From a virus (taxonomy: Duplodnaviria > Caudoviricetes), in the IMG/VR virus record IMGVR_UViG_3300020037_008176, positions 38,305 to 102,304 of that record: a stretch of 64,000 bases of DNA, one strand, 5' to 3'. Below are positions 1 through 64,000 of this stretch, piece by piece (position 1 is the stretch's first letter; every line of letters starts with the position of its first letter). Under the pieces are notes generated by a model, which did no database searches, was not told where the DNA came from, and worked only from the letters and a program-made list of their open reading frames with translations. The position numbers were made by a program, and so were the translations under genes.

Positions 1-1
1 T

Positions 2-274
2 AAAAGTACTAATGAATATGTTATTACATACAATGTTGAACAAGGAAATGTCAACACCATCCCAAAAAACACTATATTAGTTCATAGAAAAAAAGAATCA
101 AATACTTTATATACTATTAATGCTCTAAATGATTTAATAAAAAATTTAAATGGAGGAATAGTGGATTCTAATTTTCGAATAGAGTGGCAAAACTATAAAA
201 ACTGTATACTTCTTACTCAACATGGAGATATTAAACAGTTAAATACAAAAATTTTCAAAATCGTAGATCTATAA
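2..274 (+). CDS. 3' part of a hypothetical protein (truncated by window start)
   Basis: Open frame from base 2 to TAA at 272-274 (..HRKKESNTLYTINALN..KIVDL*), translated by hand; not in the ORF track. Confidence 0.75.
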   Translation, partial: KSTNEYVITYNVEQGNVNTIPKNTILVHRKKESNTLYTINALNDLIKNLNGGIVDSNFRIEWQNYKNCILLTQHGDIKQLNTKIFKIVDL

Positions 275-416
275 TATTTATAATAGATCCCAAATATAAT
301 ATATTAGGAAATAACTCACTACAAAAGAAAGGCATTCATAAACTTTATAAGTTAAATTTGGCCTAAATAATAAAAAGTAGTACATTTAATAAGTAACCTA
401 AAAAACCAAATAAAAA

Positions 417-1250
417 ATGGATTTAAAATCAATCAAATCAAAACTGAATGCCCTACAAACTTCTGGGCAGAAAAAAGAAAAAGTAGACTATTCAAAGTAT
501 TTATGGAAACCTAAACAAGAAGGTAAATACCAAATTAGAATTGTCCCATCAAAAAATAATAGTAAAGATCCTTTTAAAGAAGTATTTTTACATTATGGGT
601 TTTCAAAATTCCCTATCTATGCTCTTACCAATTGGGGAGAAAAAGATCCTATCGTAGAATTTTCAAAACAACTTCGTTTAACTAATGACAAAGAAAGTTG
701 GAAATTATCTAAAAAATTAGAACCAAAAATGCGCGTATTCGCTCCAGTAATTGTTAGGGGTGAAGAAGATAAAGGTGTACGCCTTTGGGAATTTGGTAAA
801 GAAATTTACATGCAATTATTAGGAATCGCTGATGATGAAGATTATGGTGATTATACTGATATTAATGAAGGAAGAGATTTTACTCTTGAAACAGTAATGG
901 GAGAAGTAGCAGGTCGTAAAGGTTTAAAATCATCAATTCGTATTAAACCAAAAACATCTCCATTAAGTGCTAATGCAGATCAAATATCATTGTGGTTATC
1001 TGAACAACCAGATATTTTAGAAATTCAACAAACATACAAAATGAGTTTTGATAAATTAAAAGAAACTCTACAAAACTTCTTAGATCCTGAAAGTGAAGAC
1101 GAATCAGAAATAGAAGCAGTTGATGAAGAAATAGTTGGAAAAGATGATTTACCTTGGAAAGATGAAGAAGTAAAATCACCAGCTAAACCATCTGTGAAAA
1201 AATCAAAAGCTGATACTTTTGATGCTTTATTTGAAGAAGAAAATCATTAA
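417..1250 (+). CDS. Single-stranded DNA-binding protein, T4 gp32-like
   Basis: WKP..G.YQIRIVP, GRDFTL motif, acidic C-terminal tail ending DALFEEE; sits upstream of the recombinase. Confidence 0.8.
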   Translation: MDLKSIKSKLNALQTSGQKKEKVDYSKYLWKPKQEGKYQIRIVPSKNNSKDPFKEVFLHYGFSKFPIYALTNWGEKDPIVEFSKQLRLTNDKESWKLSKKLEPKMRVFAPVIVRGEEDKGVRLWEFGKEIYMQLLGIADDEDYGDYTDINEGRDFTLETVMGEVAGRKGLKSSIRIKPKTSPLSANADQISLWLSEQPDILEIQQTYKMSFDKLKETLQNFLDPESEDESEIEAVDEEIVGKDDLPWKDEEVKSPAKPSVKKSKADTFDALFEEENH

Positions 1251-1263
1251 AATTTTATAAAAA

Positions 1264-2352
1264 ATGACAAAAACAAGTGATAAAAATTCACTAATGGAAG
1301 CAGTCTCTAAAGAAATTAAATCTAAATTCGATTTAAATAAATTTAAAGAAAAAAAATCATTAGGTGGAAATGTAAAATTTAAAGAACAAACTTGGATTCC
1401 TTTTTCCCCTGCATTGCAAGAAGCACTTTCTATTCCTGGAATAGCTGCAGGTCATATAAATATAGTACGTGGAGCTAGTAATACTGGTAAAACTACTACA
1501 TCTATTGAAGCAGCAGTTTCAGCCCAAAAAATGGGAATACTACCTGTTCTCATCATTACAGAGATGAAACATAGTTGGGACCATTGGAAAACTATGGGAT
1601 TTGAAATTAATGAAATAAAAGACGAAAAAGGAAATGTAGTTGATTATGATGGGTTTTTTATCTATAAGGATAGAGGTAAATTATCTTCAATAGAAGATGT
1701 TGCTGATTTTATTATTGATATTTTAGATGAACAAGCCAAAGGTAATTTACCATATGACTTATTATTTCTTTGGGATTCAGTAGGTTCTATTGCATGTAGA
1801 ATGAGTATAGAACAAGGTAAAAATAATCCAATGTGGAATGCAGGAGCAATTGCTACTCAATTTGGAAATTTTATTAATCAAAGAATTATTTTATCTAGAA
1901 AAGAAGAAAGTAAATATACTAACACTTTTCTTATTATTAATAAAACTGGTGTATCCCCAGCAGAAGGTCCAATGGCTCGTCCTAGAATGACTAATAAAGG
2001 TGGAAATACATTTTATTATGATGCTTCATTATGTATTACTTTTGGTAATATTACTAATAGTGGTACTTCAAAAATAAAAGCAACAAAAGATAAGAAAGAT
2101 GTTGAATTTGCTTTAAGAACCAAAGTAGCTTGTGATAAAAACCATGTAAATGGAATCACAACAAAAAATACAGTTATTAGTACAGTCCATGGTTTTATTT
2201 CTGATGACCCTAAAGAAGTAAATAAATATAAAAAAGAACATTCACATGAATGGGCTGATATATTAGGAAAAGGAGAATATAAAACAGTTGAGGACAACTC
2301 AGAATGGGATGAAAAAGCTGATATAACTGATATTGTAGAATCTGAAGATTAA
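1264..2352 (+). CDS. uvsX: RecA/UvsX-like recombinase
   Basis: Walker A GASNTGKT, Walker B FLWDSVGS, KGG..FYYDAS motif, KNHV. Confidence 0.85.
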   Translation: MTKTSDKNSLMEAVSKEIKSKFDLNKFKEKKSLGGNVKFKEQTWIPFSPALQEALSIPGIAAGHINIVRGASNTGKTTTSIEAAVSAQKMGILPVLIITEMKHSWDHWKTMGFEINEIKDEKGNVVDYDGFFIYKDRGKLSSIEDVADFIIDILDEQAKGNLPYDLLFLWDSVGSIACRMSIEQGKNNPMWNAGAIATQFGNFINQRIILSRKEESKYTNTFLIINKTGVSPAEGPMARPRMTNKGGNTFYYDASLCITFGNITNSGTSKIKATKDKKDVEFALRTKVACDKNHVNGITTKNTVISTVHGFISDDPKEVNKYKKEHSHEWADILGKGEYKTVEDNSEWDEKADITDIVESED

Positions 2353-2360
2353 AATGAATT

Positions 2361-3416
2361 ATGGACAGCAAAGATTTACTTAAATTACTCAATAATATTA
2401 AGGAAGTAGATGATACACCTACTCCAATTAATGAAAATGGAGAAAGGATTCTAATAATAGATGGGTTAAATCTATTCCTAAGAAATTTTGCAGTACTTAA
2501 TTATATCAATGATAAAGGTGTTCATATAGGAGGATTAGGTGGATTTTTACGTTCATTAGGTTCTTTGGTTAAACAAACACAACCAACTTCAATTTATATT
2601 GTATTTGATGGGGTAGGTTCTTCTATAAACAGAAAGAATCTACTCCCCGAATACAAATCTGGAAGAAATATTAAACGAGTTAATAAAACCTCATTTAATG
2701 ATATAGATAAAGAAAATGAATCTAAAACAGATCAAATCATCCACTTAATTTATTACTTAAAATGTCTCCCAGTTAAAATATTATCTGTGGATGGTTTAGA
2801 AGCAGATGATATAATAGCATTTTTGAGTACTGAAACAACCAAAACTAAAAAGAATAAAGCCTTTATTGTATCTTCGGATAAAGATTTTCTCCAATTAACA
2901 AATGATAATATCATGTTATATGCAGCTATGGAAAAAATTTTTTACACCCCAGAAAAGGTTAAAGAAAAATTTAATGTCCATTCATATAATTTTCTTATCT
3001 ATAAAACATTGATGGGAGATGACTCAGATAAAGTAGGTGGAGTTAAAGGATTAGGACAGAAAAAATTAGAAAAATACTTCCCAGAATTATTAGGAAATGA
3101 AAAATTATCAATGGATCATATATATGATATATGTGCTAGTAGATATAAAGAACATATTATATACTGTAGAGCCTTAGAAAATTTTGATAATTTAAGAAAA
3201 GCTAATAAGATTATGGATTTAAGTAATCCAATGATGGATGAATCTGAAAAAGAATTTATTTTAGAACAAATTGCTTCTCCATCTTATAATTTAGATATAC
3301 CCACATTTACTAAATTGTATAATCAAGACGGATTAGGAAATGTATTAAAAAATATAGATTATTGGTTAAGAGACAATTGGGTAACAATTGATAGATACAA
3401 TAAAACAAAAAAATAG
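2361..3416 (+). CDS. 5'-3' exonuclease / flap endonuclease (T4 RNase H or PolI N-terminal family)
   Basis: IIDGLN, VFDG, YKSGR, EADDII, SSDKDFLQL, GDDSDKVGGVKGLG. Confidence 0.92.
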   Translation: MDSKDLLKLLNNIKEVDDTPTPINENGERILIIDGLNLFLRNFAVLNYINDKGVHIGGLGGFLRSLGSLVKQTQPTSIYIVFDGVGSSINRKNLLPEYKSGRNIKRVNKTSFNDIDKENESKTDQIIHLIYYLKCLPVKILSVDGLEADDIIAFLSTETTKTKKNKAFIVSSDKDFLQLTNDNIMLYAAMEKIFYTPEKVKEKFNVHSYNFLIYKTLMGDDSDKVGGVKGLGQKKLEKYFPELLGNEKLSMDHIYDICASRYKEHIIYCRALENFDNLRKANKIMDLSNPMMDESEKEFILEQIASPSYNLDIPTFTKLYNQDGLGNVLKNIDYWLRDNWVTIDRYNKTKK

Positions 3417-3419
3417 ATT

Positions 3420-3614
3420 ATGACACCCAAAGAAAAAGCAGAAGAACTATATAAAAAAATGCTTGGAAATGATAGTTCAACCCATCCAAAAGTATTTGGT
3501 GAAGCAAAAAAATGTGCATTAATTGCGGTTAATGAAATAATTAAAGAACTCACATCAAATGATGTTTATGCAGATTATTGGTATGCTGTGGAAATTGAAC
3601 TGAAAAAAATATAA
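3420..3614 (+). CDS. Hypothetical protein
   Basis: 64-aa ORF tightly packed in the operon. Confidence 0.7.
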   Translation: MTPKEKAEELYKKMLGNDSSTHPKVFGEAKKCALIAVNEIIKELTSNDVYADYWYAVEIELKKI

Positions 3615-3638
3615 TGGTTACCATACTTAACCATATTT

Positions 3639-4355
3639 ATGATAAATAACATCAATATGGAATATAAAAAAATATACAATCAAATTATAGAACGTGCTAA
3701 AACACGTAAATTAGAAGGTTATAAAGAAAAACATCATATAATACCTAAATGTATTGGGGGTTTAGATATAAAAGAAAATTTAGTAGAATTAACAGCTCGA
3801 GAACATTTTTTATGCCACTTGTTACTTTGTGAAATATATCCAAAAGAATATAAACTTAAACATGCTGTATTTTTAATGGCTATAGGTAAACAAAAACTAA
3901 AAAAAAATACATATGTTGTATGTTCACGGGTGTATGAACGATTAAAACAAGAACATTCTCAAATATTAATTGGAAAAAAACAAAGTGAAGAAACTAAGAA
4001 TAAAAGAAGTAAAAGTAAAATTGGTTTTAAATACTCTGATGAAAGTAAACAAAAAATGAGTAATTCCAAAAAAGGGAAAAAATACTCAGAAGAACACAAG
4101 AAAAATATTAGTAATTCCAAAAAAGGAAAAAATCGAAATATTACTTGGGGTGAAAAAATAAGTAACTCCAAAAAAGGAAAAAATAAAAAAGGTAAACCAA
4201 TAATGAAAATAGATATTAATACAAATGAAATAATAGAAATCTACTCTTCATTAAATGAAGCTATTAAGATGACAGGAATTAAAACAATATCTTTTAATAT
4301 TAGTGGAAAAACCAAAAAATCAGGTGGATTTATTTGGAAATATAAAAATAATTAA
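3639..4355 (+). CDS. Free-standing HNH homing endonuclease with NUMOD3 repeats and C-terminal NUMOD1/HTH (true start probably ATG 3657)
   Basis: EKHHIIPKCIGG..NLVELTAREHFLCH; SEETK/SDESKQKMS repeats; KKSGGFIWKY end. Confidence 0.9.
   Translation: MINNINMEYKKIYNQIIERAKTRKLEGYKEKHHIIPKCIGGLDIKENLVELTAREHFLCHLLLCEIYPKEYKLKHAVFLMAIGKQKLKKNTYVVCSRVYERLKQEHSQILIGKKQSEETKNKRSKSKIGFKYSDESKQKMSNSKKGKKYSEEHKKNISNSKKGKNRNITWGEKISNSKKGKNKKGKPIMKIDINTNEIIEIYSSLNEAIKMTGIKTISFNISGKTKKSGGFIWKYKNN
4059..4184 (+). repeat. Three copies of AGTAAYTCCAAAAAAGGRAAA at a 51-nt period (NUMOD3-type coding repeat)
   Basis: Copies start at 4059, 4110 and 4161; each encodes SNSKKGK. Confidence 0.8.
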
Positions 4356-4364
4356 TCATAATAT

Positions 4365-5741
4365 ATGGCAGCATTAAACTCTTTAGAAAATTACGGAATT
4401 GTTTTCCAAACCAAAGTCATTTCAGCATTATTAACTGATAAACCATTTCTCCAAACAGTTAATGATATTTTAGTAGAAGATGATTTTTCAAATTCTGCTC
4501 AAAAATGGATTGTTGGGGAAATAAATAAATACTACCAAAAATATAATTGTTCTCCAACAATGGAAGTTCTTAAAGTAGAAATGAAAAAAATTGGAAATGA
4601 TGTATTACAACTATCTATTAAAGAACAATTAAGAGAAGCATACCGATCCTCAGATGAATCAGATTTAACATATGTTAAAGAAGAATTTACTAATTTTTGT
4701 AAAAATCAACAATTAAAAAAAGCGCTTTTAAATTCGGTTGATTTATTAAAAGCAGGCGACTATGATTCCATTAGATCATTAGTTGATAATGCTTTACGCT
4801 CTGGACAAAATAGAGATATTGGTACGGAATACGAAAAAGATATTGAAACTCGATATAGAGAAGATAATAGAACTCCAATTGCATTTCCTTGGAAAACATT
4901 TAATAATATAACTCAAGGTGGATATGGTAAAGGAGATTTAGTTTTAATTTTTGGTAATCCAAAAGGAGGAAAATCTTGGGCTATTATAGCTATGGCTGCA
5001 GAAGCAGCTAGACAAGGATTTAATGTAGTTTATTATGCCTTAGAATTAGGAGAATCATATGTTGGTAAACGTTTTGATGCTTATTTTACAGGTATTCCTG
5101 TAGACCAATTAGACAAACATAGAGATAAAGTAGAAGAAATATTAGCAACAATCCCTGGAAAAATTATTATTAAAGGATACCCTCCAAAAAGAGCTTCATT
5201 AACTAATATTGAACACCATTTAGACCAACTTCAAAATCAAAATGATTTAAAAATAGATGCTGTATTTATTGATTACTTAGATTTATTAAAAAATAGAAAT
5301 AAAAATAGAGTTGAAAGAAAAGATGATACAGATGATATCTTTACAGATGCTAAAGGATTAGCTAAGGAAAGAGATATTCCAATCATTTCCCCATCACAAG
5401 CTAATCGTTCCGGAGCTGAAAAAGAAATTTTAGAAAGTAGTCATATTGCTGGTTCATTTGATAAATTAATGATAGGTGATATAGTAGTTTCATTAGCTAG
5501 AGGAAGAGTTGATAGATTAAATGGAACTGGAAGATGGCATTTTATGGGAAATAGATATGGTTCTGATGGAGTTACATATTTTTCAAAGATAGATACATCT
5601 ACTGGACATATCGAAATAGAAGAAGAAGAATTTGATGTTCAATCTGCACCTGAAAATAGACCAAAACCAAGTGGAGAATTTGTAGATACAGATGAAAGAA
5701 ATTTTTTAAAGAGAAAATTCTTTGAATTGGATAAAGTATAA
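4365..5741 (+). CDS. dnaB: Replicative helicase, DnaB/T4 gp41 family
   Basis: Walker A GNPKGGKS, YYALE, FIDYLDLL, SQANR, NRYG. Confidence 0.92.
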   Translation: MAALNSLENYGIVFQTKVISALLTDKPFLQTVNDILVEDDFSNSAQKWIVGEINKYYQKYNCSPTMEVLKVEMKKIGNDVLQLSIKEQLREAYRSSDESDLTYVKEEFTNFCKNQQLKKALLNSVDLLKAGDYDSIRSLVDNALRSGQNRDIGTEYEKDIETRYREDNRTPIAFPWKTFNNITQGGYGKGDLVLIFGNPKGGKSWAIIAMAAEAARQGFNVVYYALELGESYVGKRFDAYFTGIPVDQLDKHRDKVEEILATIPGKIIIKGYPPKRASLTNIEHHLDQLQNQNDLKIDAVFIDYLDLLKNRNKNRVERKDDTDDIFTDAKGLAKERDIPIISPSQANRSGAEKEILESSHIAGSFDKLMIGDIVVSLARGRVDRLNGTGRWHFMGNRYGSDGVTYFSKIDTSTGHIEIEEEEFDVQSAPENRPKPSGEFVDTDERNFLKRKFFELDKV

Positions 5742-5788
5742 GATTTTTTAGATATTTATATAAGTTCAATTACACTAAAAAATTATTT

Positions 5789-6739
5789 ATGATCACATAT
5801 CCCCGCATATTTTACAAACCCTTTGAATACCAACAAGCATTTGATTTTTATAAAGACCAACACAGAGCCCACTGGTTAGCTGATGAAGTACCTTTAGCCT
5901 CAGATTTAAATGATTGGAAATTAAAATTAAATGAATCCGAAAAAAATCTTATTGGAAATATTTTAAAATCTTTTGCTCAAACAGAAGTTCACGTAAATGA
6001 TTATTGGTCAACCAAAGTTTCATTATGGTTTCCAAAACCTGAAATACAAGCTATGGCTCGTGTTTTTGCTGATTTTGAAAGTATCCATGCCGAAGCATAT
6101 GCTCGTTTAAATGAAGAATTAGGTTTAGATGATTTCGCAGCATTTATGGAAGATGAAACTTCCAAAAATAAAATTGAAAGATTAATCGAAGTACCTGGTG
6201 ATTCATTAGAGGAAAAAGCAATTTCATTAGCTATATTTTCAGCATTTACTGAAGGAGTTAATTTATTTTCTTCATTTGCTATATTAATGTCTTTTCAATT
6301 AAGAAATTTAATGAAAGGAACAGGACAAGTAGTAGAATGGAGTGTTAGAGATGAATCTTTACATTCAAAAGCTGGATGTTGGTTATTTAAAACATTAATA
6401 AAAGAAAACCCATCATTAGATAATGACCATTTGCGTATTAAAATAATGGAAGCTTGCGAATTATCAGTTCAATTAGAATTTGATTTTATTGATAAAGCAT
6501 TTGAGATGGGAGATATTGAAGGGTTAAAAAAAGAGCAGTTAAAAGCATTTATTAAAGCAAGAGCTAATGAAAAAATGATTGAATTAGGTTATAATTCAAT
6601 TTACAATGATATAGATCCTTCATTATTAAAACAAATGGAATGGTTTGGACATTTAACAAGTGGTAAAACCCACCAAGATTTCTTTGCTGGAAGAGTAACA
6701 AATTATTCAAAATCCACTTCAGATTGGAGTGATTTATAA
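5789..6739 (+). CDS. nrdB: Ribonucleotide reductase class I beta subunit
   Basis: ESIHAEAY, EGVNLFSSF, RDESLH, DFFAGRVTNY. Confidence 0.96.
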   Translation: MITYPRIFYKPFEYQQAFDFYKDQHRAHWLADEVPLASDLNDWKLKLNESEKNLIGNILKSFAQTEVHVNDYWSTKVSLWFPKPEIQAMARVFADFESIHAEAYARLNEELGLDDFAAFMEDETSKNKIERLIEVPGDSLEEKAISLAIFSAFTEGVNLFSSFAILMSFQLRNLMKGTGQVVEWSVRDESLHSKAGCWLFKTLIKENPSLDNDHLRIKIMEACELSVQLEFDFIDKAFEMGDIEGLKKEQLKAFIKARANEKMIELGYNSIYNDIDPSLLKQMEWFGHLTSGKTHQDFFAGRVTNYSKSTSDWSDL

Positions 6740-6757
6740 AATTAAAAAACAAATAAA

Positions 6758-8485
6758 ATGAGTAGTATAAATATAGATACAAGTAAATGGATAAAAGGTA
6801 AAAATTATCCTGAATGGTTAGATGAAATTGGGGTGAATATGATTTCTAAAGGATACTTACTCCCAGATGAAGATGTATTTGATGCATATAAAAGAGTAAG
6901 TAAAGCAGCTGCACGAAGATTAAAGAGAAAAGATTTACAACCATATTTTTTAGAAGCAATTGAAAAAAATTGGTTATGTCCTGCATCTCCAGTATTATCA
7001 AATATGGGAACTGAAAGAGGAATGCCTATTTCATGTTTTGGAATTGATGTAGGAGATTCAATTGAAGGAATAGCAGATGCAAATTCAGAATTGATGAGAT
7101 TATCATCTCAAGGTGGTGGAGTTGGAATTGGTTTATCTAGAATCAGAGGTAGAGGTAAATCTATTAAAGATAATGGGGTAAGTGAAGGAGTAGTTCCTTG
7201 GGCAAAAATTTATGATTCAACCATCTTAGCAACCAACCAAGGTTCAGTTCGTAGAGGAGCAGCTTCAGTTAATTTAGATATAAATCATCCTGATATTGAA
7301 GAATTTTTAGGAATTAGAAGACCTAAAGGTGATGTAAATCGTCAATGTTTAAATTTAAATCAATGTGTTGTAATTGATGATGAATTTATGGATAAGCTTG
7401 AAAATAAAGATCCTAAATCATTAAAACTTTGGGGAGAAATCCTTAAAACTAGATTAGAAACAGGTCAACCATATATAATGTATAAGGATAACATAAATAA
7501 AGCAAATCCTTTAGCATATAAAAATAATAATCTCCAAGTATCAATGACCAACATTTGTACTGAGATCGCTTTATATACCGATGAATTACATTCATTTATA
7601 TGTTGTTTATCATCATTAAATTTATCTAGATGGGATGAATGGAAAGATTATAAATTTGAAAATGGTATGACTTTACCTGAATTATCAACTTGGTTTTTGG
7701 AAGGTGTACTTCAAGAATTTATTGATAGAGCTAAAAATATTAAATTTTTTGAAAATACAGTTCGTTCTGCTACAAAAGGTAGAGCCATTGGATTAGGAGT
7801 ATTAGGATGGCACACATTTTTACAATCGAAAGGGTTACCATTTGTGGGTATTCAAGCTTCTTCTTATACTAGAATTATTTTTGAATTTATAGAAAAAGAA
7901 ACATTAAAAGCATCTAAAGATCAAGCCATATTATATGGAGAACCAGAATGGTGTAAAGGTACAGGTTTAAGACATACACATCATTTAGCACCTGCTCCAA
8001 CAGTTTCTAATGCTCATATTTCTGGTGGAGTTTCTCCATCAATAGAACCAATTCCAGCAAATGTTTATAATTTAAAAACAGCAAAAGGAACATTTATTAA
8101 ACGTAATAAAATTTTAGAAGAATTACTTGAAAAGAAAGGTTATAATATTGATAGTGTTTGGGAACAAATTTTAAAAGATCAAGGGTCGGTTTTTGGTTTA
8201 CCTGATTATATTTTAACTGATGAAGAAAAAGAAATATTCTTAACTTTCAAAGAAATTAATCAATTAGAAATTGTTCGTCAAAATGCTATTCGTCAAAAAT
8301 ATGTTGACCAAGCTATTTCATTAAATTTATGTTTTGATCCAAATGATACTCCTAAATGGATTAGTCAAGTTCATAAAGAAGCTCACAAATTAGGTATCAA
8401 AACATTATATTATTTAAGAACAGAGAGTGTTTTAAGAGGAGATAATTTACAAAGATTATCAGAATGCATCAGTTGTGAAGGATAA
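6758..8485 (+). CDS. nrdA: Ribonucleotide reductase class I alpha subunit (no ATP cone)
   Basis: PISCF, TNICTEI, APAPT, TLYYLR, C-terminal CISCEG. Confidence 0.96.
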   Translation: MSSINIDTSKWIKGKNYPEWLDEIGVNMISKGYLLPDEDVFDAYKRVSKAAARRLKRKDLQPYFLEAIEKNWLCPASPVLSNMGTERGMPISCFGIDVGDSIEGIADANSELMRLSSQGGGVGIGLSRIRGRGKSIKDNGVSEGVVPWAKIYDSTILATNQGSVRRGAASVNLDINHPDIEEFLGIRRPKGDVNRQCLNLNQCVVIDDEFMDKLENKDPKSLKLWGEILKTRLETGQPYIMYKDNINKANPLAYKNNNLQVSMTNICTEIALYTDELHSFICCLSSLNLSRWDEWKDYKFENGMTLPELSTWFLEGVLQEFIDRAKNIKFFENTVRSATKGRAIGLGVLGWHTFLQSKGLPFVGIQASSYTRIIFEFIEKETLKASKDQAILYGEPEWCKGTGLRHTHHLAPAPTVSNAHISGGVSPSIEPIPANVYNLKTAKGTFIKRNKILEELLEKKGYNIDSVWEQILKDQGSVFGLPDYILTDEEKEIFLTFKEINQLEIVRQNAIRQKYVDQAISLNLCFDPNDTPKWISQVHKEAHKLGIKTLYYLRTESVLRGDNLQRLSECISCEG

Positions 8486-8547
8486 GTAATTTTAAGATTT
8501 TTACAAAAAGATTTGAATTTAAAAAATTTTTTTCTTATATTTATATT

Positions 8548-8805
8548 ATGGAAAAAAGTTTAATAGTAGATAAATTTGATAAAAATCATAAATTTATTAA
8601 AACTAGAACAATCCCCAATGGTCATGATTGTTGGGGAAACTATGAATATTATGATGAATATTATGTTTCCATTAAAGAAGGAAATTCATTCAAAAATGAA
8701 CATGTTTTTGAAAAAATGTTTATAATTCATAATAATAGAGAAGTAATAGCAACAGCTTTTGATTTTAATCTAGATAGAATATTAAAAGAATTAAACGAGT
8801 TATGA
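8548..8805 (+). CDS. Hypothetical protein
   Basis: 85-aa ORF directly after a promoter motif. Confidence 0.7.
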   Translation: MEKSLIVDKFDKNHKFIKTRTIPNGHDCWGNYEYYDEYYVSIKEGNSFKNEHVFEKMFIIHNNREVIATAFDFNLDRILKELNEL

Positions 8806-9587
8806 TTAAAATTTCACACGAAGTACCATTAGTTTTATTAAAAAGAAGTAGAGAATTTAACGATTATGATTATTGCCTCCCTCATTTGATGGATCAATAT
8901 GAAGAATATCAAGATTTCTTTTTAGAATCTAGAGATAAAGGTCGCCACGTAATGATGGATAATTCATTACACGAATTAGGAGTTCCTTATCATGAAGAAA
9001 GATTATTTTATTGGTTAGATGAATTAAAACCTGCCGAATTTTTTATCCCTGATTATTGGGAAGAAAAAAACAGATCTATTGTATCAGCTAAAAAATGGAT
9101 ACAATATCAATATTTATATCCTAATACTACTTTTATAGCAGTAGTTCAAGGAAAATCATTCCAAGATGCTGCTGAATGTTATATAGCATATAAGGATTTT
9201 GGCTATCAAAAAATAGCTTTTTCATATGGAGCTTCTTATTATAATGATGTAAGTGCTCATCCTAATAAAGCTCTTGGAAAAGCCTTAGGAAGAATCCAAA
9301 CAATCTCTAATTTAACATATGCTAATATAATTGATAAGAATGATAGAATACACCTTTTAGGTTGTTCAGTACCTCAAGAATTTGGATGGTATAAAGATCT
9401 TCCATATATTGAATCAATAGATACCTCAAATCCAGTAATGGCAGGTATTGAAGGATTAGAATATTCAACAAGTGGTTTATATACAAAACCTACAGTAAAC
9501 ATGAATACTGTTTTTGAAAATAAAAGAGTAAATGTTGACTTGATTAAATACAATGTTAAAATGTTTAAACAAATAAATAATTTATAA
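8802..9587 (+). CDS. dpdA: TGT-fold protein, probable 7-deazaguanine DNA transglycosylase (divergent DpdA-like)
   Basis: MMDNS, PD, AVVQG, IHLLG and SIDTS match the order of TGT barrel motifs; lies two genes upstream of queC. Confidence 0.65.
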   Translation: MIKISHEVPLVLLKRSREFNDYDYCLPHLMDQYEEYQDFFLESRDKGRHVMMDNSLHELGVPYHEERLFYWLDELKPAEFFIPDYWEEKNRSIVSAKKWIQYQYLYPNTTFIAVVQGKSFQDAAECYIAYKDFGYQKIAFSYGASYYNDVSAHPNKALGKALGRIQTISNLTYANIIDKNDRIHLLGCSVPQEFGWYKDLPYIESIDTSNPVMAGIEGLEYSTSGLYTKPTVNMNTVFENKRVNVDLIKYNVKMFKQINNL

Positions 9588-9588
9588 T

Positions 9589-9786
9589 ATGGAAAACGAA
9601 AACTTTATTTCACTGTATGACTTTCTAGGAAGAGCTGCAGGTGGAGAATTAGGAAAAGAAGTATTTGCAAAAGCAAAAGAACAAAAACAACAATTTAAAT
9701 CCAGAGATGTATCTAATAAAAAATACACTGGAAAAATCATATTATATAGAAGAGAATTTTTAAATTCATATTTTAATGGAAAATAA
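9589..9786 (+). CDS. Hypothetical protein
   Basis: 65-aa ORF between dpdA-like gene and queC. Confidence 0.7.
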   Translation: MENENFISLYDFLGRAAGGELGKEVFAKAKEQKQQFKSRDVSNKKYTGKIILYRREFLNSYFNGK

Positions 9787-10717
9787 AAAATATGCCGTAA
9801 TATCATTAAGTGGAGGTATGGATAGTTCTACTTTATTACTTCGTTTATTAAGTGAAGGTTATGAAGTAACTGCTTTATCATTTGATTATGGTCAAAAACA
9901 CAAAGTTGAATTAGAAAGAGCAACTGAATTAGTATATTTTATAAATAATAGACAGGCTGTAGTTTCAGATAAAAATGGAATTGGAGTAAATTATTATTTT
10001 ATTAAACACCAAATCATTAAATTGGATGGTTTGTCAAATTTACTAGTGAGTGGATTAGTAGATAATAATTCTATGGAAATGAAAACAGGACATTACGCCC
10101 ATGAAAATGCCCTTACAACTGTTGTTCCTAATCGAAACGCAATATTTTCAGCTATTACATATGCTGTTGCTTTATCTGTAGTGAAAAGAACAGGAAGATC
10201 ATGTAATATAGCTTTAGGAACCCACATGGGTGATTTTGATAATAAAAAGCAAAGTGGGATTTACCCTGATTGTTCTGAAGAATTTAAACAAGCGATTGAA
10301 CATGCTTTTAAAATAGGAAATTGGGATTCTGATAAAGTAGATTATTACGCTCCATATAATATAACTGATAAAACAGGAGTATTAAAAGACGGAATTGAAT
10401 GTTGTGAAAAATTAGGTTTAGATTATAAAGAAATTTATAAACGAACTAATACTAGTTATGCTCCTATTAGAGTAATCCTCCCAAGTTTAAAATCCCCAGA
10501 TCCTAATGAAGAAATAGAATCTGGAGAAAGAGAAATATGGTACTCAGACTATAAATCAGGTTCAAGTATTGAACGTATAGAATCATTTATTAAGCTAGGA
10601 TTAGAAGATTCAGTTCAATATGCTGAAGAAGATGGTACTTTAGTATCTTGGGAATTTGTTAAAGAATATGTTGAAAAAATTTGTGAGGAATGGGGGAAAA
10701 GTAAAGGAGACCATTGA
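9776..10717 (+). CDS. queC: 7-cyano-7-deazaguanine synthase
   Basis: PP-loop SLSGGMDS, FDYGQKH, VVPNRN, YPDC. Confidence 0.93.
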   Translation: MENKKYAVISLSGGMDSSTLLLRLLSEGYEVTALSFDYGQKHKVELERATELVYFINNRQAVVSDKNGIGVNYYFIKHQIIKLDGLSNLLVSGLVDNNSMEMKTGHYAHENALTTVVPNRNAIFSAITYAVALSVVKRTGRSCNIALGTHMGDFDNKKQSGIYPDCSEEFKQAIEHAFKIGNWDSDKVDYYAPYNITDKTGVLKDGIECCEKLGLDYKEIYKRTNTSYAPIRVILPSLKSPDPNEEIESGEREIWYSDYKSGSSIERIESFIKLGLEDSVQYAEEDGTLVSWEFVKEYVEKICEEWGKSKGDH

Positions 10718-10757
10718 TTTTAATAAATTGTCCCCATATTTATAATAAAATATAATT

Positions 10758-11204
10758 ATGGAAAATCAAAAATGTTCAATTTGTAAAAATGAATTTCCTG
10801 CTACCTTAGAATATTTTGGTAAACACGGACGTAGAGGATTAGATACTTATTGTAAGGATTGTAGACATAAAAAAACAAAACAATATTACTATGACAATAA
10901 GAAAAAAATGAAATCTCAATCTATAGCTTGGAAAAAATCCCAACGTCAAAAAATTAATGAGTATAAAGATTCTTTAAGTTGTTTAAAATGTAAAGAAAAT
11001 AAAAATTGGCTTTTGGATTTTCATCATATTGATCCTTCTAAAAAAGATTTTCAAATAAGTCAAGGTGAAGCAAAAGGTTGGGAAAAAATAAAACAAGAAA
11101 TAAAAAAATGTGTGGTTTTATGTTCAAATTGTCATAGAGATTTTCACTATTTAGAAAAATTAAATAATATAACAATCCAAGAATATTTGGATAACCAAAT
11201 TTAA
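10758..11204 (+). CDS. Free-standing HNH endonuclease with Zn ribbons
   Basis: CxxC pairs, LDFHHIDP, KCVVLCSNCHR. Confidence 0.88.
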   Translation: MENQKCSICKNEFPATLEYFGKHGRRGLDTYCKDCRHKKTKQYYYDNKKKMKSQSIAWKKSQRQKINEYKDSLSCLKCKENKNWLLDFHHIDPSKKDFQISQGEAKGWEKIKQEIKKCVVLCSNCHRDFHYLEKLNNITIQEYLDNQI

Positions 11205-11237
11205 AAATATATTATTAACTCATAAAGATTAAAAATC

Positions 11238-11549
11238 ATGATTAACATTAATTGGATATTTGATAGTACTTGGGGTAATGGATTAAACCACGATTGGGAA
11301 GCCCTAAAAAAAGAAGGTACAGTAACTGAAACTACCGAAGAAAAAAATGGATTTAAAACCATTATAAAAACTTTTGTTTCATTTGATGGGGAGACAAAAA
11401 TTACTTCATCCGAATCAATTTCTATAGTTGATGAAACTAAGAGTAAAATAAGTGAAATAAATAAACAAATTGAAACGGCTGTTAGAGATGAAAATTATGA
11501 ATTAGCTGCTCAATTGAAAAAAGAAAAAGAAACATTATTAAAAAAATAA
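11238..11549 (+). CDS. UvrB/UvrC (UVR) motif protein
   Basis: C-terminal AVRDENYELAAQLK. Confidence 0.75.
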   Translation: MININWIFDSTWGNGLNHDWEALKKEGTVTETTEEKNGFKTIIKTFVSFDGETKITSSESISIVDETKSKISEINKQIETAVRDENYELAAQLKKEKETLLKK

Positions 11550-11551
11550 AT

Positions 11552-11800
11552 ATGAAACAAGTATTATACTTCTCAGCAAATTGGTGTTCTGCATGCCAAT
11601 CAACAACCCCAAGTATTGACCAACTAAAAAAATCAGGTAGAGCTCAAGTAGCTAAAGTAGATACTGATTATGATATATCATTGGTAGAACAATATAGTGT
11701 AAAAAGTGTTCCTACTACCATTATTTTAGAAAATGGTAAAGAAATTAATAGACACACTGGAGCATTATCATTAGAACAATTAAATAATCTTATAAAATAA
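11552..11800 (+). CDS. trxA: Thioredoxin
   Basis: FSANWCSAC, VKSVPT. Confidence 0.9.
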   Translation: MKQVLYFSANWCSACQSTTPSIDQLKKSGRAQVAKVDTDYDISLVEQYSVKSVPTTIILENGKEINRHTGALSLEQLNNLIK

Positions 11801-12282
11801 TGGCTTACAGATATCTCTCAGCTAAAAATTTTGATAATTTCTCAGTAGCATTAAGACAACACAAAGCTCAACACTCTCATTGTCAATTGTTACATGGATA
11901 TGCTTTTGAAATAAAAGTATGGTTTGCTTCTAACGAAGAAGAAATTGATAAACAATTAGACGATATGAATTGGATTGTGGATTATGGTTCATTTAAAAAA
12001 CCACCACAAGGAAATGGATTAAGAGAATGGTTAGACCAACAATTTGATCATACAACTCTTATTGAAAAAGATGACCCATGTTTAGATATATTTCAACAAT
12101 TAGAACAAATGGGAATTTGTAAATTAATTGTAATGGATAAAATGGGAGCTGAATCAGTTGCCAAATTAGTTTTTGAAAAATTTAATGAAAGATTATCTAA
12201 AACTGATGCTGGTCGTTGTAAAGTGGTTAAAGTAGAAGTATTTGAAAATAAAAATAACAGTTCAATTTACGAAGAAATATGA
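11800..12282 (+). CDS. queD: 6-carboxy-5,6,7,8-tetrahydropterin synthase
   Basis: HCQLLHGY, FDHT, AE, VFENKNN; que gene context. Confidence 0.92.
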   Translation: MAYRYLSAKNFDNFSVALRQHKAQHSHCQLLHGYAFEIKVWFASNEEEIDKQLDDMNWIVDYGSFKKPPQGNGLREWLDQQFDHTTLIEKDDPCLDIFQQLEQMGICKLIVMDKMGAESVAKLVFEKFNERLSKTDAGRCKVVKVEVFENKNNSSIYEEI

Positions 12283-12485
12283 GTAAAATAAAAGAAATGG
12301 AATCTAAATTTAATTTTCGATTTAATGAAAATAATAAATTTCATATTTCATTGTTTACGTTTTATAAAAAAACAGGATTTCTAACAGAAAAACAAATTAA
12401 TAGAATCAAACATCCTTTAGTAGTAGATACTAGTCGAGGTTTTAGTTCTGATTTAGACAGAGAATATCAAACAGCTAATTTTTAA
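12279..12485 (+). CDS. Hypothetical protein
   Basis: 68-aa ORF overlapping the queD stop. Confidence 0.65.
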   Translation: MSKIKEMESKFNFRFNENNKFHISLFTFYKKTGFLTEKQINRIKHPLVVDTSRGFSSDLDREYQTANF

Positions 12486-12538
12486 TCGATTAATTGAACA
12501 AAAATTAAAATCCATAATATGTATAATAAAATACAATT

Positions 12539-13228
12539 ATGAAAGTAAAACATTATGTTTATAAAATTGTTAATTTAAAAAACAATAAGATTTATATTGG
12601 AGTTAGGACTCACCCCAATCCTGAATTAGATAATTATATGGGAAGCGGAACTTGTATACAAAATGTAATAGAAATTGAAGGTATAGAAAATTTTAAAAAA
12701 GAAATATTAAAATATTTCAATACAAGAGAAGAAGCCGAAAATTATGAATCTTCTTTATTAACAGAGGAATTTTGTAACAGCCCTAAAACCTATAATATTC
12801 AACAAACTAGTAGATTTAACGATAAAATGCATGGTTTTAGAAAAGATTTATGGTATGATTATTATAACGAAATTAGAAATAAATATATTAATGGAGAAAC
12901 ATTACCCAATCTTGGAAAACAATATAAATGTGATAAAGGAACAATCAGAATTATATGTTCAGATATAAAAAGAACTAATTCTGAATCACAAAGAATAAGA
13001 TTTAATAAATGTATAACATCCGGGGCAAGAGATACTGAATTTGATAAACTTCATTTAAAAAAATTATTGGAGTTATATAATGTAGAAAAGTGGAGTGTAA
13101 ATCGAATTGCCACATATTTTAAGAAAAGTTGTTCTTTTATAGATAGAAGATTAAAAGAACAAAACATAATAAAAAGAGCTAGAAAAGAAAATAACGAAAA
13201 ACCATTTAAAAACAGAAAACATGGCTAA
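12539..13228 (+). CDS. Free-standing GIY-YIG (Seg-like) homing endonuclease
   Basis: YVYKIVNLKNNKIYIGVR, YMGSG, ENFKKEIL, YN. Confidence 0.9.
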   Translation: MKVKHYVYKIVNLKNNKIYIGVRTHPNPELDNYMGSGTCIQNVIEIEGIENFKKEILKYFNTREEAENYESSLLTEEFCNSPKTYNIQQTSRFNDKMHGFRKDLWYDYYNEIRNKYINGETLPNLGKQYKCDKGTIRIICSDIKRTNSESQRIRFNKCITSGARDTEFDKLHLKKLLELYNVEKWSVNRIATYFKKSCSFIDRRLKEQNIIKRARKENNEKPFKNRKHG

Positions 13229-14117
13229 ACTTAATTCAAATACTTTATTAATATCATCAGATTTCTTTTCTTGTCAAGGCGAAGGAAAATCAACAGGTAT
13301 CCCTTCATATTTTGTTCGTTTAGGGTTGTGTAATTTAAATTGTGGAATGTCACGTTTATTTACTAATAAACTTTTAAAAGAAAAATCATTAGAAGATGGA
13401 GAAATATTTAAAGGTGATTTAGAAACAGAAGGTAAAGCAACTTGGACTTGTGATAGTACATCTCAATGGTTATGGAGAGGAGTAGATCAAGATTTTGATT
13501 ATCTAATTAATCAATGGAAAGAACAAGATATATATGAAGATATTAAAAATGGTATTATTCATATAATTTGGACAGGTGGAGAACCTACTTTACCAAAACA
13601 TCAAGAAGCAATTTTTGAATTTAGTAAATATTGGGCACACCAAAATGGAGGAATTTTAGAAAATTTAAATATGGATACTACAGATGTTTTACATCATTTT
13701 ATGGAATCTGTAAAGCCAAAAAATGCTTTTTATGAAATTGAAACCAATGGAACCCAATATATAAATAAATATTTATTTAGAATTCTTGATCAAATAAATT
13801 GCTCCCCAAAACTTTCTAACTCAGGAATGAGTACCAAACAACGTATAAATTCTGAAGCCATTAAACGTATAATGGAACATCCAAATTACCAATTCAAATT
13901 TGTTATATCAAATGAAGATGATATTAAAGAAATGTTTAAAGATTTTATCGAACCATTTAATATACCACTTAAAAATGTTGTTTGTATGCCTGGAATGGAT
14001 TCACAAACACAATTTCATGAAAGAACACAATGGTGTTTAGAAATGGCTAAAAAATATAAATTTAGAGGAATGACAAGATTACACATCTCAGCTTGGGATA
14101 AAACTTTAAACGTTTAA
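13221..14117 (+). CDS. queE: 7-carboxy-7-deazaguanine synthase (radical SAM)
   Basis: F.S.QGEG, FVRLGLCNLNC..WTCDS, TGGEP, EIETNGT, CSPKL, RLH. Confidence 0.92.
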   Translation: MAKLNSNTLLISSDFFSCQGEGKSTGIPSYFVRLGLCNLNCGMSRLFTNKLLKEKSLEDGEIFKGDLETEGKATWTCDSTSQWLWRGVDQDFDYLINQWKEQDIYEDIKNGIIHIIWTGGEPTLPKHQEAIFEFSKYWAHQNGGILENLNMDTTDVLHHFMESVKPKNAFYEIETNGTQYINKYLFRILDQINCSPKLSNSGMSTKQRINSEAIKRIMEHPNYQFKFVISNEDDIKEMFKDFIEPFNIPLKNVVCMPGMDSQTQFHERTQWCLEMAKKYKFRGMTRLHISAWDKTLNV

Positions 14118-14118
14118 C

Positions 14119-14259
14119 ATGCACGAATTATTTCACATAATAGGTCTTTGCCCAGAAAGTTTGTCTCATCCAAATTTTCTTAATATATTGATTTCAAATT
14201 ATCAAGAAATTATAAATTTAATAAATAAAGGTTATGAAAAGTATAAAAATTTGGATTAA
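14119..14259 (+). CDS. Small hypothetical protein (46 aa), below ORF-track cutoff
   Basis: MHELFHIIGLCPESLSHPN..; fills the gap directly after the queE stop. Confidence 0.5.
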   Translation: MHELFHIIGLCPESLSHPNFLNILISNYQEIINLINKGYEKYKNLD

Positions 14260-14644
14260 ATGGAAATTTTATAGATGGAAAGCTTATTTAAATAAAAAAG
14301 CTTCTAGTAAAAGAAATCTACAAGTCGATGAAAAATTAATAAAAAGTGTAGTGGTAAAAATCTCTTCAAATGAAAAGAATCTAATTTTAATCTCACCACT
14401 TTCAAAAACAATTTATCTTCAAACATCTAATAAAGATTATACTATTGTATTAGAAGAACACAAAATAAAAATAACAAATCACCAATTATTTATTGAATCT
14501 CAAATTGATGAATTTTTTAGTAGAGAATTATTTAATATAGTATATCACTATGTTGAAAAATTCCGTCTTCAATTGAATAAAGAAATATTCAATAATGAAG
14601 TTGATGGATTAAATTATATGTTAAATCAATTAAATAAAAATTAA
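14234..14644 (+). CDS. Hypothetical protein
   Basis: 136-aa ORF with AAAGGTTATG start context. Confidence 0.75.
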   Translation: MKSIKIWIKWKFYRWKAYLNKKASSKRNLQVDEKLIKSVVVKISSNEKNLILISPLSKTIYLQTSNKDYTIVLEEHKIKITNHQLFIESQIDEFFSRELFNIVYHYVEKFRLQLNKEIFNNEVDGLNYMLNQLNKN

Positions 14645-14649
14645 ATTTT

Positions 14650-15279
14650 ATGTTAAAAAAAGCAAACGAAAACCAATTCCGCTCATCAGAAGAAATTGAA
14701 AAAATGATAGAGGAAGCAACTAAACATTATGGAAGTTTTTTAAATTCACTAGGATGGGATTATCTAGCTGATAGACAAACAATCGATACTCCTAAACGTG
14801 TAGCTAAGGCTTGGTTAAAAGATTTAGTATTAGGTTCAGTAACTAAAGAACCATCAATGACAGTATTTCCAAACGAAGAAAATTATGATGGAGTAGTTAT
14901 TCAAACAGGTATTCCAGTAGTTAGTTTATGTGCTCACCACAATTTACCTTTTACAGGTTATGCTTCTGTAGCATATGTACCAGGTGAAAAAGTAGTAGGT
15001 TTAAGTAAATTAAATCGTGTTGTTGATTGGTTTGCTCGTAGACCACAAATGCAAGAGTCATTAACTCAACAAATTCATGAATTTTTATCTAAAAAATTAG
15101 ATTGCCCATCAGTAGCAGTTAGTATTGCTTCTAAACATATGTGTTGTTCAAATCGTGGGATTAAACATCCAACATCAACTATGACTACTAATAAATTTAG
15201 TGGTGTGTTTATGGAACCAAATAACTTAATTCGTGAAGAATTTTTACAAGCAATAATGAAAAACGGAAAAGATTTTTAA
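14650..15279 (+). CDS. folE: GTP cyclohydrolase I
   Basis: TPKRVAK, SLCAHHNLPF, GLSKLNR, QMQE, HMC. Confidence 0.96.
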   Translation: MLKKANENQFRSSEEIEKMIEEATKHYGSFLNSLGWDYLADRQTIDTPKRVAKAWLKDLVLGSVTKEPSMTVFPNEENYDGVVIQTGIPVVSLCAHHNLPFTGYASVAYVPGEKVVGLSKLNRVVDWFARRPQMQESLTQQIHEFLSKKLDCPSVAVSIASKHMCCSNRGIKHPTSTMTTNKFSGVFMEPNNLIREEFLQAIMKNGKDF

Positions 15280-15283
15280 TCAA

Positions 15284-15760
15284 ATGATGGAATTAGTAAC
15301 AACTTACATATGTAAAGTTTCTGACATTGGCGTTCATTCCAATATGTTTGGAGGAACTATTTTAGGATTAGTAGACCAAAGTTCAGGAGCTTATGCTTCT
15401 CAAATTTGTGATACACCTAAAATGGTTACCATCAAAATTGATGAATTGGTTTTTAAAAACCCCGTAAAAGAAGGAAACATTATTAAAATATATGCTACTG
15501 TAAAAGAATTCGGAAATACATCCGTTACCATGTATACAGAAGTAAGAAAACACAATGTTTATACAGGTAAACAAGAAGTAGTATTACATACCAATATCAA
15601 ATTTGTAAGAATAGACGAAGAAGGACATCCAATTCCAATTTCGGAACGTGTTAAAAAGCGTTATGAAACAAGAATTGAAAAATATGGTAAAGGTCTTCTA
15701 GATTCTGAAGAAAGGAAATTGGAAAATTTTAATGATGTTATAGCCAAATCTAATATATAA
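15284..15760 (+). CDS. Acyl-CoA thioesterase (HotDog fold)
   Basis: NMFGG..L..VD, VT..IDELVF..PV..G, GNTS, FVRIDEEGHP. Confidence 0.85.
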   Translation: MMELVTTYICKVSDIGVHSNMFGGTILGLVDQSSGAYASQICDTPKMVTIKIDELVFKNPVKEGNIIKIYATVKEFGNTSVTMYTEVRKHNVYTGKQEVVLHTNIKFVRIDEEGHPIPISERVKKRYETRIEKYGKGLLDSEERKLENFNDVIAKSNI

Positions 15761-16257
15761 TGAATCCTGCTGATTTAGTAACTCCATCACTAATAAATTA
15801 TTGTTCAAATATGAATACAATAGTAGTGTGTGGATTTACAAAAACAGGGAAAATTACATTAGCAAATAAATTAGCCAAAGAATTAAATAGAAAAATATTC
15901 TTATCAGATGATTATCAGTTTGTAGATCCTAATGAATCATTATATGCTTTTATGAAAGATATAATTCCATTTCATCAAAATAAAACTCCTATTATTGTAG
16001 AAGGAATATTATGTTTTAGATTATTGAGAAAAGGTATTCAAGAAAGTTTATTTTTTCCTGATTTAATATTAAAAACAAATTGTAATGAATCTACTATTCG
16101 ATATTTTTATAATAAAGATAGAGAAGAACACAAAATAGAAAGAGCCTTATCTTTTAATAAAGGATTAGATAAAATTTGGAATGAATATTTAGATTTATTA
16201 TCTAAAAATCCATGGATTAGAAAACCTCAATATGTTGAATTAAATACATCTTTATAA
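15760..16257 (+). CDS. P-loop nucleotide kinase-like protein
   Basis: VVCGFTKTGKITLA, SDD, IIVEG. Confidence 0.65.
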   Translation: MNPADLVTPSLINYCSNMNTIVVCGFTKTGKITLANKLAKELNRKIFLSDDYQFVDPNESLYAFMKDIIPFHQNKTPIIVEGILCFRLLRKGIQESLFFPDLILKTNCNESTIRYFYNKDREEHKIERALSFNKGLDKIWNEYLDLLSKNPWIRKPQYVELNTSL

Positions 16258-16258
16258 A

Positions 16259-16417
16259 ATGAACCAAGACGAAATAATCAAATTACAACAAGAATTAATC
16301 GATTTGTATGAACAACAAATTATGGATTTAACCCTAATGTCTAAAATTGAATTAGGTGATGATGTAATTGAAGAAATTAACAGATTAAAAGAATTAATAC
16401 ATGAACAGATTAATTAA
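16259..16417 (+). CDS. Small hypothetical protein (52 aa)
   Basis: MNQDEIIKLQQELIDLYEQQ..; fills the gap; translated by hand. Confidence 0.6.
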   Translation: MNQDEIIKLQQELIDLYEQQIMDLTLMSKIELGDDVIEEINRLKELIHEQIN

Positions 16418-17075
16418 AACACAAGAAGAATTTAACCAATATATGGAAGAAATTCGACTTAGAGGAAAAAGTTTTGAACCAAACCCAACAACAGTAAGTT
16501 TTACTAATGATTCATGGGATAACTTAGAACCATATGATTTTAATAAAGAATATATAAGAATAGTAAAAGAAAATAATCACGAAACAATAGAGCGAATTAT
16601 GAAAGAAAAAAAATATGTACCATTTGTTTCTGAAGTAGAAATATTTAACACTACTTTTGGAAAATTAAACAACGAAACACCTACCACAGATATTCCTGAA
16701 TTTGAGAAGAAATTTATTTATGATTTTATTCTTGAAGAATTAGAAGAATATAAAGAAGCTTATGAAAAAGATGATATCGTAGGTATTGCAGATGCATTTG
16801 GTGATATAATGTATGTCCTTTCTGCTGGGATTTTAGTTTATGGATTAAAAGATAAATTCGAAGATATATTTCAAGAAATCCAAGCTTCAAATATGTCTAA
16901 ATCTTGTTCAACAGAAGAAGAAGCAATTGAAACTGTTAAAGTAAGATCACAAGAAAAAGGTTATGATTGTCACTACGAAAAAGTAGATGATAAATGGATA
17001 GTATATCGTTCTAGTGATAGAAAAGCCCAAAAATCAATCAACTATTTTTCTCCAAATCTTAAAAAATTCATCTAA
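16401..17075 (+). CDS. MazG-like / all-alpha NTP pyrophosphohydrolase
   Basis: ILEELEEY, IADAFGDIMYV, EIQASNMSK. Confidence 0.85.
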   Translation: MNRLIKTQEEFNQYMEEIRLRGKSFEPNPTTVSFTNDSWDNLEPYDFNKEYIRIVKENNHETIERIMKEKKYVPFVSEVEIFNTTFGKLNNETPTTDIPEFEKKFIYDFILEELEEYKEAYEKDDIVGIADAFGDIMYVLSAGILVYGLKDKFEDIFQEIQASNMSKSCSTEEEAIETVKVRSQEKGYDCHYEKVDDKWIVYRSSDRKAQKSINYFSPNLKKFI

Positions 17076-17078
17076 ATA

Positions 17079-19673
17079 ATGTATCAGTCAATCTATTACG
17101 ATTTTCAAACTTATACATATCATTTACGTGATGACAAAATTGGATGGTCTGAATTTAAATATCAACCAACATTTTGGAAACGAGTAAATAATCACCAAGA
17201 AGGTGCCCAACCAGTATTAACCGGAGGTTGGGCTGTTCCTACTAAAAAATTTAATAAAGAAGATTCTAATTTATTAGAAAAAGATATAAATAAAGAATTA
17301 TTAATATTAAGAGAATTATACTACAAATATGATGATGTAGTACCTTCATTTCATAATATAGTTTATTTCGATATTGAGATTGAAATGGGAGGAGCACTAA
17401 CCCCAGAATATATTAAAGCTGCTCCAATGCCAATTACATCAATTGCTTTAATAGATGTTTCAACCAAAACTAAAATATGTTTTATTACAGATAAAAGTAA
17501 AAAAATCAATGAAACAAATGAAAAGGATGAATATGAAAAAATAATTATTCCTTGTGGTTCGGAGAAAGAATTAGTTAATAAATTTTTTAATAAATGGGAA
17601 GAATTAGATCCAACTATTATAGTAGGATGGAATAGTGCTTATTTCGATGTTCCTTATTTATATTTTAGAATTCAACAAATAATGGGAGATGAAGTATTAA
17701 GACTATCTCCTATAAGAAAAATCAATTATAGAGAATTCATGGGTGAAACCCAAATTACTATAGCTGGGATTAACCATTTAGATTACATGCTTCTTCATAA
17801 AAAATATATTATGAAGGAAGAACCATCATATAAATTAGGAGATATAGGAACTAAATATGTTGGATTAGGAAAAATTGAATATGAAGGAAATTTAAATACT
17901 CTATTTGAATCAGATATTCATAAATTTATTGAATATAACTTTCGAGATGTTGAAATTATTGAAGCATTAGAAAATAAACTGAAATTCATAGATTTAACAA
18001 TCATGATTTCACATATTTGTAACATTCCTTATGAAAGTATATATTATAATACTGTAATGAATGAAGGAGCTATATTAAAATATCTCAAACGAGAAGGAAT
18101 AATTTCTCCTAATAAACCTACAACTCACAATCCAGTTCTAAAAAATGCTAATTCATCTTATGCTGGTGGTTATTTACTAGAACCTATTCCAGGATTGTAT
18201 TTTGATGTAATAGATTTGGATTTTACCTCATTATATCCATCAATTATAAAATCCCTTAATTTAGGAATTGAAACTCTAGTATGTAGAATTAAAGTGGAAA
18301 ATAATCCTACCTATGAACAAAATCATTCATTAGAAAAACTAAAAAAAAGAGACCCTAAAGAACTACTTACTATTGAGAAAGTAAACAATATAAATTATAC
18401 TCTAAAGTCAACTAAAATTAATATTGAAACATTAATTAGACTTATAGAAGAAAATGAATATACCATATCATCATCAGGAGCTATATTTAGAACAGATGAA
18501 AAAAGTGTTGTATCTAAAATATTAGAGGGGTGGTTTGAAAAACGTGAACATTATAGAGGATTAAAGAAAAAAGCAGGTAAAGATGAAGATTGGATTAATT
18601 ACAAATTATATGATTTATTCCAACATGCATTTAAAATCCTTCAAAACGCAATGTATGGTACATTTGCTATTAATGGGTGGAGATATACTGATGGTCATTT
18701 AATCTGTAGTTCAGCAATTACTAATTCGGGACAAAGATTAACTTGTGAATCCATAGATTTTGTAAACCACAAAATAAATAAGGAATTAAATTCCAATAAA
18801 CAACATATTTGTATTTCTGATACAGATTCAATGTATATAGTATTAGGTGATTTATTAAAACATAGATATCCTGATATTAAACCTGAGGAAAAAAACGATA
18901 AAATATTAGAATTAGCATTAGAAATACAGAATGAAGCAAATGATGATTTAAATCGTATTTGTAGAAGTTTATTTAATATTAAACCTGATACTCATTATTT
19001 TCAATTAAAACAAGAAGTAATTTGTGCTGGTGTATTAACTACTGGTAAAAGAAGATATGCGATGTACGTCACTAACAAAGAAGGTGTACCAGTTGAAGAA
19101 TTAGATATGAAAGGACTTGAATTGATGAAGTCTAATATGAATAAATTATTTAAACAATTTGGAGAAAATTTTATTAAAAATATACTTTTTGGTAAAGAAA
19201 AATCCCTAATAGATAATTCAATAGTAGAATTTTATAAAACTCTAAAAACATTAGATCCAAGACAATTAGGTAAACCTACAGGTGTAAAACAAATTAAAAA
19301 CTACCAAATCCCAGCTAAAGCTGGAGACATGTTTTCAGGTTTTATTAAAAAGGCTCCATCAAATACAAAAGCAGCAGTTAGATATAATGATTTATTAAAA
19401 TTTAAAAAATTAGATAAAAAATATGAATCAATTATTGAAGGAGATAAATTATTTATTATTAATTTAAAACAAAATCCTTACCATTTAGAAACTATAGGTT
19501 TACCAAATGCTACTACACCTCCAGAAATTGAAGAGTTTGTTAAAACATATATTGATGTAGATGAAATTTTTGATTCTTTATTAGCTAATAAACTTAAAAA
19601 CTTATATGAAGATTTAAAATGGGATTTCCCACCATTAAACCCAAATGTAAATAAATTTTTCACATTCAACTAA
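17079..19673 (+). CDS. polB: DNA polymerase family B with 3'-5' exonuclease
   Basis: FDIE, GWNSAYFDVPY, YNFRDV, DFTSLYPS, KILQNAMYG, DTDS, KRRY. Confidence 0.97.
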   Translation: MYQSIYYDFQTYTYHLRDDKIGWSEFKYQPTFWKRVNNHQEGAQPVLTGGWAVPTKKFNKEDSNLLEKDINKELLILRELYYKYDDVVPSFHNIVYFDIEIEMGGALTPEYIKAAPMPITSIALIDVSTKTKICFITDKSKKINETNEKDEYEKIIIPCGSEKELVNKFFNKWEELDPTIIVGWNSAYFDVPYLYFRIQQIMGDEVLRLSPIRKINYREFMGETQITIAGINHLDYMLLHKKYIMKEEPSYKLGDIGTKYVGLGKIEYEGNLNTLFESDIHKFIEYNFRDVEIIEALENKLKFIDLTIMISHICNIPYESIYYNTVMNEGAILKYLKREGIISPNKPTTHNPVLKNANSSYAGGYLLEPIPGLYFDVIDLDFTSLYPSIIKSLNLGIETLVCRIKVENNPTYEQNHSLEKLKKRDPKELLTIEKVNNINYTLKSTKINIETLIRLIEENEYTISSSGAIFRTDEKSVVSKILEGWFEKREHYRGLKKKAGKDEDWINYKLYDLFQHAFKILQNAMYGTFAINGWRYTDGHLICSSAITNSGQRLTCESIDFVNHKINKELNSNKQHICISDTDSMYIVLGDLLKHRYPDIKPEEKNDKILELALEIQNEANDDLNRICRSLFNIKPDTHYFQLKQEVICAGVLTTGKRRYAMYVTNKEGVPVEELDMKGLELMKSNMNKLFKQFGENFIKNILFGKEKSLIDNSIVEFYKTLKTLDPRQLGKPTGVKQIKNYQIPAKAGDMFSGFIKKAPSNTKAAVRYNDLLKFKKLDKKYESIIEGDKLFIINLKQNPYHLETIGLPNATTPPEIEEFVKTYIDVDEIFDSLLANKLKNLYEDLKWDFPPLNPNVNKFFTFN

Positions 19674-19680
19674 AAATTAT

Positions 19681-20421
19681 ATGATATCAAAATTAGAATT
19701 ACAAAGTGTTATAAATAAATACTATTTAAATGGACTTATTGAATCAGTTAAATGGGATATAAAAGATAATCAACTATCCATTAAATATACAGCTCCAACT
19801 AAAGAAATGTTAGGAGAAATTACCCATACCAACTTTAATTTAGAAAATTCTACTGTAGGTATTAGTAATACTTCTCAATTACTAAAATTAATCAACATTA
19901 CTAGTGGAGAAATAATGTTAAATTATATAAAAAATAATAGAGTATTTTCTAAACTTATTATATCTGATAATCAATTTACTGTTAATTATACATTAGCTGA
20001 TACATTAACAATATCAAAATCAGGAACATATAATGGGAGTGAAGAGTATGAATTATCTACTCCATTAAATAAAGAAATTATTTCTGCTTTAATCAAAGCA
20101 AAATCTGCTCTAGATGAAAGTAAAACAGTAGTAATTAAACCATATATGGGTTTAGATGGAGATTCTCAATTAGAATTTATTTTTGGAGGAGATATAGAAT
20201 ACTCCAATAAAGTTTCATATTATTTAACAAATATTAAAGTTACATCTACTATTCTAGATTTCACATTAGGTTTCAACTCAGATTTATTCAAAGAAATCCT
20301 TACAGCTAATAAAGATATAGATGAAGCTAATTTATCTATTAATCTAGATGGTTTAATGAAACTAGAATTCAAATCAAATAACATTAAAAGTGTATATTAT
20401 TTAGTTAAAAAAGATATTTAA
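19681..20421 (+). CDS. Sliding clamp (gp45/PCNA-like)
   Basis: 246 aa, directly after polB, C-terminal GLMKLEF..SVYYLV. Confidence 0.7.
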   Translation: MISKLELQSVINKYYLNGLIESVKWDIKDNQLSIKYTAPTKEMLGEITHTNFNLENSTVGISNTSQLLKLINITSGEIMLNYIKNNRVFSKLIISDNQFTVNYTLADTLTISKSGTYNGSEEYELSTPLNKEIISALIKAKSALDESKTVVIKPYMGLDGDSQLEFIFGGDIEYSNKVSYYLTNIKVTSTILDFTLGFNSDLFKEILTANKDIDEANLSINLDGLMKLEFKSNNIKSVYYLVKKDI

Positions 20422-20487
20422 ACTTGACTACTAGATAAAAATTTTATATATTAATTAAAATAAAAAATAACCAAAAAAATAATTTAT

Positions 20488-20772
20488 ATGTTAAAAGCAG
20501 TTTTCAATTCAATTATTGTTAAGCCCCAAGAACAAGATGAAACCACTTATGGTTCAATTATAGTTCCAGATTTAGGTAAAGAAAAAGGATTAAGAGGAAC
20601 CATAATATCTGTAGGAGAAGGATATCATTCAGCAACTGGAACATTTGTTGAATCAACACTTAAAGTAGGACAACAAGTAATTTTACCTTCAATAGGTCCT
20701 ACTAAAATAGAAGATGATGGTCAAGAATATTGGTCATGTTCTGAAAACCAAGTATTAGCTATTGTAGAATAA
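20488..20772 (+). CDS. groES: Co-chaperonin GroES
   Basis: GSIIVPD, GTIISVGEG, LKVG, E..VLAIVE. Confidence 0.92.
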   Translation: MLKAVFNSIIVKPQEQDETTYGSIIVPDLGKEKGLRGTIISVGEGYHSATGTFVESTLKVGQQVILPSIGPTKIEDDGQEYWSCSENQVLAIVE

Positions 20773-20794
20773 TTAAAAAATATAAAACAAATTT

Positions 20795-22429
20795 ATGAAT
20801 AAAAATACAGAATTCGGCCCAGAAGCACGTAAAAAAATAGTTAAAGGTATTAATAAAGTTGCAGATGCAGTTACATCTACACTTGGACCTAATGGTAGAA
20901 ATGTTATTTATACTGAGATGGGAGAAGTTAGAAGTACTAAAGATGGTGTTACAGTAGCAAAACAAATTTTTAATGTTGAAGATCCATTAGAAGAAATGGG
21001 AGTTCAAATGATAAAACAAGTATCTATTAAAACAGCAAATACTGCTGGTGATGGAACAACAACTTCTACTCTTTTAGCTCAAAAAATGATTAATGAAGGA
21101 ATCACTTATTTAGATAGAGGTTCCAATGCTGTAGATATTAAAAAAGGAATTGATTCTGCTGTTAAAGAAGTAGTAACTCATCTACGTAAAAAAATATCTA
21201 AAGATATATCTTCTGAAACTCAATTAGAACAAGTAGCTACAGTATCAGCAAATAATGATTCATCAGTAGGTAAATTAATTTCATCTGCTATGAAAAAAGT
21301 AGGTCGTGAAGGAGTAGTTACTATTGAAGAATCAAAAAGTGGAGAAACATATCTTGAAACAGTTGAAGGGATGCAATTCGACAGAGGATATAAATCACAT
21401 TATTTTGTTACTAATAACAATGATATGACTTGTACTCTAGAAGATCCTTATATATTAATTGCAGATAGAAAATTTACTGCAGTAAAAGATTTACTTCCAA
21501 TCTTGGAAAGTGTTTCACAAAGTGGTAAATCCCTACTTATTATTGCTGAGGATATTGAAAGTGAAGCTTTATCTACTCTTATTGTTAATAAAATGAGAGG
21601 TATTTTAAAAGTAGCTGCTGTTAAATCTCCAGATTTCGGAGATAGAAGAAAACTTATCTTAGAAGATATTGCTGTAATGACAGGAGGAGAAGTGTTTAGT
21701 CCTGATAAAAATATGAAATTGGATAAATTTGATATGAAGTGGTTTGGAAGAGCTCGCTTAGTTACTATCACAAAAGATCAAACAACAATTGTTGATGGAA
21801 AAGGAGAATCTGAAAAAATAGATGAACGAGTAAAAAATCTTCAAACACAAATTGAAAAAGCACCTTCCCCATTCGAAAAAGAAAAATTACAAGAGCGTTT
21901 AGCTAAATTTATAGGAGGAGTAGCTATTATTCATGTTGGTGGTAATTCGGAATTAGAAATGAAAGAAACCAAAGATAGAGTTGATGATGCACTTCAAGCA
22001 ACAAAAGCAGCAATTGAAGAAGGTATAGTACCAGGAGGTGGAGCAGCTTTATTATATGCTAGAGAAAGTATTACTAAAGTAGATTCTATTGATGAACAAA
22101 TTGGTAAACAAATAGTTTATAAAGCTTGTGGTTCTCCATTCTTGAAAATATTATTAAATGCAGGTGTTGAAGAAAGTGAATGTTATGGTTTAATAAATCA
22201 AATTAAAACCGAATCCAAAAACAAATATTGGACTGGATATAATTTAAAAACCAAACAATTTACAGATATGGAAAAAGCAGGTATTATTGATCCTACCAAG
22301 GTAACAAGAAATGCTATTGAAAATGCTGCATCAATTGCTGGTACAGTATTATTAACAGAAGCTGCAATCGTTGAAATAAACAACGATAAAAAAGAACCTG
22401 AAATGGGTGGAATGCCTGGAATGTATTAA
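20795..22429 (+). CDS. groEL: Chaperonin GroEL
   Basis: [36 protein letters not shown] tail. Confidence 0.98.
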
Positions 22430-22440
22430 TTATAAAATAA

Positions 22441-22662
22441 ATGAGAGGAGCAATAGATCTTTTAGGGAAATTCATTCAAATAGATGAAACCCAATACGAA
22501 ATTACTAATATTAATTTTGTCCCTGAATCAAATGGATTTTACATTGAATTAGAAAACGATGAAGGATTACTTAATATTTCCCTAAAAGATATTCTCATTC
22601 ATATTAATGAACAATTAAATTTAAAAAGTGGAAAATTTAACAAGAAAATTGTTAATATTTAA
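22441..22662 (+). CDS. Hypothetical protein
   Basis: 73-aa ORF in operon. Confidence 0.7.
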   Translation: MRGAIDLLGKFIQIDETQYEITNINFVPESNGFYIELENDEGLLNISLKDILIHINEQLNLKSGKFNKKIVNI

Positions 22663-22671
22663 ATACAAGTT

Positions 22672-23607
22672 ATGTCAAAAAGGTTACACACAATATTAAA
22701 TGAACGTTATCGTCCTGATACTTTAGAAGGATATATTTGTAAAGATGAAATTAAATTAAAATTCCAAGAATTTATTGATAAACAAGATATCCCTCATCTT
22801 TTATTCGCAGGTAAACCTGGTGCAGGTAAAACTACTATTGCTAAAATTTTAATTAAAAATATTGATTGTGATTATTTATATATCAATGCTACAGATGAAC
22901 GTTCAATTGATGTTATGAGAGATAAAGTAGGAGCATTTGCTTCTGCTGGATCTTTTAAGCCCCTCAAAATAGTAATATTAGATGAAGCAACTCATATCTT
23001 ACAAGCATCTCAAGTTATATTATTAAATATGATGGAAACTTATAGTTTAACTACAAGATTCATATTAACAGGTAACTTCCCAGAAAGACTAATTGAACCA
23101 TTAAGAAGCAGATGTCAAGAATTTGATTTATCTCCTCCATCCAAACCCGTTGTAGCAAAACATATTGACGATATTTTAAATAAAGAAAATATTGAACATT
23201 CCTCCGAAGATATAGTAACAATTGTAAAAAAATTCTATCCTGATTTTCGTAAGATTATAAATAATTGTCAAAAATATACTGTTGATAATGTTTTAAAACT
23301 TGATAATTCAATAAATAATATAGATGATTATTCATTAAATATATTAACTGAATTAAAAACTCCATCATTTAAAACATTTAATAATATTAGACAAATAATA
23401 GCTAATGCTGAATTAAATGATTATGAAGATTTATATAGATTTTTATATGACAATTTAAAAGAATATTCTAAAGGAAATGATGGGTATATTATTGTAACAA
23501 TTGAAGAATATCTTTATCATGCTACATTTAGACTAGATAAAGAAATAAATTTTATGGCTTGCATAAGTAAAATAGTAGAAATAATAAACAATAAAAAAGT
23601 TATATAA
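22672..23607 (+). CDS. Clamp loader ATPase subunit (RFC/T4 gp44-like)
   Basis: ERYRP, GKPGAGKTT, NATDER, ILDEA, LRSRC. Confidence 0.93.
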   Translation: MSKRLHTILNERYRPDTLEGYICKDEIKLKFQEFIDKQDIPHLLFAGKPGAGKTTIAKILIKNIDCDYLYINATDERSIDVMRDKVGAFASAGSFKPLKIVILDEATHILQASQVILLNMMETYSLTTRFILTGNFPERLIEPLRSRCQEFDLSPPSKPVVAKHIDDILNKENIEHSSEDIVTIVKKFYPDFRKIINNCQKYTVDNVLKLDNSINNIDDYSLNILTELKTPSFKTFNNIRQIIANAELNDYEDLYRFLYDNLKEYSKGNDGYIIVTIEEYLYHATFRLDKEINFMACISKIVEIINNKKVI

Positions 23608-23608
23608 A

Positions 23609-23854
23609 ATGAACAAACAACCACAACTACAAGTAGATATTACTCAATCTACACCAATCAAATCAGAAGATGGAGGACAAGTCTTTCAAGAAGCAACAAT
23701 ACTAAGAAAAATCAGTAAATTTCTAACTGGTACTAGTGAAGATGCTGTCGTACCTATCCCAGTATTTGTTGATATAAAAACAAATAAAATATTATTAGAA
23801 ATGCTTCCTAAAGAATTGAGAGCAGAATATGAAGAGTACAACAAAACAGTCTAA
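23609..23854 (+). CDS. Hypothetical protein
   Basis: 81-aa ORF in clamp-loader operon. Confidence 0.7.
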   Translation: MNKQPQLQVDITQSTPIKSEDGGQVFQEATILRKISKFLTGTSEDAVVPIPVFVDIKTNKILLEMLPKELRAEYEEYNKTV

Positions 23855-24281
23855 ACCGTTTTCTATATTTGATTTTTTAAAAGCTATTATTGATATTAAA
23901 CCATCATGGGATACTTTTACTCTTGAACAACAAAAAATATTTAATGGATACATGATTAATAAATTTTTAAGCATGAATTCTAAATATATTGAAGTTGTAA
24001 ATTATGTTCAAGGTTTTAACATTAAAGATAGTGAAAAATTATATAATATATATTGTGAAGTTATTCCTCAATCAAAAAATACTTATTCACCGTTTATAAA
24101 ATCAAATAAAAAATCCCCTATAAATCCTGAATTATCTAAACATATTTCTAATTATTTTGAATGTTCAACTTCTGAAGCAGAAGAATATATAACATTAACA
24201 GATAAAGAATTCATTCAGGATATTTTAACTAAACAAGGGATTGATGAAAAAGAAATTAAAAAAATAACAAAAAATGGCTAA
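23829..24281 (+). CDS. Clamp loader small subunit (T4 gp62-like)
   Basis: YMINKFLSM, ISNYFECS..EAEEY; near the gp44-like gene. Confidence 0.7.
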   Translation: MKSTTKQSKPFSIFDFLKAIIDIKPSWDTFTLEQQKIFNGYMINKFLSMNSKYIEVVNYVQGFNIKDSEKLYNIYCEVIPQSKNTYSPFIKSNKKSPINPELSKHISNYFECSTSEAEEYITLTDKEFIQDILTKQGIDEKEIKKITKNG

Positions 24282-24627
24282 AGAAGAAATATCTGTTATC
24301 GAACAATTAGAAAAAGAATACCCAACCATAGCGGCTGGATATAAACAAATCATTAAAGAGCAATATGCTTTATTTGCACAAAAGATGCTAGATTATGGAG
24401 TTGATAATATATCAATGGGTACTAGATTAGAAAGTCCTGAAGATAAAAAATTATCATTAACAGCAATTTGGATTCGTTGTAATGATAAAATGAATAGATT
24501 AAAAAATCTAGTATTGTTTAATAAAAAAAATCAAGTAGAAAATGAACCAACAACCGATTCATATATGGATTTAGTTAATTATAACATCATCGCTCAACTT
24601 GTTTCAAAAGATCTTTGGAAAAAATAA
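24274..24627 (+). CDS. DUF1599 / nucleotide-modification-associated domain 1 (MazG superfamily)
   Basis: K..DYG..N, IR..DK..RL.NL, DS..DL.NY. Confidence 0.8.
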   Translation: MAKEEISVIEQLEKEYPTIAAGYKQIIKEQYALFAQKMLDYGVDNISMGTRLESPEDKKLSLTAIWIRCNDKMNRLKNLVLFNKKNQVENEPTTDSYMDLVNYNIIAQLVSKDLWKK

Positions 24628-24668
24628 TAAAAATGTTTTTTAGCAATATTTATAATAAAACATAAATT

Positions 24669-25256
24669 ATGGCAAACAAATATTGGACTAAAGAAAAGCA
24701 AAAAGAGTATTATGAACGTAAAGGTAAGGAATTAGCTAAAAAATATTATCAAAATAATAAACAAGATAGAAAAGAATATCAATCTGAATATTATCAAGAT
24801 AATAAAACGGAACAATATAAAAAGAATAGAGAACGTTTAGCTAAAAATAAAGAAAAATATAATGAAACAATTGATAAATGGAGAGAAAAAAATAAAGAAA
24901 AACTAAGAGTTAGACAACGAGAATACATGAAAAAATATCGTAAAAACTCTCCCACTTATCGACTTAGAGAAAACATTGGACATTATATAAGACAAGCTTT
25001 AGTAGATTCTATTCCTAAATCTGGTACATATAAAAAATATCTTGGGTGTTCAATAAATGAATATAAACAATATTTGGAAAAATTATTCCAACCCGAGATG
25101 ACTTGGGAAAATTATGGAATATATTGGGAAATAGATCATATAAAAGCAATTTCAAATTTTGATTTAACTAAAGAAGAAGAAATATTAAAAGCATTCCATT
25201 ACTTAAATACTCAACCATTATCAATAAAAGAAAATAGACAAAAAAGCAACAAATAA
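24669..25256 (+). CDS. Free-standing HNH endonuclease with N-terminal helical charged repeats
   Basis: YLGCS, MTWENYG..WEIDHIK, FHYLNTQPL..ENRQKSNK. Confidence 0.88.
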   Translation: MANKYWTKEKQKEYYERKGKELAKKYYQNNKQDRKEYQSEYYQDNKTEQYKKNRERLAKNKEKYNETIDKWREKNKEKLRVRQREYMKKYRKNSPTYRLRENIGHYIRQALVDSIPKSGTYKKYLGCSINEYKQYLEKLFQPEMTWENYGIYWEIDHIKAISNFDLTKEEEILKAFHYLNTQPLSIKENRQKSNK

Positions 25257-26212
25257 TGTCTAAAACTAAACAAACCCCTTCTATAGTAAAACAAATTCGT
25301 GATTTTGTTCCACAGGAAATAAATTATGCTTTTCAAAAAAGTATTTCTTATTCCCAATTATCAATGTATTTATCATGTCCTAAAAAATGGGCATTACAAT
25401 ATAGAGATGGTCATAAAATATACAATCAATCTATTAATATGACTTTTGGTACTTCAATTCATGAAACATTACAAAATTATCTTCATGTATTATATACTGA
25501 AAGTGGTGTTAAAGCTGATGAAATAGATCTAGAAGATCATTTTGAAGAAAGATTTAAAGAAAACTATTCTAAAGGATATAAAGATAATAAAAATATCCAC
25601 TTTAGTAATTCTGAAGAAATGAGAGAATTTTTTGATGATGGAATAGCTATTTTAGAATTTATAAAAAAGAAAAGAGGAGAATATTTTAGCATAAGAGATT
25701 GGCATTTAGTAGGGATTGAAATCCCTATAGTTCTTTCCCCAGATAAACGATATAATAATATTTTATATAGTGGATTTATAGATTTAGTTTTATACCATGA
25801 AGCTACAGAAAAATTTGTTATATATGATATAAAAACTAGTACTAGAGGATGGACAGATAAAGAAAAAAAAGATGAAATAAAACAATTTCAAATTTTACTT
25901 TATAAACAATTTTTTAGTGAACAATTTGGAGTACCTGAAGAAAATATAGATGTTGAATTTTTTATAGTTAAAAGAAAAATTTGGGAAGAATGTGAATTTC
26001 CTCAAAAACGAGTACAACAATTCTCCCCATCAAATGGAAAAACCAAATTAAAAAAGGCTAGAACTGCGTTAAATAAATTTATTGAAGAAATATTCACCAT
26101 AGATGGGACTTATAATGCCGCAGATCACCTCCCTACCCCATCCAAATCCACTTGTAAATATTGTCCATATAAAACCAAAAAAGAATTATGTGATAAGGCT
26201 ATCCTTCACTAA
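25256..26212 (+). CDS. PD-(D/E)xK exonuclease, Cas4/RecB-like with four-Cys cluster
   Basis: SYSQL..Y..CP, G...HE, GFIDLV..IYDIKT, Q..LY, CKYCPY....LC. Confidence 0.88.
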   Translation: MSKTKQTPSIVKQIRDFVPQEINYAFQKSISYSQLSMYLSCPKKWALQYRDGHKIYNQSINMTFGTSIHETLQNYLHVLYTESGVKADEIDLEDHFEERFKENYSKGYKDNKNIHFSNSEEMREFFDDGIAILEFIKKKRGEYFSIRDWHLVGIEIPIVLSPDKRYNNILYSGFIDLVLYHEATEKFVIYDIKTSTRGWTDKEKKDEIKQFQILLYKQFFSEQFGVPEENIDVEFFIVKRKIWEECEFPQKRVQQFSPSNGKTKLKKARTALNKFIEEIFTIDGTYNAADHLPTPSKSTCKYCPYKTKKELCDKAILH

Positions 26213-26241
26213 TATTATATATTTATATACAAAATAAAGTC

Positions 26242-26430
26242 ATGGAAAATCAAACCCAATTAACATCTGTAAAAGTAGATAAAGAGCTATTTAATACTTT
26301 TAAGATAGAATGCGTAAAAAGGAAATTTAGTTTAAATAAGCTTGTGAATCGAACAATGGATTTATACCTTACAGATGAAAATTTTAGAAAACAAGTTTCT
26401 AATTACATTAATCCTAAAATTAACGAATAA
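26242..26430 (+). CDS. Small DNA-binding protein (ribbon-helix-helix-like)
   Basis: LTSVKVD..LF..FK..C....SL.KLVNR pattern. Confidence 0.55.
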   Translation: MENQTQLTSVKVDKELFNTFKIECVKRKFSLNKLVNRTMDLYLTDENFRKQVSNYINPKINE

Positions 26431-26451
26431 CCCAACCAAAAATTAGTTTTT

Positions 26452-27888
26452 ATGAATTCAAGTTTTGCTTATCTTCCTCCAAATGAGAGGAAAAAAATCC
26501 TATTAATTTGTGACGATATAAGAGTACATTCAGGAGTAGCTACAGTTGCTCGAGAAATGGTACTTAACACTGCTCAACATTTTAATTGGGTACAAATTGC
26601 TGGAGCTATAAATCATCCAGATAAAGGAAAAAAATTAGATTTATCTCAAGATACTAATACAACTACTGGATTGAAAGATTCTTCAATCCAAATTTACCCA
26701 ACTGATGGGTATGGTGATCCAAATATTATAAGAAATTTGATTCGTTTGGAAAAACCAGATGCAATATTTTTGATTACTGACCCAAGATATTTTATGTGGT
26801 TATTTCAAATCGAAAATGAGATTCGTAGAAAAATTCCTATTGTATATCTTAACATTTGGGATGACTACCCAGCACCAATGTATAATAGACCATATTATGA
26901 GGCTTGTGATGCTTTATTAGGAATTTCTAAACAAACAGTTAATATTAATAAATTAGTATTAGGTGATAAAGCAAAAAACAAACTTATTGAATATGTTCCT
27001 CACGGATTAAATCATGATATATTTAAACCTATTGATCAAAACGATCCTGAGTTTAAAGCATTTAAAAGTCAAATGTTTAAAGGAAAAGAATATGATTTTG
27101 TTTTATTCTTTAACTCAAGAAATATTCGTAGAAAACAAATTCCAGATACTCTTTTAGCATATAAATATTTCATAGATCAATTACCTGAAGAAAAAGCTAA
27201 AAAATGTGCCTTTTTACTTCACACCCAAGTCATAGATGATAATGGAACAGATTTAAAAGCAGTATGTGATTTTTTATTTGACAATAATGAAAAATACAAC
27301 ATCATATTCTCAGAAAAACCATTACCACCACAACAAATGAATTATTTGTATAATATGACTAACGTACAAATATTATTAACAAGTAATGAAGGATGGGGAT
27401 TAAGTTTAACAGAAGCGATTTTAGCAGGAAATCCAATTATAGCAAATGTAACTGGTGGAATGCAAGATCAAATGCGTTTTGTTAAGGATAATAAATGGAT
27501 TGATTTTGATAAAGATTTTCCTTCAAACCATAATGGTACTACTAAAGAACATGGAGAGTGGGCATTACCAGTTTATCCAAGTAATAGATCAATACAAGGT
27601 TCTCCAGTCACACCTTATATTTGGGATGATAGATGTAAAGCAGAAGATGCTGCTGAACAAATCAAATTTGCTTATGAATTAGGTAAAGAAGGATGTAAAA
27701 AAAGAGGATTAGCAGGTCGTGAATGGGCTTTAAGTGATGAAGCAGGATTTACAGGAGAAAAAATGGGTAAAAGAATTATAGAAAATTTAGATAATTTATT
27801 TAAAACTTGGAAACCCAGAGAAAAATTCGAATTATTAAATACAAAGAATGTTGAAAAAAGAGTTTTAAACCATAAATTATTATACTAA
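26452..27888 (+). CDS. Glycosyltransferase, GT-B (GT4-like)
   Basis: SGVA, VPHG, NSRNIRRK, SNEGWGLSLTEA..G.PII. Confidence 0.9.
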   Translation: MNSSFAYLPPNERKKILLICDDIRVHSGVATVAREMVLNTAQHFNWVQIAGAINHPDKGKKLDLSQDTNTTTGLKDSSIQIYPTDGYGDPNIIRNLIRLEKPDAIFLITDPRYFMWLFQIENEIRRKIPIVYLNIWDDYPAPMYNRPYYEACDALLGISKQTVNINKLVLGDKAKNKLIEYVPHGLNHDIFKPIDQNDPEFKAFKSQMFKGKEYDFVLFFNSRNIRRKQIPDTLLAYKYFIDQLPEEKAKKCAFLLHTQVIDDNGTDLKAVCDFLFDNNEKYNIIFSEKPLPPQQMNYLYNMTNVQILLTSNEGWGLSLTEAILAGNPIIANVTGGMQDQMRFVKDNKWIDFDKDFPSNHNGTTKEHGEWALPVYPSNRSIQGSPVTPYIWDDRCKAEDAAEQIKFAYELGKEGCKKRGLAGREWALSDEAGFTGEKMGKRIIENLDNLFKTWKPREKFELLNTKNVEKRVLNHKLLY

Positions 27889-27890
27889 AA

Positions 27891-28025
27891 ATGAGCAAAT
27901 CATCAACCCAACAAAAAATCAGTTGTTTAATACAAGCATTACCTAGCTTTCAAGCTAGCTATAAAAAATATTTAGCATCAAGAAGACAAGGAACACGTCC
28001 TAAAAAACAATCTAAAAATAATTAA
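27891..28025 (+). CDS. Small basic hypothetical protein (44 aa)
   Basis: MSKSSTQQKISCL..; exactly fills the gap between two GT genes. Confidence 0.55.
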   Translation: MSKSSTQQKISCLIQALPSFQASYKKYLASRRQGTRPKKQSKNN

Positions 28026-28028
28026 TTT

Positions 28029-29339
28029 ATGAGTAAAAATACTTGCGTTATTTACGCACCAATAGATACCTTATCAGGTTATGGAGCTAGAGCTCGTGAT
28101 ACAGTTAAATCAATAATTCAACTTAAAAAAGAAGAATGGGATATTAAAATCATTCCTTGTAATTGGGGGAATACACCTACAGGATTTATTGAAGAAAATC
28201 CTGAATGGAAATTTCTTGAATCATATATAATTAATGGACAATTAACCACTCAACCAGATATTTTTGTTTGGATAACTGTACCAAATGAATTTCAAAAAGT
28301 AGGTAAATACAATATTGGTATTACAGCAGGTTTAGAAACAACTTTAGTACCAGGTGATTGGATTGAAGGAGTAAATAAAATGGATTTAGTACTTGTTTCA
28401 TCTGAACATTCTAAAAAAGCATTTTTAGATTCTAAGTTTCAAAGAGTAAATGATCAAACAAAACAAGTAGAAGGTATAGTTGAAGTAAAAACTCCCATTG
28501 AAGTTATTTTTGAAGGTATTGATACTAATATTTATAAACATTTAGGAGAAATTCCAAAAAATAAAGAAATAGGAAATTTAAAATCAATTCCTGAAAGTAT
28601 TTGTTATTTGTTTGTAGGACATTGGCTTCCAGGAGATCTAGGAGAAGATAGAAAAAATGTAGGTTTATTAATTAAAGCATTTCTTGAAACATTTAAAAAT
28701 AAAAAAACAAAACCTGCATTAATTTTAAAAACATCAATTGTTGGTCCATCTTATATGGATAGAGATGAAATCTTAAAACGTATCCAACAAATTAGAGACA
28801 CAGTTAATTCACCAGATTTACCTAATATTTATTTATTGCATGGTGAATTTACAGATGAAGAAATGAATGAAATATACAATCATCCAAAAGTAAAATTAAT
28901 GGTATCTCTTACTAAAGGAGAAGGATTTGGACGCCCATTACTTGAATTTACTCAAAGTAAAAAACCAATTCTAACAACTAATTGGAGTGGACATTTAGAT
29001 TTCTTAAATACTGGATTTACAACACTAATTTCAGGTACATTAACAAATGTTCATCCAAGTGCTGCTAATCAATTTTTAATGAAAGAATCTCAATGGTTTT
29101 CTCCCGATTTAGGTAGGGTAGGATATTATTTAAAAGATATATTTGAAAATTATGAAGATTATGTTGATGGAGGAAAACGTCAAGCATATCATTCAAAACA
29201 AAATTTCTCATTTGAAAAAATGAATGAAAAAATGGCTGAGTATTTAAAACGTATTCCTGAATTTCCAAAACAAATTCAATTGAAATTACCACAACTTAAA
29301 AAAATCGAATTGCCTAAATTACAAAAACTAGAAAAATAA
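28029..29339 (+). CDS. Glycosyltransferase, GT-B (GT4-like)
   Basis: SGYG, DRKN, KGEGFGRPLLE, WSGHLDF. Confidence 0.9.
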   Translation: MSKNTCVIYAPIDTLSGYGARARDTVKSIIQLKKEEWDIKIIPCNWGNTPTGFIEENPEWKFLESYIINGQLTTQPDIFVWITVPNEFQKVGKYNIGITAGLETTLVPGDWIEGVNKMDLVLVSSEHSKKAFLDSKFQRVNDQTKQVEGIVEVKTPIEVIFEGIDTNIYKHLGEIPKNKEIGNLKSIPESICYLFVGHWLPGDLGEDRKNVGLLIKAFLETFKNKKTKPALILKTSIVGPSYMDRDEILKRIQQIRDTVNSPDLPNIYLLHGEFTDEEMNEIYNHPKVKLMVSLTKGEGFGRPLLEFTQSKKPILTTNWSGHLDFLNTGFTTLISGTLTNVHPSAANQFLMKESQWFSPDLGRVGYYLKDIFENYEDYVDGGKRQAYHSKQNFSFEKMNEKMAEYLKRIPEFPKQIQLKLPQLKKIELPKLQKLEK

Positions 29340-29361
29340 AAATCAAAAAAACAACAAAAAA

Positions 29362-30120
29362 ATGAAAAAACTTATATTTACTTTATTCACATTAATTTCT
29401 CTTAGTGTTTTATTCTCATGTCAAAATACTACTAATCCAACATCAACATCACAATATACAGATGTAATCATTAGAAATTCATCTAAATTAGACAGTGTTC
29501 AAGTATTTGTTACACTTCAATCTACTGAAAGTATTATTGGAAAATTTGGAATGGATTCAACAAATTTCAATCCTAACAGTAAAAACCCAGATGGTAGTCC
29601 CGTTACATGTAAAGGAGTATTTTGGGCATATAAAAATATAGAATACCATTTAGGCGATACAGCTACACTTTATGGTGCTGTAGTTAGTTTTGGAGCAGAT
29701 AATTATGCTTGTGATGCTGCTATATCACATGGTTGGGAATATGGAGTAAATATCTTTGAATTTACAGTCAACACACCAAGTACAGGTAATGAATCAACTG
29801 ATTTATCGTGTTTAGATGGTTTAAATTCATTTCTACAATTAACAGTTTCAGATACAGTTAATTGGATTGCTGGCGGGAATGTATTCAAAAACCCAGCAAA
29901 AAATAATTGGCCATTAAATACAAATTGTAATATAATTGGTGTGTATCCATATCATTGTGATGTATGTATAGATACATTAACACCACCACATCCAGTATGT
30001 TTTCAATTTGAAGGATGTTCATCAAATTCTGTTAATAATTGTCAATTAGATAGAGCAACAGTTCGTGGAGGAAATATTAAATGTGAATTTTTAGGATTCA
30101 CTCCAGTACCAATGAAATAA
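29362..30120 (+). CDS. Cys-rich lipoprotein with thaumatin-like motif
   Basis: Signal peptide with lipobox LFS-C; FEFTVN..ESTDLSCLDGLN resembles the thaumatin EFTL..D.S.VDG.N motif. Confidence 0.55.
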   Translation: MKKLIFTLFTLISLSVLFSCQNTTNPTSTSQYTDVIIRNSSKLDSVQVFVTLQSTESIIGKFGMDSTNFNPNSKNPDGSPVTCKGVFWAYKNIEYHLGDTATLYGAVVSFGADNYACDAAISHGWEYGVNIFEFTVNTPSTGNESTDLSCLDGLNSFLQLTVSDTVNWIAGGNVFKNPAKNNWPLNTNCNIIGVYPYHCDVCIDTLTPPHPVCFQFEGCSSNSVNNCQLDRATVRGGNIKCEFLGFTPVPMK

Positions 30121-30129
30121 TTATAAAAA

Positions 30130-30675
30130 ATGATTAAACTTTTAGATTTACTATTTGAAAATAGTACTAGTTCATATAAATATGGGTGTGTAATGTTATA
30201 TTTTGATTTTCCCCAAATCAATAAAATTCATAATATTATTAACAAAGATGATATATATGAGGAAGATAAAGATAAAACATTTGGTTTGGAAGATGAACCC
30301 CACACTACTCTTTTGTATGGGTTACACAAAGAAGTATCAAATGATGATGTAGAAAAAACTTTAAATAAGTACACTTATTTCCCTTGTACAATAAAAAATG
30401 CTTCATTATTTGAAAATGAAAAATATGATGTTTTAAAATTTGATGTGGAAGGAAAAAATTTAACAGAAACAAATGAATCTCTTAAAAAATTTCCATTTAC
30501 TAGTGATTATCCAAAATATCACCCACATCTAACTATAGGATATATAAAACCAGGATTGGGTAAAAAATACACCAAAATTTTACAAGGATTAGAATATAAA
30601 TTAATTCCTAAATATGCAATTTATTCTCATCCTGATGGAACTAAAACTAAAATAAAAATAAAAACCAATGAATAA
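30130..30675 (+). CDS. 2H phosphoesterase, Acb1/T4 57B-like
   Basis: Two HxT motifs: PHTTLLYG and YHPHLTIGY. Confidence 0.8.
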   Translation: MIKLLDLLFENSTSSYKYGCVMLYFDFPQINKIHNIINKDDIYEEDKDKTFGLEDEPHTTLLYGLHKEVSNDDVEKTLNKYTYFPCTIKNASLFENEKYDVLKFDVEGKNLTETNESLKKFPFTSDYPKYHPHLTIGYIKPGLGKKYTKILQGLEYKLIPKYAIYSHPDGTKTKIKIKTNE

Positions 30676-31129
30676 AATAGAAGACAACTTAGTTATATGC
30701 AACCATTGTGGTTCAGATGCATGTTACATGATAGAAAACTCCCCAGAAGTTAAAACATATTCATGTTTTGGTTGTGGATTTACTACAAACTCTTTAATGA
30801 AAGAAGGAGAAGAATTTTATAAACAACAATTAGAAACTCTTCCTGAATTATATAAAGATGTAATGATTAAAGATAATGAAGGATTAATTTGGATGCCTAC
30901 TACTATTAATAATCCACAAAACGGAATGGTATTTTATAATGGAACTTCTGTTGAAAATGCTAAATGGGCATCAGTGAAAGCTGTTAAAGTTGAAGAAACA
31001 GAAAAAGAAAAATACCCAATTAAAGGAAAACCAGGAGAATTCTATGAATGGAGAATGGATATGACTACTATGAAAGCTTTTGAGATGAAAGAATTTATGG
31101 ATGCCTTGGAATATATAAATATCCTTTAA
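30668..31129 (+). CDS. Zn-ribbon hypothetical protein
   Basis: CNHC..CFGC. Confidence 0.75.
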   Translation: MNKIEDNLVICNHCGSDACYMIENSPEVKTYSCFGCGFTTNSLMKEGEEFYKQQLETLPELYKDVMIKDNEGLIWMPTTINNPQNGMVFYNGTSVENAKWASVKAVKVEETEKEKYPIKGKPGEFYEWRMDMTTMKAFEMKEFMDALEYINIL

Positions 31130-31181
31130 AATATTGTGATTTCTTTTGTGATCTTTACAAATTTACCAATATTTATAATCG

Positions 31182-31319
31182 ATGGGAAGAATTAAAAAAT
31201 ATCAAACGCCTGATGAAAAACAAAAAGCTAGGGCAAACGCTTCCAAAAAATATTATTGGAAAAATAAAGAACAAGAAGATGAAAAAGCACGACAACGCTA
31301 TTATAGAAAGAAAAGTTAG
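31182..31319 (+). CDS. Small basic protein (45 aa) overlapping a GIY-YIG gene; paralog of 45042-45182
   Basis: MGRIKKYQTPDEKQKARANASKKYYWKNKEQEDEKARQRYYRKKS*; ATG lies 4 nt after TATTTATA. Confidence 0.75.
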   Translation: MGRIKKYQTPDEKQKARANASKKYYWKNKEQEDEKARQRYYRKKS

Positions 31320-31929
31320 TATATACTTTATCCATAAAGGAGACAATATTCCTCTTTATGTAGGTAAAACAAAAACTCCTTTTAGTAAAAGAATATATTC
31401 TCATAAATTAAGATTTGGAGAAGATATATTAATGGAAGAGATAGATAAAATTGAAGAAATTAATTGGAAATTTTGGGAAAAACATTATATAAGTTTATTT
31501 AGATCTTGGGGTTTTAAACTAGATAATAAAAACAATGGTGGTGGTGGATTGAATTTTCATTCTGAAATATCTAAGGATAAAATAAGAAAAAAATGGGATA
31601 ATAAAACCAAAAATGAAAAAAATAATATAAATTATAAAAGGGGAAAAGGAAATAAAGGAAAGAAAAAACCCAAATCAGGGAGGAAACAATATACCAAGGA
31701 ACAACTAGAGTATTCTAAAAAACATAGTCGTTTTAGTCAATCGGATTGGAGTGAAAAATGTAAAAAATCTGTACTTATGTTAGATAAATATAGTGAAAAA
31801 GTAATAAAAGAATTCTCCTCTGTTAGTGAAGCTGCTAATTTTATAAAAGTATCCCAATCAACATTATCGGGATGTTTAACTAAACATCAAAAAACTTCTG
31901 GGGGTTATAAGTGGAAATTTAAAAATTAA
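31213..31929 (+). CDS. Free-standing GIY-YIG homing endonuclease with NUMOD1 (true start probably ATG 31279)
   Basis: SIYFI..PLYVGKT, E..YI, N...GGGG, KTSGGYKWKF. Confidence 0.85.
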   Translation: MKNKKLGQTLPKNIIGKIKNKKMKKHDNAIIERKVSIYFIHKGDNIPLYVGKTKTPFSKRIYSHKLRFGEDILMEEIDKIEEINWKFWEKHYISLFRSWGFKLDNKNNGGGGLNFHSEISKDKIRKKWDNKTKNEKNNINYKRGKGNKGKKKPKSGRKQYTKEQLEYSKKHSRFSQSDWSEKCKKSVLMLDKYSEKVIKEFSSVSEAANFIKVSQSTLSGCLTKHQKTSGGYKWKFKN

Positions 31930-31966
31930 ACTTTGATATTATAAAAAGACTTCTTATATTTAAAAT

Positions 31967-32578
31967 ATGAAAATTAGTTATGCAATCACTTGCTTTAATG
32001 AATTAAATGAAATTCAATATTTACTCCCATTTCTTTTTAAATATAAAAGAGATGAAGATGAAATTGTAGTTTTATTTGATGATAAAGGTCCTAATGAAGT
32101 ATGGAAATACTTAGAATCATTAGGAGATCAAATCAAACTTCATCCTGCCAATTTCACTAATCATTTTGCTGAATGGAAAAATAAATTAATAAATTTATGT
32201 TCAGGTGATTATATATTCCAAATTGATGCAGATGAAATTCCAAATGAATTTTTAATAGAAAATTTACATACAATTTTAGAAACTAACGAATCAGATATAA
32301 TTTTGGTTCCTAGAGTTAACATTGTAAATGGTATTACTCCACAACATCTACAAGCATGGCAGTGGAAACAAAATGAAAAAGGCTGGGTTCAATGGCCTGA
32401 CCATCAATGGAGAATACATAAAAATATTCCTGAAATCAGATGGAAAAATAAATTACATGAAATTTTAGATGGTTATAAAACATACGCTAATCTCCCAGAA
32501 TTGGAAGAATATGCTTTATATCATTTTAAATCAATCGAAAGACAAGAAAAACAAAATAATTATTATAATACGTTATGA
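31967..32578 (+). CDS. Glycosyltransferase family 2
   Basis: ISYAITCFNE, IFQIDADE, WPD..R, LHE. Confidence 0.88.
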   Translation: MKISYAITCFNELNEIQYLLPFLFKYKRDEDEIVVLFDDKGPNEVWKYLESLGDQIKLHPANFTNHFAEWKNKLINLCSGDYIFQIDADEIPNEFLIENLHTILETNESDIILVPRVNIVNGITPQHLQAWQWKQNEKGWVQWPDHQWRIHKNIPEIRWKNKLHEILDGYKTYANLPELEEYALYHFKSIERQEKQNNYYNTL

Positions 32579-33099
32579 CAAAATTACACTTAGGTTGTGG
32601 AACAAAACATCTAGAAGGATACACTAATATAGATATTAGATATCTTCCAGGTGTAGATGAAGTAAATAACATTCGTTTTTTACGAAATTACAAAGAAAAT
32701 TCAGTTGATGAAATTTATGCTTGTCATGTTCTAGAACATTTTGGAAGATGGGAATATAAAGATGTACTTAAACGTTGGTTTGAAATCCTAAAACCAGGAG
32801 GACAATTACGTTTAGCAATCCCCAATTTTAATTCAATATGTGAATATTATCAAAAAACTTCCGATTTAAAACCATTAATTGGATTACTTTATGGAGGACA
32901 AGATTATGATGAAAATTATCATTTTATAACTTTTGATAACAAATCATTAATCCCCGAATTAAAAATAATAGGTTTTACAAAATTTGAATATTGGGATCAA
33001 GAAGAATATACCGTAGATGATTTTAGTAAAGCCTACTTACCACATATGGATAAGGAAAATGGAATATTAATGAGTTTAAATATATTAGCAACAAAATAA
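32575..33099 (+). CDS. Class I SAM-dependent methyltransferase
   Basis: LHLGCG, HVLEH, LKPGG. Confidence 0.9.
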   Translation: MTKLHLGCGTKHLEGYTNIDIRYLPGVDEVNNIRFLRNYKENSVDEIYACHVLEHFGRWEYKDVLKRWFEILKPGGQLRLAIPNFNSICEYYQKTSDLKPLIGLLYGGQDYDENYHFITFDNKSLIPELKIIGFTKFEYWDQEEYTVDDFSKAYLPHMDKENGILMSLNILATK

Positions 33100-33110
33100 A
33101 ACAATGGACA

Positions 33111-33668
33111 ATGGAACATTTTTACAAAACATTGGGAGAAAATTGGTTCACTTACCCAGAACTTTACACATATATGGTAAATAAATTTCCAACTGATTCA
33201 CACTTCGTAGAAGTTGGTACTTGGAAAGGTATGAGTGCAGCTTATATGGCAGTTGAAATCATTAATTCAGGAAAAAATATTAAATTTGATTGTATTGATA
33301 CTTGGGATTATGTAGATTCACAAACAGAAATTAGTAAGGAAATGTGTGAAGGATTATACGAAACATTTCTTAAAAATATAGAACCTGTAAAGGATAAAAT
33401 TACTCCACTCAAAGCCTTATCATGGGATGGAGCAGCATTTTATGAAGATAATTCATTAGATTTTGTGTTTATTGATGCAGCTCATGATTATGAATCAGTA
33501 AAAAAAGATATCAATGCTTGGTTTCCTAAAGTTAAAAAAGGAGGAGTAATAGCAGGTCATGATTATACTTGGTGTGCTGATGTTCAAAAAGCAGTTAATG
33601 AGTTTTTTAAAGATAAAACAATTTATGAAACTGAAGGATGTTGGGCTTATTTTATTGAGGAGGTATAA
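33111..33668 (+). CDS. SAM-dependent methyltransferase (Methyltransf_24-like)
   Basis: VEVGTWKGMS, FIDAAHDY, GG.IAGHDY. Confidence 0.9.
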   Translation: MEHFYKTLGENWFTYPELYTYMVNKFPTDSHFVEVGTWKGMSAAYMAVEIINSGKNIKFDCIDTWDYVDSQTEISKEMCEGLYETFLKNIEPVKDKITPLKALSWDGAAFYEDNSLDFVFIDAAHDYESVKKDINAWFPKVKKGGVIAGHDYTWCADVQKAVNEFFKDKTIYETEGCWAYFIEEV

Positions 33669-34480
33669 TGAAAATATTTACTAAATTTTTTAACCCGAAA
33701 ACATTTGAAGAAAAATTATCACATTTAAAACATGTAGATTTTTCTTTATTTATCGACCAACCACCTTCTTCCCAAGAAGATTTATCTTCAATTAACATAA
33801 TGGTTCTAGCTGAACCAAATGAATATTTTGGTTTACATGATTGGACTATAAAGAATAAAGATTTATTTCAAGTTATATTAACTTGGGATGATAAAATATT
33901 AAATACTTACGATCATTCTACATTTTTCCCATTTGGTCAAACCTGGTTTAAACCAGAACAATATGAAAAAGAACATAATAAAAAATTTGAACTATCTCAT
34001 TTATGTGGTGTTTTAAATAAAAGTTATGGTCATTCAATGCGTCATGAAATTTTATCAAGAAAAGATGAATTCAAATGTCCTACCAATTTTCATTACACAA
34101 TAGGAGATAGACACAATGAAGATGATGCTCGTATTGGTAAAGAAATAGTATTTGGTAATTCAATGTTTGGAATAGTTATTGAAAATTTTTCCCATAGAGG
34201 ATATTTTAGTGAAAAATTAATAGATTGTTTCCTAATGAAAACAATCCCAGTATATTGGGGATGTTCAAATATTGATGATTATTTTAATTATAGAGGTATA
34301 CTTAAATTTAGTAATATAGATGATTTAATTCACCTTTCAAATTGCTGTATTATTAAAACAGAATATGATATATTACATAATGTTATAGAAGAAAATTATC
34401 AAACAGCACTTCAATATGTTAGTTATGAACAAAGTATTATAAATAAATTAGAAGAAATATTTAAATTAAATGGGTTATGA
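33668..34480 (+). CDS. Glycosyltransferase family 10 (fucosyltransferase-like)
   Basis: IVIEN....YFSEKLIDCF...TIPVYWG. Confidence 0.8.
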   Translation: MKIFTKFFNPKTFEEKLSHLKHVDFSLFIDQPPSSQEDLSSINIMVLAEPNEYFGLHDWTIKNKDLFQVILTWDDKILNTYDHSTFFPFGQTWFKPEQYEKEHNKKFELSHLCGVLNKSYGHSMRHEILSRKDEFKCPTNFHYTIGDRHNEDDARIGKEIVFGNSMFGIVIENFSHRGYFSEKLIDCFLMKTIPVYWGCSNIDDYFNYRGILKFSNIDDLIHLSNCCIIKTEYDILHNVIEENYQTALQYVSYEQSIINKLEEIFKLNGL

Positions 34481-35355
34481 TTCAAATAGTTATACATGTT
34501 TTGCCTCATGAAATAGATCAATTAGAACAAACTCTAATTAGATTAAAATACAATTCTACTCAATTGGGAGAAGAAGATAAAATATTAGTTGATGTTTTAT
34601 TAAATCTCAACTTAGTAGAATGGGAAAAATCTCAAATTCCTAAATCTTTCTTTATAAATAAATTCAATCAATTAGAACAATTAACTAAAACATGGGCTGA
34701 AACTAAATTTGAAGTTAATGAAGATGGAAATATTCAAGGTTGTGTTTCTCACAGAAGAAAAGCATTAAAAGATACAAAAGCAGATGCATTACTGTTTTTA
34801 GACACAGATATATTTTTTGAATCTGATTTAATATCGTATTTAGTATCTGCTAGTAAAATTTTAAAAGAAACTCAAGAATATTATATTGTAACTCCTCAAA
34901 TTACTCCAATGTGGGATAATAGTTGGGATGTTTTAGTTAATGATAATTTCAAAGATGATGGAATCCATTTCCAAAAAAGAGATCCTTATATAAGAGTTTT
35001 AAAATCATTTCCAAATGTTTCTATTAGTCAAATAAGTGAATTTAAATTTGGAGGTGGATGGGCTACATTAATTAGTACCCCTTTACTTAGAAAAATAGGT
35101 ATTCCTGAATCATTAGGTCATTACGGATTAGAAGATACATTTATAATGTATTGTTCAATTTTAATGAAACAATATGGTATTAGAGTAGATCAATTTATTT
35201 TAAATGATGTTGTTATAATCGAAGATCATTTATTCAGATTTAATCCTTACAAAGAATACTTATCAGTTATTAATAAACAGGAAGAGTTTAAAAAAATAGC
35301 CAATGAAAATTTTTCAGAAGAAATAATTAAATTTGGGAAGACATTAAAAAATTAA
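34477..35355 (+). CDS. GT-A fold glycosyltransferase
   Basis: LFLDTDIFF DxD motif, GGG, YGLED. Confidence 0.7.
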   Translation: MIQIVIHVLPHEIDQLEQTLIRLKYNSTQLGEEDKILVDVLLNLNLVEWEKSQIPKSFFINKFNQLEQLTKTWAETKFEVNEDGNIQGCVSHRRKALKDTKADALLFLDTDIFFESDLISYLVSASKILKETQEYYIVTPQITPMWDNSWDVLVNDNFKDDGIHFQKRDPYIRVLKSFPNVSISQISEFKFGGGWATLISTPLLRKIGIPESLGHYGLEDTFIMYCSILMKQYGIRVDQFILNDVVIIEDHLFRFNPYKEYLSVINKQEEFKKIANENFSEEIIKFGKTLKN

Positions 35356-35369
35356 TATATTTACTTTAA

Positions 35370-35993
35370 ATGAATAAGTTAGAAAAAATTGTAAATTTTC
35401 TTTATGAATATCCTAGTGATATAAATGAACATATACCAACTCTAATAAAGTATGGTTCCGAATGTGAAACTATTACTGAAATGGGAGTTAGATGGATTAC
35501 CTCAACATGGGCATTTTTAGGATGTGCTCCAAAACAACTCACATCTTATGATATGAGAGATCCTTCAACTTGGGATGTGGGAGGAAATGGAGAAAACCAA
35601 AATATAATTAAAAGAGGTTATAATAATTTAAAAGAGGTTTATGATGTTGCTGAAGAATTTAATTTAAATTTTAAATTTATTCAAGCAAATGTACTAGAAG
35701 TTGATATTGAACCAACAGATTTATTATTTTTAGATACTTGGCATTCTTATAAACAACTTAAAGCTGAATTAGCAATTCATGCTTCAAAAGTAAATAAATA
35801 CATTATATTTCACGATACAACAACATATGCTACCACAGATGAGACTAATTATGAAGAATTAGGAGAAGAATGGAAAGCAGAAGGAATTGGTATTTGGAAA
35901 GCAATTGAAGAATTTCTTAAAGCTAATCCACAATGGGTTTTAGTTGAAAGATTTACTAATAATAATGGATTAACAATAATTAAAAAAATCTAA
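35370..35993 (+). CDS. SAM-dependent methyltransferase
   Basis: EMGVR..ST, LFLDTWHSY, IIFHDT, NNNGL. Confidence 0.8.
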   Translation: MNKLEKIVNFLYEYPSDINEHIPTLIKYGSECETITEMGVRWITSTWAFLGCAPKQLTSYDMRDPSTWDVGGNGENQNIIKRGYNNLKEVYDVAEEFNLNFKFIQANVLEVDIEPTDLLFLDTWHSYKQLKAELAIHASKVNKYIIFHDTTTYATTDETNYEELGEEWKAEGIGIWKAIEEFLKANPQWVLVERFTNNNGLTIIKKI

Positions 35994-36119
35994 TTGTGAA
36001 TAAAATATTGGAATTATTGTGGAATGAATTTGCTTTAAAACAAGTAATAAATTTCTTTGAAGATGATTCTCACAATATTATTTCTAAAAAAGGTTGGATT
36101 AAATTAAATAATCACGAAT

Positions 36120-36368
36120 ATGAAAAATAAAGGTAGAATTGGAAATCAAGGTGGTTATATTAATAGAACATGTTTTAGATTAGGAGATAGACTAGGTGAT
36201 GAAGGAATAACATTCTCAGAAAAAGATATTAATGATGAAATTGAAATTAATATAGATCAAATAATATCTACTGAAAATAGTTTTGGTCATGTTAAACTTA
36301 GAACTTTCATGAATCAAACAGATTTAAAATTATTTATTGAGTTTTTAAATCAACAATTAATTAAATAA
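36120..36368 (+). CDS. Hypothetical protein
   Basis: 82-aa ORF. Confidence 0.65.
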   Translation: MKNKGRIGNQGGYINRTCFRLGDRLGDEGITFSEKDINDEIEINIDQIISTENSFGHVKLRTFMNQTDLKLFIEFLNQQLIK

Positions 36369-36392
36369 AACTATACGAAATTTTTAAATAAT

Positions 36393-37169
36393 ATGGCAAA
36401 AGGAGTTTACGCAATAACAGAAGAATTTGAAGAAGCATTAAGTGAATACACAGGTGCTCCTTATGTGGTTACAATAGATAATGCTTGTAATGCATTATTT
36501 TTATGTTTATATTATGAAAAAAATATAGTAAAAACAATTACTACAGACACAATAAAAATTCCAGCTCGAACATATCCTGGTGTTCCACCAGAAATTATTC
36601 GCAATGGGTTTAAAATTGATTTTCATCCACCAACAGAAAAAACATTAAAAGGTCCATATCTATTAGAAGGATCTAATGTTTGGGATTCAGCTTTAAGATT
36701 TACTCATAATATGTACATTCCAGGAAGTTTTATGTGTATATCAATGACTGGAGGATTAAAAAATTTCAAAATGGGTTCTAAAGCAGGAGCTATTCTAACA
36801 GATAATGCAGAAGCTGCTGCTTGGTTTAAACGTGCTAGATTTTCAGGACGTAGAGAAATACCTTATATGGAAGATAATTTGGATATGCTTGGATGGAATT
36901 TTTACCTAAATCCTGAATTATCAGTTAGAGGTTTAATATTAATGACTGGATTTTATAAAGATGGAAAACCAATTAACGTTCCTGATAAAGAATTACCATA
37001 TCCTGACTTGTCAAAGTTTGAAGTTTACAAACAACCTAAAAATGTATTTAATAGAGAAGAAGTTGAAAAATTAGTTAAAAAAGCTATTACCTTTGGACAT
37101 GATGAAAGTACAAATGATATATATTTGTCTAGAGTTAATTTTGATAAATGGATAGGGGAGAATTTATAA
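36393..37169 (+). CDS. Short DegT/DnrJ/EryC1/StrS-family sugar aminotransferase
   Basis: FEEAL..YTGA.Y, NALFL, IPA.TY, WDSA, K...G..GAILTD, GWN. Confidence 0.85.
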   Translation: MAKGVYAITEEFEEALSEYTGAPYVVTIDNACNALFLCLYYEKNIVKTITTDTIKIPARTYPGVPPEIIRNGFKIDFHPPTEKTLKGPYLLEGSNVWDSALRFTHNMYIPGSFMCISMTGGLKNFKMGSKAGAILTDNAEAAAWFKRARFSGRREIPYMEDNLDMLGWNFYLNPELSVRGLILMTGFYKDGKPINVPDKELPYPDLSKFEVYKQPKNVFNREEVEKLVKKAITFGHDESTNDIYLSRVNFDKWIGENL

Positions 37170-37225
37170 TTCCTATATAGGGAAAATGATATCATAATAT
37201 GTATTATCGAATATAAATTGATAAG

Positions 37226-37933
37226 ATGATACAAACTACAAAAATTTACTTAGTAACTAATATAGATAATAACCCAAATAAGGTCTATATAGGTAAAACC
37301 AAATCTTCAAGAAAATCTGCTCATAGATGTACATTTGGTTCTCAAATCACTTATAATTATATAGATCAAATAGATTCTTTAGATCAAAAAATTTGGAAAC
37401 CTTTAGAATCATTTTGGATTGAACAATTTAGAGTATGGGGTTTTGAAGTGGTAAATTTAAATAATGGAGGAAGTGGACCTAGTTTTCATTCTAAAGAAAC
37501 TAAATCCACCATGAGTAAAATTCGAAAAGGAAAACCTAAACCTAAAGGATTTGGAGAAAGAAATTCACAAGATAAAACTAGAAATATTAAAATAGGTAAT
37601 TCTATGAGAGGAAGAATTCAAAGTGAAGAAGAAAAACAAAATCGAAGGATACCAAAACCTAAAGAATTTGGGGATAAAATTAGTAAGGCTTTAACTGGAA
37701 AATCCAAATCTAAAGAACATATTAATAATATGATGAAAAATAGATTAGGTGTTATAGAAGCCACAATTAAAGCACTTAGTAAACCTATTATTCAAAAAGA
37801 TCTAGAAGGTAATTTTATTAAAGAATGGCCTTCTACTAAATCAGCAAAAGAATGGTTAGGTAAAGGAGACATAACAGGATGTCTTTTAGGAAAACAAAAA
37901 ACAGCTGGTGGTTTTATTTGGGAATTTAAATAA
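37226..37933 (+). CDS. Free-standing GIY-YIG homing endonuclease with NUMOD3/NUMOD1
   Basis: KIYLVTN..KVYIGKT, N.NNGG, KTAGGFIWEF. Confidence 0.87.
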   Translation: MIQTTKIYLVTNIDNNPNKVYIGKTKSSRKSAHRCTFGSQITYNYIDQIDSLDQKIWKPLESFWIEQFRVWGFEVVNLNNGGSGPSFHSKETKSTMSKIRKGKPKPKGFGERNSQDKTRNIKIGNSMRGRIQSEEEKQNRRIPKPKEFGDKISKALTGKSKSKEHINNMMKNRLGVIEATIKALSKPIIQKDLEGNFIKEWPSTKSAKEWLGKGDITGCLLGKQKTAGGFIWEFK

Positions 37934-37959
37934 AGGTTAGTATATTAAAAATAAAATTT

Positions 37960-38658
37960 ATGAAAACAATAGGAATTATGCAGGGATATTTCTTCCCTTA
38001 TATAGGTTATTTCCAACTTATAGATGCGGTTGATATTTATGTAAATCTTGATCATGTTTCATTTATGAAAGGAAGTTATATGACTAGAAATACATTAAAA
38101 AATAATGTAGGAATAAATATTCCTTGTAAAGGAGGATCTCAAAATAAAACTTGTGATGCTGTAGAAGTTATTTTAGACCGAAAATGGTTTTCTAATTTTA
38201 ATAAAACTTTAGAATATCTTTATAAAAAAGAAACTAATTTTACTGAAATAATGGAAGTAATTCTAATCCCTTGGTATGATTGTTTAAATCAATATTTTAT
38301 TTATGATAATTATCCTTGTACTATTTCTAATTTCAATAGAATAATTATCCAACAAATTTGTGAATATTTAGATATAAAAACAAAACTTATTGATACTTCA
38401 TTTGGAATTACAGGTAAAAAGAAAAATGAAGGTTTACAAGATATTGTAAAATATTATGGGGGAACTCATTATATAAATGCTATTGGAGGACAAAAACTTT
38501 ATACTAAAGAAGACTTTGCTTCCCAAAATATAGATCTTACATTTATAAAAATGGGAGATGTGGAGTTTGATAACCCATATTCTTCAATACTTGATCTATT
38601 ATTTAGGTATCCAAAAGAACATATACAAGAACAATTAAAAAAATATACACTTATATAA
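37960..38658 (+). CDS. wbqC: WbqC-family protein
   Basis: IMQ.YFFPYIGYFQLI..VD, RN, YINAIGG..LY, SILDLLF. Confidence 0.9.
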   Translation: MKTIGIMQGYFFPYIGYFQLIDAVDIYVNLDHVSFMKGSYMTRNTLKNNVGINIPCKGGSQNKTCDAVEVILDRKWFSNFNKTLEYLYKKETNFTEIMEVILIPWYDCLNQYFIYDNYPCTISNFNRIIIQQICEYLDIKTKLIDTSFGITGKKKNEGLQDIVKYYGGTHYINAIGGQKLYTKEDFASQNIDLTFIKMGDVEFDNPYSSILDLLFRYPKEHIQEQLKKYTLI

Positions 38659-38660
38659 AA

Positions 38661-38891
38661 ATGTTAGAAGAAATAAATTGCAAAGTAATAAGTTACTGTG
38701 ATATTCCGGAAGAAATAAGAGAAGATAATTTATCCTTAAATGAAGTATCACCAGATGTTTATGTTAAATATAATATAACATCTAAAATAGAACAGAAAAA
38801 ATTCGATGATAATTTTGAATTAGATAATTGGATTATTTCCCAACATCCTGAATTAGAAGGAAAAGATATATTAATTCATATAGATTACTAA
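38661..38891 (+). CDS. Hypothetical protein
   Basis: 76-aa ORF. Confidence 0.65.
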   Translation: MLEEINCKVISYCDIPEEIREDNLSLNEVSPDVYVKYNITSKIEQKKFDDNFELDNWIISQHPELEGKDILIHIDY

Positions 38892-39691
38892 TGGATAACT
38901 CATACAAAAAAATTCAAGAAATAAAAGAAAAAGGTTATACAATACTTCCTCAAGTATTAGAACCTAATCAAGTAGAATTTTTGCTTTTTCATACTAAAAA
39001 ATTATATGAAGAAACCAAAGATAAAATTTCACAAGATGCTCCTTATTTAAATAAAACCTCTCCAAATATATATAATCTACAAAATCATATAGGAGGTATG
39101 TTATATTTAGAATTTCTTTTAAGATATGAACCTAAAATAGAAGAAATATTAAAATATTTTTTAAATGATAAATTTTACAAAAAAATTCCCCAACATTCCC
39201 CAAATTATATTTTAAGACATTATGGGGCAAGATCAAGCACAGATGCTTTACCATTACATATAGATTCATTTATTCCTTATACTGGAGATGAACCTATAGC
39301 AATGCAAGTAGCTATTATGTTGGAAGATAGTAATATTGAAACAGGTTGCACCACTATGATTCCAGGAAGTCATCAAAGTGGAAAATATGCTGATCAAAAA
39401 GATATTGATAAAACTATTCCAATTGAAACAAAAGCAGGAGATTATATAATATGGGATAGTAGAGTAATACATGGTACTACTGAAAATAAATCTGGTGGGA
39501 CTAGATGGGCTTTGGTAAGTACATTTACTCGTTGGTGGATTAAACAAATGTTTGATATTCCTAAGGGATTGAATGATGAAATTTATAATAAATTATCCCA
39601 AAAAGAAAAATATATTTTAGGATTTGGAACCATACCATATGAAAATGAATATAAAGGAATTGATTTAAAAAAAGGATACGAAAACATATGA
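38891..39691 (+). CDS. PhyH-family 2OG-Fe(II) dioxygenase
   Basis: LHID, G.T.MIPGSH, WDSR.IHG, R. Confidence 0.9.
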   Translation: MDNSYKKIQEIKEKGYTILPQVLEPNQVEFLLFHTKKLYEETKDKISQDAPYLNKTSPNIYNLQNHIGGMLYLEFLLRYEPKIEEILKYFLNDKFYKKIPQHSPNYILRHYGARSSTDALPLHIDSFIPYTGDEPIAMQVAIMLEDSNIETGCTTMIPGSHQSGKYADQKDIDKTIPIETKAGDYIIWDSRVIHGTTENKSGGTRWALVSTFTRWWIKQMFDIPKGLNDEIYNKLSQKEKYILGFGTIPYENEYKGIDLKKGYENI

Positions 39692-40317
39692 AAAAAGTAA
39701 TTATATTTGGAAATTTAGACACAGCTCAATTAGCTTATTATTATTTAACAACAGATTATAATTATAATTATGAAATAATTGGGTTTACTTTAAATAGAGA
39801 ATTTATTAAAGAAACCTATTTTGAAGGATTACCTGTAATCCCTTTTGAAGATATAGAAAAAACCTACCCTCCAAAAGATTATCTATTATTTGCTCCTATT
39901 GCTAAAAATAATTTAAGAGAAAAAATTTATAATGAAGGTAAAGAAAAAGGTTATAATTTTATTACTTATATTTCTTCAAAATGTACCAATTTTTCCGAAT
40001 ATATAGGTGAAAATTGTTTTATTTTAGAAGATAATACATTACAACCTTTTACAAAAATAGGAAATAATGTCATTCTTTGGTCTGGTAATCATATTGGACA
40101 TCATGGTATTATAAAAGATCATGTTTTTTTTACAAGTCATATAGTAATGTCAGGACATTGTTTAATTAATGAAGGAGCTTGGATCGGAGTTAATACTACT
40201 ATAAGAGATTTTATAACAATAGGAAAAAACAGTATAATAGGGATGGGAAGTCTTATTACTAAAAATATCCCTGATAATGAAACTTGGTATGGTTCACCAG
40301 CAAAAAAAATAAAATAA
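39688..40317 (+). CDS. Sugar acetyltransferase (NeuD/PglD-like hexapeptide repeat)
   Basis: IGENCFI, IGNN, IGHH, WYGSPAK. Confidence 0.9.
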   Translation: MKKVIIFGNLDTAQLAYYYLTTDYNYNYEIIGFTLNREFIKETYFEGLPVIPFEDIEKTYPPKDYLLFAPIAKNNLREKIYNEGKEKGYNFITYISSKCTNFSEYIGENCFILEDNTLQPFTKIGNNVILWSGNHIGHHGIIKDHVFFTSHIVMSGHCLINEGAWIGVNTTIRDFITIGKNSIIGMGSLITKNIPDNETWYGSPAKKIK

Positions 40318-40327
40318 AAATATAATT

Positions 40328-40984
40328 ATGATAGAATTAAAACACCGCCCCGAAACTTTAAAACAAAAAGATGATTTAGTAAAAGAATATGTTGAATCTC
40401 TACCTAGTGGAAGTAATTTTTATGACTTAGGAGCATGCGTAGGAACATATTCAATATTAGCTTATTCTAGAGGATTAAATGCTTATGCTTTTGAAGTAGA
40501 TAAAGTAAACTACCATGCTGCTTCAGAAAATTTCTTTTTTAATTTTGGATATGATGAAAGATTTAAAATTTTTAATACTGGAGTTGCTGATAGGGAAAGA
40601 GAAATTGAATTAAGAATAGGACAACCTGAAATAGGAGGTCATCACAAAACTTTAAACCTAGAAGATTTTTGTGGACATCCCGCAACAAAACAACATCACA
40701 TAATTACAACAGTAATAGTAGATAGTTTAGATAATTTGATTAAAAAACATAATCTCCCATATCCAGATTATATTAAAATAGATATTGATGGTAGTGAATA
40801 TGCTTTTTTAGAAGGAGCAAAAGAATCACTTAAACATACTAAATCTATTATAATTGAATTATATGAAGAAAGTGAATATTTTCAAAAGATTTTGGATATC
40901 TTAGAAAAAAATTATATATTTAAATTAATTAAAAAAGGTAATTATCTTGAACCAGGTTTAAGAGATTATTGGTTTGAAAAATAA
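40328..40984 (+). CDS. FkbM-family methyltransferase
   Basis: FYDLGACVG.YS, AFE, IKIDIDGSE. Confidence 0.88.
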   Translation: MIELKHRPETLKQKDDLVKEYVESLPSGSNFYDLGACVGTYSILAYSRGLNAYAFEVDKVNYHAASENFFFNFGYDERFKIFNTGVADREREIELRIGQPEIGGHHKTLNLEDFCGHPATKQHHIITTVIVDSLDNLIKKHNLPYPDYIKIDIDGSEYAFLEGAKESLKHTKSIIIELYEESEYFQKILDILEKNYIFKLIKKGNYLEPGLRDYWFEK

Positions 40985-41864
40985 ACTTATGACTTGGATT
41001 AAAAAAGGAATATTATTTAATAAAGAATGGGCACAACTTCCTGTTGTAGATACAAATCCATTAGATCATCATACTTATAGAATTTATTATTCTACCAGAG
41101 ACAAATTAGGAAGAAGTAAACCTAAATTTATTGATATTCAAAAAAACGGATTTAGAGAATTTATAACTGATCCAAAAGAAATCATACTTCCTTTAGGCAA
41201 ACCAGGTTCTTTTGATCATTATGGAATAATGCCAACAAAAATAATTACTTTAGAAGATGGAATTAAATACTTTTACTACATAGGTTGGTCCAGAAGACAT
41301 GATGTTCCATATCATAATTCATTAGGTTTAGCCATTAGTAGAGACAATGGTTTAACTTGGAAAAAATATTCAGAAGGACCTATATTTACAAGTTCTATAT
41401 TAGAACCAGGCTATATTGGAACAGCATGTGTTATAAAAGAAAATCAACTTTGGATTATGTATTATTTATCATGTAGAGAATGGATAGAAGATAATGGAAA
41501 AATGGAACCAATTTATGATATTAAACAAGCAATTTCTAATGATGGAATTGATTGGAAACCATTAAATAAAACAGTTATTGGACTTAAGGAAAATGAAGGA
41601 GGTGTAGTGGCTGTTAATAAGATTATAAATAAATTTTATTATTCTAAACGTAATAAAACAGATTATAGAACAAACCCCAAAAACTCATATAAAATTTATT
41701 CTTGTGATTTAGATGGTAAAAGTGAACACCTAGAATTATCTCCTTCAGGAGATGAAATAATGTGTGCTTATCCTTATGTAATTGAAGAAGCTGATAAATA
41801 CATTATGTTTTACAATAGTGATTTTGGCAAATCAGGAATTAGTTATGCAATTGAAATGAAATAA
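40974..41864 (+). CDS. Five-bladed beta-propeller glycoside hydrolase-like protein (start probably 40989)
   Basis: G..GSFD..G, YYIGW, GLAISRDNG.TW.K, S.DGIDW, AYP.V, MFYN..FG..G. Confidence 0.75.
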   Translation: MKNKLMTWIKKGILFNKEWAQLPVVDTNPLDHHTYRIYYSTRDKLGRSKPKFIDIQKNGFREFITDPKEIILPLGKPGSFDHYGIMPTKIITLEDGIKYFYYIGWSRRHDVPYHNSLGLAISRDNGLTWKKYSEGPIFTSSILEPGYIGTACVIKENQLWIMYYLSCREWIEDNGKMEPIYDIKQAISNDGIDWKPLNKTVIGLKENEGGVVAVNKIINKFYYSKRNKTDYRTNPKNSYKIYSCDLDGKSEHLELSPSGDEIMCAYPYVIEEADKYIMFYNSDFGKSGISYAIEMK

Positions 41865-41865
41865 A

Positions 41866-42615
41866 ATGAAAGAACAATTAGAAAAAGATGGTTATATAAT
41901 TTTAAGAAATTTTTTCCCATCACCTATAATAAGAAGAGTTTTGAATAATGCTAAATTTATTTTTGAAACTCAATTTGAATATTTCAAATACCCTACAAGT
42001 AATAATTATGTAGATTTATTCCATTTAAATATTATTCGTTTATTTAATGAACATGAAGAAATATTTAAAAATTGTGGAAAATTAATCCAAACAGGATGTA
42101 TAGATTTATATAAATTAGCAATTAATGATAGTTTAATTGAAACTATTTCTAAACTAGGAGTACAATCTCCAAATATGTGTACCCGCCCAGTCCTATTTTT
42201 TAACCACCCTGAACTGGCTAAATCAAAAGAATATTATATGACTCCTAAACATCAAGATTGGCCTTCAATGGAGGCAAGTCAAAATAGTTTAGTAGTTTGG
42301 GTACCTTTAGTTGATGTTAATAAAGATAATGGAAGTATAATTATTTACCCTGGCTCTCATAAAGAAGGAGTATTACCATTTACAACTGAAGGTGGGTTTG
42401 CTAAAGTAAATTATGAAGGAGAATCAATTCAACCTGAAATGAAAGTAGGTGATATAGCTATTTTTAGTACTAAATTAGTTCATGAATCAGGTCCTATTCT
42501 AAATGATACAATTCGATGGAGTTGCCATTTCAGATATACTGATATGATGGAAGATGATTTTATTGAAAGAGGATATCCATCTCCATATGTCTATAAACCA
42601 ATAACAAAGATGTAA
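41866..42615 (+). CDS. PhyH-family 2OG-Fe(II) dioxygenase
   Basis: HQDW, WVPL, NG.I..YPGSH, LVH.SG.....IRWS. Confidence 0.9.
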   Translation: MKEQLEKDGYIILRNFFPSPIIRRVLNNAKFIFETQFEYFKYPTSNNYVDLFHLNIIRLFNEHEEIFKNCGKLIQTGCIDLYKLAINDSLIETISKLGVQSPNMCTRPVLFFNHPELAKSKEYYMTPKHQDWPSMEASQNSLVVWVPLVDVNKDNGSIIIYPGSHKEGVLPFTTEGGFAKVNYEGESIQPEMKVGDIAIFSTKLVHESGPILNDTIRWSCHFRYTDMMEDDFIERGYPSPYVYKPITKM

Positions 42616-42887
42616 TGAGTAGAAGAAAACTAACAGCTACAACTTTAGAACAAGGAAAAGGAAGACAAGATCATTTTTGGAAAACAATCTCATTTTGTCC
42701 TACATGTCATAGACATGGAAGGGCTCCTTTACATGATATAGGATGTAAAGATGAATTTGTGCAAATTTCTCAAGATGCTCAAATTCCAAAAAGAAATTCA
42801 AGTAAACGTATTTGGAATTTTTTTAGAAGAAAATTTGTGGATAAAGAATTTAAAAGAAAATTTTATGAAAATAAAAATATTATATAG
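42615..42887 (+). CDS. Hypothetical protein with CxxC
   Basis: 90-aa ORF coupled to the upstream stop. Confidence 0.6.
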   Translation: MSRRKLTATTLEQGKGRQDHFWKTISFCPTCHRHGRAPLHDIGCKDEFVQISQDAQIPKRNSSKRIWNFFRRKFVDKEFKRKFYENKNII

Positions 42888-43563
42888 TCATATTAATACT
42901 CCTGAAGGACAAGAAATTAAAAACAGACCAAATTGGTTTAATTATGAAAAATGTTTTATAAATTTCCTAAGTACAATCCCAGGAATGGAACTTCATATAA
43001 TTTATGATAATACTAGAGGTAGTTTAGAAAATAATTGGATAAATAATTATCAAAATTTTGGAACAATTCATCAAATCCAAGGTGGTTCCATGATGAAGGC
43101 TGCCCAAGAAATGTATAAAATAGCTAAAGAATTATCTTCAGATATGGAAGATGGAGATTTATTTTATTTCTTAGAAAACGATTACTTACATACTCCAGAT
43201 TGGATTAATAAAGTTACCAACTTATATGAAACTTATAAATTAGATGGAGGATATGTAAGTTTATATGACCATCCCGATAAATATTTTGAACAAGTATACC
43301 CAAATTTATTTTGTCAATTATTAGCCACTGAAACTCACCATTGGAGAAATACTCCTAGCACATGCGGTTCTTATATTGTTAATAAAAAAACATTCTTAGA
43401 AGATTACGATATACATTCAGGATTGGAAGGAGATCATAATAAATGGTTATATTTAACTGAAACAAAACAACGATTCGTATTAACACCAATCCCAAGTTTA
43501 TCAACTCATTGCATGGAAGGATTATTAGCTCCTACTATTGATTGGAAACGAATAGATAAATAA
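42865..43563 (+). CDS. GT-A fold glycosyltransferase-like protein
   Basis: YFLENDYLH, YVSLYDHPDKY, STH; start moved from 42751 to MKIKILY to avoid a long overlap. Confidence 0.7.
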   Translation: MKIKILYSHINTPEGQEIKNRPNWFNYEKCFINFLSTIPGMELHIIYDNTRGSLENNWINNYQNFGTIHQIQGGSMMKAAQEMYKIAKELSSDMEDGDLFYFLENDYLHTPDWINKVTNLYETYKLDGGYVSLYDHPDKYFEQVYPNLFCQLLATETHHWRNTPSTCGSYIVNKKTFLEDYDIHSGLEGDHNKWLYLTETKQRFVLTPIPSLSTHCMEGLLAPTIDWKRIDK

Positions 43564-43565
43564 TT

Positions 43566-44207
43566 ATGGAAAGATTTAAATTTAATCCCGGAGTTTTCAA
43601 TTTTCAAAATGAATTGAGAAATTTATTTGATGTTTATCATTTAGATAAAATAAATGAATTTCAAAAAGTATTTAAACGAGAAGAAGACCAAAGTACCAAA
43701 TATCATAAATTATATTATGAGTGGGCTCGTACTGATAGTTTTGATAAATTATATACTTCATTCATTAAAAATATAGTACATAGAATATATAAACAAGAAC
43801 CTATAGTATATCAATCTATTCCAACATTCAGAATAGCCTTCCCAGGAAATATAGCAGTTGGAGAATGGCATAAAGATAAATGGTATAGAAATGGTGAATG
43901 GGCTGCTTCTGTAAAAGAAGATAATTTTTATTTACCCATAACTGATGCTTTCGATACAAATACAATTTGGGTTGAATCTGAAGAAGATAAAGGAGATTAC
44001 CATCCAATGAATTGTACATATGGAGAAATAATAAAATGGGATGGATGTAATTTGATGCATGGAAATAAAATTAATGAAACTGGAAAAACTAGAATATCAA
44101 TTGATTTTAGAGTTATAAAATATAAAAATTATATTCCTAGTGACCATGGTTCAATAAATATTGGAAGTAAATTCAGAATTGGAGAATATTATAAATTAAT
44201 GGAATAA
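43566..44207 (+). CDS. 2OG-Fe(II) oxygenase-like (StrG-like) protein
   Basis: YQ..PTFRI, WHKD, N.YLPITD, L.HGN..N.TG.TRISIDFR. Confidence 0.75.
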   Translation: MERFKFNPGVFNFQNELRNLFDVYHLDKINEFQKVFKREEDQSTKYHKLYYEWARTDSFDKLYTSFIKNIVHRIYKQEPIVYQSIPTFRIAFPGNIAVGEWHKDKWYRNGEWAASVKEDNFYLPITDAFDTNTIWVESEEDKGDYHPMNCTYGEIIKWDGCNLMHGNKINETGKTRISIDFRVIKYKNYIPSDHGSINIGSKFRIGEYYKLME

Positions 44208-44208
44208 T

Positions 44209-44988
44209 ATGGGAAAAATAAGTGTAATTATACCAACATATAAAACACCAGAAGCATTAGATTTATGTTTAAAATCAGCTATTGGAGGTCAAACTCAAGA
44301 AAACCAAATCATAGTAGTTGTAGATGGTTTTTATGATGTCAATAAAGAAATCCTTGAGAAATACGCAGAATCAATTGATATTTTAAATTTAGAAGAAAAC
44401 GTCGGCACTTGTAGAGCTACTAATTTAGGAGTTTTTAATGCGAAGAATGAATTAATTTTAATAGTAAATGATGATAATGTATTTCCACAAAATTGGGATT
44501 TATTATTAATAAAATCATACCAACCAAATTCAGTTGTATCTCCAAATCAAATAGAACCATATCCAAGTATGTTTCCTCAATTTATAATTAGAGATTTAGG
44601 GCGCGAACCCAAAACATTTGATTTAGAATATTTTTGGACAGTTGAAGGAGATGAAATATATCAAGACGAAGCCGATGAAACTGGCTCAACATTTCCATTT
44701 TTAATGGCTAAAAAAGATTATATGAGAATAGGTGGATTTGCTGAGGATTATCCATCACAAAGTGGATTTGTGGCTGATGTAGAATTTTTTTACAAATGCT
44801 ATCTTTCAGGAATGAAAATGTTAAGAACATATAATTGTCATTTCTATCATTTTGTTTCTATCTCGGCTAAATCTCCAGATCAAGTTGAAAAATCAAGAAT
44901 AGCAGAAATAGATTGTTGGGAATATTTTAAATATAAATGGGGGAAATATGGTATAAGAGATAAAAATAATATTTTATATTTAATTTAA
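44209..44988 (+). CDS. Glycosyltransferase family 2
   Basis: ISVIIPTY, VVDG, N.G...A.N.G, NDDNVF, YH. Confidence 0.9.
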   Translation: MGKISVIIPTYKTPEALDLCLKSAIGGQTQENQIIVVVDGFYDVNKEILEKYAESIDILNLEENVGTCRATNLGVFNAKNELILIVNDDNVFPQNWDLLLIKSYQPNSVVSPNQIEPYPSMFPQFIIRDLGREPKTFDLEYFWTVEGDEIYQDEADETGSTFPFLMAKKDYMRIGGFAEDYPSQSGFVADVEFFYKCYLSGMKMLRTYNCHFYHFVSISAKSPDQVEKSRIAEIDCWEYFKYKWGKYGIRDKNNILYLI

Positions 44989-45041
44989 ATTTATATTTTC
45001 AATCTTTATTCACTCTTTATTCTTTTTAATATTTATAGTAA

Positions 45042-45182
45042 ATGGGACGTTTAAAAAAATATCAAACTGCTGAAGAAAAAGCTAAAGCTAAACGTTTAAG
45101 GGCAAATAAATATTACTGGGAAAATAAAGAAAAACAAGATGAGAGAGCAAGAAATTATTATAGGAGAAAAAAGAATAACTAG
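45042..45182 (+). CDS. Small basic protein (46 aa) overlapping a GIY-YIG gene; paralog of 31182-31319
   Basis: MGRLKKYQTAEEKAKAKRLRANKYYWENKEKQDERARNYYRRKKNN*; ATG lies 4 nt after TATTTATA. Confidence 0.75.
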   Translation: MGRLKKYQTAEEKAKAKRLRANKYYWENKEKQDERARNYYRRKKNN

Positions 45183-45747
45183 AATATACCTAGTAACAAA
45201 TTGTTACGGAGATCCAAATAAAGTTTATATTGGTAAAACTAATAATAGAATAGGTAGAAAAACAAGACATATAAAAACATATGGAGAATATATAACATAT
45301 GATTATATTGATGAAATACAATCAATAAATAAAAAAGATTGGAAAATTATAGAAGGTTTTTGGATTCAATATTTTAAATTTTTAGGGTTTGATGTTCAAA
45401 ACATAAATAAATATGGAGGAGGAGGTCCTTCATTTTATAGTGAAGAACAAAAAAATAAAATGAGAAAACCTAAAAACCATGGGGAAAAAGTAAGTAAATC
45501 TTTAAAAGGAAGAAAAAATTATTGGGTTGTGAAAGGGAAAAAAGGTAGACTAAAAACTCCAATTATACAATTTGATTTAAAAAATAATTTTGTTAAAGAA
45601 TGGTCTTCACAAAAACAAGCTGCAACTGAGTTAAATCTAGATTTAGGTACTTTAACAGCGTGTTTAAAAGGAAGACAAAAAACTTGTGGGAGATTTATTT
45701 GGAAATATAATCCCATAAATACAAATAATTTAAAATCCTTACTTTAA
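45139..45747 (+). CDS. Free-standing GIY-YIG homing endonuclease with NUMOD1
   Basis: RIYLVTN..KVYIGKT, N...GGGG, QKTCGRFIWKY. Confidence 0.87.
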   Translation: MREQEIIIGEKRITRIYLVTNCYGDPNKVYIGKTNNRIGRKTRHIKTYGEYITYDYIDEIQSINKKDWKIIEGFWIQYFKFLGFDVQNINKYGGGGPSFYSEEQKNKMRKPKNHGEKVSKSLKGRKNYWVVKGKKGRLKTPIIQFDLKNNFVKEWSSQKQAATELNLDLGTLTACLKGRQKTCGRFIWKYNPINTNNLKSLL

Positions 45748-45795
45748 CTAGGAATTTAAGATATTTATTAATATATTTAAAAAAAGAAAAAATTT

Positions 45796-45984
45796 ATGAA
45801 AGAAGAGTATAAATATTTCGCATACCACTTCAAAGACGACCCAAATAAAGAAATAATTGATAGAGTTATATCTCTAAATTCAGATACTGCTCTCTGGTAT
45901 TTTGCAGAGAGAAAGAAAATGAAAGAATGGGTATTTTTAAATTTATTTAAAATCATAGAAGAAGATGGAATTCAAAAATCTTAA
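45796..45984 (+). CDS. Hypothetical protein
   Basis: 62-aa ORF after a promoter motif. Confidence 0.65.
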   Translation: MKEEYKYFAYHFKDDPNKEIIDRVISLNSDTALWYFAERKKMKEWVFLNLFKIIEEDGIQKS

Positions 45985-46375
45985 TAATTTTGGAAAAAAA
46001 TTACAATTAAAAAGAAGAATAATTGAAGAAAAAGAAATTTCCGAAGAGGAAATTTTTATTGATTTTGTTGATTCTCTTATTGGTTGTTGGGTTAAATCTA
46101 ATAAAGTATATGATTTATTTAAACTTAATATTTTAGAATATGAAGAAGATTTTTATAGGATAATTGAGGATTTAATTTTTCTCAAATATGGTCATTGGAA
46201 AACAGAACTTATTCTATGGTATATTTTTGCTAGAATTGATATTGATGGAAAAGTTCATCCATTAATAAGACAATCTATAGAAAATGAAGATGATTTAGAA
46301 GAAATATTATTAACAACCCCAAAAGAACTATGGGATTTTTTAATTGATGTAGAAAGTAAAAGAAACAATATATAA
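45965..46375 (+). CDS. Hypothetical protein
   Basis: 136-aa ORF. Confidence 0.7.
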   Translation: MEFKNLNNFGKKLQLKRRIIEEKEISEEEIFIDFVDSLIGCWVKSNKVYDLFKLNILEYEEDFYRIIEDLIFLKYGHWKTELILWYIFARIDIDGKVHPLIRQSIENEDDLEEILLTTPKELWDFLIDVESKRNNI

Positions 46376-46382
46376 ATAAGTT

Positions 46383-46739
46383 ATGGAAAAAATATGTACA
46401 GGATGTAATCAACCTATCCATCCAAAAAGATTAGAAATTTTACCAACAGCAACCCAATGTGTAGCCTGCTCCACAACCGGAAAAAAAGCAGGAATTACTG
46501 TTACCAAAGGAGAAGGTGACCACACATACAACGAAACAATTATTTTAGAACATGAAGATTTCATTAAATATCAGGAAATTGAGCTTAAAACCAAAGGTAA
46601 CAGACCTGATGATATTACTCACCCTGATGATTTTGTTGAGGAAGAGGAAATTGAAGAGGAAGAAGATGAAAATTTACCATTTTTAATTGATGAAGAAATA
46701 GATATTGATGATGATGAAACTGATATAATTGGATTATAA
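46383..46739 (+). CDS. DksA/TraR-type C4 zinc-finger protein with acidic tail
   Basis: CTGCNQPIHPKRLEILPTATQCVAC. Confidence 0.75.
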   Translation: MEKICTGCNQPIHPKRLEILPTATQCVACSTTGKKAGITVTKGEGDHTYNETIILEHEDFIKYQEIELKTKGNRPDDITHPDDFVEEEEIEEEEDENLPFLIDEEIDIDDDETDIIGL

Positions 46740-46744
46740 TTACT

Positions 46745-47413
46745 ATGAAAAAATCAGATGGAAGGCCTAGAAAAGATTTAATAAAAGAACAAATAGAAAT
46801 GGCTATGCGTAACACGAAATCAAATCGTGCCGCAGCTAGATTTCTTAATGTTTCTTATATTCATTATAAAAAATGGGCTAAACATTATCATGAATTTGAA
46901 GGTGGAAGATCCTTATTTGAAATTCACAAAAACCAATGTGGGAAAGGTATTCCTAAATTTTTAACTGGAGACCATGCTAAAAATAAAAGTAAATGGAATA
47001 TATTAGATGTAGTTGAAGGTCGTGTATCTGCTAATCATTTCAAACCTGAAGAAATCAAGAAAAAAATGATTGAAGAAGGTTTATTAAAAGAAGAATGTGA
47101 AATATGTGGATTCAATGAACGAAGATTAACAGATTATAAAATCCCACTTATATTAAATTTCAAAGACAATAATTCAAATCATTATAATTTAGGAAATATT
47201 CGCTTTTTATGTTATAATCATTATTTCCTATTTCATGGTGATATATTTAATAAACAAGATATTAAACAATTAGAAACACATCTCCCAGTTATAGGTACAA
47301 GTGATGCAATTGATTTTCAATTGGATGATTACCAAAAAGAACAATTATCTAAATTAGGTTTATATGAACCTCCAAAACCAGATGATGGTTCTGAATATAT
47401 TTCGAGAATTTAA
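46745..47413 (+). CDS. HTH plus degenerate HNH/Zn-finger protein
   Basis: SNRAAARFLNVS HTH; CEICG..D.N..HY.L.NIRFLCYNH. Confidence 0.65.
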   Translation: MKKSDGRPRKDLIKEQIEMAMRNTKSNRAAARFLNVSYIHYKKWAKHYHEFEGGRSLFEIHKNQCGKGIPKFLTGDHAKNKSKWNILDVVEGRVSANHFKPEEIKKKMIEEGLLKEECEICGFNERRLTDYKIPLILNFKDNNSNHYNLGNIRFLCYNHYFLFHGDIFNKQDIKQLETHLPVIGTSDAIDFQLDDYQKEQLSKLGLYEPPKPDDGSEYISRI

Positions 47414-47428
47414 GATATTTATAAATAA

Positions 47429-47587
47429 ATGGCAAAGCATAAAAAACATGATAAAATAGTTAAAGACTATGAAACTCAAAAAGCTGAGCATTTAGATAAG
47501 TTAGCTTCTCAAATGTTAAAAAATGATGAGAAGATGCAAAAATTAAAGGAGAAAAAAATAAATATAGATTTTCTTAAATTATTCTAA
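47429..47587 (+). CDS. Small hypothetical protein (52 aa)
   Basis: MAKHKKHDKIVKDYE..; follows a TATTTATA motif. Confidence 0.65.
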   Translation: MAKHKKHDKIVKDYETQKAEHLDKLASQMLKNDEKMQKLKEKKINIDFLKLF

Positions 47588-47591
47588 AATT

Positions 47592-47897
47592 ATGAAACCC
47601 AAAGAATTTAAAGTAAATACAAAGCAAGAATTTCAAGAATTGTTAGACAAAAAACATTTCAGTATTTCTTCAGCTATTGTAGAATCAATTTTGAAAAATC
47701 TAAAAACACGTAAAAAAGTAGTACCATTATTATCTATAAATTGTGTTGAAGAAGAAGAGATATTTGATTTAGAAGTAGAAAAAACACATTTCGCTGATAC
47801 ATTAAAAGATAATTTAGAATATTTTATAAAAAATGAAATGTATGAAGAATGTGGAAAAATAACTGATGCTATTAAATTACTTGATAATAAGAAATAA
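47592..47897 (+). CDS. Hypothetical protein
   Basis: 101-aa ORF. Confidence 0.7.
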   Translation: MKPKEFKVNTKQEFQELLDKKHFSISSAIVESILKNLKTRKKVVPLLSINCVEEEEIFDLEVEKTHFADTLKDNLEYFIKNEMYEECGKITDAIKLLDNKK

Positions 47898-47937
47898 ATC
47901 TTATAATATGTATGATAAATAAAAACTCATACATAAA

Positions 47938-48081
47938 ATGGCAGCAAAAGCAAAAGCTCAAACATCAATTCTTTTTATTAAACCTAAAAAATCTCGTCCT
48001 GGAGTTCACAGTAAAAAAACCACAAGTGGATTAAAAACTAGCAAAAACTACAGAAAATTATATAGAGGTCAAGGAAAATAA
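47938..48081 (+). CDS. Small highly basic protein ending YRGQGK (47 aa)
   Basis: MAAKAKAQTSISFIKPKKSRPGVHSKKTTSGLKTSKNYRKLYRGQGK*; no acidic residues; preceded by TATGTATG. Confidence 0.7.
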   Translation: MAAKAKAQTSILFIKPKKSRPGVHSKKTTSGLKTSKNYRKLYRGQGK

Positions 48082-48144
48082 AAATCAATTAAAAAGCTTG
48101 GATTACCAAGCTTTCATTCTTATATTTAAGAAAAAATAAAAGTT

Positions 48145-48666
48145 ATGATAGTCATAGAAGATACCTCAGTATTCCCACCACGCAAACATTTTGTAGATGT
48201 GGATGAAAAATTTAAACAATTTACTAAAGGCTGTAGAGTCTTACCAGCAGTATATTTTGAAGAACCAAATATTAATTTTATTTTAAAGGCACAATATGCT
48301 CCTGGTGATAAACCATCATTTCCTAATGGAGGATTTGAAGTATATGGTCCTGAAGGAAGTACATATAATTATGAATTAGATCAAGTTATAGTACATCCTT
48401 ATCAATTAAGATTGATGAAATATTTTTCTAAAATGGAAAATATTGATAAGGATAAAGTAGTGAGAGTAGTAGGTAATGGTAAACGAGGAAGACCTTCAAT
48501 TGATCCAAGTTTAAGAAAAACATTACCTAAATATGTACCTACTGGAGGAAAACGTGGACGTAAACCTATTGATCCTGAGGTGAAAGCAGCAAGAGAAGCT
48601 GAAATAGCTGAGAAACGTAAAAATAGCAATGGAAAACGAGGAAGACCAAAGAAACAATCTTCTTAA
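48145..48666 (+). CDS. Protein with three AT-hook-like GKRGR(P/K) motifs
   Basis: GKRGRP, GKRGRK, GKRGRP in the C-terminal third. Confidence 0.7.
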   Translation: MIVIEDTSVFPPRKHFVDVDEKFKQFTKGCRVLPAVYFEEPNINFILKAQYAPGDKPSFPNGGFEVYGPEGSTYNYELDQVIVHPYQLRLMKYFSKMENIDKDKVVRVVGNGKRGRPSIDPSLRKTLPKYVPTGGKRGRKPIDPEVKAAREAEIAEKRKNSNGKRGRPKKQSS

Positions 48667-48693
48667 TATATTTATAATATATAATAATACTCC

Positions 48694-48852
48694 ATGAAAA
48701 AATCACAATTACGTCAAATAGTTAAAGAAGAAATTAATAAAGTGATTAAAGAAGATGAGAGAAAGATAAAAATGGATAATCTTTTAAAAGAAGGTAAAAG
48801 AAAATTAGAAATTCTTAAACAATCTATGAAAAAAGAAGGATATGATATATAA
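48694..48852 (+). CDS. Small protein (52 aa) with LRQIVKEEI leader
   Basis: MKKSQLRQIVKEEINKVIKEDE..; follows TATTTATA; leader shared with 49105. Confidence 0.7.
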   Translation: MKKSQLRQIVKEEINKVIKEDERKIKMDNLLKEGKRKLEILKQSMKKEGYDI

Positions 48853-49146
48853 TCCGATTTTAGAAGATCATAAAACAATTGAAGGATATATTAAAAACTT
48901 AGATTCATTAATTGTTAGATTAAGAAAATTAGATAAACTTACTGATAAAAACAAACAAAACTTAATATCTATATATAATGATATTGTACTTCCTTGGATT
49001 GAAGAATATTATTTAAATAATAAAGAACTTCCCCCCAAAGAAGAATCAGAAATGATTGATTTTATTTTAGATCTTACAAATACAGCTTTAAAAATTTTAA
49101 ACAAATGAAACTTACTAAATTACGTCAAATAGTTAAAGAAGAAATT
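48707..49146 (+). repeat. 29-nt exact direct repeat AATTACGTCAAATAGTTAAAGAAGAAATT
   Basis: Copies at 48707-48735 and 49118-49146, at the 5' ends of two otherwise dissimilar ORFs. Confidence 0.85.
48842..49108 (+). CDS. Hypothetical protein
   Basis: 88-aa ORF. Confidence 0.65.
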   Translation: MIYNPILEDHKTIEGYIKNLDSLIVRLRKLDKLTDKNKQNLISIYNDIVLPWIEEYYLNNKELPPKEESEMIDFILDLTNTALKILNK

Positions 49147-49554
49147 GAATTAGTATTAACAGAAAATCAATTTGAAGACGAAATTAGTTCGAATCTTCAA
49201 GATAAGGTTGGGTTTAAAGCTCCAGATCCATCTGTAAAAAATACTTTCAAACCAATTACTTTAAAAACATTATCTTTACAACATGCTCTTGATGGAAAAT
49301 TATATATCCCATCTGGAACTGATGAAGTAACAGCTATTGATGTAACTAGTAGTCAAGCACAAAGTCAACTAGACAATGCTAGAAACGAATTAGTTAGAAA
49401 ATATGGTGAAGAAATATTAAATGCACCAATTATAATTAATCCAAAAGCAGTTTGGTTTGACAAATTTAAAATTGATTTCCCAAAATTAGGTGAAAAAGAA
49501 GAAGAATTCATCAAAGGAAAACAAGATTTCTTAAAAGGAGCAAGAAAAGATTAA
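49105..49554 (+). CDS. Hypothetical protein with LRQIVKEEI leader
   Basis: MKLTKLRQIVKEEIELVLTE. Confidence 0.75.
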   Translation: MKLTKLRQIVKEEIELVLTENQFEDEISSNLQDKVGFKAPDPSVKNTFKPITLKTLSLQHALDGKLYIPSGTDEVTAIDVTSSQAQSQLDNARNELVRKYGEEILNAPIIINPKAVWFDKFKIDFPKLGEKEEEFIKGKQDFLKGARKD

Positions 49555-49574
49555 TTTTATTATAAATAAAGGTT

Positions 49575-49898
49575 ATGGAAGAAAAAACTGAACGAAGAGG
49601 TCGTCCTACAATATCTAGTACTGACCCAGATCAACAACCACGTAAATTTACTCGTGAATATAAAGACCATTCGGGACATCGTTCTATATGGACATATGAT
49701 TTAGATAAAAATCCAAATGGTCCAATATGTGTAGAACAAATTTATCCTAAAGGTTATGAAGTTGAAGAATTTGATCCTACTAGTACAGATATCCCCAAAA
49801 CCAAAAGAATGTATTATAATGAATTAAATGGGAAACTTGTTGGATATACTCGTTATTGTGCTTTATTAAAAAAACAAAACCTCCCTCCCCCAATTTGA
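49575..49898 (+). CDS. Hypothetical protein (N-terminal RRGRP)
   Basis: 107-aa ORF, AAAGGTTATG start. Confidence 0.75.
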   Translation: MEEKTERRGRPTISSTDPDQQPRKFTREYKDHSGHRSIWTYDLDKNPNGPICVEQIYPKGYEVEEFDPTSTDIPKTKRMYYNELNGKLVGYTRYCALLKKQNLPPPI

Positions 49899-49943
49899 TT
49901 TTAATGGAAAATTAATTAGGTATATATTTATAATAAAAAATAG

Positions 49944-50693
49944 ATGATTTATATATATGTTTTAGAAAAAAATAATATTCCTTTTTATATAGGTAAAACT
50001 AAAAATCCAAAAAGTAGATTGAATAAACATAAAAAAATTCATTCGTGTGAAGTGTTTATCATTGATAATATTACTGATGATGAATGGAAATTTTGGGAAA
50101 AACATTATATTTCATTATTCAAAAGTTGGGGATTTATCCTTGAAAATAAAAATAATGGTGGGGGTGGTCCTAGTAGTATAAAATTTTCTAAAGAAAGAAA
50201 TGAAAAAATAAGTAAAGCTACTAAAGGTAAAGTAACTTCCCTAAAAACAAAAGAAGCTGTAAGTAAAGCAAATAAAGGACATAAATATAATTTAGGTAGA
50301 ATTCAATCTGATGAAACAAAACTTAAAATTAGTCTCGCAACTAAAGGAAAACCCAAACATACTCCCGAATCTATGGAAAAAAGATCTCAAAAAATGAGAG
50401 GAAGGAAATTAGATGAAAAGACTAAACAAAAGATGAGTAAATCACATTTAGGTAAGAAAAAATCCCCCCAACATGTATTAAATATGATGATGAATAGAAA
50501 GAATGTGATTGAAGGTGTAAAATTATCCAACAGTAAACCTATAATCCAAAAAGATTTGAATGGTAATTTTATAAAAGAATGGTTTAGTATTAGTGAAGCT
50601 AAAAAAATATTTGGGGGGAGTATTGGTAGTTGTTGTAATGGAAAACTCAAAACTTCTGGGGGATTTAAGTGGGAATTTAAGTCAAAAAATTAG
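49944..50693 (+). CDS. Free-standing GIY-YIG homing endonuclease with NUMOD3/NUMOD1
   Basis: YIYVLE...IPFYIGKT..P..R...H, NKNNGGGG, SDETKLKIS, KTSGGFKWEF. Confidence 0.9.
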   Translation: MIYIYVLEKNNIPFYIGKTKNPKSRLNKHKKIHSCEVFIIDNITDDEWKFWEKHYISLFKSWGFILENKNNGGGGPSSIKFSKERNEKISKATKGKVTSLKTKEAVSKANKGHKYNLGRIQSDETKLKISLATKGKPKHTPESMEKRSQKMRGRKLDEKTKQKMSKSHLGKKKSPQHVLNMMMNRKNVIEGVKLSNSKPIIQKDLNGNFIKEWFSISEAKKIFGGSIGSCCNGKLKTSGGFKWEFKSKN

Positions 50694-50719
50694 GATTACA
50701 AAATCTTTAAGTGTATATT
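50691..50719 (+). promoter_or_regulatory. Representative class A promoter-like motif: T(T/A)G(G/A)NN-N17-TATATT
   Basis: Same 23-nt start-to-start spacing at 358, 8513, 20424, 35333, 37918, 45749, 48098, 50691, 51769, 53373, 56152, 59680, 60036, 61695; variants at 11187 and 31933; all just upstream of gene starts. Confidence 0.8.
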
Positions 50720-50744
50720 TATACAAATTAAAAAAATAAAGGTT

Positions 50745-50957
50745 ATGGAAAAAGATCATCAACACAAAACACTAGGTTCGATACTACATTCATTTATGGC
50801 AGTACTTATTTATTCAATATTAATATATTGGATAATCGAATGGTTTATTAGTGAATTTAAGAAAATTTTTATAGAAAAAAATTACAGTAGATTATTTTTA
50901 CATATTATTTTATGGGGAATGGTTTATTTTATTTTAAGTCAAGAAAAAACAATTTAA
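50745..50957 (+). CDS. Small membrane protein
   Basis: Two hydrophobic segments; promoter motif upstream. Confidence 0.65.
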   Translation: MEKDHQHKTLGSILHSFMAVLIYSILIYWIIEWFISEFKKIFIEKNYSRLFLHIILWGMVYFILSQEKTI

Positions 50958-50978
50958 TATACAAATAAAAATAAATTT

Positions 50979-51227
50979 ATGTCGAAAGAGAAAGGTCCCA
51001 TTACTAAGTTGTGGTTAGAATCTAGAAAATTGATTGAAGAAAAGAATTTTGAAAAAGCAGAAGAAACACTTGATAAGGGAATATATCTAATAGCAAGTAC
51101 CTCTCAAAAAGATAAAGATTTAATTGAAGGAGTAAAAAAAGAAACATGGTTAGAAAGATATTGGATAAGTTTGGAAAATAATATTTGGCCATTAAGAGAA
51201 GATTATGAAGAAAACTGGAAATGTTAA
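50979..51227 (+). CDS. Hypothetical protein
   Basis: 82-aa ORF. Confidence 0.7.
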   Translation: MSKEKGPITKLWLESRKLIEEKNFEKAEETLDKGIYLIASTSQKDKDLIEGVKKETWLERYWISLENNIWPLREDYEENWKC

Positions 51228-51230
51228 GTT

Positions 51231-51530
51231 ATGAGTAGACCTAGAAAATATGAATATGGAAAAGTGTCATTGAAATTTGATTTTAATGAATCGGATTGTT
51301 TAGAGGTTGAATATAAACCTGGAAACTGGACAAGAGTAACAGCGAATGAATTTCGTTCCTATAATAAACCTAGACGCATTCTTATTGGTGAAAAATATAA
51401 AGAATATAATGGTCCTATATATTTATTTGGGACGAATATTATAAGTAACAATTCTTCTCAAGGAATACAATTTCCAAATAATATAGATCCAAGAACACAG
51501 TGTGGTAGTAAATTAAATGGTAGGGTATAG
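51231..51530 (+). CDS. Hypothetical protein
   Basis: 99-aa ORF. Confidence 0.7.
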   Translation: MSRPRKYEYGKVSLKFDFNESDCLEVEYKPGNWTRVTANEFRSYNKPRRILIGEKYKEYNGPIYLFGTNIISNNSSQGIQFPNNIDPRTQCGSKLNGRV

Positions 51531-51572
51531 GAAAGTGTTTTAGTTTTATTAACTATTTAACTTATTTATACC

Positions 51573-51764
51573 ATGATCTTAAAATTTAAATTGTTTATCG
51601 CTAAATATGTGAATCCAGATTTAGAAAAAGAATTAAAAAAAGAAACTCTTAGAAGAAAAGAATTAGAAGAAATGTTAGAGAAGATTTTATATAATGAAAA
51701 ATTAAAACTTCCAACAAAAACTACATTAGATATATTTGAATGTCTTCACAAAGAAGAAAATTAA
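51573..51764 (+). CDS. Hypothetical protein
   Basis: 63-aa ORF. Confidence 0.6.
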   Translation: MILKFKLFIAKYVNPDLEKELKKETLRRKELEEMLEKILYNEKLKLPTKTTLDIFECLHKEEN

Positions 51765-51816
51765 AAATTAGGATTTTATAAATCCTAAACATATATTAAA
51801 ATAAAAAATAAAGGTT

Positions 51817-53388
51817 ATGATACAAACAGAAGTAGTAGATGCTGGAAAATATATAGTTACTTTAGAATTTCTTAATAATTTTAAAGGAAACTGTGGTAAA
51901 GAAAATTATTGTTTTAAACAAAGAGTTACTTCTAATTGTATGAATCCTGAGGTGGATTTAGCAGGATCTAAAAGTAATGGTCATGGAATATTAACTTTTA
52001 ATGGTTCGGAATGGTTGAAAAAATGGAGATATGCTACTGAAGCAGAAAAAGTAGAATATGATAGATTAGGTAAACCTTATGATGTAACAACTCTTTTATC
52101 TACTTCAAATAATAATTCAAAACCAGGATATTTTGAGAAAGGATCATATGTAGTGAGTTTATTTGATAATGCACTTTGTATTGGAGGTTTTAATAAAGGA
52201 TGTATAGCAAGAGTCACTAAAAATGGTGGTGGTGGAGGTGGGTTAGAATTTAACAATAAAAATTGGTTTGGAAATAGTGCAGATGATAAAGGAGGTCTTA
52301 TTAAATGGTTTGCTACGTTAGAAGAAGCTACAAAATTTTCAAATGAATTATTAGGAGTAAAATCCAAGGAACAAAAATTTGATAATAACAAATGGTATAG
52401 AGTAGGAGGAACTATTTCTGGAAAATATTATGTTAAAGGAAAAATAGATGATTCTTTTTTGGATAGTTTTGATGAATATATTTATAATGAATCTTATCAT
52501 GAATGTAGAATAAATCTAGGATCAATAGGTACTTATAATTATAAAGAGGTTAATTTGGTAGAGGTAATGGATTATCTTCCATATAATCATCCTGATAAAC
52601 TCCTAAAAGCAAAAGAAGAATCAGAATATTTTTATATTAAATACGATGAATCAATTTCAGAACTACAATTTGATCAATTATGTGAAGTTTTAACCAAAAA
52701 ATATGGGAAATTTACTCCACATTGTGGTTGGCAGATGAATTTTGAAATGTTTAAAATGCAAAAATTCATCAGAACTAAAAATCAAAGTTGGTATCATGAG
52801 GTAAATTGGTGTATAGACAATAATGAACAAGGAATAAAAAAACAAAAATCAATTTATGATTTTATTGGTAAAACTACTTACAATCCTCATACATTTGAAC
52901 CAGTAAGTGGAACCAAACCCAACACCTCTACAGAGAGTTTACCTCAAATGGAAGTTGGAAAATGGTATGAATTAATTTCAACAATTACTGGTGATAGATG
53001 GATAATTAAATTTAAGGAAAAAACTTCTACTTTAATTACAGTATTTAAAGCTTCAACTCCTCATGATAATTATAAAGATTTAGGGGGAGGTGGTGGATTT
53101 GTTATTACTCAAGTAAAAAATGTAAGACAATTAACTGATTTAAGTGAAGTATTTAGATTATTTCCTGAGGAAAAAATTGATGGAAAGGCTAGTGACTTTG
53201 TTGGTGGTGGAGAAGATTGGTTGAATTTCAAAGATTGTATAACTATAAGTGTAAATAATAATAACTATAATTATAGTGTAGATCCAATAAAATCATTACC
53301 TCTACCAAAAACATTAAAACATCAGTCTCCTTATATACTGAAAGAAAAAACCAAAAAGTCTAATAAATTTATTAGGATTACAAAATAA
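51817..53388 (+). CDS. Large modular hypothetical protein
   Basis: 523-aa ORF with its own promoter motif; recurring KWY/G.Y modules and poly-Gly linkers. Confidence 0.8.
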   Translation: MIQTEVVDAGKYIVTLEFLNNFKGNCGKENYCFKQRVTSNCMNPEVDLAGSKSNGHGILTFNGSEWLKKWRYATEAEKVEYDRLGKPYDVTTLLSTSNNNSKPGYFEKGSYVVSLFDNALCIGGFNKGCIARVTKNGGGGGGLEFNNKNWFGNSADDKGGLIKWFATLEEATKFSNELLGVKSKEQKFDNNKWYRVGGTISGKYYVKGKIDDSFLDSFDEYIYNESYHECRINLGSIGTYNYKEVNLVEVMDYLPYNHPDKLLKAKEESEYFYIKYDESISELQFDQLCEVLTKKYGKFTPHCGWQMNFEMFKMQKFIRTKNQSWYHEVNWCIDNNEQGIKKQKSIYDFIGKTTYNPHTFEPVSGTKPNTSTESLPQMEVGKWYELISTITGDRWIIKFKEKTSTLITVFKASTPHDNYKDLGGGGGFVITQVKNVRQLTDLSEVFRLFPEEKIDGKASDFVGGGEDWLNFKDCITISVNNNNYNYSVDPIKSLPLPKTLKHQSPYILKEKTKKSNKFIRITK

Positions 53389-53462
53389 GTTAGTGTATAT
53401 TTAAATCAATAAAGTAAAATAAGAACAATTAATAATTAAAAACAAAAATCAAAAAAACAGTT

Positions 53463-53822
53463 ATGGAAAACAAAGAACCAAAAGCAACAGGATTAAGTAA
53501 ATTCGTTAAAGCAACAGTAGCATTTTTAACAGGTGATAGTGATACCACTTTAGCTTTGAAAAATGAACGTTTGGCTAAAGCATCTATCAAAGGACAGTTA
53601 AGTGCTTTAGAAGGACAACTTGTTACAAATGAAGTAAAAGTTGAAAACGCTAAAGAAGCATTAGAAAAAGCTACACATCCAACAACATTGATCTCAGATC
53701 AAGAAAGATATGTAAAAAATATCTTGGATGCTGAGGAAAATTTAAGAGCAGCTAAAGAAACTCTTGAATCAACTCAAAGCACGATTGATTACTTGAATAC
53801 TCTTTTAGATTCTAAATTCTAA
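53463..53822 (+). CDS. Coiled-coil hypothetical protein (monocistronic)
   Basis: Heptad-rich; flanked by a promoter motif and a terminator. Confidence 0.75.
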   Translation: MENKEPKATGLSKFVKATVAFLTGDSDTTLALKNERLAKASIKGQLSALEGQLVTNEVKVENAKEALEKATHPTTLISDQERYVKNILDAEENLRAAKETLESTQSTIDYLNTLLDSKF

Positions 53823-53835
53823 AAAACATCATTAC

Positions 53836-53870
53836 AATCACCCCCATTAATTTTGGGGGTGATTTTACAT
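53836..53870 (+). terminator. Rho-independent terminator
   Basis: AATCACCCCC-attaatttt-GGGGGTGATT followed by a T-rich tract. Confidence 0.8.
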
Positions 53871-53898
53871 TTAATTATTCTTATTTAATAAAAGTTAT

Positions 53899-54654
53899 AT
53901 GATTCTTATAGGAAGCAAAGCAATAAAACATTGGTATCCAGATTTTAACAGAGAACCTAAAGATACAGATTATATTGTTTATAAACCAAATATTTTAGAG
54001 AATGAAAAATCAATAGAATATTTGGAAAATCCAATAATTTTTAATAAATATAAAGATACCGATAAATTAGTTTTATCATCAAATGATTTAACTACTTTAA
54101 AGGCATCTCACTTAATGTGGAATATTAATTGGGATAAACATATGTTTGATTTACAATTTCTTCTTAAAAAAGGAAATAAAATAGAAGAACCACTATTTTG
54201 GGAATTATATGATTATTGGAATGAATATCATGGAAAAAATAAACGTAGTGATTTAAATATGTCTAAAGATGATTTTTTCACTAATGCTATAAATTACGAT
54301 GTAGCTGAACATGATGATTTACATTTAATCATTAATCCAATTCCTATTTACACTAAAATTTTAAAAGATGGATGTGAGGTAGAATTAGATGTTGAAAAAT
54401 ATAAAGCTTTATCTCATGAAGATAAATTGGATTTAGTTAGAGAAGAAGTGATGGTAATGGCTTTCGAAAGATATAAAAAATTAAATTATAAAATTGCTTA
54501 TTCTAAAATGTTAAAGAAATTTATCATAAATCATGCTCCTAAATTTACTTTAATTTTTATTTTAGAAAATTATATTGAATTACAAAAACCACCAAAAATT
54601 AATTTCATAGAAACAATAAATAATAAAATAAAAAATGAAAAAACAATCAATTAG
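53899..54654 (+). CDS. Nucleotidyltransferase-like phage protein
   Basis: N-terminal LIGS.A..........KDTDY (GS..DxD). Confidence 0.55.
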   Translation: MILIGSKAIKHWYPDFNREPKDTDYIVYKPNILENEKSIEYLENPIIFNKYKDTDKLVLSSNDLTTLKASHLMWNINWDKHMFDLQFLLKKGNKIEEPLFWELYDYWNEYHGKNKRSDLNMSKDDFFTNAINYDVAEHDDLHLIINPIPIYTKILKDGCEVELDVEKYKALSHEDKLDLVREEVMVMAFERYKKLNYKIAYSKMLKKFIINHAPKFTLIFILENYIELQKPPKINFIETINNKIKNEKTIN

Positions 54655-54931
54655 TATAGAAGTTCTTAACGAACTATTATCAAGCTCAACAAGAAGAAAA
54701 TATTTAGTAACTAAAGGAGATGGTCATAAAGGAGTTCCTGAAGATTATGATGGATATCAAGGAGAATATAATGAAACTTTTGAATATTATAAACATCCAC
54801 AACTTCCTGAAAGTTTATTTCTACAAATAACTTACAGAACTGATAGTTATGGAGATAATAACTCCATTCACGAAATGAAATTCGTTGAAGGAAAAGAAAA
54901 AACAATCACAATTTACGAACCAATTAACTAA
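54635..54931 (+). CDS. Hypothetical protein, partial paralog of 54941-55408
   Basis: Shared C-terminus KEKTIT(I/V)YE. Confidence 0.7.
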   Translation: MKKQSISIEVLNELLSSSTRRKYLVTKGDGHKGVPEDYDGYQGEYNETFEYYKHPQLPESLFLQITYRTDSYGDNNSIHEMKFVEGKEKTITIYEPIN

Positions 54932-54940
54932 TAATTACAC

Positions 54941-55408
54941 ATGGAAAAATTAGATTTTAACCAAATTATTGAAATTTTAAAACAAAATTTTGATCAAGTT
55001 GATGATTTTGGATATGAAGAAATTCCTTATGATACAGAAAATTTTTCTTCCAAAGCTTTAGATGCCCAAAATAAATTGGATAAATGGCTTTTAGATAATC
55101 CTAACCCAGGATATGGAAAACATTATGATAAATGGTATAAAGAATATAATTCTTTACCTACAAAATACTCAGTAGCTAGAGATGAGTGGTTTGAAAAAGT
55201 AGGAATTAAATGGGAAGAAGTAGAACAATATGGTGGAGAAGGACAAGGAAGCACTTGGTATTCAGTAAAATATTTCCCAAATCATGATGTTTATATTCGT
55301 GTTGATGGATATTATTCTTCATATAATGGAACTGATTTTGATGGGTGGGATGATTGTACTGAGGTTCGTCCTAAAGAAAAAACAATCACAGTTTACGAAT
55401 CAAAATAA
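54941..55408 (+). CDS. Hypothetical protein
   Basis: GGEGQG, GYYSSYNG, EVRPKEKTITVYE. Confidence 0.75.
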   Translation: MEKLDFNQIIEILKQNFDQVDDFGYEEIPYDTENFSSKALDAQNKLDKWLLDNPNPGYGKHYDKWYKEYNSLPTKYSVARDEWFEKVGIKWEEVEQYGGEGQGSTWYSVKYFPNHDVYIRVDGYYSSYNGTDFDGWDDCTEVRPKEKTITVYESK

Positions 55409-55416
55409 TAATAATG

Positions 55417-55448
55417 AAGTGGGGGATTTAAAACATCCTCCACTTTTA
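55417..55448 (+). terminator. Probable rho-independent terminator
   Basis: AAGTGGGGGAT-ttaaaac-ATCCTCCACTT, then TT. Confidence 0.65.
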
Positions 55449-55461
55449 AAAATAAATAAAA

Positions 55462-55728
55462 ATGGCATATATAACACCTGAAGTTGATGATATTTATTTA
55501 TCACCTGATGATTTTTTTGAGGAAATGAGTGAGAGAGAAAAAGAAGAAATGTATGATATTCTAGTTGAAAATGGTTATGGAGAATCATTTATTGATTATT
55601 ATCAACACCAACCTTCAAATATAATTGAGTGGGAATTTGATGCTATTATTAAAAAAATAGCTTCAAATAGATTAAGATTAACTAGTGAAGAAGAAGAAAT
55701 TTTACAAAAAATAGCATCAAGATTTTAA
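55462..55728 (+). CDS. Hypothetical acidic protein
   Basis: 88-aa ORF. Confidence 0.7.
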   Translation: MAYITPEVDDIYLSPDDFFEEMSEREKEEMYDILVENGYGESFIDYYQHQPSNIIEWEFDAIIKKIASNRLRLTSEEEEILQKIASRF

Positions 55729-55732
55729 AAAA

Positions 55733-56146
55733 ATGAATAGACAAATAGTACTAAATAGAATTCGTACTCCAGATGGTACAATTTTAATTTCTTATCATCG
55801 TCATGATTATAAAACCCACCTAGATAAAAATGGGTTAGAATATATGGTTGATGGAGGAACAGAATATTTGAGAAGAAATATTAATGAAGAAGCACCTTAT
55901 GAAGAACTTACTTTATATTTAGATGATCCTTTTGAAATATTAAGAGAAAATGTTTGTAGAGGTGGAAGAGGGAAAGATGGTAAACAACCTTTAACATGGG
56001 TTCCTCTAAATCAAATGAGCGATGAATGGGTAAAAGCTTGTATTGATTATAACAAAACATTGGGTTTAGATAATAGTACTTCTTCTCAACTATATAGAAA
56101 AGAATTAGCTTATCGTATTGAGAATAATATAACTATTTCTGAATAA
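55733..56146 (+). CDS. Hypothetical phage protein
   Basis: 137 aa; TPDGT..S.HRHDY, YMVDGG..YLRR. Confidence 0.75.
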   Translation: MNRQIVLNRIRTPDGTILISYHRHDYKTHLDKNGLEYMVDGGTEYLRRNINEEAPYEELTLYLDDPFEILRENVCRGGRGKDGKQPLTWVPLNQMSDEWVKACIDYNKTLGLDNSTSSQLYRKELAYRIENNITISE

Positions 56147-56202
56147 CTTACTAGGATTACAAAATCCTAAGATGTATATTTAAATAAATTAAAATAAAGG
56201 TT

Positions 56203-56778
56203 ATGAAAAAATTTAAATTATTTTATTTGAATAGTGAAAATCTTTCACTAAAACCAGTTCCATTATATCACTACTTAACACTCCCAGTAATAGGATTATT
56301 ATTAGGATTAGGATTGGGAATGGTTTATGATATTAAAGAACATAAATTAAAATTAATAAGTGAAGAAGAAAAACTTATTATTATTAAAGAACACAACAAA
56401 TTTAGTGAAGAAAAATTAATTTCTAAAATTAAAGAACTTAATATTAAATTCCCACATATAGTATTAGCTCAATCTAAACTCGAAACTGGTAATTTCACCA
56501 GTAAAGTATTTAAAGAAGGAAATAACCTATTTGGTATGAGAGAAGCTAAACAACGAATTACTACAGCATTAGGTACTGAAAATAATCATGCTTTTTATGA
56601 AACATGGATGGAATCAGTTTATGATTTTTCTTTTCATCAATGTAAATATCTTTCAAATATTACTAATGAAGAACAATACTTCCAGTATTTGGGACAAAAT
56701 TATGCAGAAGATACAACATATGTATCCAAATTAAGAAATCTTATCAAAAAGGAAAACTTAAAAGATTTATTTAAGTAA
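56203..56778 (+). CDS. Membrane-anchored glucosaminidase (GH73) peptidoglycan hydrolase
   Basis: N-terminal TM helix; LAQSKLETG, NNLFGM, YAED..Y..KL. Confidence 0.85.
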   Translation: MKKFKLFYLNSENLSLKPVPLYHYLTLPVIGLLLGLGLGMVYDIKEHKLKLISEEEKLIIIKEHNKFSEEKLISKIKELNIKFPHIVLAQSKLETGNFTSKVFKEGNNLFGMREAKQRITTALGTENNHAFYETWMESVYDFSFHQCKYLSNITNEEQYFQYLGQNYAEDTTYVSKLRNLIKKENLKDLFK

Positions 56779-56802
56779 ACATTTCCCTCCACTCCATTTG
56801 AA

Positions 56803-56810
56803 TATTTATA
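56803..56810 (+). promoter_or_regulatory. Representative class B promoter-like motif TAT(T/G)TAT(A), probably late
   Basis: Occurs at 275, 3634, 5753, 10737, 12518, 24647, 26220, 31170, 37198, 45030, 47416, 47907, 48669, 49925, 56803; except 275, all within about 30 nt of a start codon. Confidence 0.7.
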
Positions 56811-56825
56811 ATAAAATATTTATAA

Positions 56826-58814
56826 ATGGCTTTATCATTATCAAAAACCGGTATAACAACCGGAAACACAATCCAATCATGGCACGTAACACAAAGTATT
56901 GATGCTTTAACTGGAACAGTAGCATATGATATTAATGTTAGTGGTAGTATCGCTTTAACAGGTTCCCTATCATCTGGACAAAATTCAACCCCTACTGGTA
57001 ATTATTCTCATGCTGAAGGTTCAGCAACAATAGCTTCAGGTTCTTTTTCTCATTCTGAAGGAACAAGTAATACAGCAAATGGGGATTATTCCCATACAGA
57101 AGGAGATGGAACCAATGCAAATGGATATGCTTCTCATGCTGAAGGAGAATCTACAACAACAATTGGAGATGCTTCCCATGCTGAAGGTCAATCAACACAA
57201 GCTCTTGGTGAATATTCTCATGCTGAAGGAAGAGAAACAATTGCTTCAGGTTCATATTCACATGCTGAGGGTAATCTTACAATTGCAATTGGTTTTGCAT
57301 CTCATGCTGAAGGTCAATCAACACAAACTGAAGGTATTTCTTCTCATAGTGAAGGTTTAACTAATTATACATATGGAAATTTTTCCCATGCTGAAGGAAG
57401 TTTTAATATTGCAACGGGAGATGGCTCCCATGTAGAAGGTGAATTTTGTAACACATTTGGTGATTCATCCCACGCAGAAGGATATCATACAGATACGTTT
57501 GGAATAAGTTCCCATGCCGAAGGAGCATTTTCAACTGCATCAGCAGATTATTCCCATGCCGAAGGAGAAGGATCATTAACATATGGAAGAAGTTCCCATG
57601 CCGAAGGATATTACACAACTACATATGGGACATGTTCACATGCTGAAGGTAACACAACAATTGCCTCAGGTTCATATTCACATGCTGAGGGATTTGAGTC
57701 TATAAGTAAAGGTAGTTATTCACATACAGAAGGAAATACAACCCAAACAGTTGGATCATTTTCCCATGCTGAGGGTAGTGGTACCATTGCTATTGGGGAT
57801 GAATCCCATGCTGAAGGGATTGGTACTGTTTCTTTAGGAGGTGGTTCCCATTCAGAAGGTGGATACACTATAGCCTCAGGTAGTGAATCTCATGCTGAAG
57901 GTTCTAACACTGTTGCTTTAGGTTTTTATTCACATGCCGAGGGAACTTATACTCAAGCAAAAGGGGAAGGATCCCATGCCGAGGGAGATAATACTATAGC
58001 ATTGGGAGATAATTCACATGCTGAAGGAGGGCTCACTCAAGCATTGGGTATTGGATCACATGCTGAAGGTCACACAACAATTGCTTCAGGTATTACTTCA
58101 CATGCTGAAGGTTATTTTACAGAAGCAGAAGGTAATAATTCTCATACAGAGGGACGACAAACCAAAACAATAGGTCAATTCTCTCATGCTGAAGGATATA
58201 ATACTACATCAAGTGGAGAATCTTCCCATGCTGAAGGAGAAGGAACCCTTTCTTTAGGTTATGCTTCACATGCTGAAGGTTATCATACTCTAGCCTCTGG
58301 AGCCCATTCTCATGCTGGAGGATTTTATACCATTGCTTCAGGTTCTTACTCTCATGCTGGGGGACAATCTAGCATATCAATTGGAGATTATTCATGTGCT
58401 TTAGGATCGGAAACAATTGCTATTGGGATAGCTTCTCTTGCTATAGGTAGACAAACAATAACCAATGGTAATTATTCATATGCTGGGGGGAATTTAAGTA
58501 AAACAGTAGGTTCTTATTCCCATGCCGAGGGCCAACAAGTTATTTCCTCAGGATCATATCAATATACTATAGGTAAATTTAATACTCATGGAGATAACAC
58601 TTCATTATTTATTGTTGGAAATGGTACAGCAGATGGGGCTAGAAAAGATGCATTCAAAGTTAGAATGTCAGGTTCTATTGTTTTACCAACAACGGCAAGT
58701 GCCGCTCCATCTTGGACAGGAACAGATGGAGAAATAGTACCAGCAACAGTAGGAGGTACATTTTATTTATATATGTGGATGAGTGGTGCTTGGAGAAGTG
58801 GTTCATTTGTTTAA
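56826..58814 (+). CDS. Tail fibre / trimeric-adhesin-like protein with SHAEG repeats
   Basis: About 37 tandem 14-aa units, then G.FN..LFIVGNGT...R.DAF; TATTTATA motif upstream. Confidence 0.8.
   Translation: MALSLSKTGITTGNTIQSWHVTQSIDALTGTVAYDINVSGSIALTGSLSSGQNSTPTGNYSHAEGSATIASGSFSHSEGTSNTANGDYSHTEGDGTNANGYASHAEGESTTTIGDASHAEGQSTQALGEYSHAEGRETIASGSYSHAEGNLTIAIGFASHAEGQSTQTEGISSHSEGLTNYTYGNFSHAEGSFNIATGDGSHVEGEFCNTFGDSSHAEGYHTDTFGISSHAEGAFSTASADYSHAEGEGSLTYGRSSHAEGYYTTTYGTCSHAEGNTTIASGSYSHAEGFESISKGSYSHTEGNTTQTVGSFSHAEGSGTIAIGDESHAEGIGTVSLGGGSHSEGGYTIASGSESHAEGSNTVALGFYSHAEGTYTQAKGEGSHAEGDNTIALGDNSHAEGGLTQALGIGSHAEGHTTIASGITSHAEGYFTEAEGNNSHTEGRQTKTIGQFSHAEGYNTTSSGESSHAEGEGTLSLGYASHAEGYHTLASGAHSHAGGFYTIASGSYSHAGGQSSISIGDYSCALGSETIAIGIASLAIGRQTITNGNYSYAGGNLSKTVGSYSHAEGQQVISSGSYQYTIGKFNTHGDNTSLFIVGNGTADGARKDAFKVRMSGSIVLPTTASAAPSWTGTDGEIVPATVGGTFYLYMWMSGAWRSGSFV
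56995..58540 (+). repeat. Degenerate 42-nt coding tandem repeat (core TCNCATGCTGAAGG)
   Basis: Constant 14-codon period with synonymous variation in the core. Confidence 0.9.
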
Positions 58815-58826
58815 AAATTATATATC

Positions 58827-59438
58827 ATGGTGGATGAAGAAAAAGCATTCCTGAAGATAGTCAAAGCAAAATGTAAAGAACATAATGTAGAACTCATCTT
58901 ACAGAGAACTAAAAAAGTTAAATTATCTGATGAAATTAAGGTTGGAGGTTATTTTGAAGAAATTAATAAAAAACAAGGTAGACTTGTTTGTGCTTTAAAA
59001 AACCCACAATACTTAAGTATTTTAGTTCATGAATTTTCTCATATGGAACAATGGGTGGAACAAATAGATATTTGGAAAAAACTTTCAAAATGTAATGGTA
59101 TTGATGATTGGTTGGAAGGAAAAAATGTAAAAAACATTTTTAAACAATTGGATTATATGAAATTATTAGAATTGGATTGTGAGAAAAGAGCAGTTCAAAA
59201 CATTAAAAAATATAATTTACCCATAGATATTCCATCATACATTCAAAAAGCTAACAGCTATGTATTTTTCTACAATTATATAAAAGAAACTCGTAAATGG
59301 AGTAAACCAGGTAATGCCCCATTTTCACCAAAAAACGAATCGTTGTGGGGGTTATGTCCATCAACATTCAAACCAGATTCATATTACGAAACCATACCTA
59401 AAAAAATTCACAATAAATTTATAGAATTAGATATATGA
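58827..59438 (+). CDS. Zincin-like metallopeptidase
   Basis: ILVHEFSHMEQ (HExxH), downstream ELDCE. Confidence 0.65.
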   Translation: MVDEEKAFLKIVKAKCKEHNVELILQRTKKVKLSDEIKVGGYFEEINKKQGRLVCALKNPQYLSILVHEFSHMEQWVEQIDIWKKLSKCNGIDDWLEGKNVKNIFKQLDYMKLLELDCEKRAVQNIKKYNLPIDIPSYIQKANSYVFFYNYIKETRKWSKPGNAPFSPKNESLWGLCPSTFKPDSYYETIPKKIHNKFIELDI

Positions 59439-59677
59439 TAAACCAAACATTAGCTGATATTCGTTTTTTAGAAAAACAATTAGATGAATTAACAATGGAT
59501 GTTAAACATAAGGCTACTCTATATTCGAAAAATTCTGAAGAAGTAATAGAAGCTTCCAAAATACTCAAAACAAACCTAATTCACCCACATTCAGACCTAA
59601 AAGAATGTTATTGGTTTATTTATAAAAGCCCCCTAAATCCAAAAATTTCCATTAGAGTTAAAGGTCCTATAATTTAA
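59435..59677 (+). CDS. Hypothetical protein
   Basis: 80-aa ORF. Confidence 0.6.
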   Translation: MINQTLADIRFLEKQLDELTMDVKHKATLYSKNSEEVIEASKILKTNLIHPHSDLKECYWFIYKSPLNPKISIRVKGPII

Positions 59678-59739
59678 ATTTGCTTTCATATAAAAATTTT
59701 CATATACTAATAGTGTTAAAATAAGTTATAAATAAAAAA

Positions 59740-59976
59740 ATGAAAATTAAAATGAAAAGTAAACAATTAAAGCGAAGAATGAATAGCACTGCTATTTTAT
59801 CTTTTTACAACAGTCGTGATTTAAAAGGAGATAACACTCGTTTATCAAAAGCTACTGGTTATTCTGAATCTCATATTTCTAATATGAAATCTGGAAAAAG
59901 AAGTATCAATGATAGAGTTGCGAATGCTATGTATTCAATTTCTCGTAGACGTGTTAAACAAAGCGTTGAAGCTTAA
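59740..59976 (+). CDS. Small HTH DNA-binding protein (monocistronic)
   Basis: TRLSKATGYSESHISNMKSGKR resembles an XRE HTH; own promoter motif and terminator. Confidence 0.65.
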   Translation: MKIKMKSKQLKRRMNSTAILSFYNSRDLKGDNTRLSKATGYSESHISNMKSGKRSINDRVANAMYSISRRRVKQSVEA

Positions 59977-60001
59977 TACAAACACTTCTTATTGATTTCC
60001 C

Positions 60002-60030
60002 AAGGTGGTCCAAAAGACCACCTTTTACAT
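60002..60030 (+). terminator. Rho-independent terminator
   Basis: AAGGTGGTC-caaaa-GACCACCTT followed by TTACATTTT. Confidence 0.8.
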
Positions 60031-60070
60031 TTTACTTGGATTACAGAAAAAATTTTCTTATATTTAAATA

Positions 60071-60307
60071 ATGGAAAAATTAGAAATCTTTGTTAATCGT
60101 ATGAAAAAATTAGGGATTGATGTGGAATTAATCCACAATTATCCTTGGATTTACATTTATAAAATAAATGGAAAAAGAGTAACTGAAAGATTCGAAGCAG
60201 AATGGGGATTCACAATTGCATTTTTACCAGTAAGGAGAGATTTACCATTCCATTTTACTAACATAAATGAGATATTTAAGTTAATTAGAAAATATATTAA
60301 AAAATGA
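60071..60307 (+). CDS. Hypothetical protein
   Basis: 78-aa ORF after a promoter motif. Confidence 0.7.
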   Translation: MEKLEIFVNRMKKLGIDVELIHNYPWIYIYKINGKRVTERFEAEWGFTIAFLPVRRDLPFHFTNINEIFKLIRKYIKK

Positions 60308-60879
60308 AAATAGAAAAATATTGTATAAATCAACACAAAAATACCAATCATTATTATGATGAGTATTTACCTTATGAATTTCATCTTAGAATGGTTGTGA
60401 ATGCAGCAGAAAAATATTCATTTCTTTTAGATGATAAAAAAGATTATACTACTGGTAAAAAACAAGAAGAAATTGGCCATTTTGATAGATCTGAGATTAT
60501 TACATTGCGTGAAGCTTGTATGAGAGCTGCTTGGGGTCATGATTTAATTGAAGATACAAGAACTTCATTTAATGATGTTAAAGAACAATTAGGTGAGGCA
60601 GCAGCAGAAATTGTTTTTGCTGTAACTAATGAAAAAGGTAAAACAAGAAAAGATAGAGCAAACAAAAGATATTATGATGGAATCAGAGCTACTCAAGGAG
60701 CAGTATTTGTAAAATTATGTGATAGAATAGCTAATGTACAATATTCTAAAATGACTCAATCAAAAATGTTTAAAAAATATAGAGATGAAAATCCAAATTT
60801 TATTGAGAGTTTAGGTTTTAAACCTAATCATTCATATAAATTAATGTTTAATGAATTAATAGCACTATTTAATGGATAA
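60304..60879 (+). CDS. HD-domain hydrolase, RelA/SpoT hydrolase (Mesh1-like)
   Basis: PY.FHL..V, AAWGHDLIEDT, V.AVT, VKLCDRIAN. Confidence 0.85.
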   Translation: MKIEKYCINQHKNTNHYYDEYLPYEFHLRMVVNAAEKYSFLLDDKKDYTTGKKQEEIGHFDRSEIITLREACMRAAWGHDLIEDTRTSFNDVKEQLGEAAAEIVFAVTNEKGKTRKDRANKRYYDGIRATQGAVFVKLCDRIANVQYSKMTQSKMFKKYRDENPNFIESLGFKPNHSYKLMFNELIALFNG

Positions 60880-61153
60880 AAGAAGTACTCACCCAGTTGA
60901 TATTAAGAATTGGATTGAAAAGGTAATGGATTCTTGTGAAACAGTTCAACAATTAATTAAAGCTGATCGTTTAAGAGATAATTTTTATAAATTATTAGAA
61001 AGAAATATTGTTAAAAGAAAATATTATATATTTGGGGGGGTTAAAAATGAAGAACAATGGTCTAAAGAATATGATAATATGCTTGATTTGATTAGAGACT
61101 TAGATACTCATTTTTTAATTAAATTAAATCAACTAGATAAATTTAACAAATAA
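60872..61153 (+). CDS. Hypothetical protein
   Basis: 93-aa ORF. Confidence 0.65.
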   Translation: MDKRSTHPVDIKNWIEKVMDSCETVQQLIKADRLRDNFYKLLERNIVKRKYYIFGGVKNEEQWSKEYDNMLDLIRDLDTHFLIKLNQLDKFNK

Positions 61154-61155
61154 AT

Positions 61156-61350
61156 ATGGAAATACTAATTATTGTTTTAATCGTTTTATTATTATTTTCT
61201 AATTCTGAGTTATCTTCTTTTACGAATGAAAATAAAGAATTAACTAAGAAATATGATGAATTACATGAAGAAAATCTTAGATTAAAAAGAGAAATTCGCG
61301 AAGAAAAAAATAAAAATATTTTATTACAATCCCTAATAAATAAAAAATGA
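61156..61350 (+). CDS. Small membrane-anchored coiled-coil protein
   Basis: N-terminal hydrophobic segment. Confidence 0.6.
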   Translation: MEILIIVLIVLLLFSNSELSSFTNENKELTKKYDELHEENLRLKREIREEKNKNILLQSLINKK

Positions 61351-61514
61351 AACCAGTATTTTGTCCTAAATGTCATAAACGAGTTAACCCACCTACATTC
61401 TTAAAAAATATAAAAATAGCAGATGGTGGAGGAATTAAATTAAAATGTGCTGATCCAAAATGTAAAGGTATTGTTAAATATAAATTCCCAAGTAAAGAAG
61501 ATGAAAATATTTAA
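61347..61514 (+). CDS. Small Zn-ribbon protein (55 aa)
   Basis: MKPVFCPKCHKR..KCADPKCKG; translated by hand; ATGA-coupled to the upstream gene. Confidence 0.65.
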   Translation: MKPVFCPKCHKRVNPPTFLKNIKIADGGGIKLKCADPKCKGIVKYKFPSKEDENI

Positions 61515-61689
61515 TATTTTTAAGAAAAAAATTATTATACCACTTGTTCGAAAAGGTGTAGAAACTGGACAATGGATTGAATGTTATAAAAATGATGACA
61601 TTTATAAAAAATTAGTTATATTATATGGTGAACCACTTCCAAAACAAATAGAAGTAGAACCATTAATCCCAGAAGAAGATCTTAAATAA
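61501..61689 (+). CDS. Hypothetical protein
   Basis: ATG 61501 preferred over the upstream GTG at 61447. Confidence 0.55.
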   Translation: MKIFNIFKKKIIIPLVRKGVETGQWIECYKNDDIYKKLVILYGEPLPKQIEVEPLIPEEDLK

Positions 61690-61746
61690 AAAATTAGGAT
61701 TTCAAAATTTTCAATCATATATTTAAAAATATAAAAAATAAAGGTT

Positions 61747-61932
61747 ATGTTTACATTTATCGCACAAGATTTTCAAGGAAATTCTTACATTTCAAGACAA
61801 CGTTTTGAAACTAAAGAACAAGTAGAAGAAAAAGCTTTTGATTTATTAGATTATCACTTTATAGCTTCCATAGAAATTGTAAATTGTAAGGATATGATTT
61901 GTTTTAATTCATTAAATCCACAATTAAATTAA
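61747..61932 (+). CDS. Hypothetical protein
   Basis: Promoter motif and AAAGGTTATG start. Confidence 0.7.
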   Translation: MFTFIAQDFQGNSYISRQRFETKEQVEEKAFDLLDYHFIASIEIVNCKDMICFNSLNPQLN

Positions 61933-61937
61933 AATTA

Positions 61938-62010
61938 GCGCCCTTAGCTCAGTGGTAGAAGCAATTCCCTCATAAGGAATAGGTCGTAGGTTCAATCCCT
62001 ACAGGGCGCA
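61938..62010 (+). tRNA. tRNA with CAT anticodon (elongator Met or Ile2); CCA not encoded
   Basis: Acceptor GCGCCCT/AGGGCGC-A, D arm TAGCTCAGTGGTAGAAGC, anticodon arm ATTCC-CTCATAA-GGAAT, T arm GTAGG-TTCAATC-CCTAC. Confidence 0.93.
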
Positions 62011-62024
62011 CTAAAAATAAATAA

Positions 62025-62210
62025 ATGAAACAACGTGATATTTATCAAGAACTTAGAACTATTGGATTAACACATGATCAATGTAGTGAGGTTATGGATT
62101 TAATTAATACACTACCAATCCAAATTTTAGAAGGAATAACTGACACAAAAGTAAGTATATTAGATGGTATAATCAAAGTAGAACCTATGAATATAAATGT
62201 AAAATTTTAA
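62025..62210 (+). CDS. Hypothetical protein
   Basis: 61-aa ORF. Confidence 0.6.
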   Translation: MKQRDIYQELRTIGLTHDQCSEVMDLINTLPIQILEGITDTKVSILDGIIKVEPMNINVKF

Positions 62211-62214
62211 ACAA

Positions 62215-62517
62215 ATGAAACTAAAATTAATTATATTAACATTTTTAGCATTTTTAGCATTAAATGTAAATGCACAACAAAAATCTAAAAAAACACATTC
62301 ATCTGATAAAGCAGGTATAGGTTTAGTAACCGTTGGAGCTATTTCAATGAGTATTGGATTCCTAATCCCAGATGGTTCAGAATGGACATTTTCAAAAGGA
62401 TATAATTCACAAGTTATAACAAAACCATTTTATAGAAATCCATCCCGTGTAGCTTGTATTGGGGTAGGTTTAACCTTGAGTATTGGAGGATTAATTTATA
62501 ATAAAAACCATAGATAA
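62215..62517 (+). CDS. Secreted/membrane hypothetical protein
   Basis: Signal peptide (..VNA-Q) and two Gly-rich hydrophobic segments. Confidence 0.7.
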   Translation: MKLKLIILTFLAFLALNVNAQQKSKKTHSSDKAGIGLVTVGAISMSIGFLIPDGSEWTFSKGYNSQVITKPFYRNPSRVACIGVGLTLSIGGLIYNKNHR

Positions 62518-62519
62518 AA

Positions 62520-62678
62520 ATGGAAGAAGAATTAAGAAATGCTTTGTTAGAAGCATCAATATGGGAAGGACAATTAACTGAATACGAAAGAACACAAATA
62601 AGTTTTTTAGAAGCAAGAAAATGTGTAGTTGATAGAATATTTGAAAAATATAAAAATAAAATAATCAAAACAAAATGA
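62520..62678 (+). CDS. Small hypothetical protein (52 aa)
   Basis: MEEELRNALLEASIWEGQL..; fills the gap; ATGA-coupled to the next gene. Confidence 0.6.
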   Translation: MEEELRNALLEASIWEGQLTEYERTQISFLEARKCVVDRIFEKYKNKIIKTK

Positions 62679-62863
62679 TATCAGAAGATAAATTAGGATT
62701 AGCTGAAGTTGCAATTGAAAAACTAGCTGAAGCTTTGAGTATGTCTGAAAGTGATGTGGTTAGAATATTAAGAGAAGGAATGGAAAATATTAGTCCAATA
62801 TATGGACAATTAGGTAAAACACATCAATATTTTATTGATGAGATGGAAGCAACATTTTGTTAA
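62675..62863 (+). CDS. Hypothetical protein
   Basis: 62-aa ORF ending about 10 nt before the first attC-like site. Confidence 0.65.
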   Translation: MISEDKLGLAEVAIEKLAEALSMSESDVVRILREGMENISPIYGQLGKTHQYFIDEMEATFC

Positions 62864-62872
62864 AATTATTAC

Positions 62873-63004
62873 GTATAACGGTTGGGTATTGTTGTCTGTT
62901 GGCGACTTAAACCACAAATGTTAATTTGAAAAACAAAATTATATATGAGTACAAAAGTTAAATCGAAGCACAAAACCGCCAATAGCAACAATACCTTGTT
63001 ATCG
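62873..63004. mobile_element. attC-like recombination site 1
   Basis: GTATAAC..GGTATTGTTGTCTGTTGGCG / 72-nt loop / CGCCAATAGCAACAATACC..GTTATCG. Confidence 0.7.
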
Positions 63005-63271
63005 GCTGCCTTTCTTCAAAGTAAGGGCTTCAAATTGGTAGAGGAAAGTCCGTTTGAAAATTTCAATATGCCTTATTATGTGAAGGAAGGTGTAATACTT
63101 TTATTTAACACGCCAATAACCGAATGGAATGAAAGTGATTTCCTTGTAGGTAGTGCTGAAATGAGATGCGGGAAGTATTATGCTGTTGCTTTTCGTTGGA
63201 TAAAAGAGCAAAAAGATATTATTGAAATTTACAAAGCGGTAAAAGGTAAGGATTTAGATGGTGTCGGTTAA
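62945..63271 (+). CDS. Cassette 1 hypothetical protein (start codon inside site 1 loop)
   Basis: 108-aa ORF; its stop overlaps the cassette-terminal inverted repeat. Confidence 0.7.
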   Translation: MSTKVKSKHKTANSNNTLLSAAFLQSKGFKLVEESPFENFNMPYYVKEGVILLFNTPITEWNESDFLVGSAEMRCGKYYAVAFRWIKEQKDIIEIYKAVKGKDLDGVG

Positions 63272-63277
63272 GGTTGC

Positions 63278-63371
63278 CGATAACGGTTGGCAATATGAAA
63301 CGGTTGCCTTATAGTTCGTTTCAATTTTATTAATAAGCCTGATGGCAACTGTTTTATATTGCTTGTTAGGC
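63278..63371. mobile_element. attC-like recombination site 2
   Basis: CGATAAC..GCAATATGAAACGGTTGCC / 35-nt loop / GGCAACTGTTTTATATTGC..GTTAGGC (canonical GTTRRRY). Confidence 0.75.
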
Positions 63372-63412
63372 ACAGTACGGTATTAATTAGTAATTTTTAA
63401 AATAATAAAAGT

Positions 63413-63871
63413 ATGAGAAATAGTAAAGAACAAATGCTGTATTCAGCGAAAAAAATGAGAGAAATATTAGCATCTATTGAAGGTATATTAGATGGATATG
63501 AAGGAATTGAAGGCAATAAATCATACGTTAGTTACTGTCTTAAAAAAGCAAAATTAGCTAATGAAGATGACTCGAAATTGAAACAGTTGTATGATGATAC
63601 ATTTAACGTAGATATAAATCTACGAAAAGGAATTAATATTGCAACGCTGTTACATATTATTGAAAATTACTTCAAATTACTCGATGATATTGATACAGCA
63701 AGTGATATGTTTAAACCAACTTGGTGTAAGATTACAAGTGTTGTAAGTAAGTTAGATAGTTTGCGATGGTTGTATTGCACTGTTGATAGTGATAGAAACG
63801 AAGAAGGTAATATGATTGTAAATGGGGATTGTTTCAAAAGAGAAGAACGTATCATTTTATCACTTTCGTAG
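63413..63871 (+). CDS. Cassette 2 hypothetical protein
   Basis: 152-aa ORF; stop immediately before site 3. Confidence 0.75.
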   Translation: MRNSKEQMLYSAKKMREILASIEGILDGYEGIEGNKSYVSYCLKKAKLANEDDSKLKQLYDDTFNVDINLRKGINIATLLHIIENYFKLLDDIDTASDMFKPTWCKITSVVSKLDSLRWLYCTVDSDRNEEGNMIVNGDCFKREERIILSLS

Positions 63872-63877
63872 TATTGT

Positions 63878-64000
63878 GCCTAACGTTTCTCGGCTTTGCT
63901 TTGTTGCGGAAAAGTAAGCCAAAACTTTGAGTTAAAAACAAAATTAACAAATATAAACCGAACATCAAGTTAAGCCTAAAACCGCAATAGAGCAAAACCG
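63878..64000. mobile_element. attC-like recombination site 3 (right end cut by window)
   Basis: GCCTAAC (canonical RYYYAAC)..CGGCTTTGCTTTGTTGCGG / 72-nt loop / CCGCAATAGAGCAAAACCG. Confidence 0.7.

Follow-up and report, generated by a model that had tools for sequence, protein, structure and literature searches.

A row of imperfect palindromes with single small genes between them ends a virus record in IMG/VR, and it raises the question of whether these palindromes are sites at which genes are exchanged as cassettes and, if so, which recombinase would serve them. We analyzed the final 64 kb of this 102,304-nt record, referred to here as the window; window base 64000 is record base 102304, the last base of the record. 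The GC content of the window is 27%, every gene lies on the + strand, and CheckV completeness of the 102-kb source contig is ~63%. An initial annotation, made from the letters alone, had described an integron-like cassette array driven by a recombinase encoded elsewhere. We consider it probable that the window contains the recombinase-distal end of an integron-like cassette array carried by a large Bacteroidota phage, with cassettes that are excised and inserted by a Xer-type recombinase.

Hairpin sites and cassettes at the end of the contig

The features of the array are listed below; the limits of the two cassettes are putative.

Site 1: TAAC 62876-62879 to GTTA 62998-63001, + strand, a 126-nt attC-like hairpin
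Putative cassette 1: 62879-63283, + strand, from the C of the AAC core through hairpin 1 and ORF1 to the AA of the next core
ORF1: 62945-63271, + strand, 108 aa, no assigned function
Left inverted repeat of cassette 1: 62998-63012, + strand, GTTA plus 11 nt, pairs with 63270-63284
Right inverted repeat of cassette 1: 63270-63284, + strand, ends in TAAC and starts in the last bases of the ORF1 stop codon (TAA 63269-63271)
Site 2: TAAC 63281-63284 to GTTA 63365-63368, + strand, an 88-nt hairpin with a 19-bp stem (two G.T pairs) and a 35-nt loop
Putative cassette 2: 63284-63883, + strand, hairpin 2 and ORF2, with ends that pair at 13/14 positions
ORF2: 63413-63871, + strand, 152 aa, no assigned function
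Site 3: TAAC 63881-63884 to 64000 (contig end), + strand, the first 120 nt of a ~127-nt hairpin

The three TAAC-opened imperfect palindromes of the initial annotation are present at 62876-63001, 63281-63368, and from 63881 to the contig end, and single ORFs lie between them, at 62945-63271 and 63413-63871. The hairpins are GC-enriched as described: their arms have 32-53% GC compared to 27% for the window, and their loops 23-25%. A stop codon precedes each palindrome, 10-13 nt ahead of TAAC (TAA 62861, TAA 63269, and TAG 63869). Site 1 consists of TAACGG, a TTG bulge, a ~21-bp stem with one extra T, a 73-nt loop, and TTGTTA. Its loop contains AAAAACAAAATTA and the ATG of ORF1; the codons for the first ~18 residues of ORF1 lie in the loop and right arm, and the reading frame passes through GTTA as the codons TTG TTA. 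Sites 1 and 3 have the geometry in common that was ascribed to them: AAAAACAAAATTA lies 53 nt from the opening T of TAAC in either site, and the loops measure 72-73 nt. Neither ORF1 nor ORF2 had a match in Pfam, PHROGs, or the protein atlas.

The complementarity of cassette ends was also recovered. Positions 62998-63012 pair with 63270-63284 at 13/15 positions, the mismatches on the + strand being one G.T and one T.T, and positions 63365-63378 pair with 63871-63884 at 13/14. By analogy with integrons, the precise cut that delimits cassette 1 would fall within TAAC, at the position listed above.

Folded as single-stranded DNA, the + strand of site 1 reaches -19.4 kcal/mol, whereas the - strand reaches -15.7; the corresponding values for site 2 are -17.5 (z -3.75) and -12.5 kcal/mol. 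Stem mismatches on the + strand of the window sites are nearly all G.T. A search against Rfam, with E up to 10, returned nothing relevant. The initial annotation had proposed building a new covariance model from such sites, and this model (R1) was built from 72 related sites, with site 1 in the training set and site 2 outside it. With default filters R1 missed site 1; with filters off, all three sites were found. The scores on the + strand are 90.5, 53.5 (E 7e-9), and 63.5-79 bits for sites 1, 2, and 3, respectively, the 3' end of site 3 being cut, whereas those on the - strand are 18, 9.7, and 16 bits. No further site reached E 0.1 with R1 in window positions 1-58000.

The contig stops inside site 3, the exact point at which relatives run on towards a recombinase. 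The left arm of site 3 has an exact match in 11 contigs, which have differing flanks and differing ORFs after the site, and all of which close with ..CCGATGTTA. Closure of site 3 with GTT had been foretold at about position 64003, and it is seen, as GTTA (...GCAAAACCGATGTTA), in 11/11 of the contigs that have this left arm. No close relative that would extend the contig was found in the phage collection searched, a tRNA being the sole match. No array is present at the 5' end of the contig.

Hairpin arrays beside a phage recombinase

The block from 62867 to 63284 is common to the window and contig L096 at 89% identity. In L096, this block has a different cassette before it, and an attI-like site and a recombinase directly after it. 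Five sites of the same design stand in a row in this contig; the last is the homologue of site 1 (L096 positions 9932-10057), followed by an ORF1 homologue, the motif AAGGTTGC..TAAC, and the recombinase on the same strand. The same motif terminates the homologous cassettes of the window, L096, and L098.

The recombinase in L096 is a 265-aa tyrosine recombinase with an intact R-K-HxxR-H-Y set and matches to Pfam families PF00589 and PF13495. It scored 177 bits with the NCBIfam model XerA_Arch, below the cut-off of 220, and 147 bits with XerD and XerC, for which the cut-offs are ~330; the integron integrase model TIGR02249 gave 148 bits in two stretches, below its cut-off of 265. The best solved relative is XerA of P. 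abyssi (4a8e). Judged by these matches, the enzyme belongs to the Xer/IntI clade without reaching any Xer equivalog cut-off. The alignment to VchIntIA (2a3v) falls into two stretches, and 29 residues stand against 77 in IntI; the IntI-specific insertion is thus absent from the phage recombinase. In integron integrases this insertion touches the extrahelical bases of folded attC, and its absence speaks against the integron-like reading. The initial annotation had expected an enzyme of the IntI type, and on this point it has to be corrected: the enzyme of the relatives is Xer-like.

The recombinase is present in at least 94 IMG/VR contigs, including contigs of 250-360 kb; 80 of these were examined and gave 76 unique loci. 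The loci were scanned for TAAC...GTTA with complementary arms at a score of at least 30, which placed 255 sites (0.57 per kb) on the upstream side of the recombinase and 11 (0.017 per kb) on the downstream side; control phage loci had 0.018 sites per kb. The nearest site mostly ends less than ~1 kb from the start codon of the recombinase, and the longest arrays have 18 or more sites (up to 18 inside the 10 kb examined). When the - strand was scored equally, 147 upstream sites passed, compared to 255 on the + strand. No arrays were found at bacterial chromosomal homologues of the recombinase (38-47% identity, nearly all in Bacteroidota), with the exception of one MAG contig, L206. The expectation of a recombinase outside the window is borne out in that arrays adjoin a tyrosine recombinase in 76 phage loci; it does not extend to the source contig itself, in which no tyrosine recombinase was found when all 102 kb were searched end to end.

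Four phage records with CheckV completeness of 96-100%, including that of the 324-kb L098 phage, carry sites and have no PF00589 gene; the L096 record, used as positive control in this search, was detected. These four near-complete carriers show that sites can persist without a recombinase in cis. There are three sites within 1.1 kb and no recombinase in the contig, which is cut within site 3; the window may contain a CALIN-like array served by a recombinase in trans, or an array whose recombinase would follow beyond the contig end. A canonical CALIN, that is, a fragment of a bacterial integron acquired from the host and served by the IntI of the host, would have the same AAC/GTT cores and imperfect palindromes. 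We regard this origin as extremely improbable: the composition and the ORFs of the window are phage-like, the site family is tied to a phage-encoded recombinase that is not an IntI, and the genes are oriented opposite to those of usual integron cassettes.

The sites found in these phage arrays follow the consensus TAACG(G/T)TT, stem, loop, stem, T-GTTA, in which the core TAAC(G)...(T)GTTA is accompanied by a 3-nt bulge. G5 occurs in 97% of sites, T-5 in 96%, and the G5.T-5 pair in 96-97%. The sites fall into size classes of ~48, 80-90, 120-130, and 190-200 nt. In an alignment of 72 sites from the 120-130-nt class, there are 19 stem pairs, of which 17/19 exhibit compensatory changes, and one G.T pair is preserved in 70/72 sites. 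The covariation score is 0.859, compared to 0.186 for shuffled sequences and 0.11-0.16 for slid partners; the figure of 94.7% pairing is partly circular, because the sites were chosen by their hairpin score. Conserved cores, an unpaired bulge, a conserved structure, and covarying sequence, which are the features of attC-type sites, are all found in this family.

The complementary cassette ends seen in the window are general across the hairpin family. For 187 pairs of adjacent sites, we compared the 10 nt past GTTA with the 10 nt before the next TAAC; on average 6.97 of the 10 positions form Watson-Crick pairs and 1.13 form G.T pairs, and 63% of the 187 pairs of sites reach at least 8/10 paired positions. 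In the controls, which used a site's own 5' flank or the site after next, ~3.6 of 10 positions form Watson-Crick pairs. Array junctions are chimeric across the family in this sense: the sequence after a hairpin is complementary to the far end of the cassette that follows.

The coding strand of these sites folds better. It corresponds to the bottom strand of an integron but has the sense of the mRNA, and its G.T wobble would suit a folded RNA as well as folded single-stranded DNA. The hairpins might accordingly be elements of a polycistronic transcript, acting in processing, termination, or translation control, rather than recombination sites. All genes lie on the + strand, that strand folds better through pairs of the G.U type, and start codons and an A-rich leader are located in the loops, as would suit elements of an RNA. 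Such elements leave unexplained that the two ends of each gene are complementary to one another and not to the gene's own hairpin, that a recombinase adjoins the fixed junction at which arrays stop, and that the differences between near-identical phages consist of whole units with TAAC as the cut point (see below). We consider it unlikely that the hairpins act in RNA in place of recombination; an RNA role in addition to recombination is possible.

Probable exchange at the core and the travelling unit

The arrays in relatives all terminate in the same way: a variable flank, TAAC, and the conserved sequence TATTATATATA. This attI-like junction, TAAC followed by TATTATATATA, sits 55-65 nt ahead of the start of the recombinase and is conserved in recombinases down to ~63% identity. 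It is known from relatives only and is absent from the window, because the contig ends before it would be reached.

Comparison of closely related phages, which the initial annotation had proposed as a way to look for gain and loss of cassettes, gave differences cut exactly at the TAAC/AAC core. The recombinases of L152 and L153 are 100% identical; the sequences are identical back to exactly TAAC and unrelated beyond it. L148 and L149 (99.5% identical) exhibit the same divergence exactly at TAAC, and L118 and L119 diverge at a 48-nt site. Cultured Polaribacter phages of the Freya group encode an integrase that is 37% identical to the L096 enzyme. The flanks of the region are 100% identical between Freya_1 and Freya_10, and Freya_10 has an extra 4.9-kb block of ~12 small ORFs with hairpins, inserted between ...gtttacAAC and ACCCC, just upstream of the integrase. 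The phages from Freya_1 to Freya_10 span the range from none to all of this 4.9-kb block, with intermediate subsets in Freya_5 to Freya_9, and parts of the block are present at 97% in the Danklef phages. From these comparisons, cassettes appear to move as units by recombination at the core. The central claim of the initial annotation, chimeric ends and mobile single-gene cassettes bounded by attC-like sites, is supported by the arrays of the relatives and by these core-exact differences.

The enzyme might instead be a lysogeny integrase or a Xer-type resolvase, the junction its attP or a dif-like site, and the hairpin genes unrelated morons that have piled up next to it. In temperate phages, attP usually adjoins int, as the junction adjoins the recombinase here. 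On the same side, the gene in Freya, Leef, and Ingeline was called an integrase and read as suggesting temperate potential (Bartlau et al. 2021, PMC8776804). The enzyme is found in contigs of 250-360 kb, the DNA upstream of identical recombinases is, where it differs, a further stretch of cassette array and not host DNA, and the junction and the hairpins have the TAAC core in common. These three observations speak against a lysogeny or resolution function, which we think very unlikely.

In the window, the points at which similarity to other contigs breaks off sit on the cores (62867/8, 63280/1, 63284, 63368, 63883, and 63880/1). Homologues of ORF2 occur in 14 IMG/VR contigs, mostly without hairpins; the similarity of ORF2 to L082 and L083 (89%) breaks off at 63883, in the AA of the core. 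Hairpins 89-93% identical to site 2 occur in other arrays, L130 and L178. Homologues in L096 (88% over residues 1-108) and L098 retain the N-terminus of ORF1. In L097, which has kept ORF1, the left arm is missing and the "right arm" serves as coding sequence alone, so hairpin arms can be lost, or overlap protein constraints. Backbone relatives of the contig were collected through the 191-aa protein at 60304-60879; none of the 80 loci had an array.

Hairpins of the same type recur at 83-95% identity across different arrays, and in L082 a different repeat, of 52 nt, flanks the homologue of ORF2. Both observations could be expected if genes were shuffled by homologous recombination between repeated intergenic promoter/stem-loop elements, in the way proposed for PeSL elements in T4-type phages, with the recombinase uninvolved. 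At the attI-like junction, however, left flanks are unrelated right up to TAAC, and there is no homology to recombine on. Homologous exchange would also have no need of end pairing, a conserved core, or a bulge, and it does not explain the tight tie to one recombinase clade. We therefore hold it to be quite unlikely and retain site-specific exchange by the Xer-type recombinase as the preferred reading.

Three pairs of homologous cassettes are discordant, and in 3/3 of them the ORF is accompanied by its upstream hairpin and not by the downstream one. The window and L096 agree with this: hairpin 1 and ORF1 are in common, and the downstream parts differ. The travelling unit is thus a hairpin together with the ORF that follows it, and its boundary is the AAC that opens each hairpin on the 5' side, not GTT, where the initial annotation had placed it. 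The ORFs face the recombinase, and each hairpin lies 5' of its ORF; integron cassettes have mostly promoterless ORFs that point away from intI, with attC on the 3' side. The ATG of the ORF is located within the loop in 62/103 sites of 100-139 nt, in 10/11 sites of 140 nt or more, and in 2/73 sites of 70-99 nt. Start codons and an A-rich leader lie in loops, and in the larger hairpins the loop probably carries the promoter of the cassette gene as well.

The cargo is hyperdiverse: of 192 unique cassette ORFs, 188 are non-redundant, and the median length is 88 aa. A Pfam family was assigned to only about a dozen of the 149 cargo ORFs scanned. These include Tad6 (a Thoeris inhibitor), two DNA methyltransferases, an ADP-ribosyltransferase, GNAT acetyltransferases, an RNA ligase, an exoribonuclease, and YopX.

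A variant of the integron principle

A mechanism that would account for this organization is as follows. A cassette would consist of a folded-DNA recombination site, one small gene, and a short inverted repeat that ends in the next TAAC. The phage recombinase would excise cassettes as circles and insert them at the attI-like junction. The cut would be made within AAC, on the 5' side of the hairpin that the coding strand would form as single-stranded DNA. In the putative circle, both ends of the cassette would pair and lengthen the stem by ~10 bp; array ends would look chimeric because the cassette ends pair in the circle.

The system resembles integrons, especially sedentary chromosomal integrons with homogeneous attC sites, in having a row of single-gene cassettes and AAC/GTT imperfect palindromes with conserved structure and covarying sequence. 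It further has chimeric cassette ends and a fixed attI-like junction that adjoins a tyrosine recombinase, and on the best-folding strand the order is cassettes, attI, and recombinase in sense, as on the integron bottom strand. Unlike integrons, it is encoded by Bacteroidota phages, and its recombinase is ~55 residues shorter than IntI and without the IntI insertion. The cassette genes are co-oriented with the recombinase and in sense on the better-folding strand. The stems are longer (19-21 bp), the loops often hold the start codon of the gene, and pairing of the cassette ends reaches ~10 nt past the core. Since neither the IntI domain nor the cassette orientation of integrons is present, the arrays are better described as a variant of the integron principle than as true integrons.

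XerCD and the archaeal XerA form the closest clade to the phage enzyme. XerCD acting on the folded single-stranded attP of CTX-phi is a precedent for a Xer enzyme that recombines a single-stranded DNA hairpin. In contrast to the phage arrays, Xer systems serve to resolve dimers or to insert whole elements at dif, and they are not known to have cassette arrays. Small accessory genes between repeated structured elements or recombinase sites, in plastic regions, are also known as PeSL elements in T4-type phages and as pdif modules in Acinetobacter plasmids. The phage cassettes are similar to both in that small accessory genes are flanked by repeated elements. They differ from PeSL elements, where exchange is thought to be homologous and there is no dedicated recombinase, and from pdif sites, which are 28-bp duplex XerC/D sites and not hairpins, in modules without complementary ends. 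We rejected hairpin elements of the IS200/IS605 type, since there is no HUH transposase in the vicinity and since chimeric ends, not fixed left and right ends, are present.

Integrons are seen as an invention of bacteria that relies on the special IntI domain. Our literature search found no description of a phage cassette array of the Xer type. The remark in the initial annotation that integron arrays are described mainly from chromosomes and plasmids holds with a qualification: a few canonical integrons and CALINs in phages are already published. Qi et al. (2023, PMC9892861) searched 10,705 phage genomes with tools for bacterial attC sites and reported three integrons and 17 CALINs, with sites in Polaribacter phage P12002L among them; these were read as parts of bacterial integrons, and no phage-encoded recombinase or attI was described. 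Like the phage CALINs of that study, the window combines clustered attC-type sites with a phage sequence that lacks an integrase.

Beyond this locus, we lean towards the view that Bacteroidota phages, from ~40-kb siphoviruses to jumbo phages of >300 kb, run an integron analogue of their own. A minimal Xer-like recombinase without the IntI domain would capture and shuffle hundreds of small genes, some of them for counter-defence, by means of folded single-stranded DNA hairpins that double as promoter and translation start. Cassettes would also reach phages without the recombinase, such as the one studied here, perhaps by co-infection. The system is directly testable in cultured Polaribacter and Cellulophaga phages. 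If this view is correct, hundreds of small unassigned genes would be marked as swappable cargo, together with Tad6, orphan DNA methyltransferases, and ADP-ribosyltransferases. Folded-DNA sites could then be recombined by an enzyme that has no IntI domain, and there would be a mechanism for the hyperplastic accessory regions found in Bacteroidota phages from marine and gut habitats.

Sequence upstream of the array

Two features of the window lie upstream of the hairpin array (62876-64000):
56826-58814, a 662-aa protein with dozens of SHAEG-type repeats
61938-62011, a gene for tRNA-Met (CAT), separated from the array by about 850 nt

The repeat protein is likely a tail fibre, and local GC over its gene reaches 37-40%, compared with 27% across the window. 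Within 60000-64000, DNA similarity to phages of the collection was confined to the tRNA-Met gene; the matching features in those phages are annotated as tRNA-Arg or as a hypothetical protein.

Before the window, bases 1 to ~110 of the full 102,304-nt phage record are the reverse complement of bases ~640-760, about 650 nt further in. This inverted duplicate looks like an assembly fold-back artefact.

Genes following the recombinase in related phages

In relatives, different genes stand immediately after the Xer/IntI-clade tyrosine recombinase:
L096 (a locus with homologues of ORF1 and hairpin 1), 11245-12039, a DUF932 protein gene
L190 (Freya phages), 4969-5592, an HNH endonuclease gene

Two window ORFs (60071-60307 and 60872-61153) have homologues located just after the recombinase in the related loci L148-L153 and L122.

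Cassette homologues and translation of the recombination core

The jumbo phage L098, a contig with an ORF1 homologue (324-kb record, CheckV 100%), carries at least nine intact sites across at least 20 kb, and a tyrosine recombinase was not found anywhere in this 324-kb record.

In contig L082, the ORF2 homologue lies between two copies (6619-6670 and 7149-7200) of a 52-nt repeat of another kind, which take the place of hairpin sites. This repeat is promoter-like, contains a small palindrome, and may represent a second type of modular intergenic element.

At the ORF1 homologue of contig L097 (9880-10300), the left arm is missing; the sequence that elsewhere forms the right arm and GTTA remains protein-coding (..NNNNTLLSATF..). 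Upstream of this homologue is a terminator-like hairpin, and CAACGAGAT repeats lie on either side of the homologue.

The loop-starting cassette proteins of L096, L098, and the window have the N-terminal peptide N-T-L-L-x-A-A-F in common. The right arm together with GTTA (..TTGTTATnnGCTGCCTT) encodes this shared peptide, so translation includes the recombination core.
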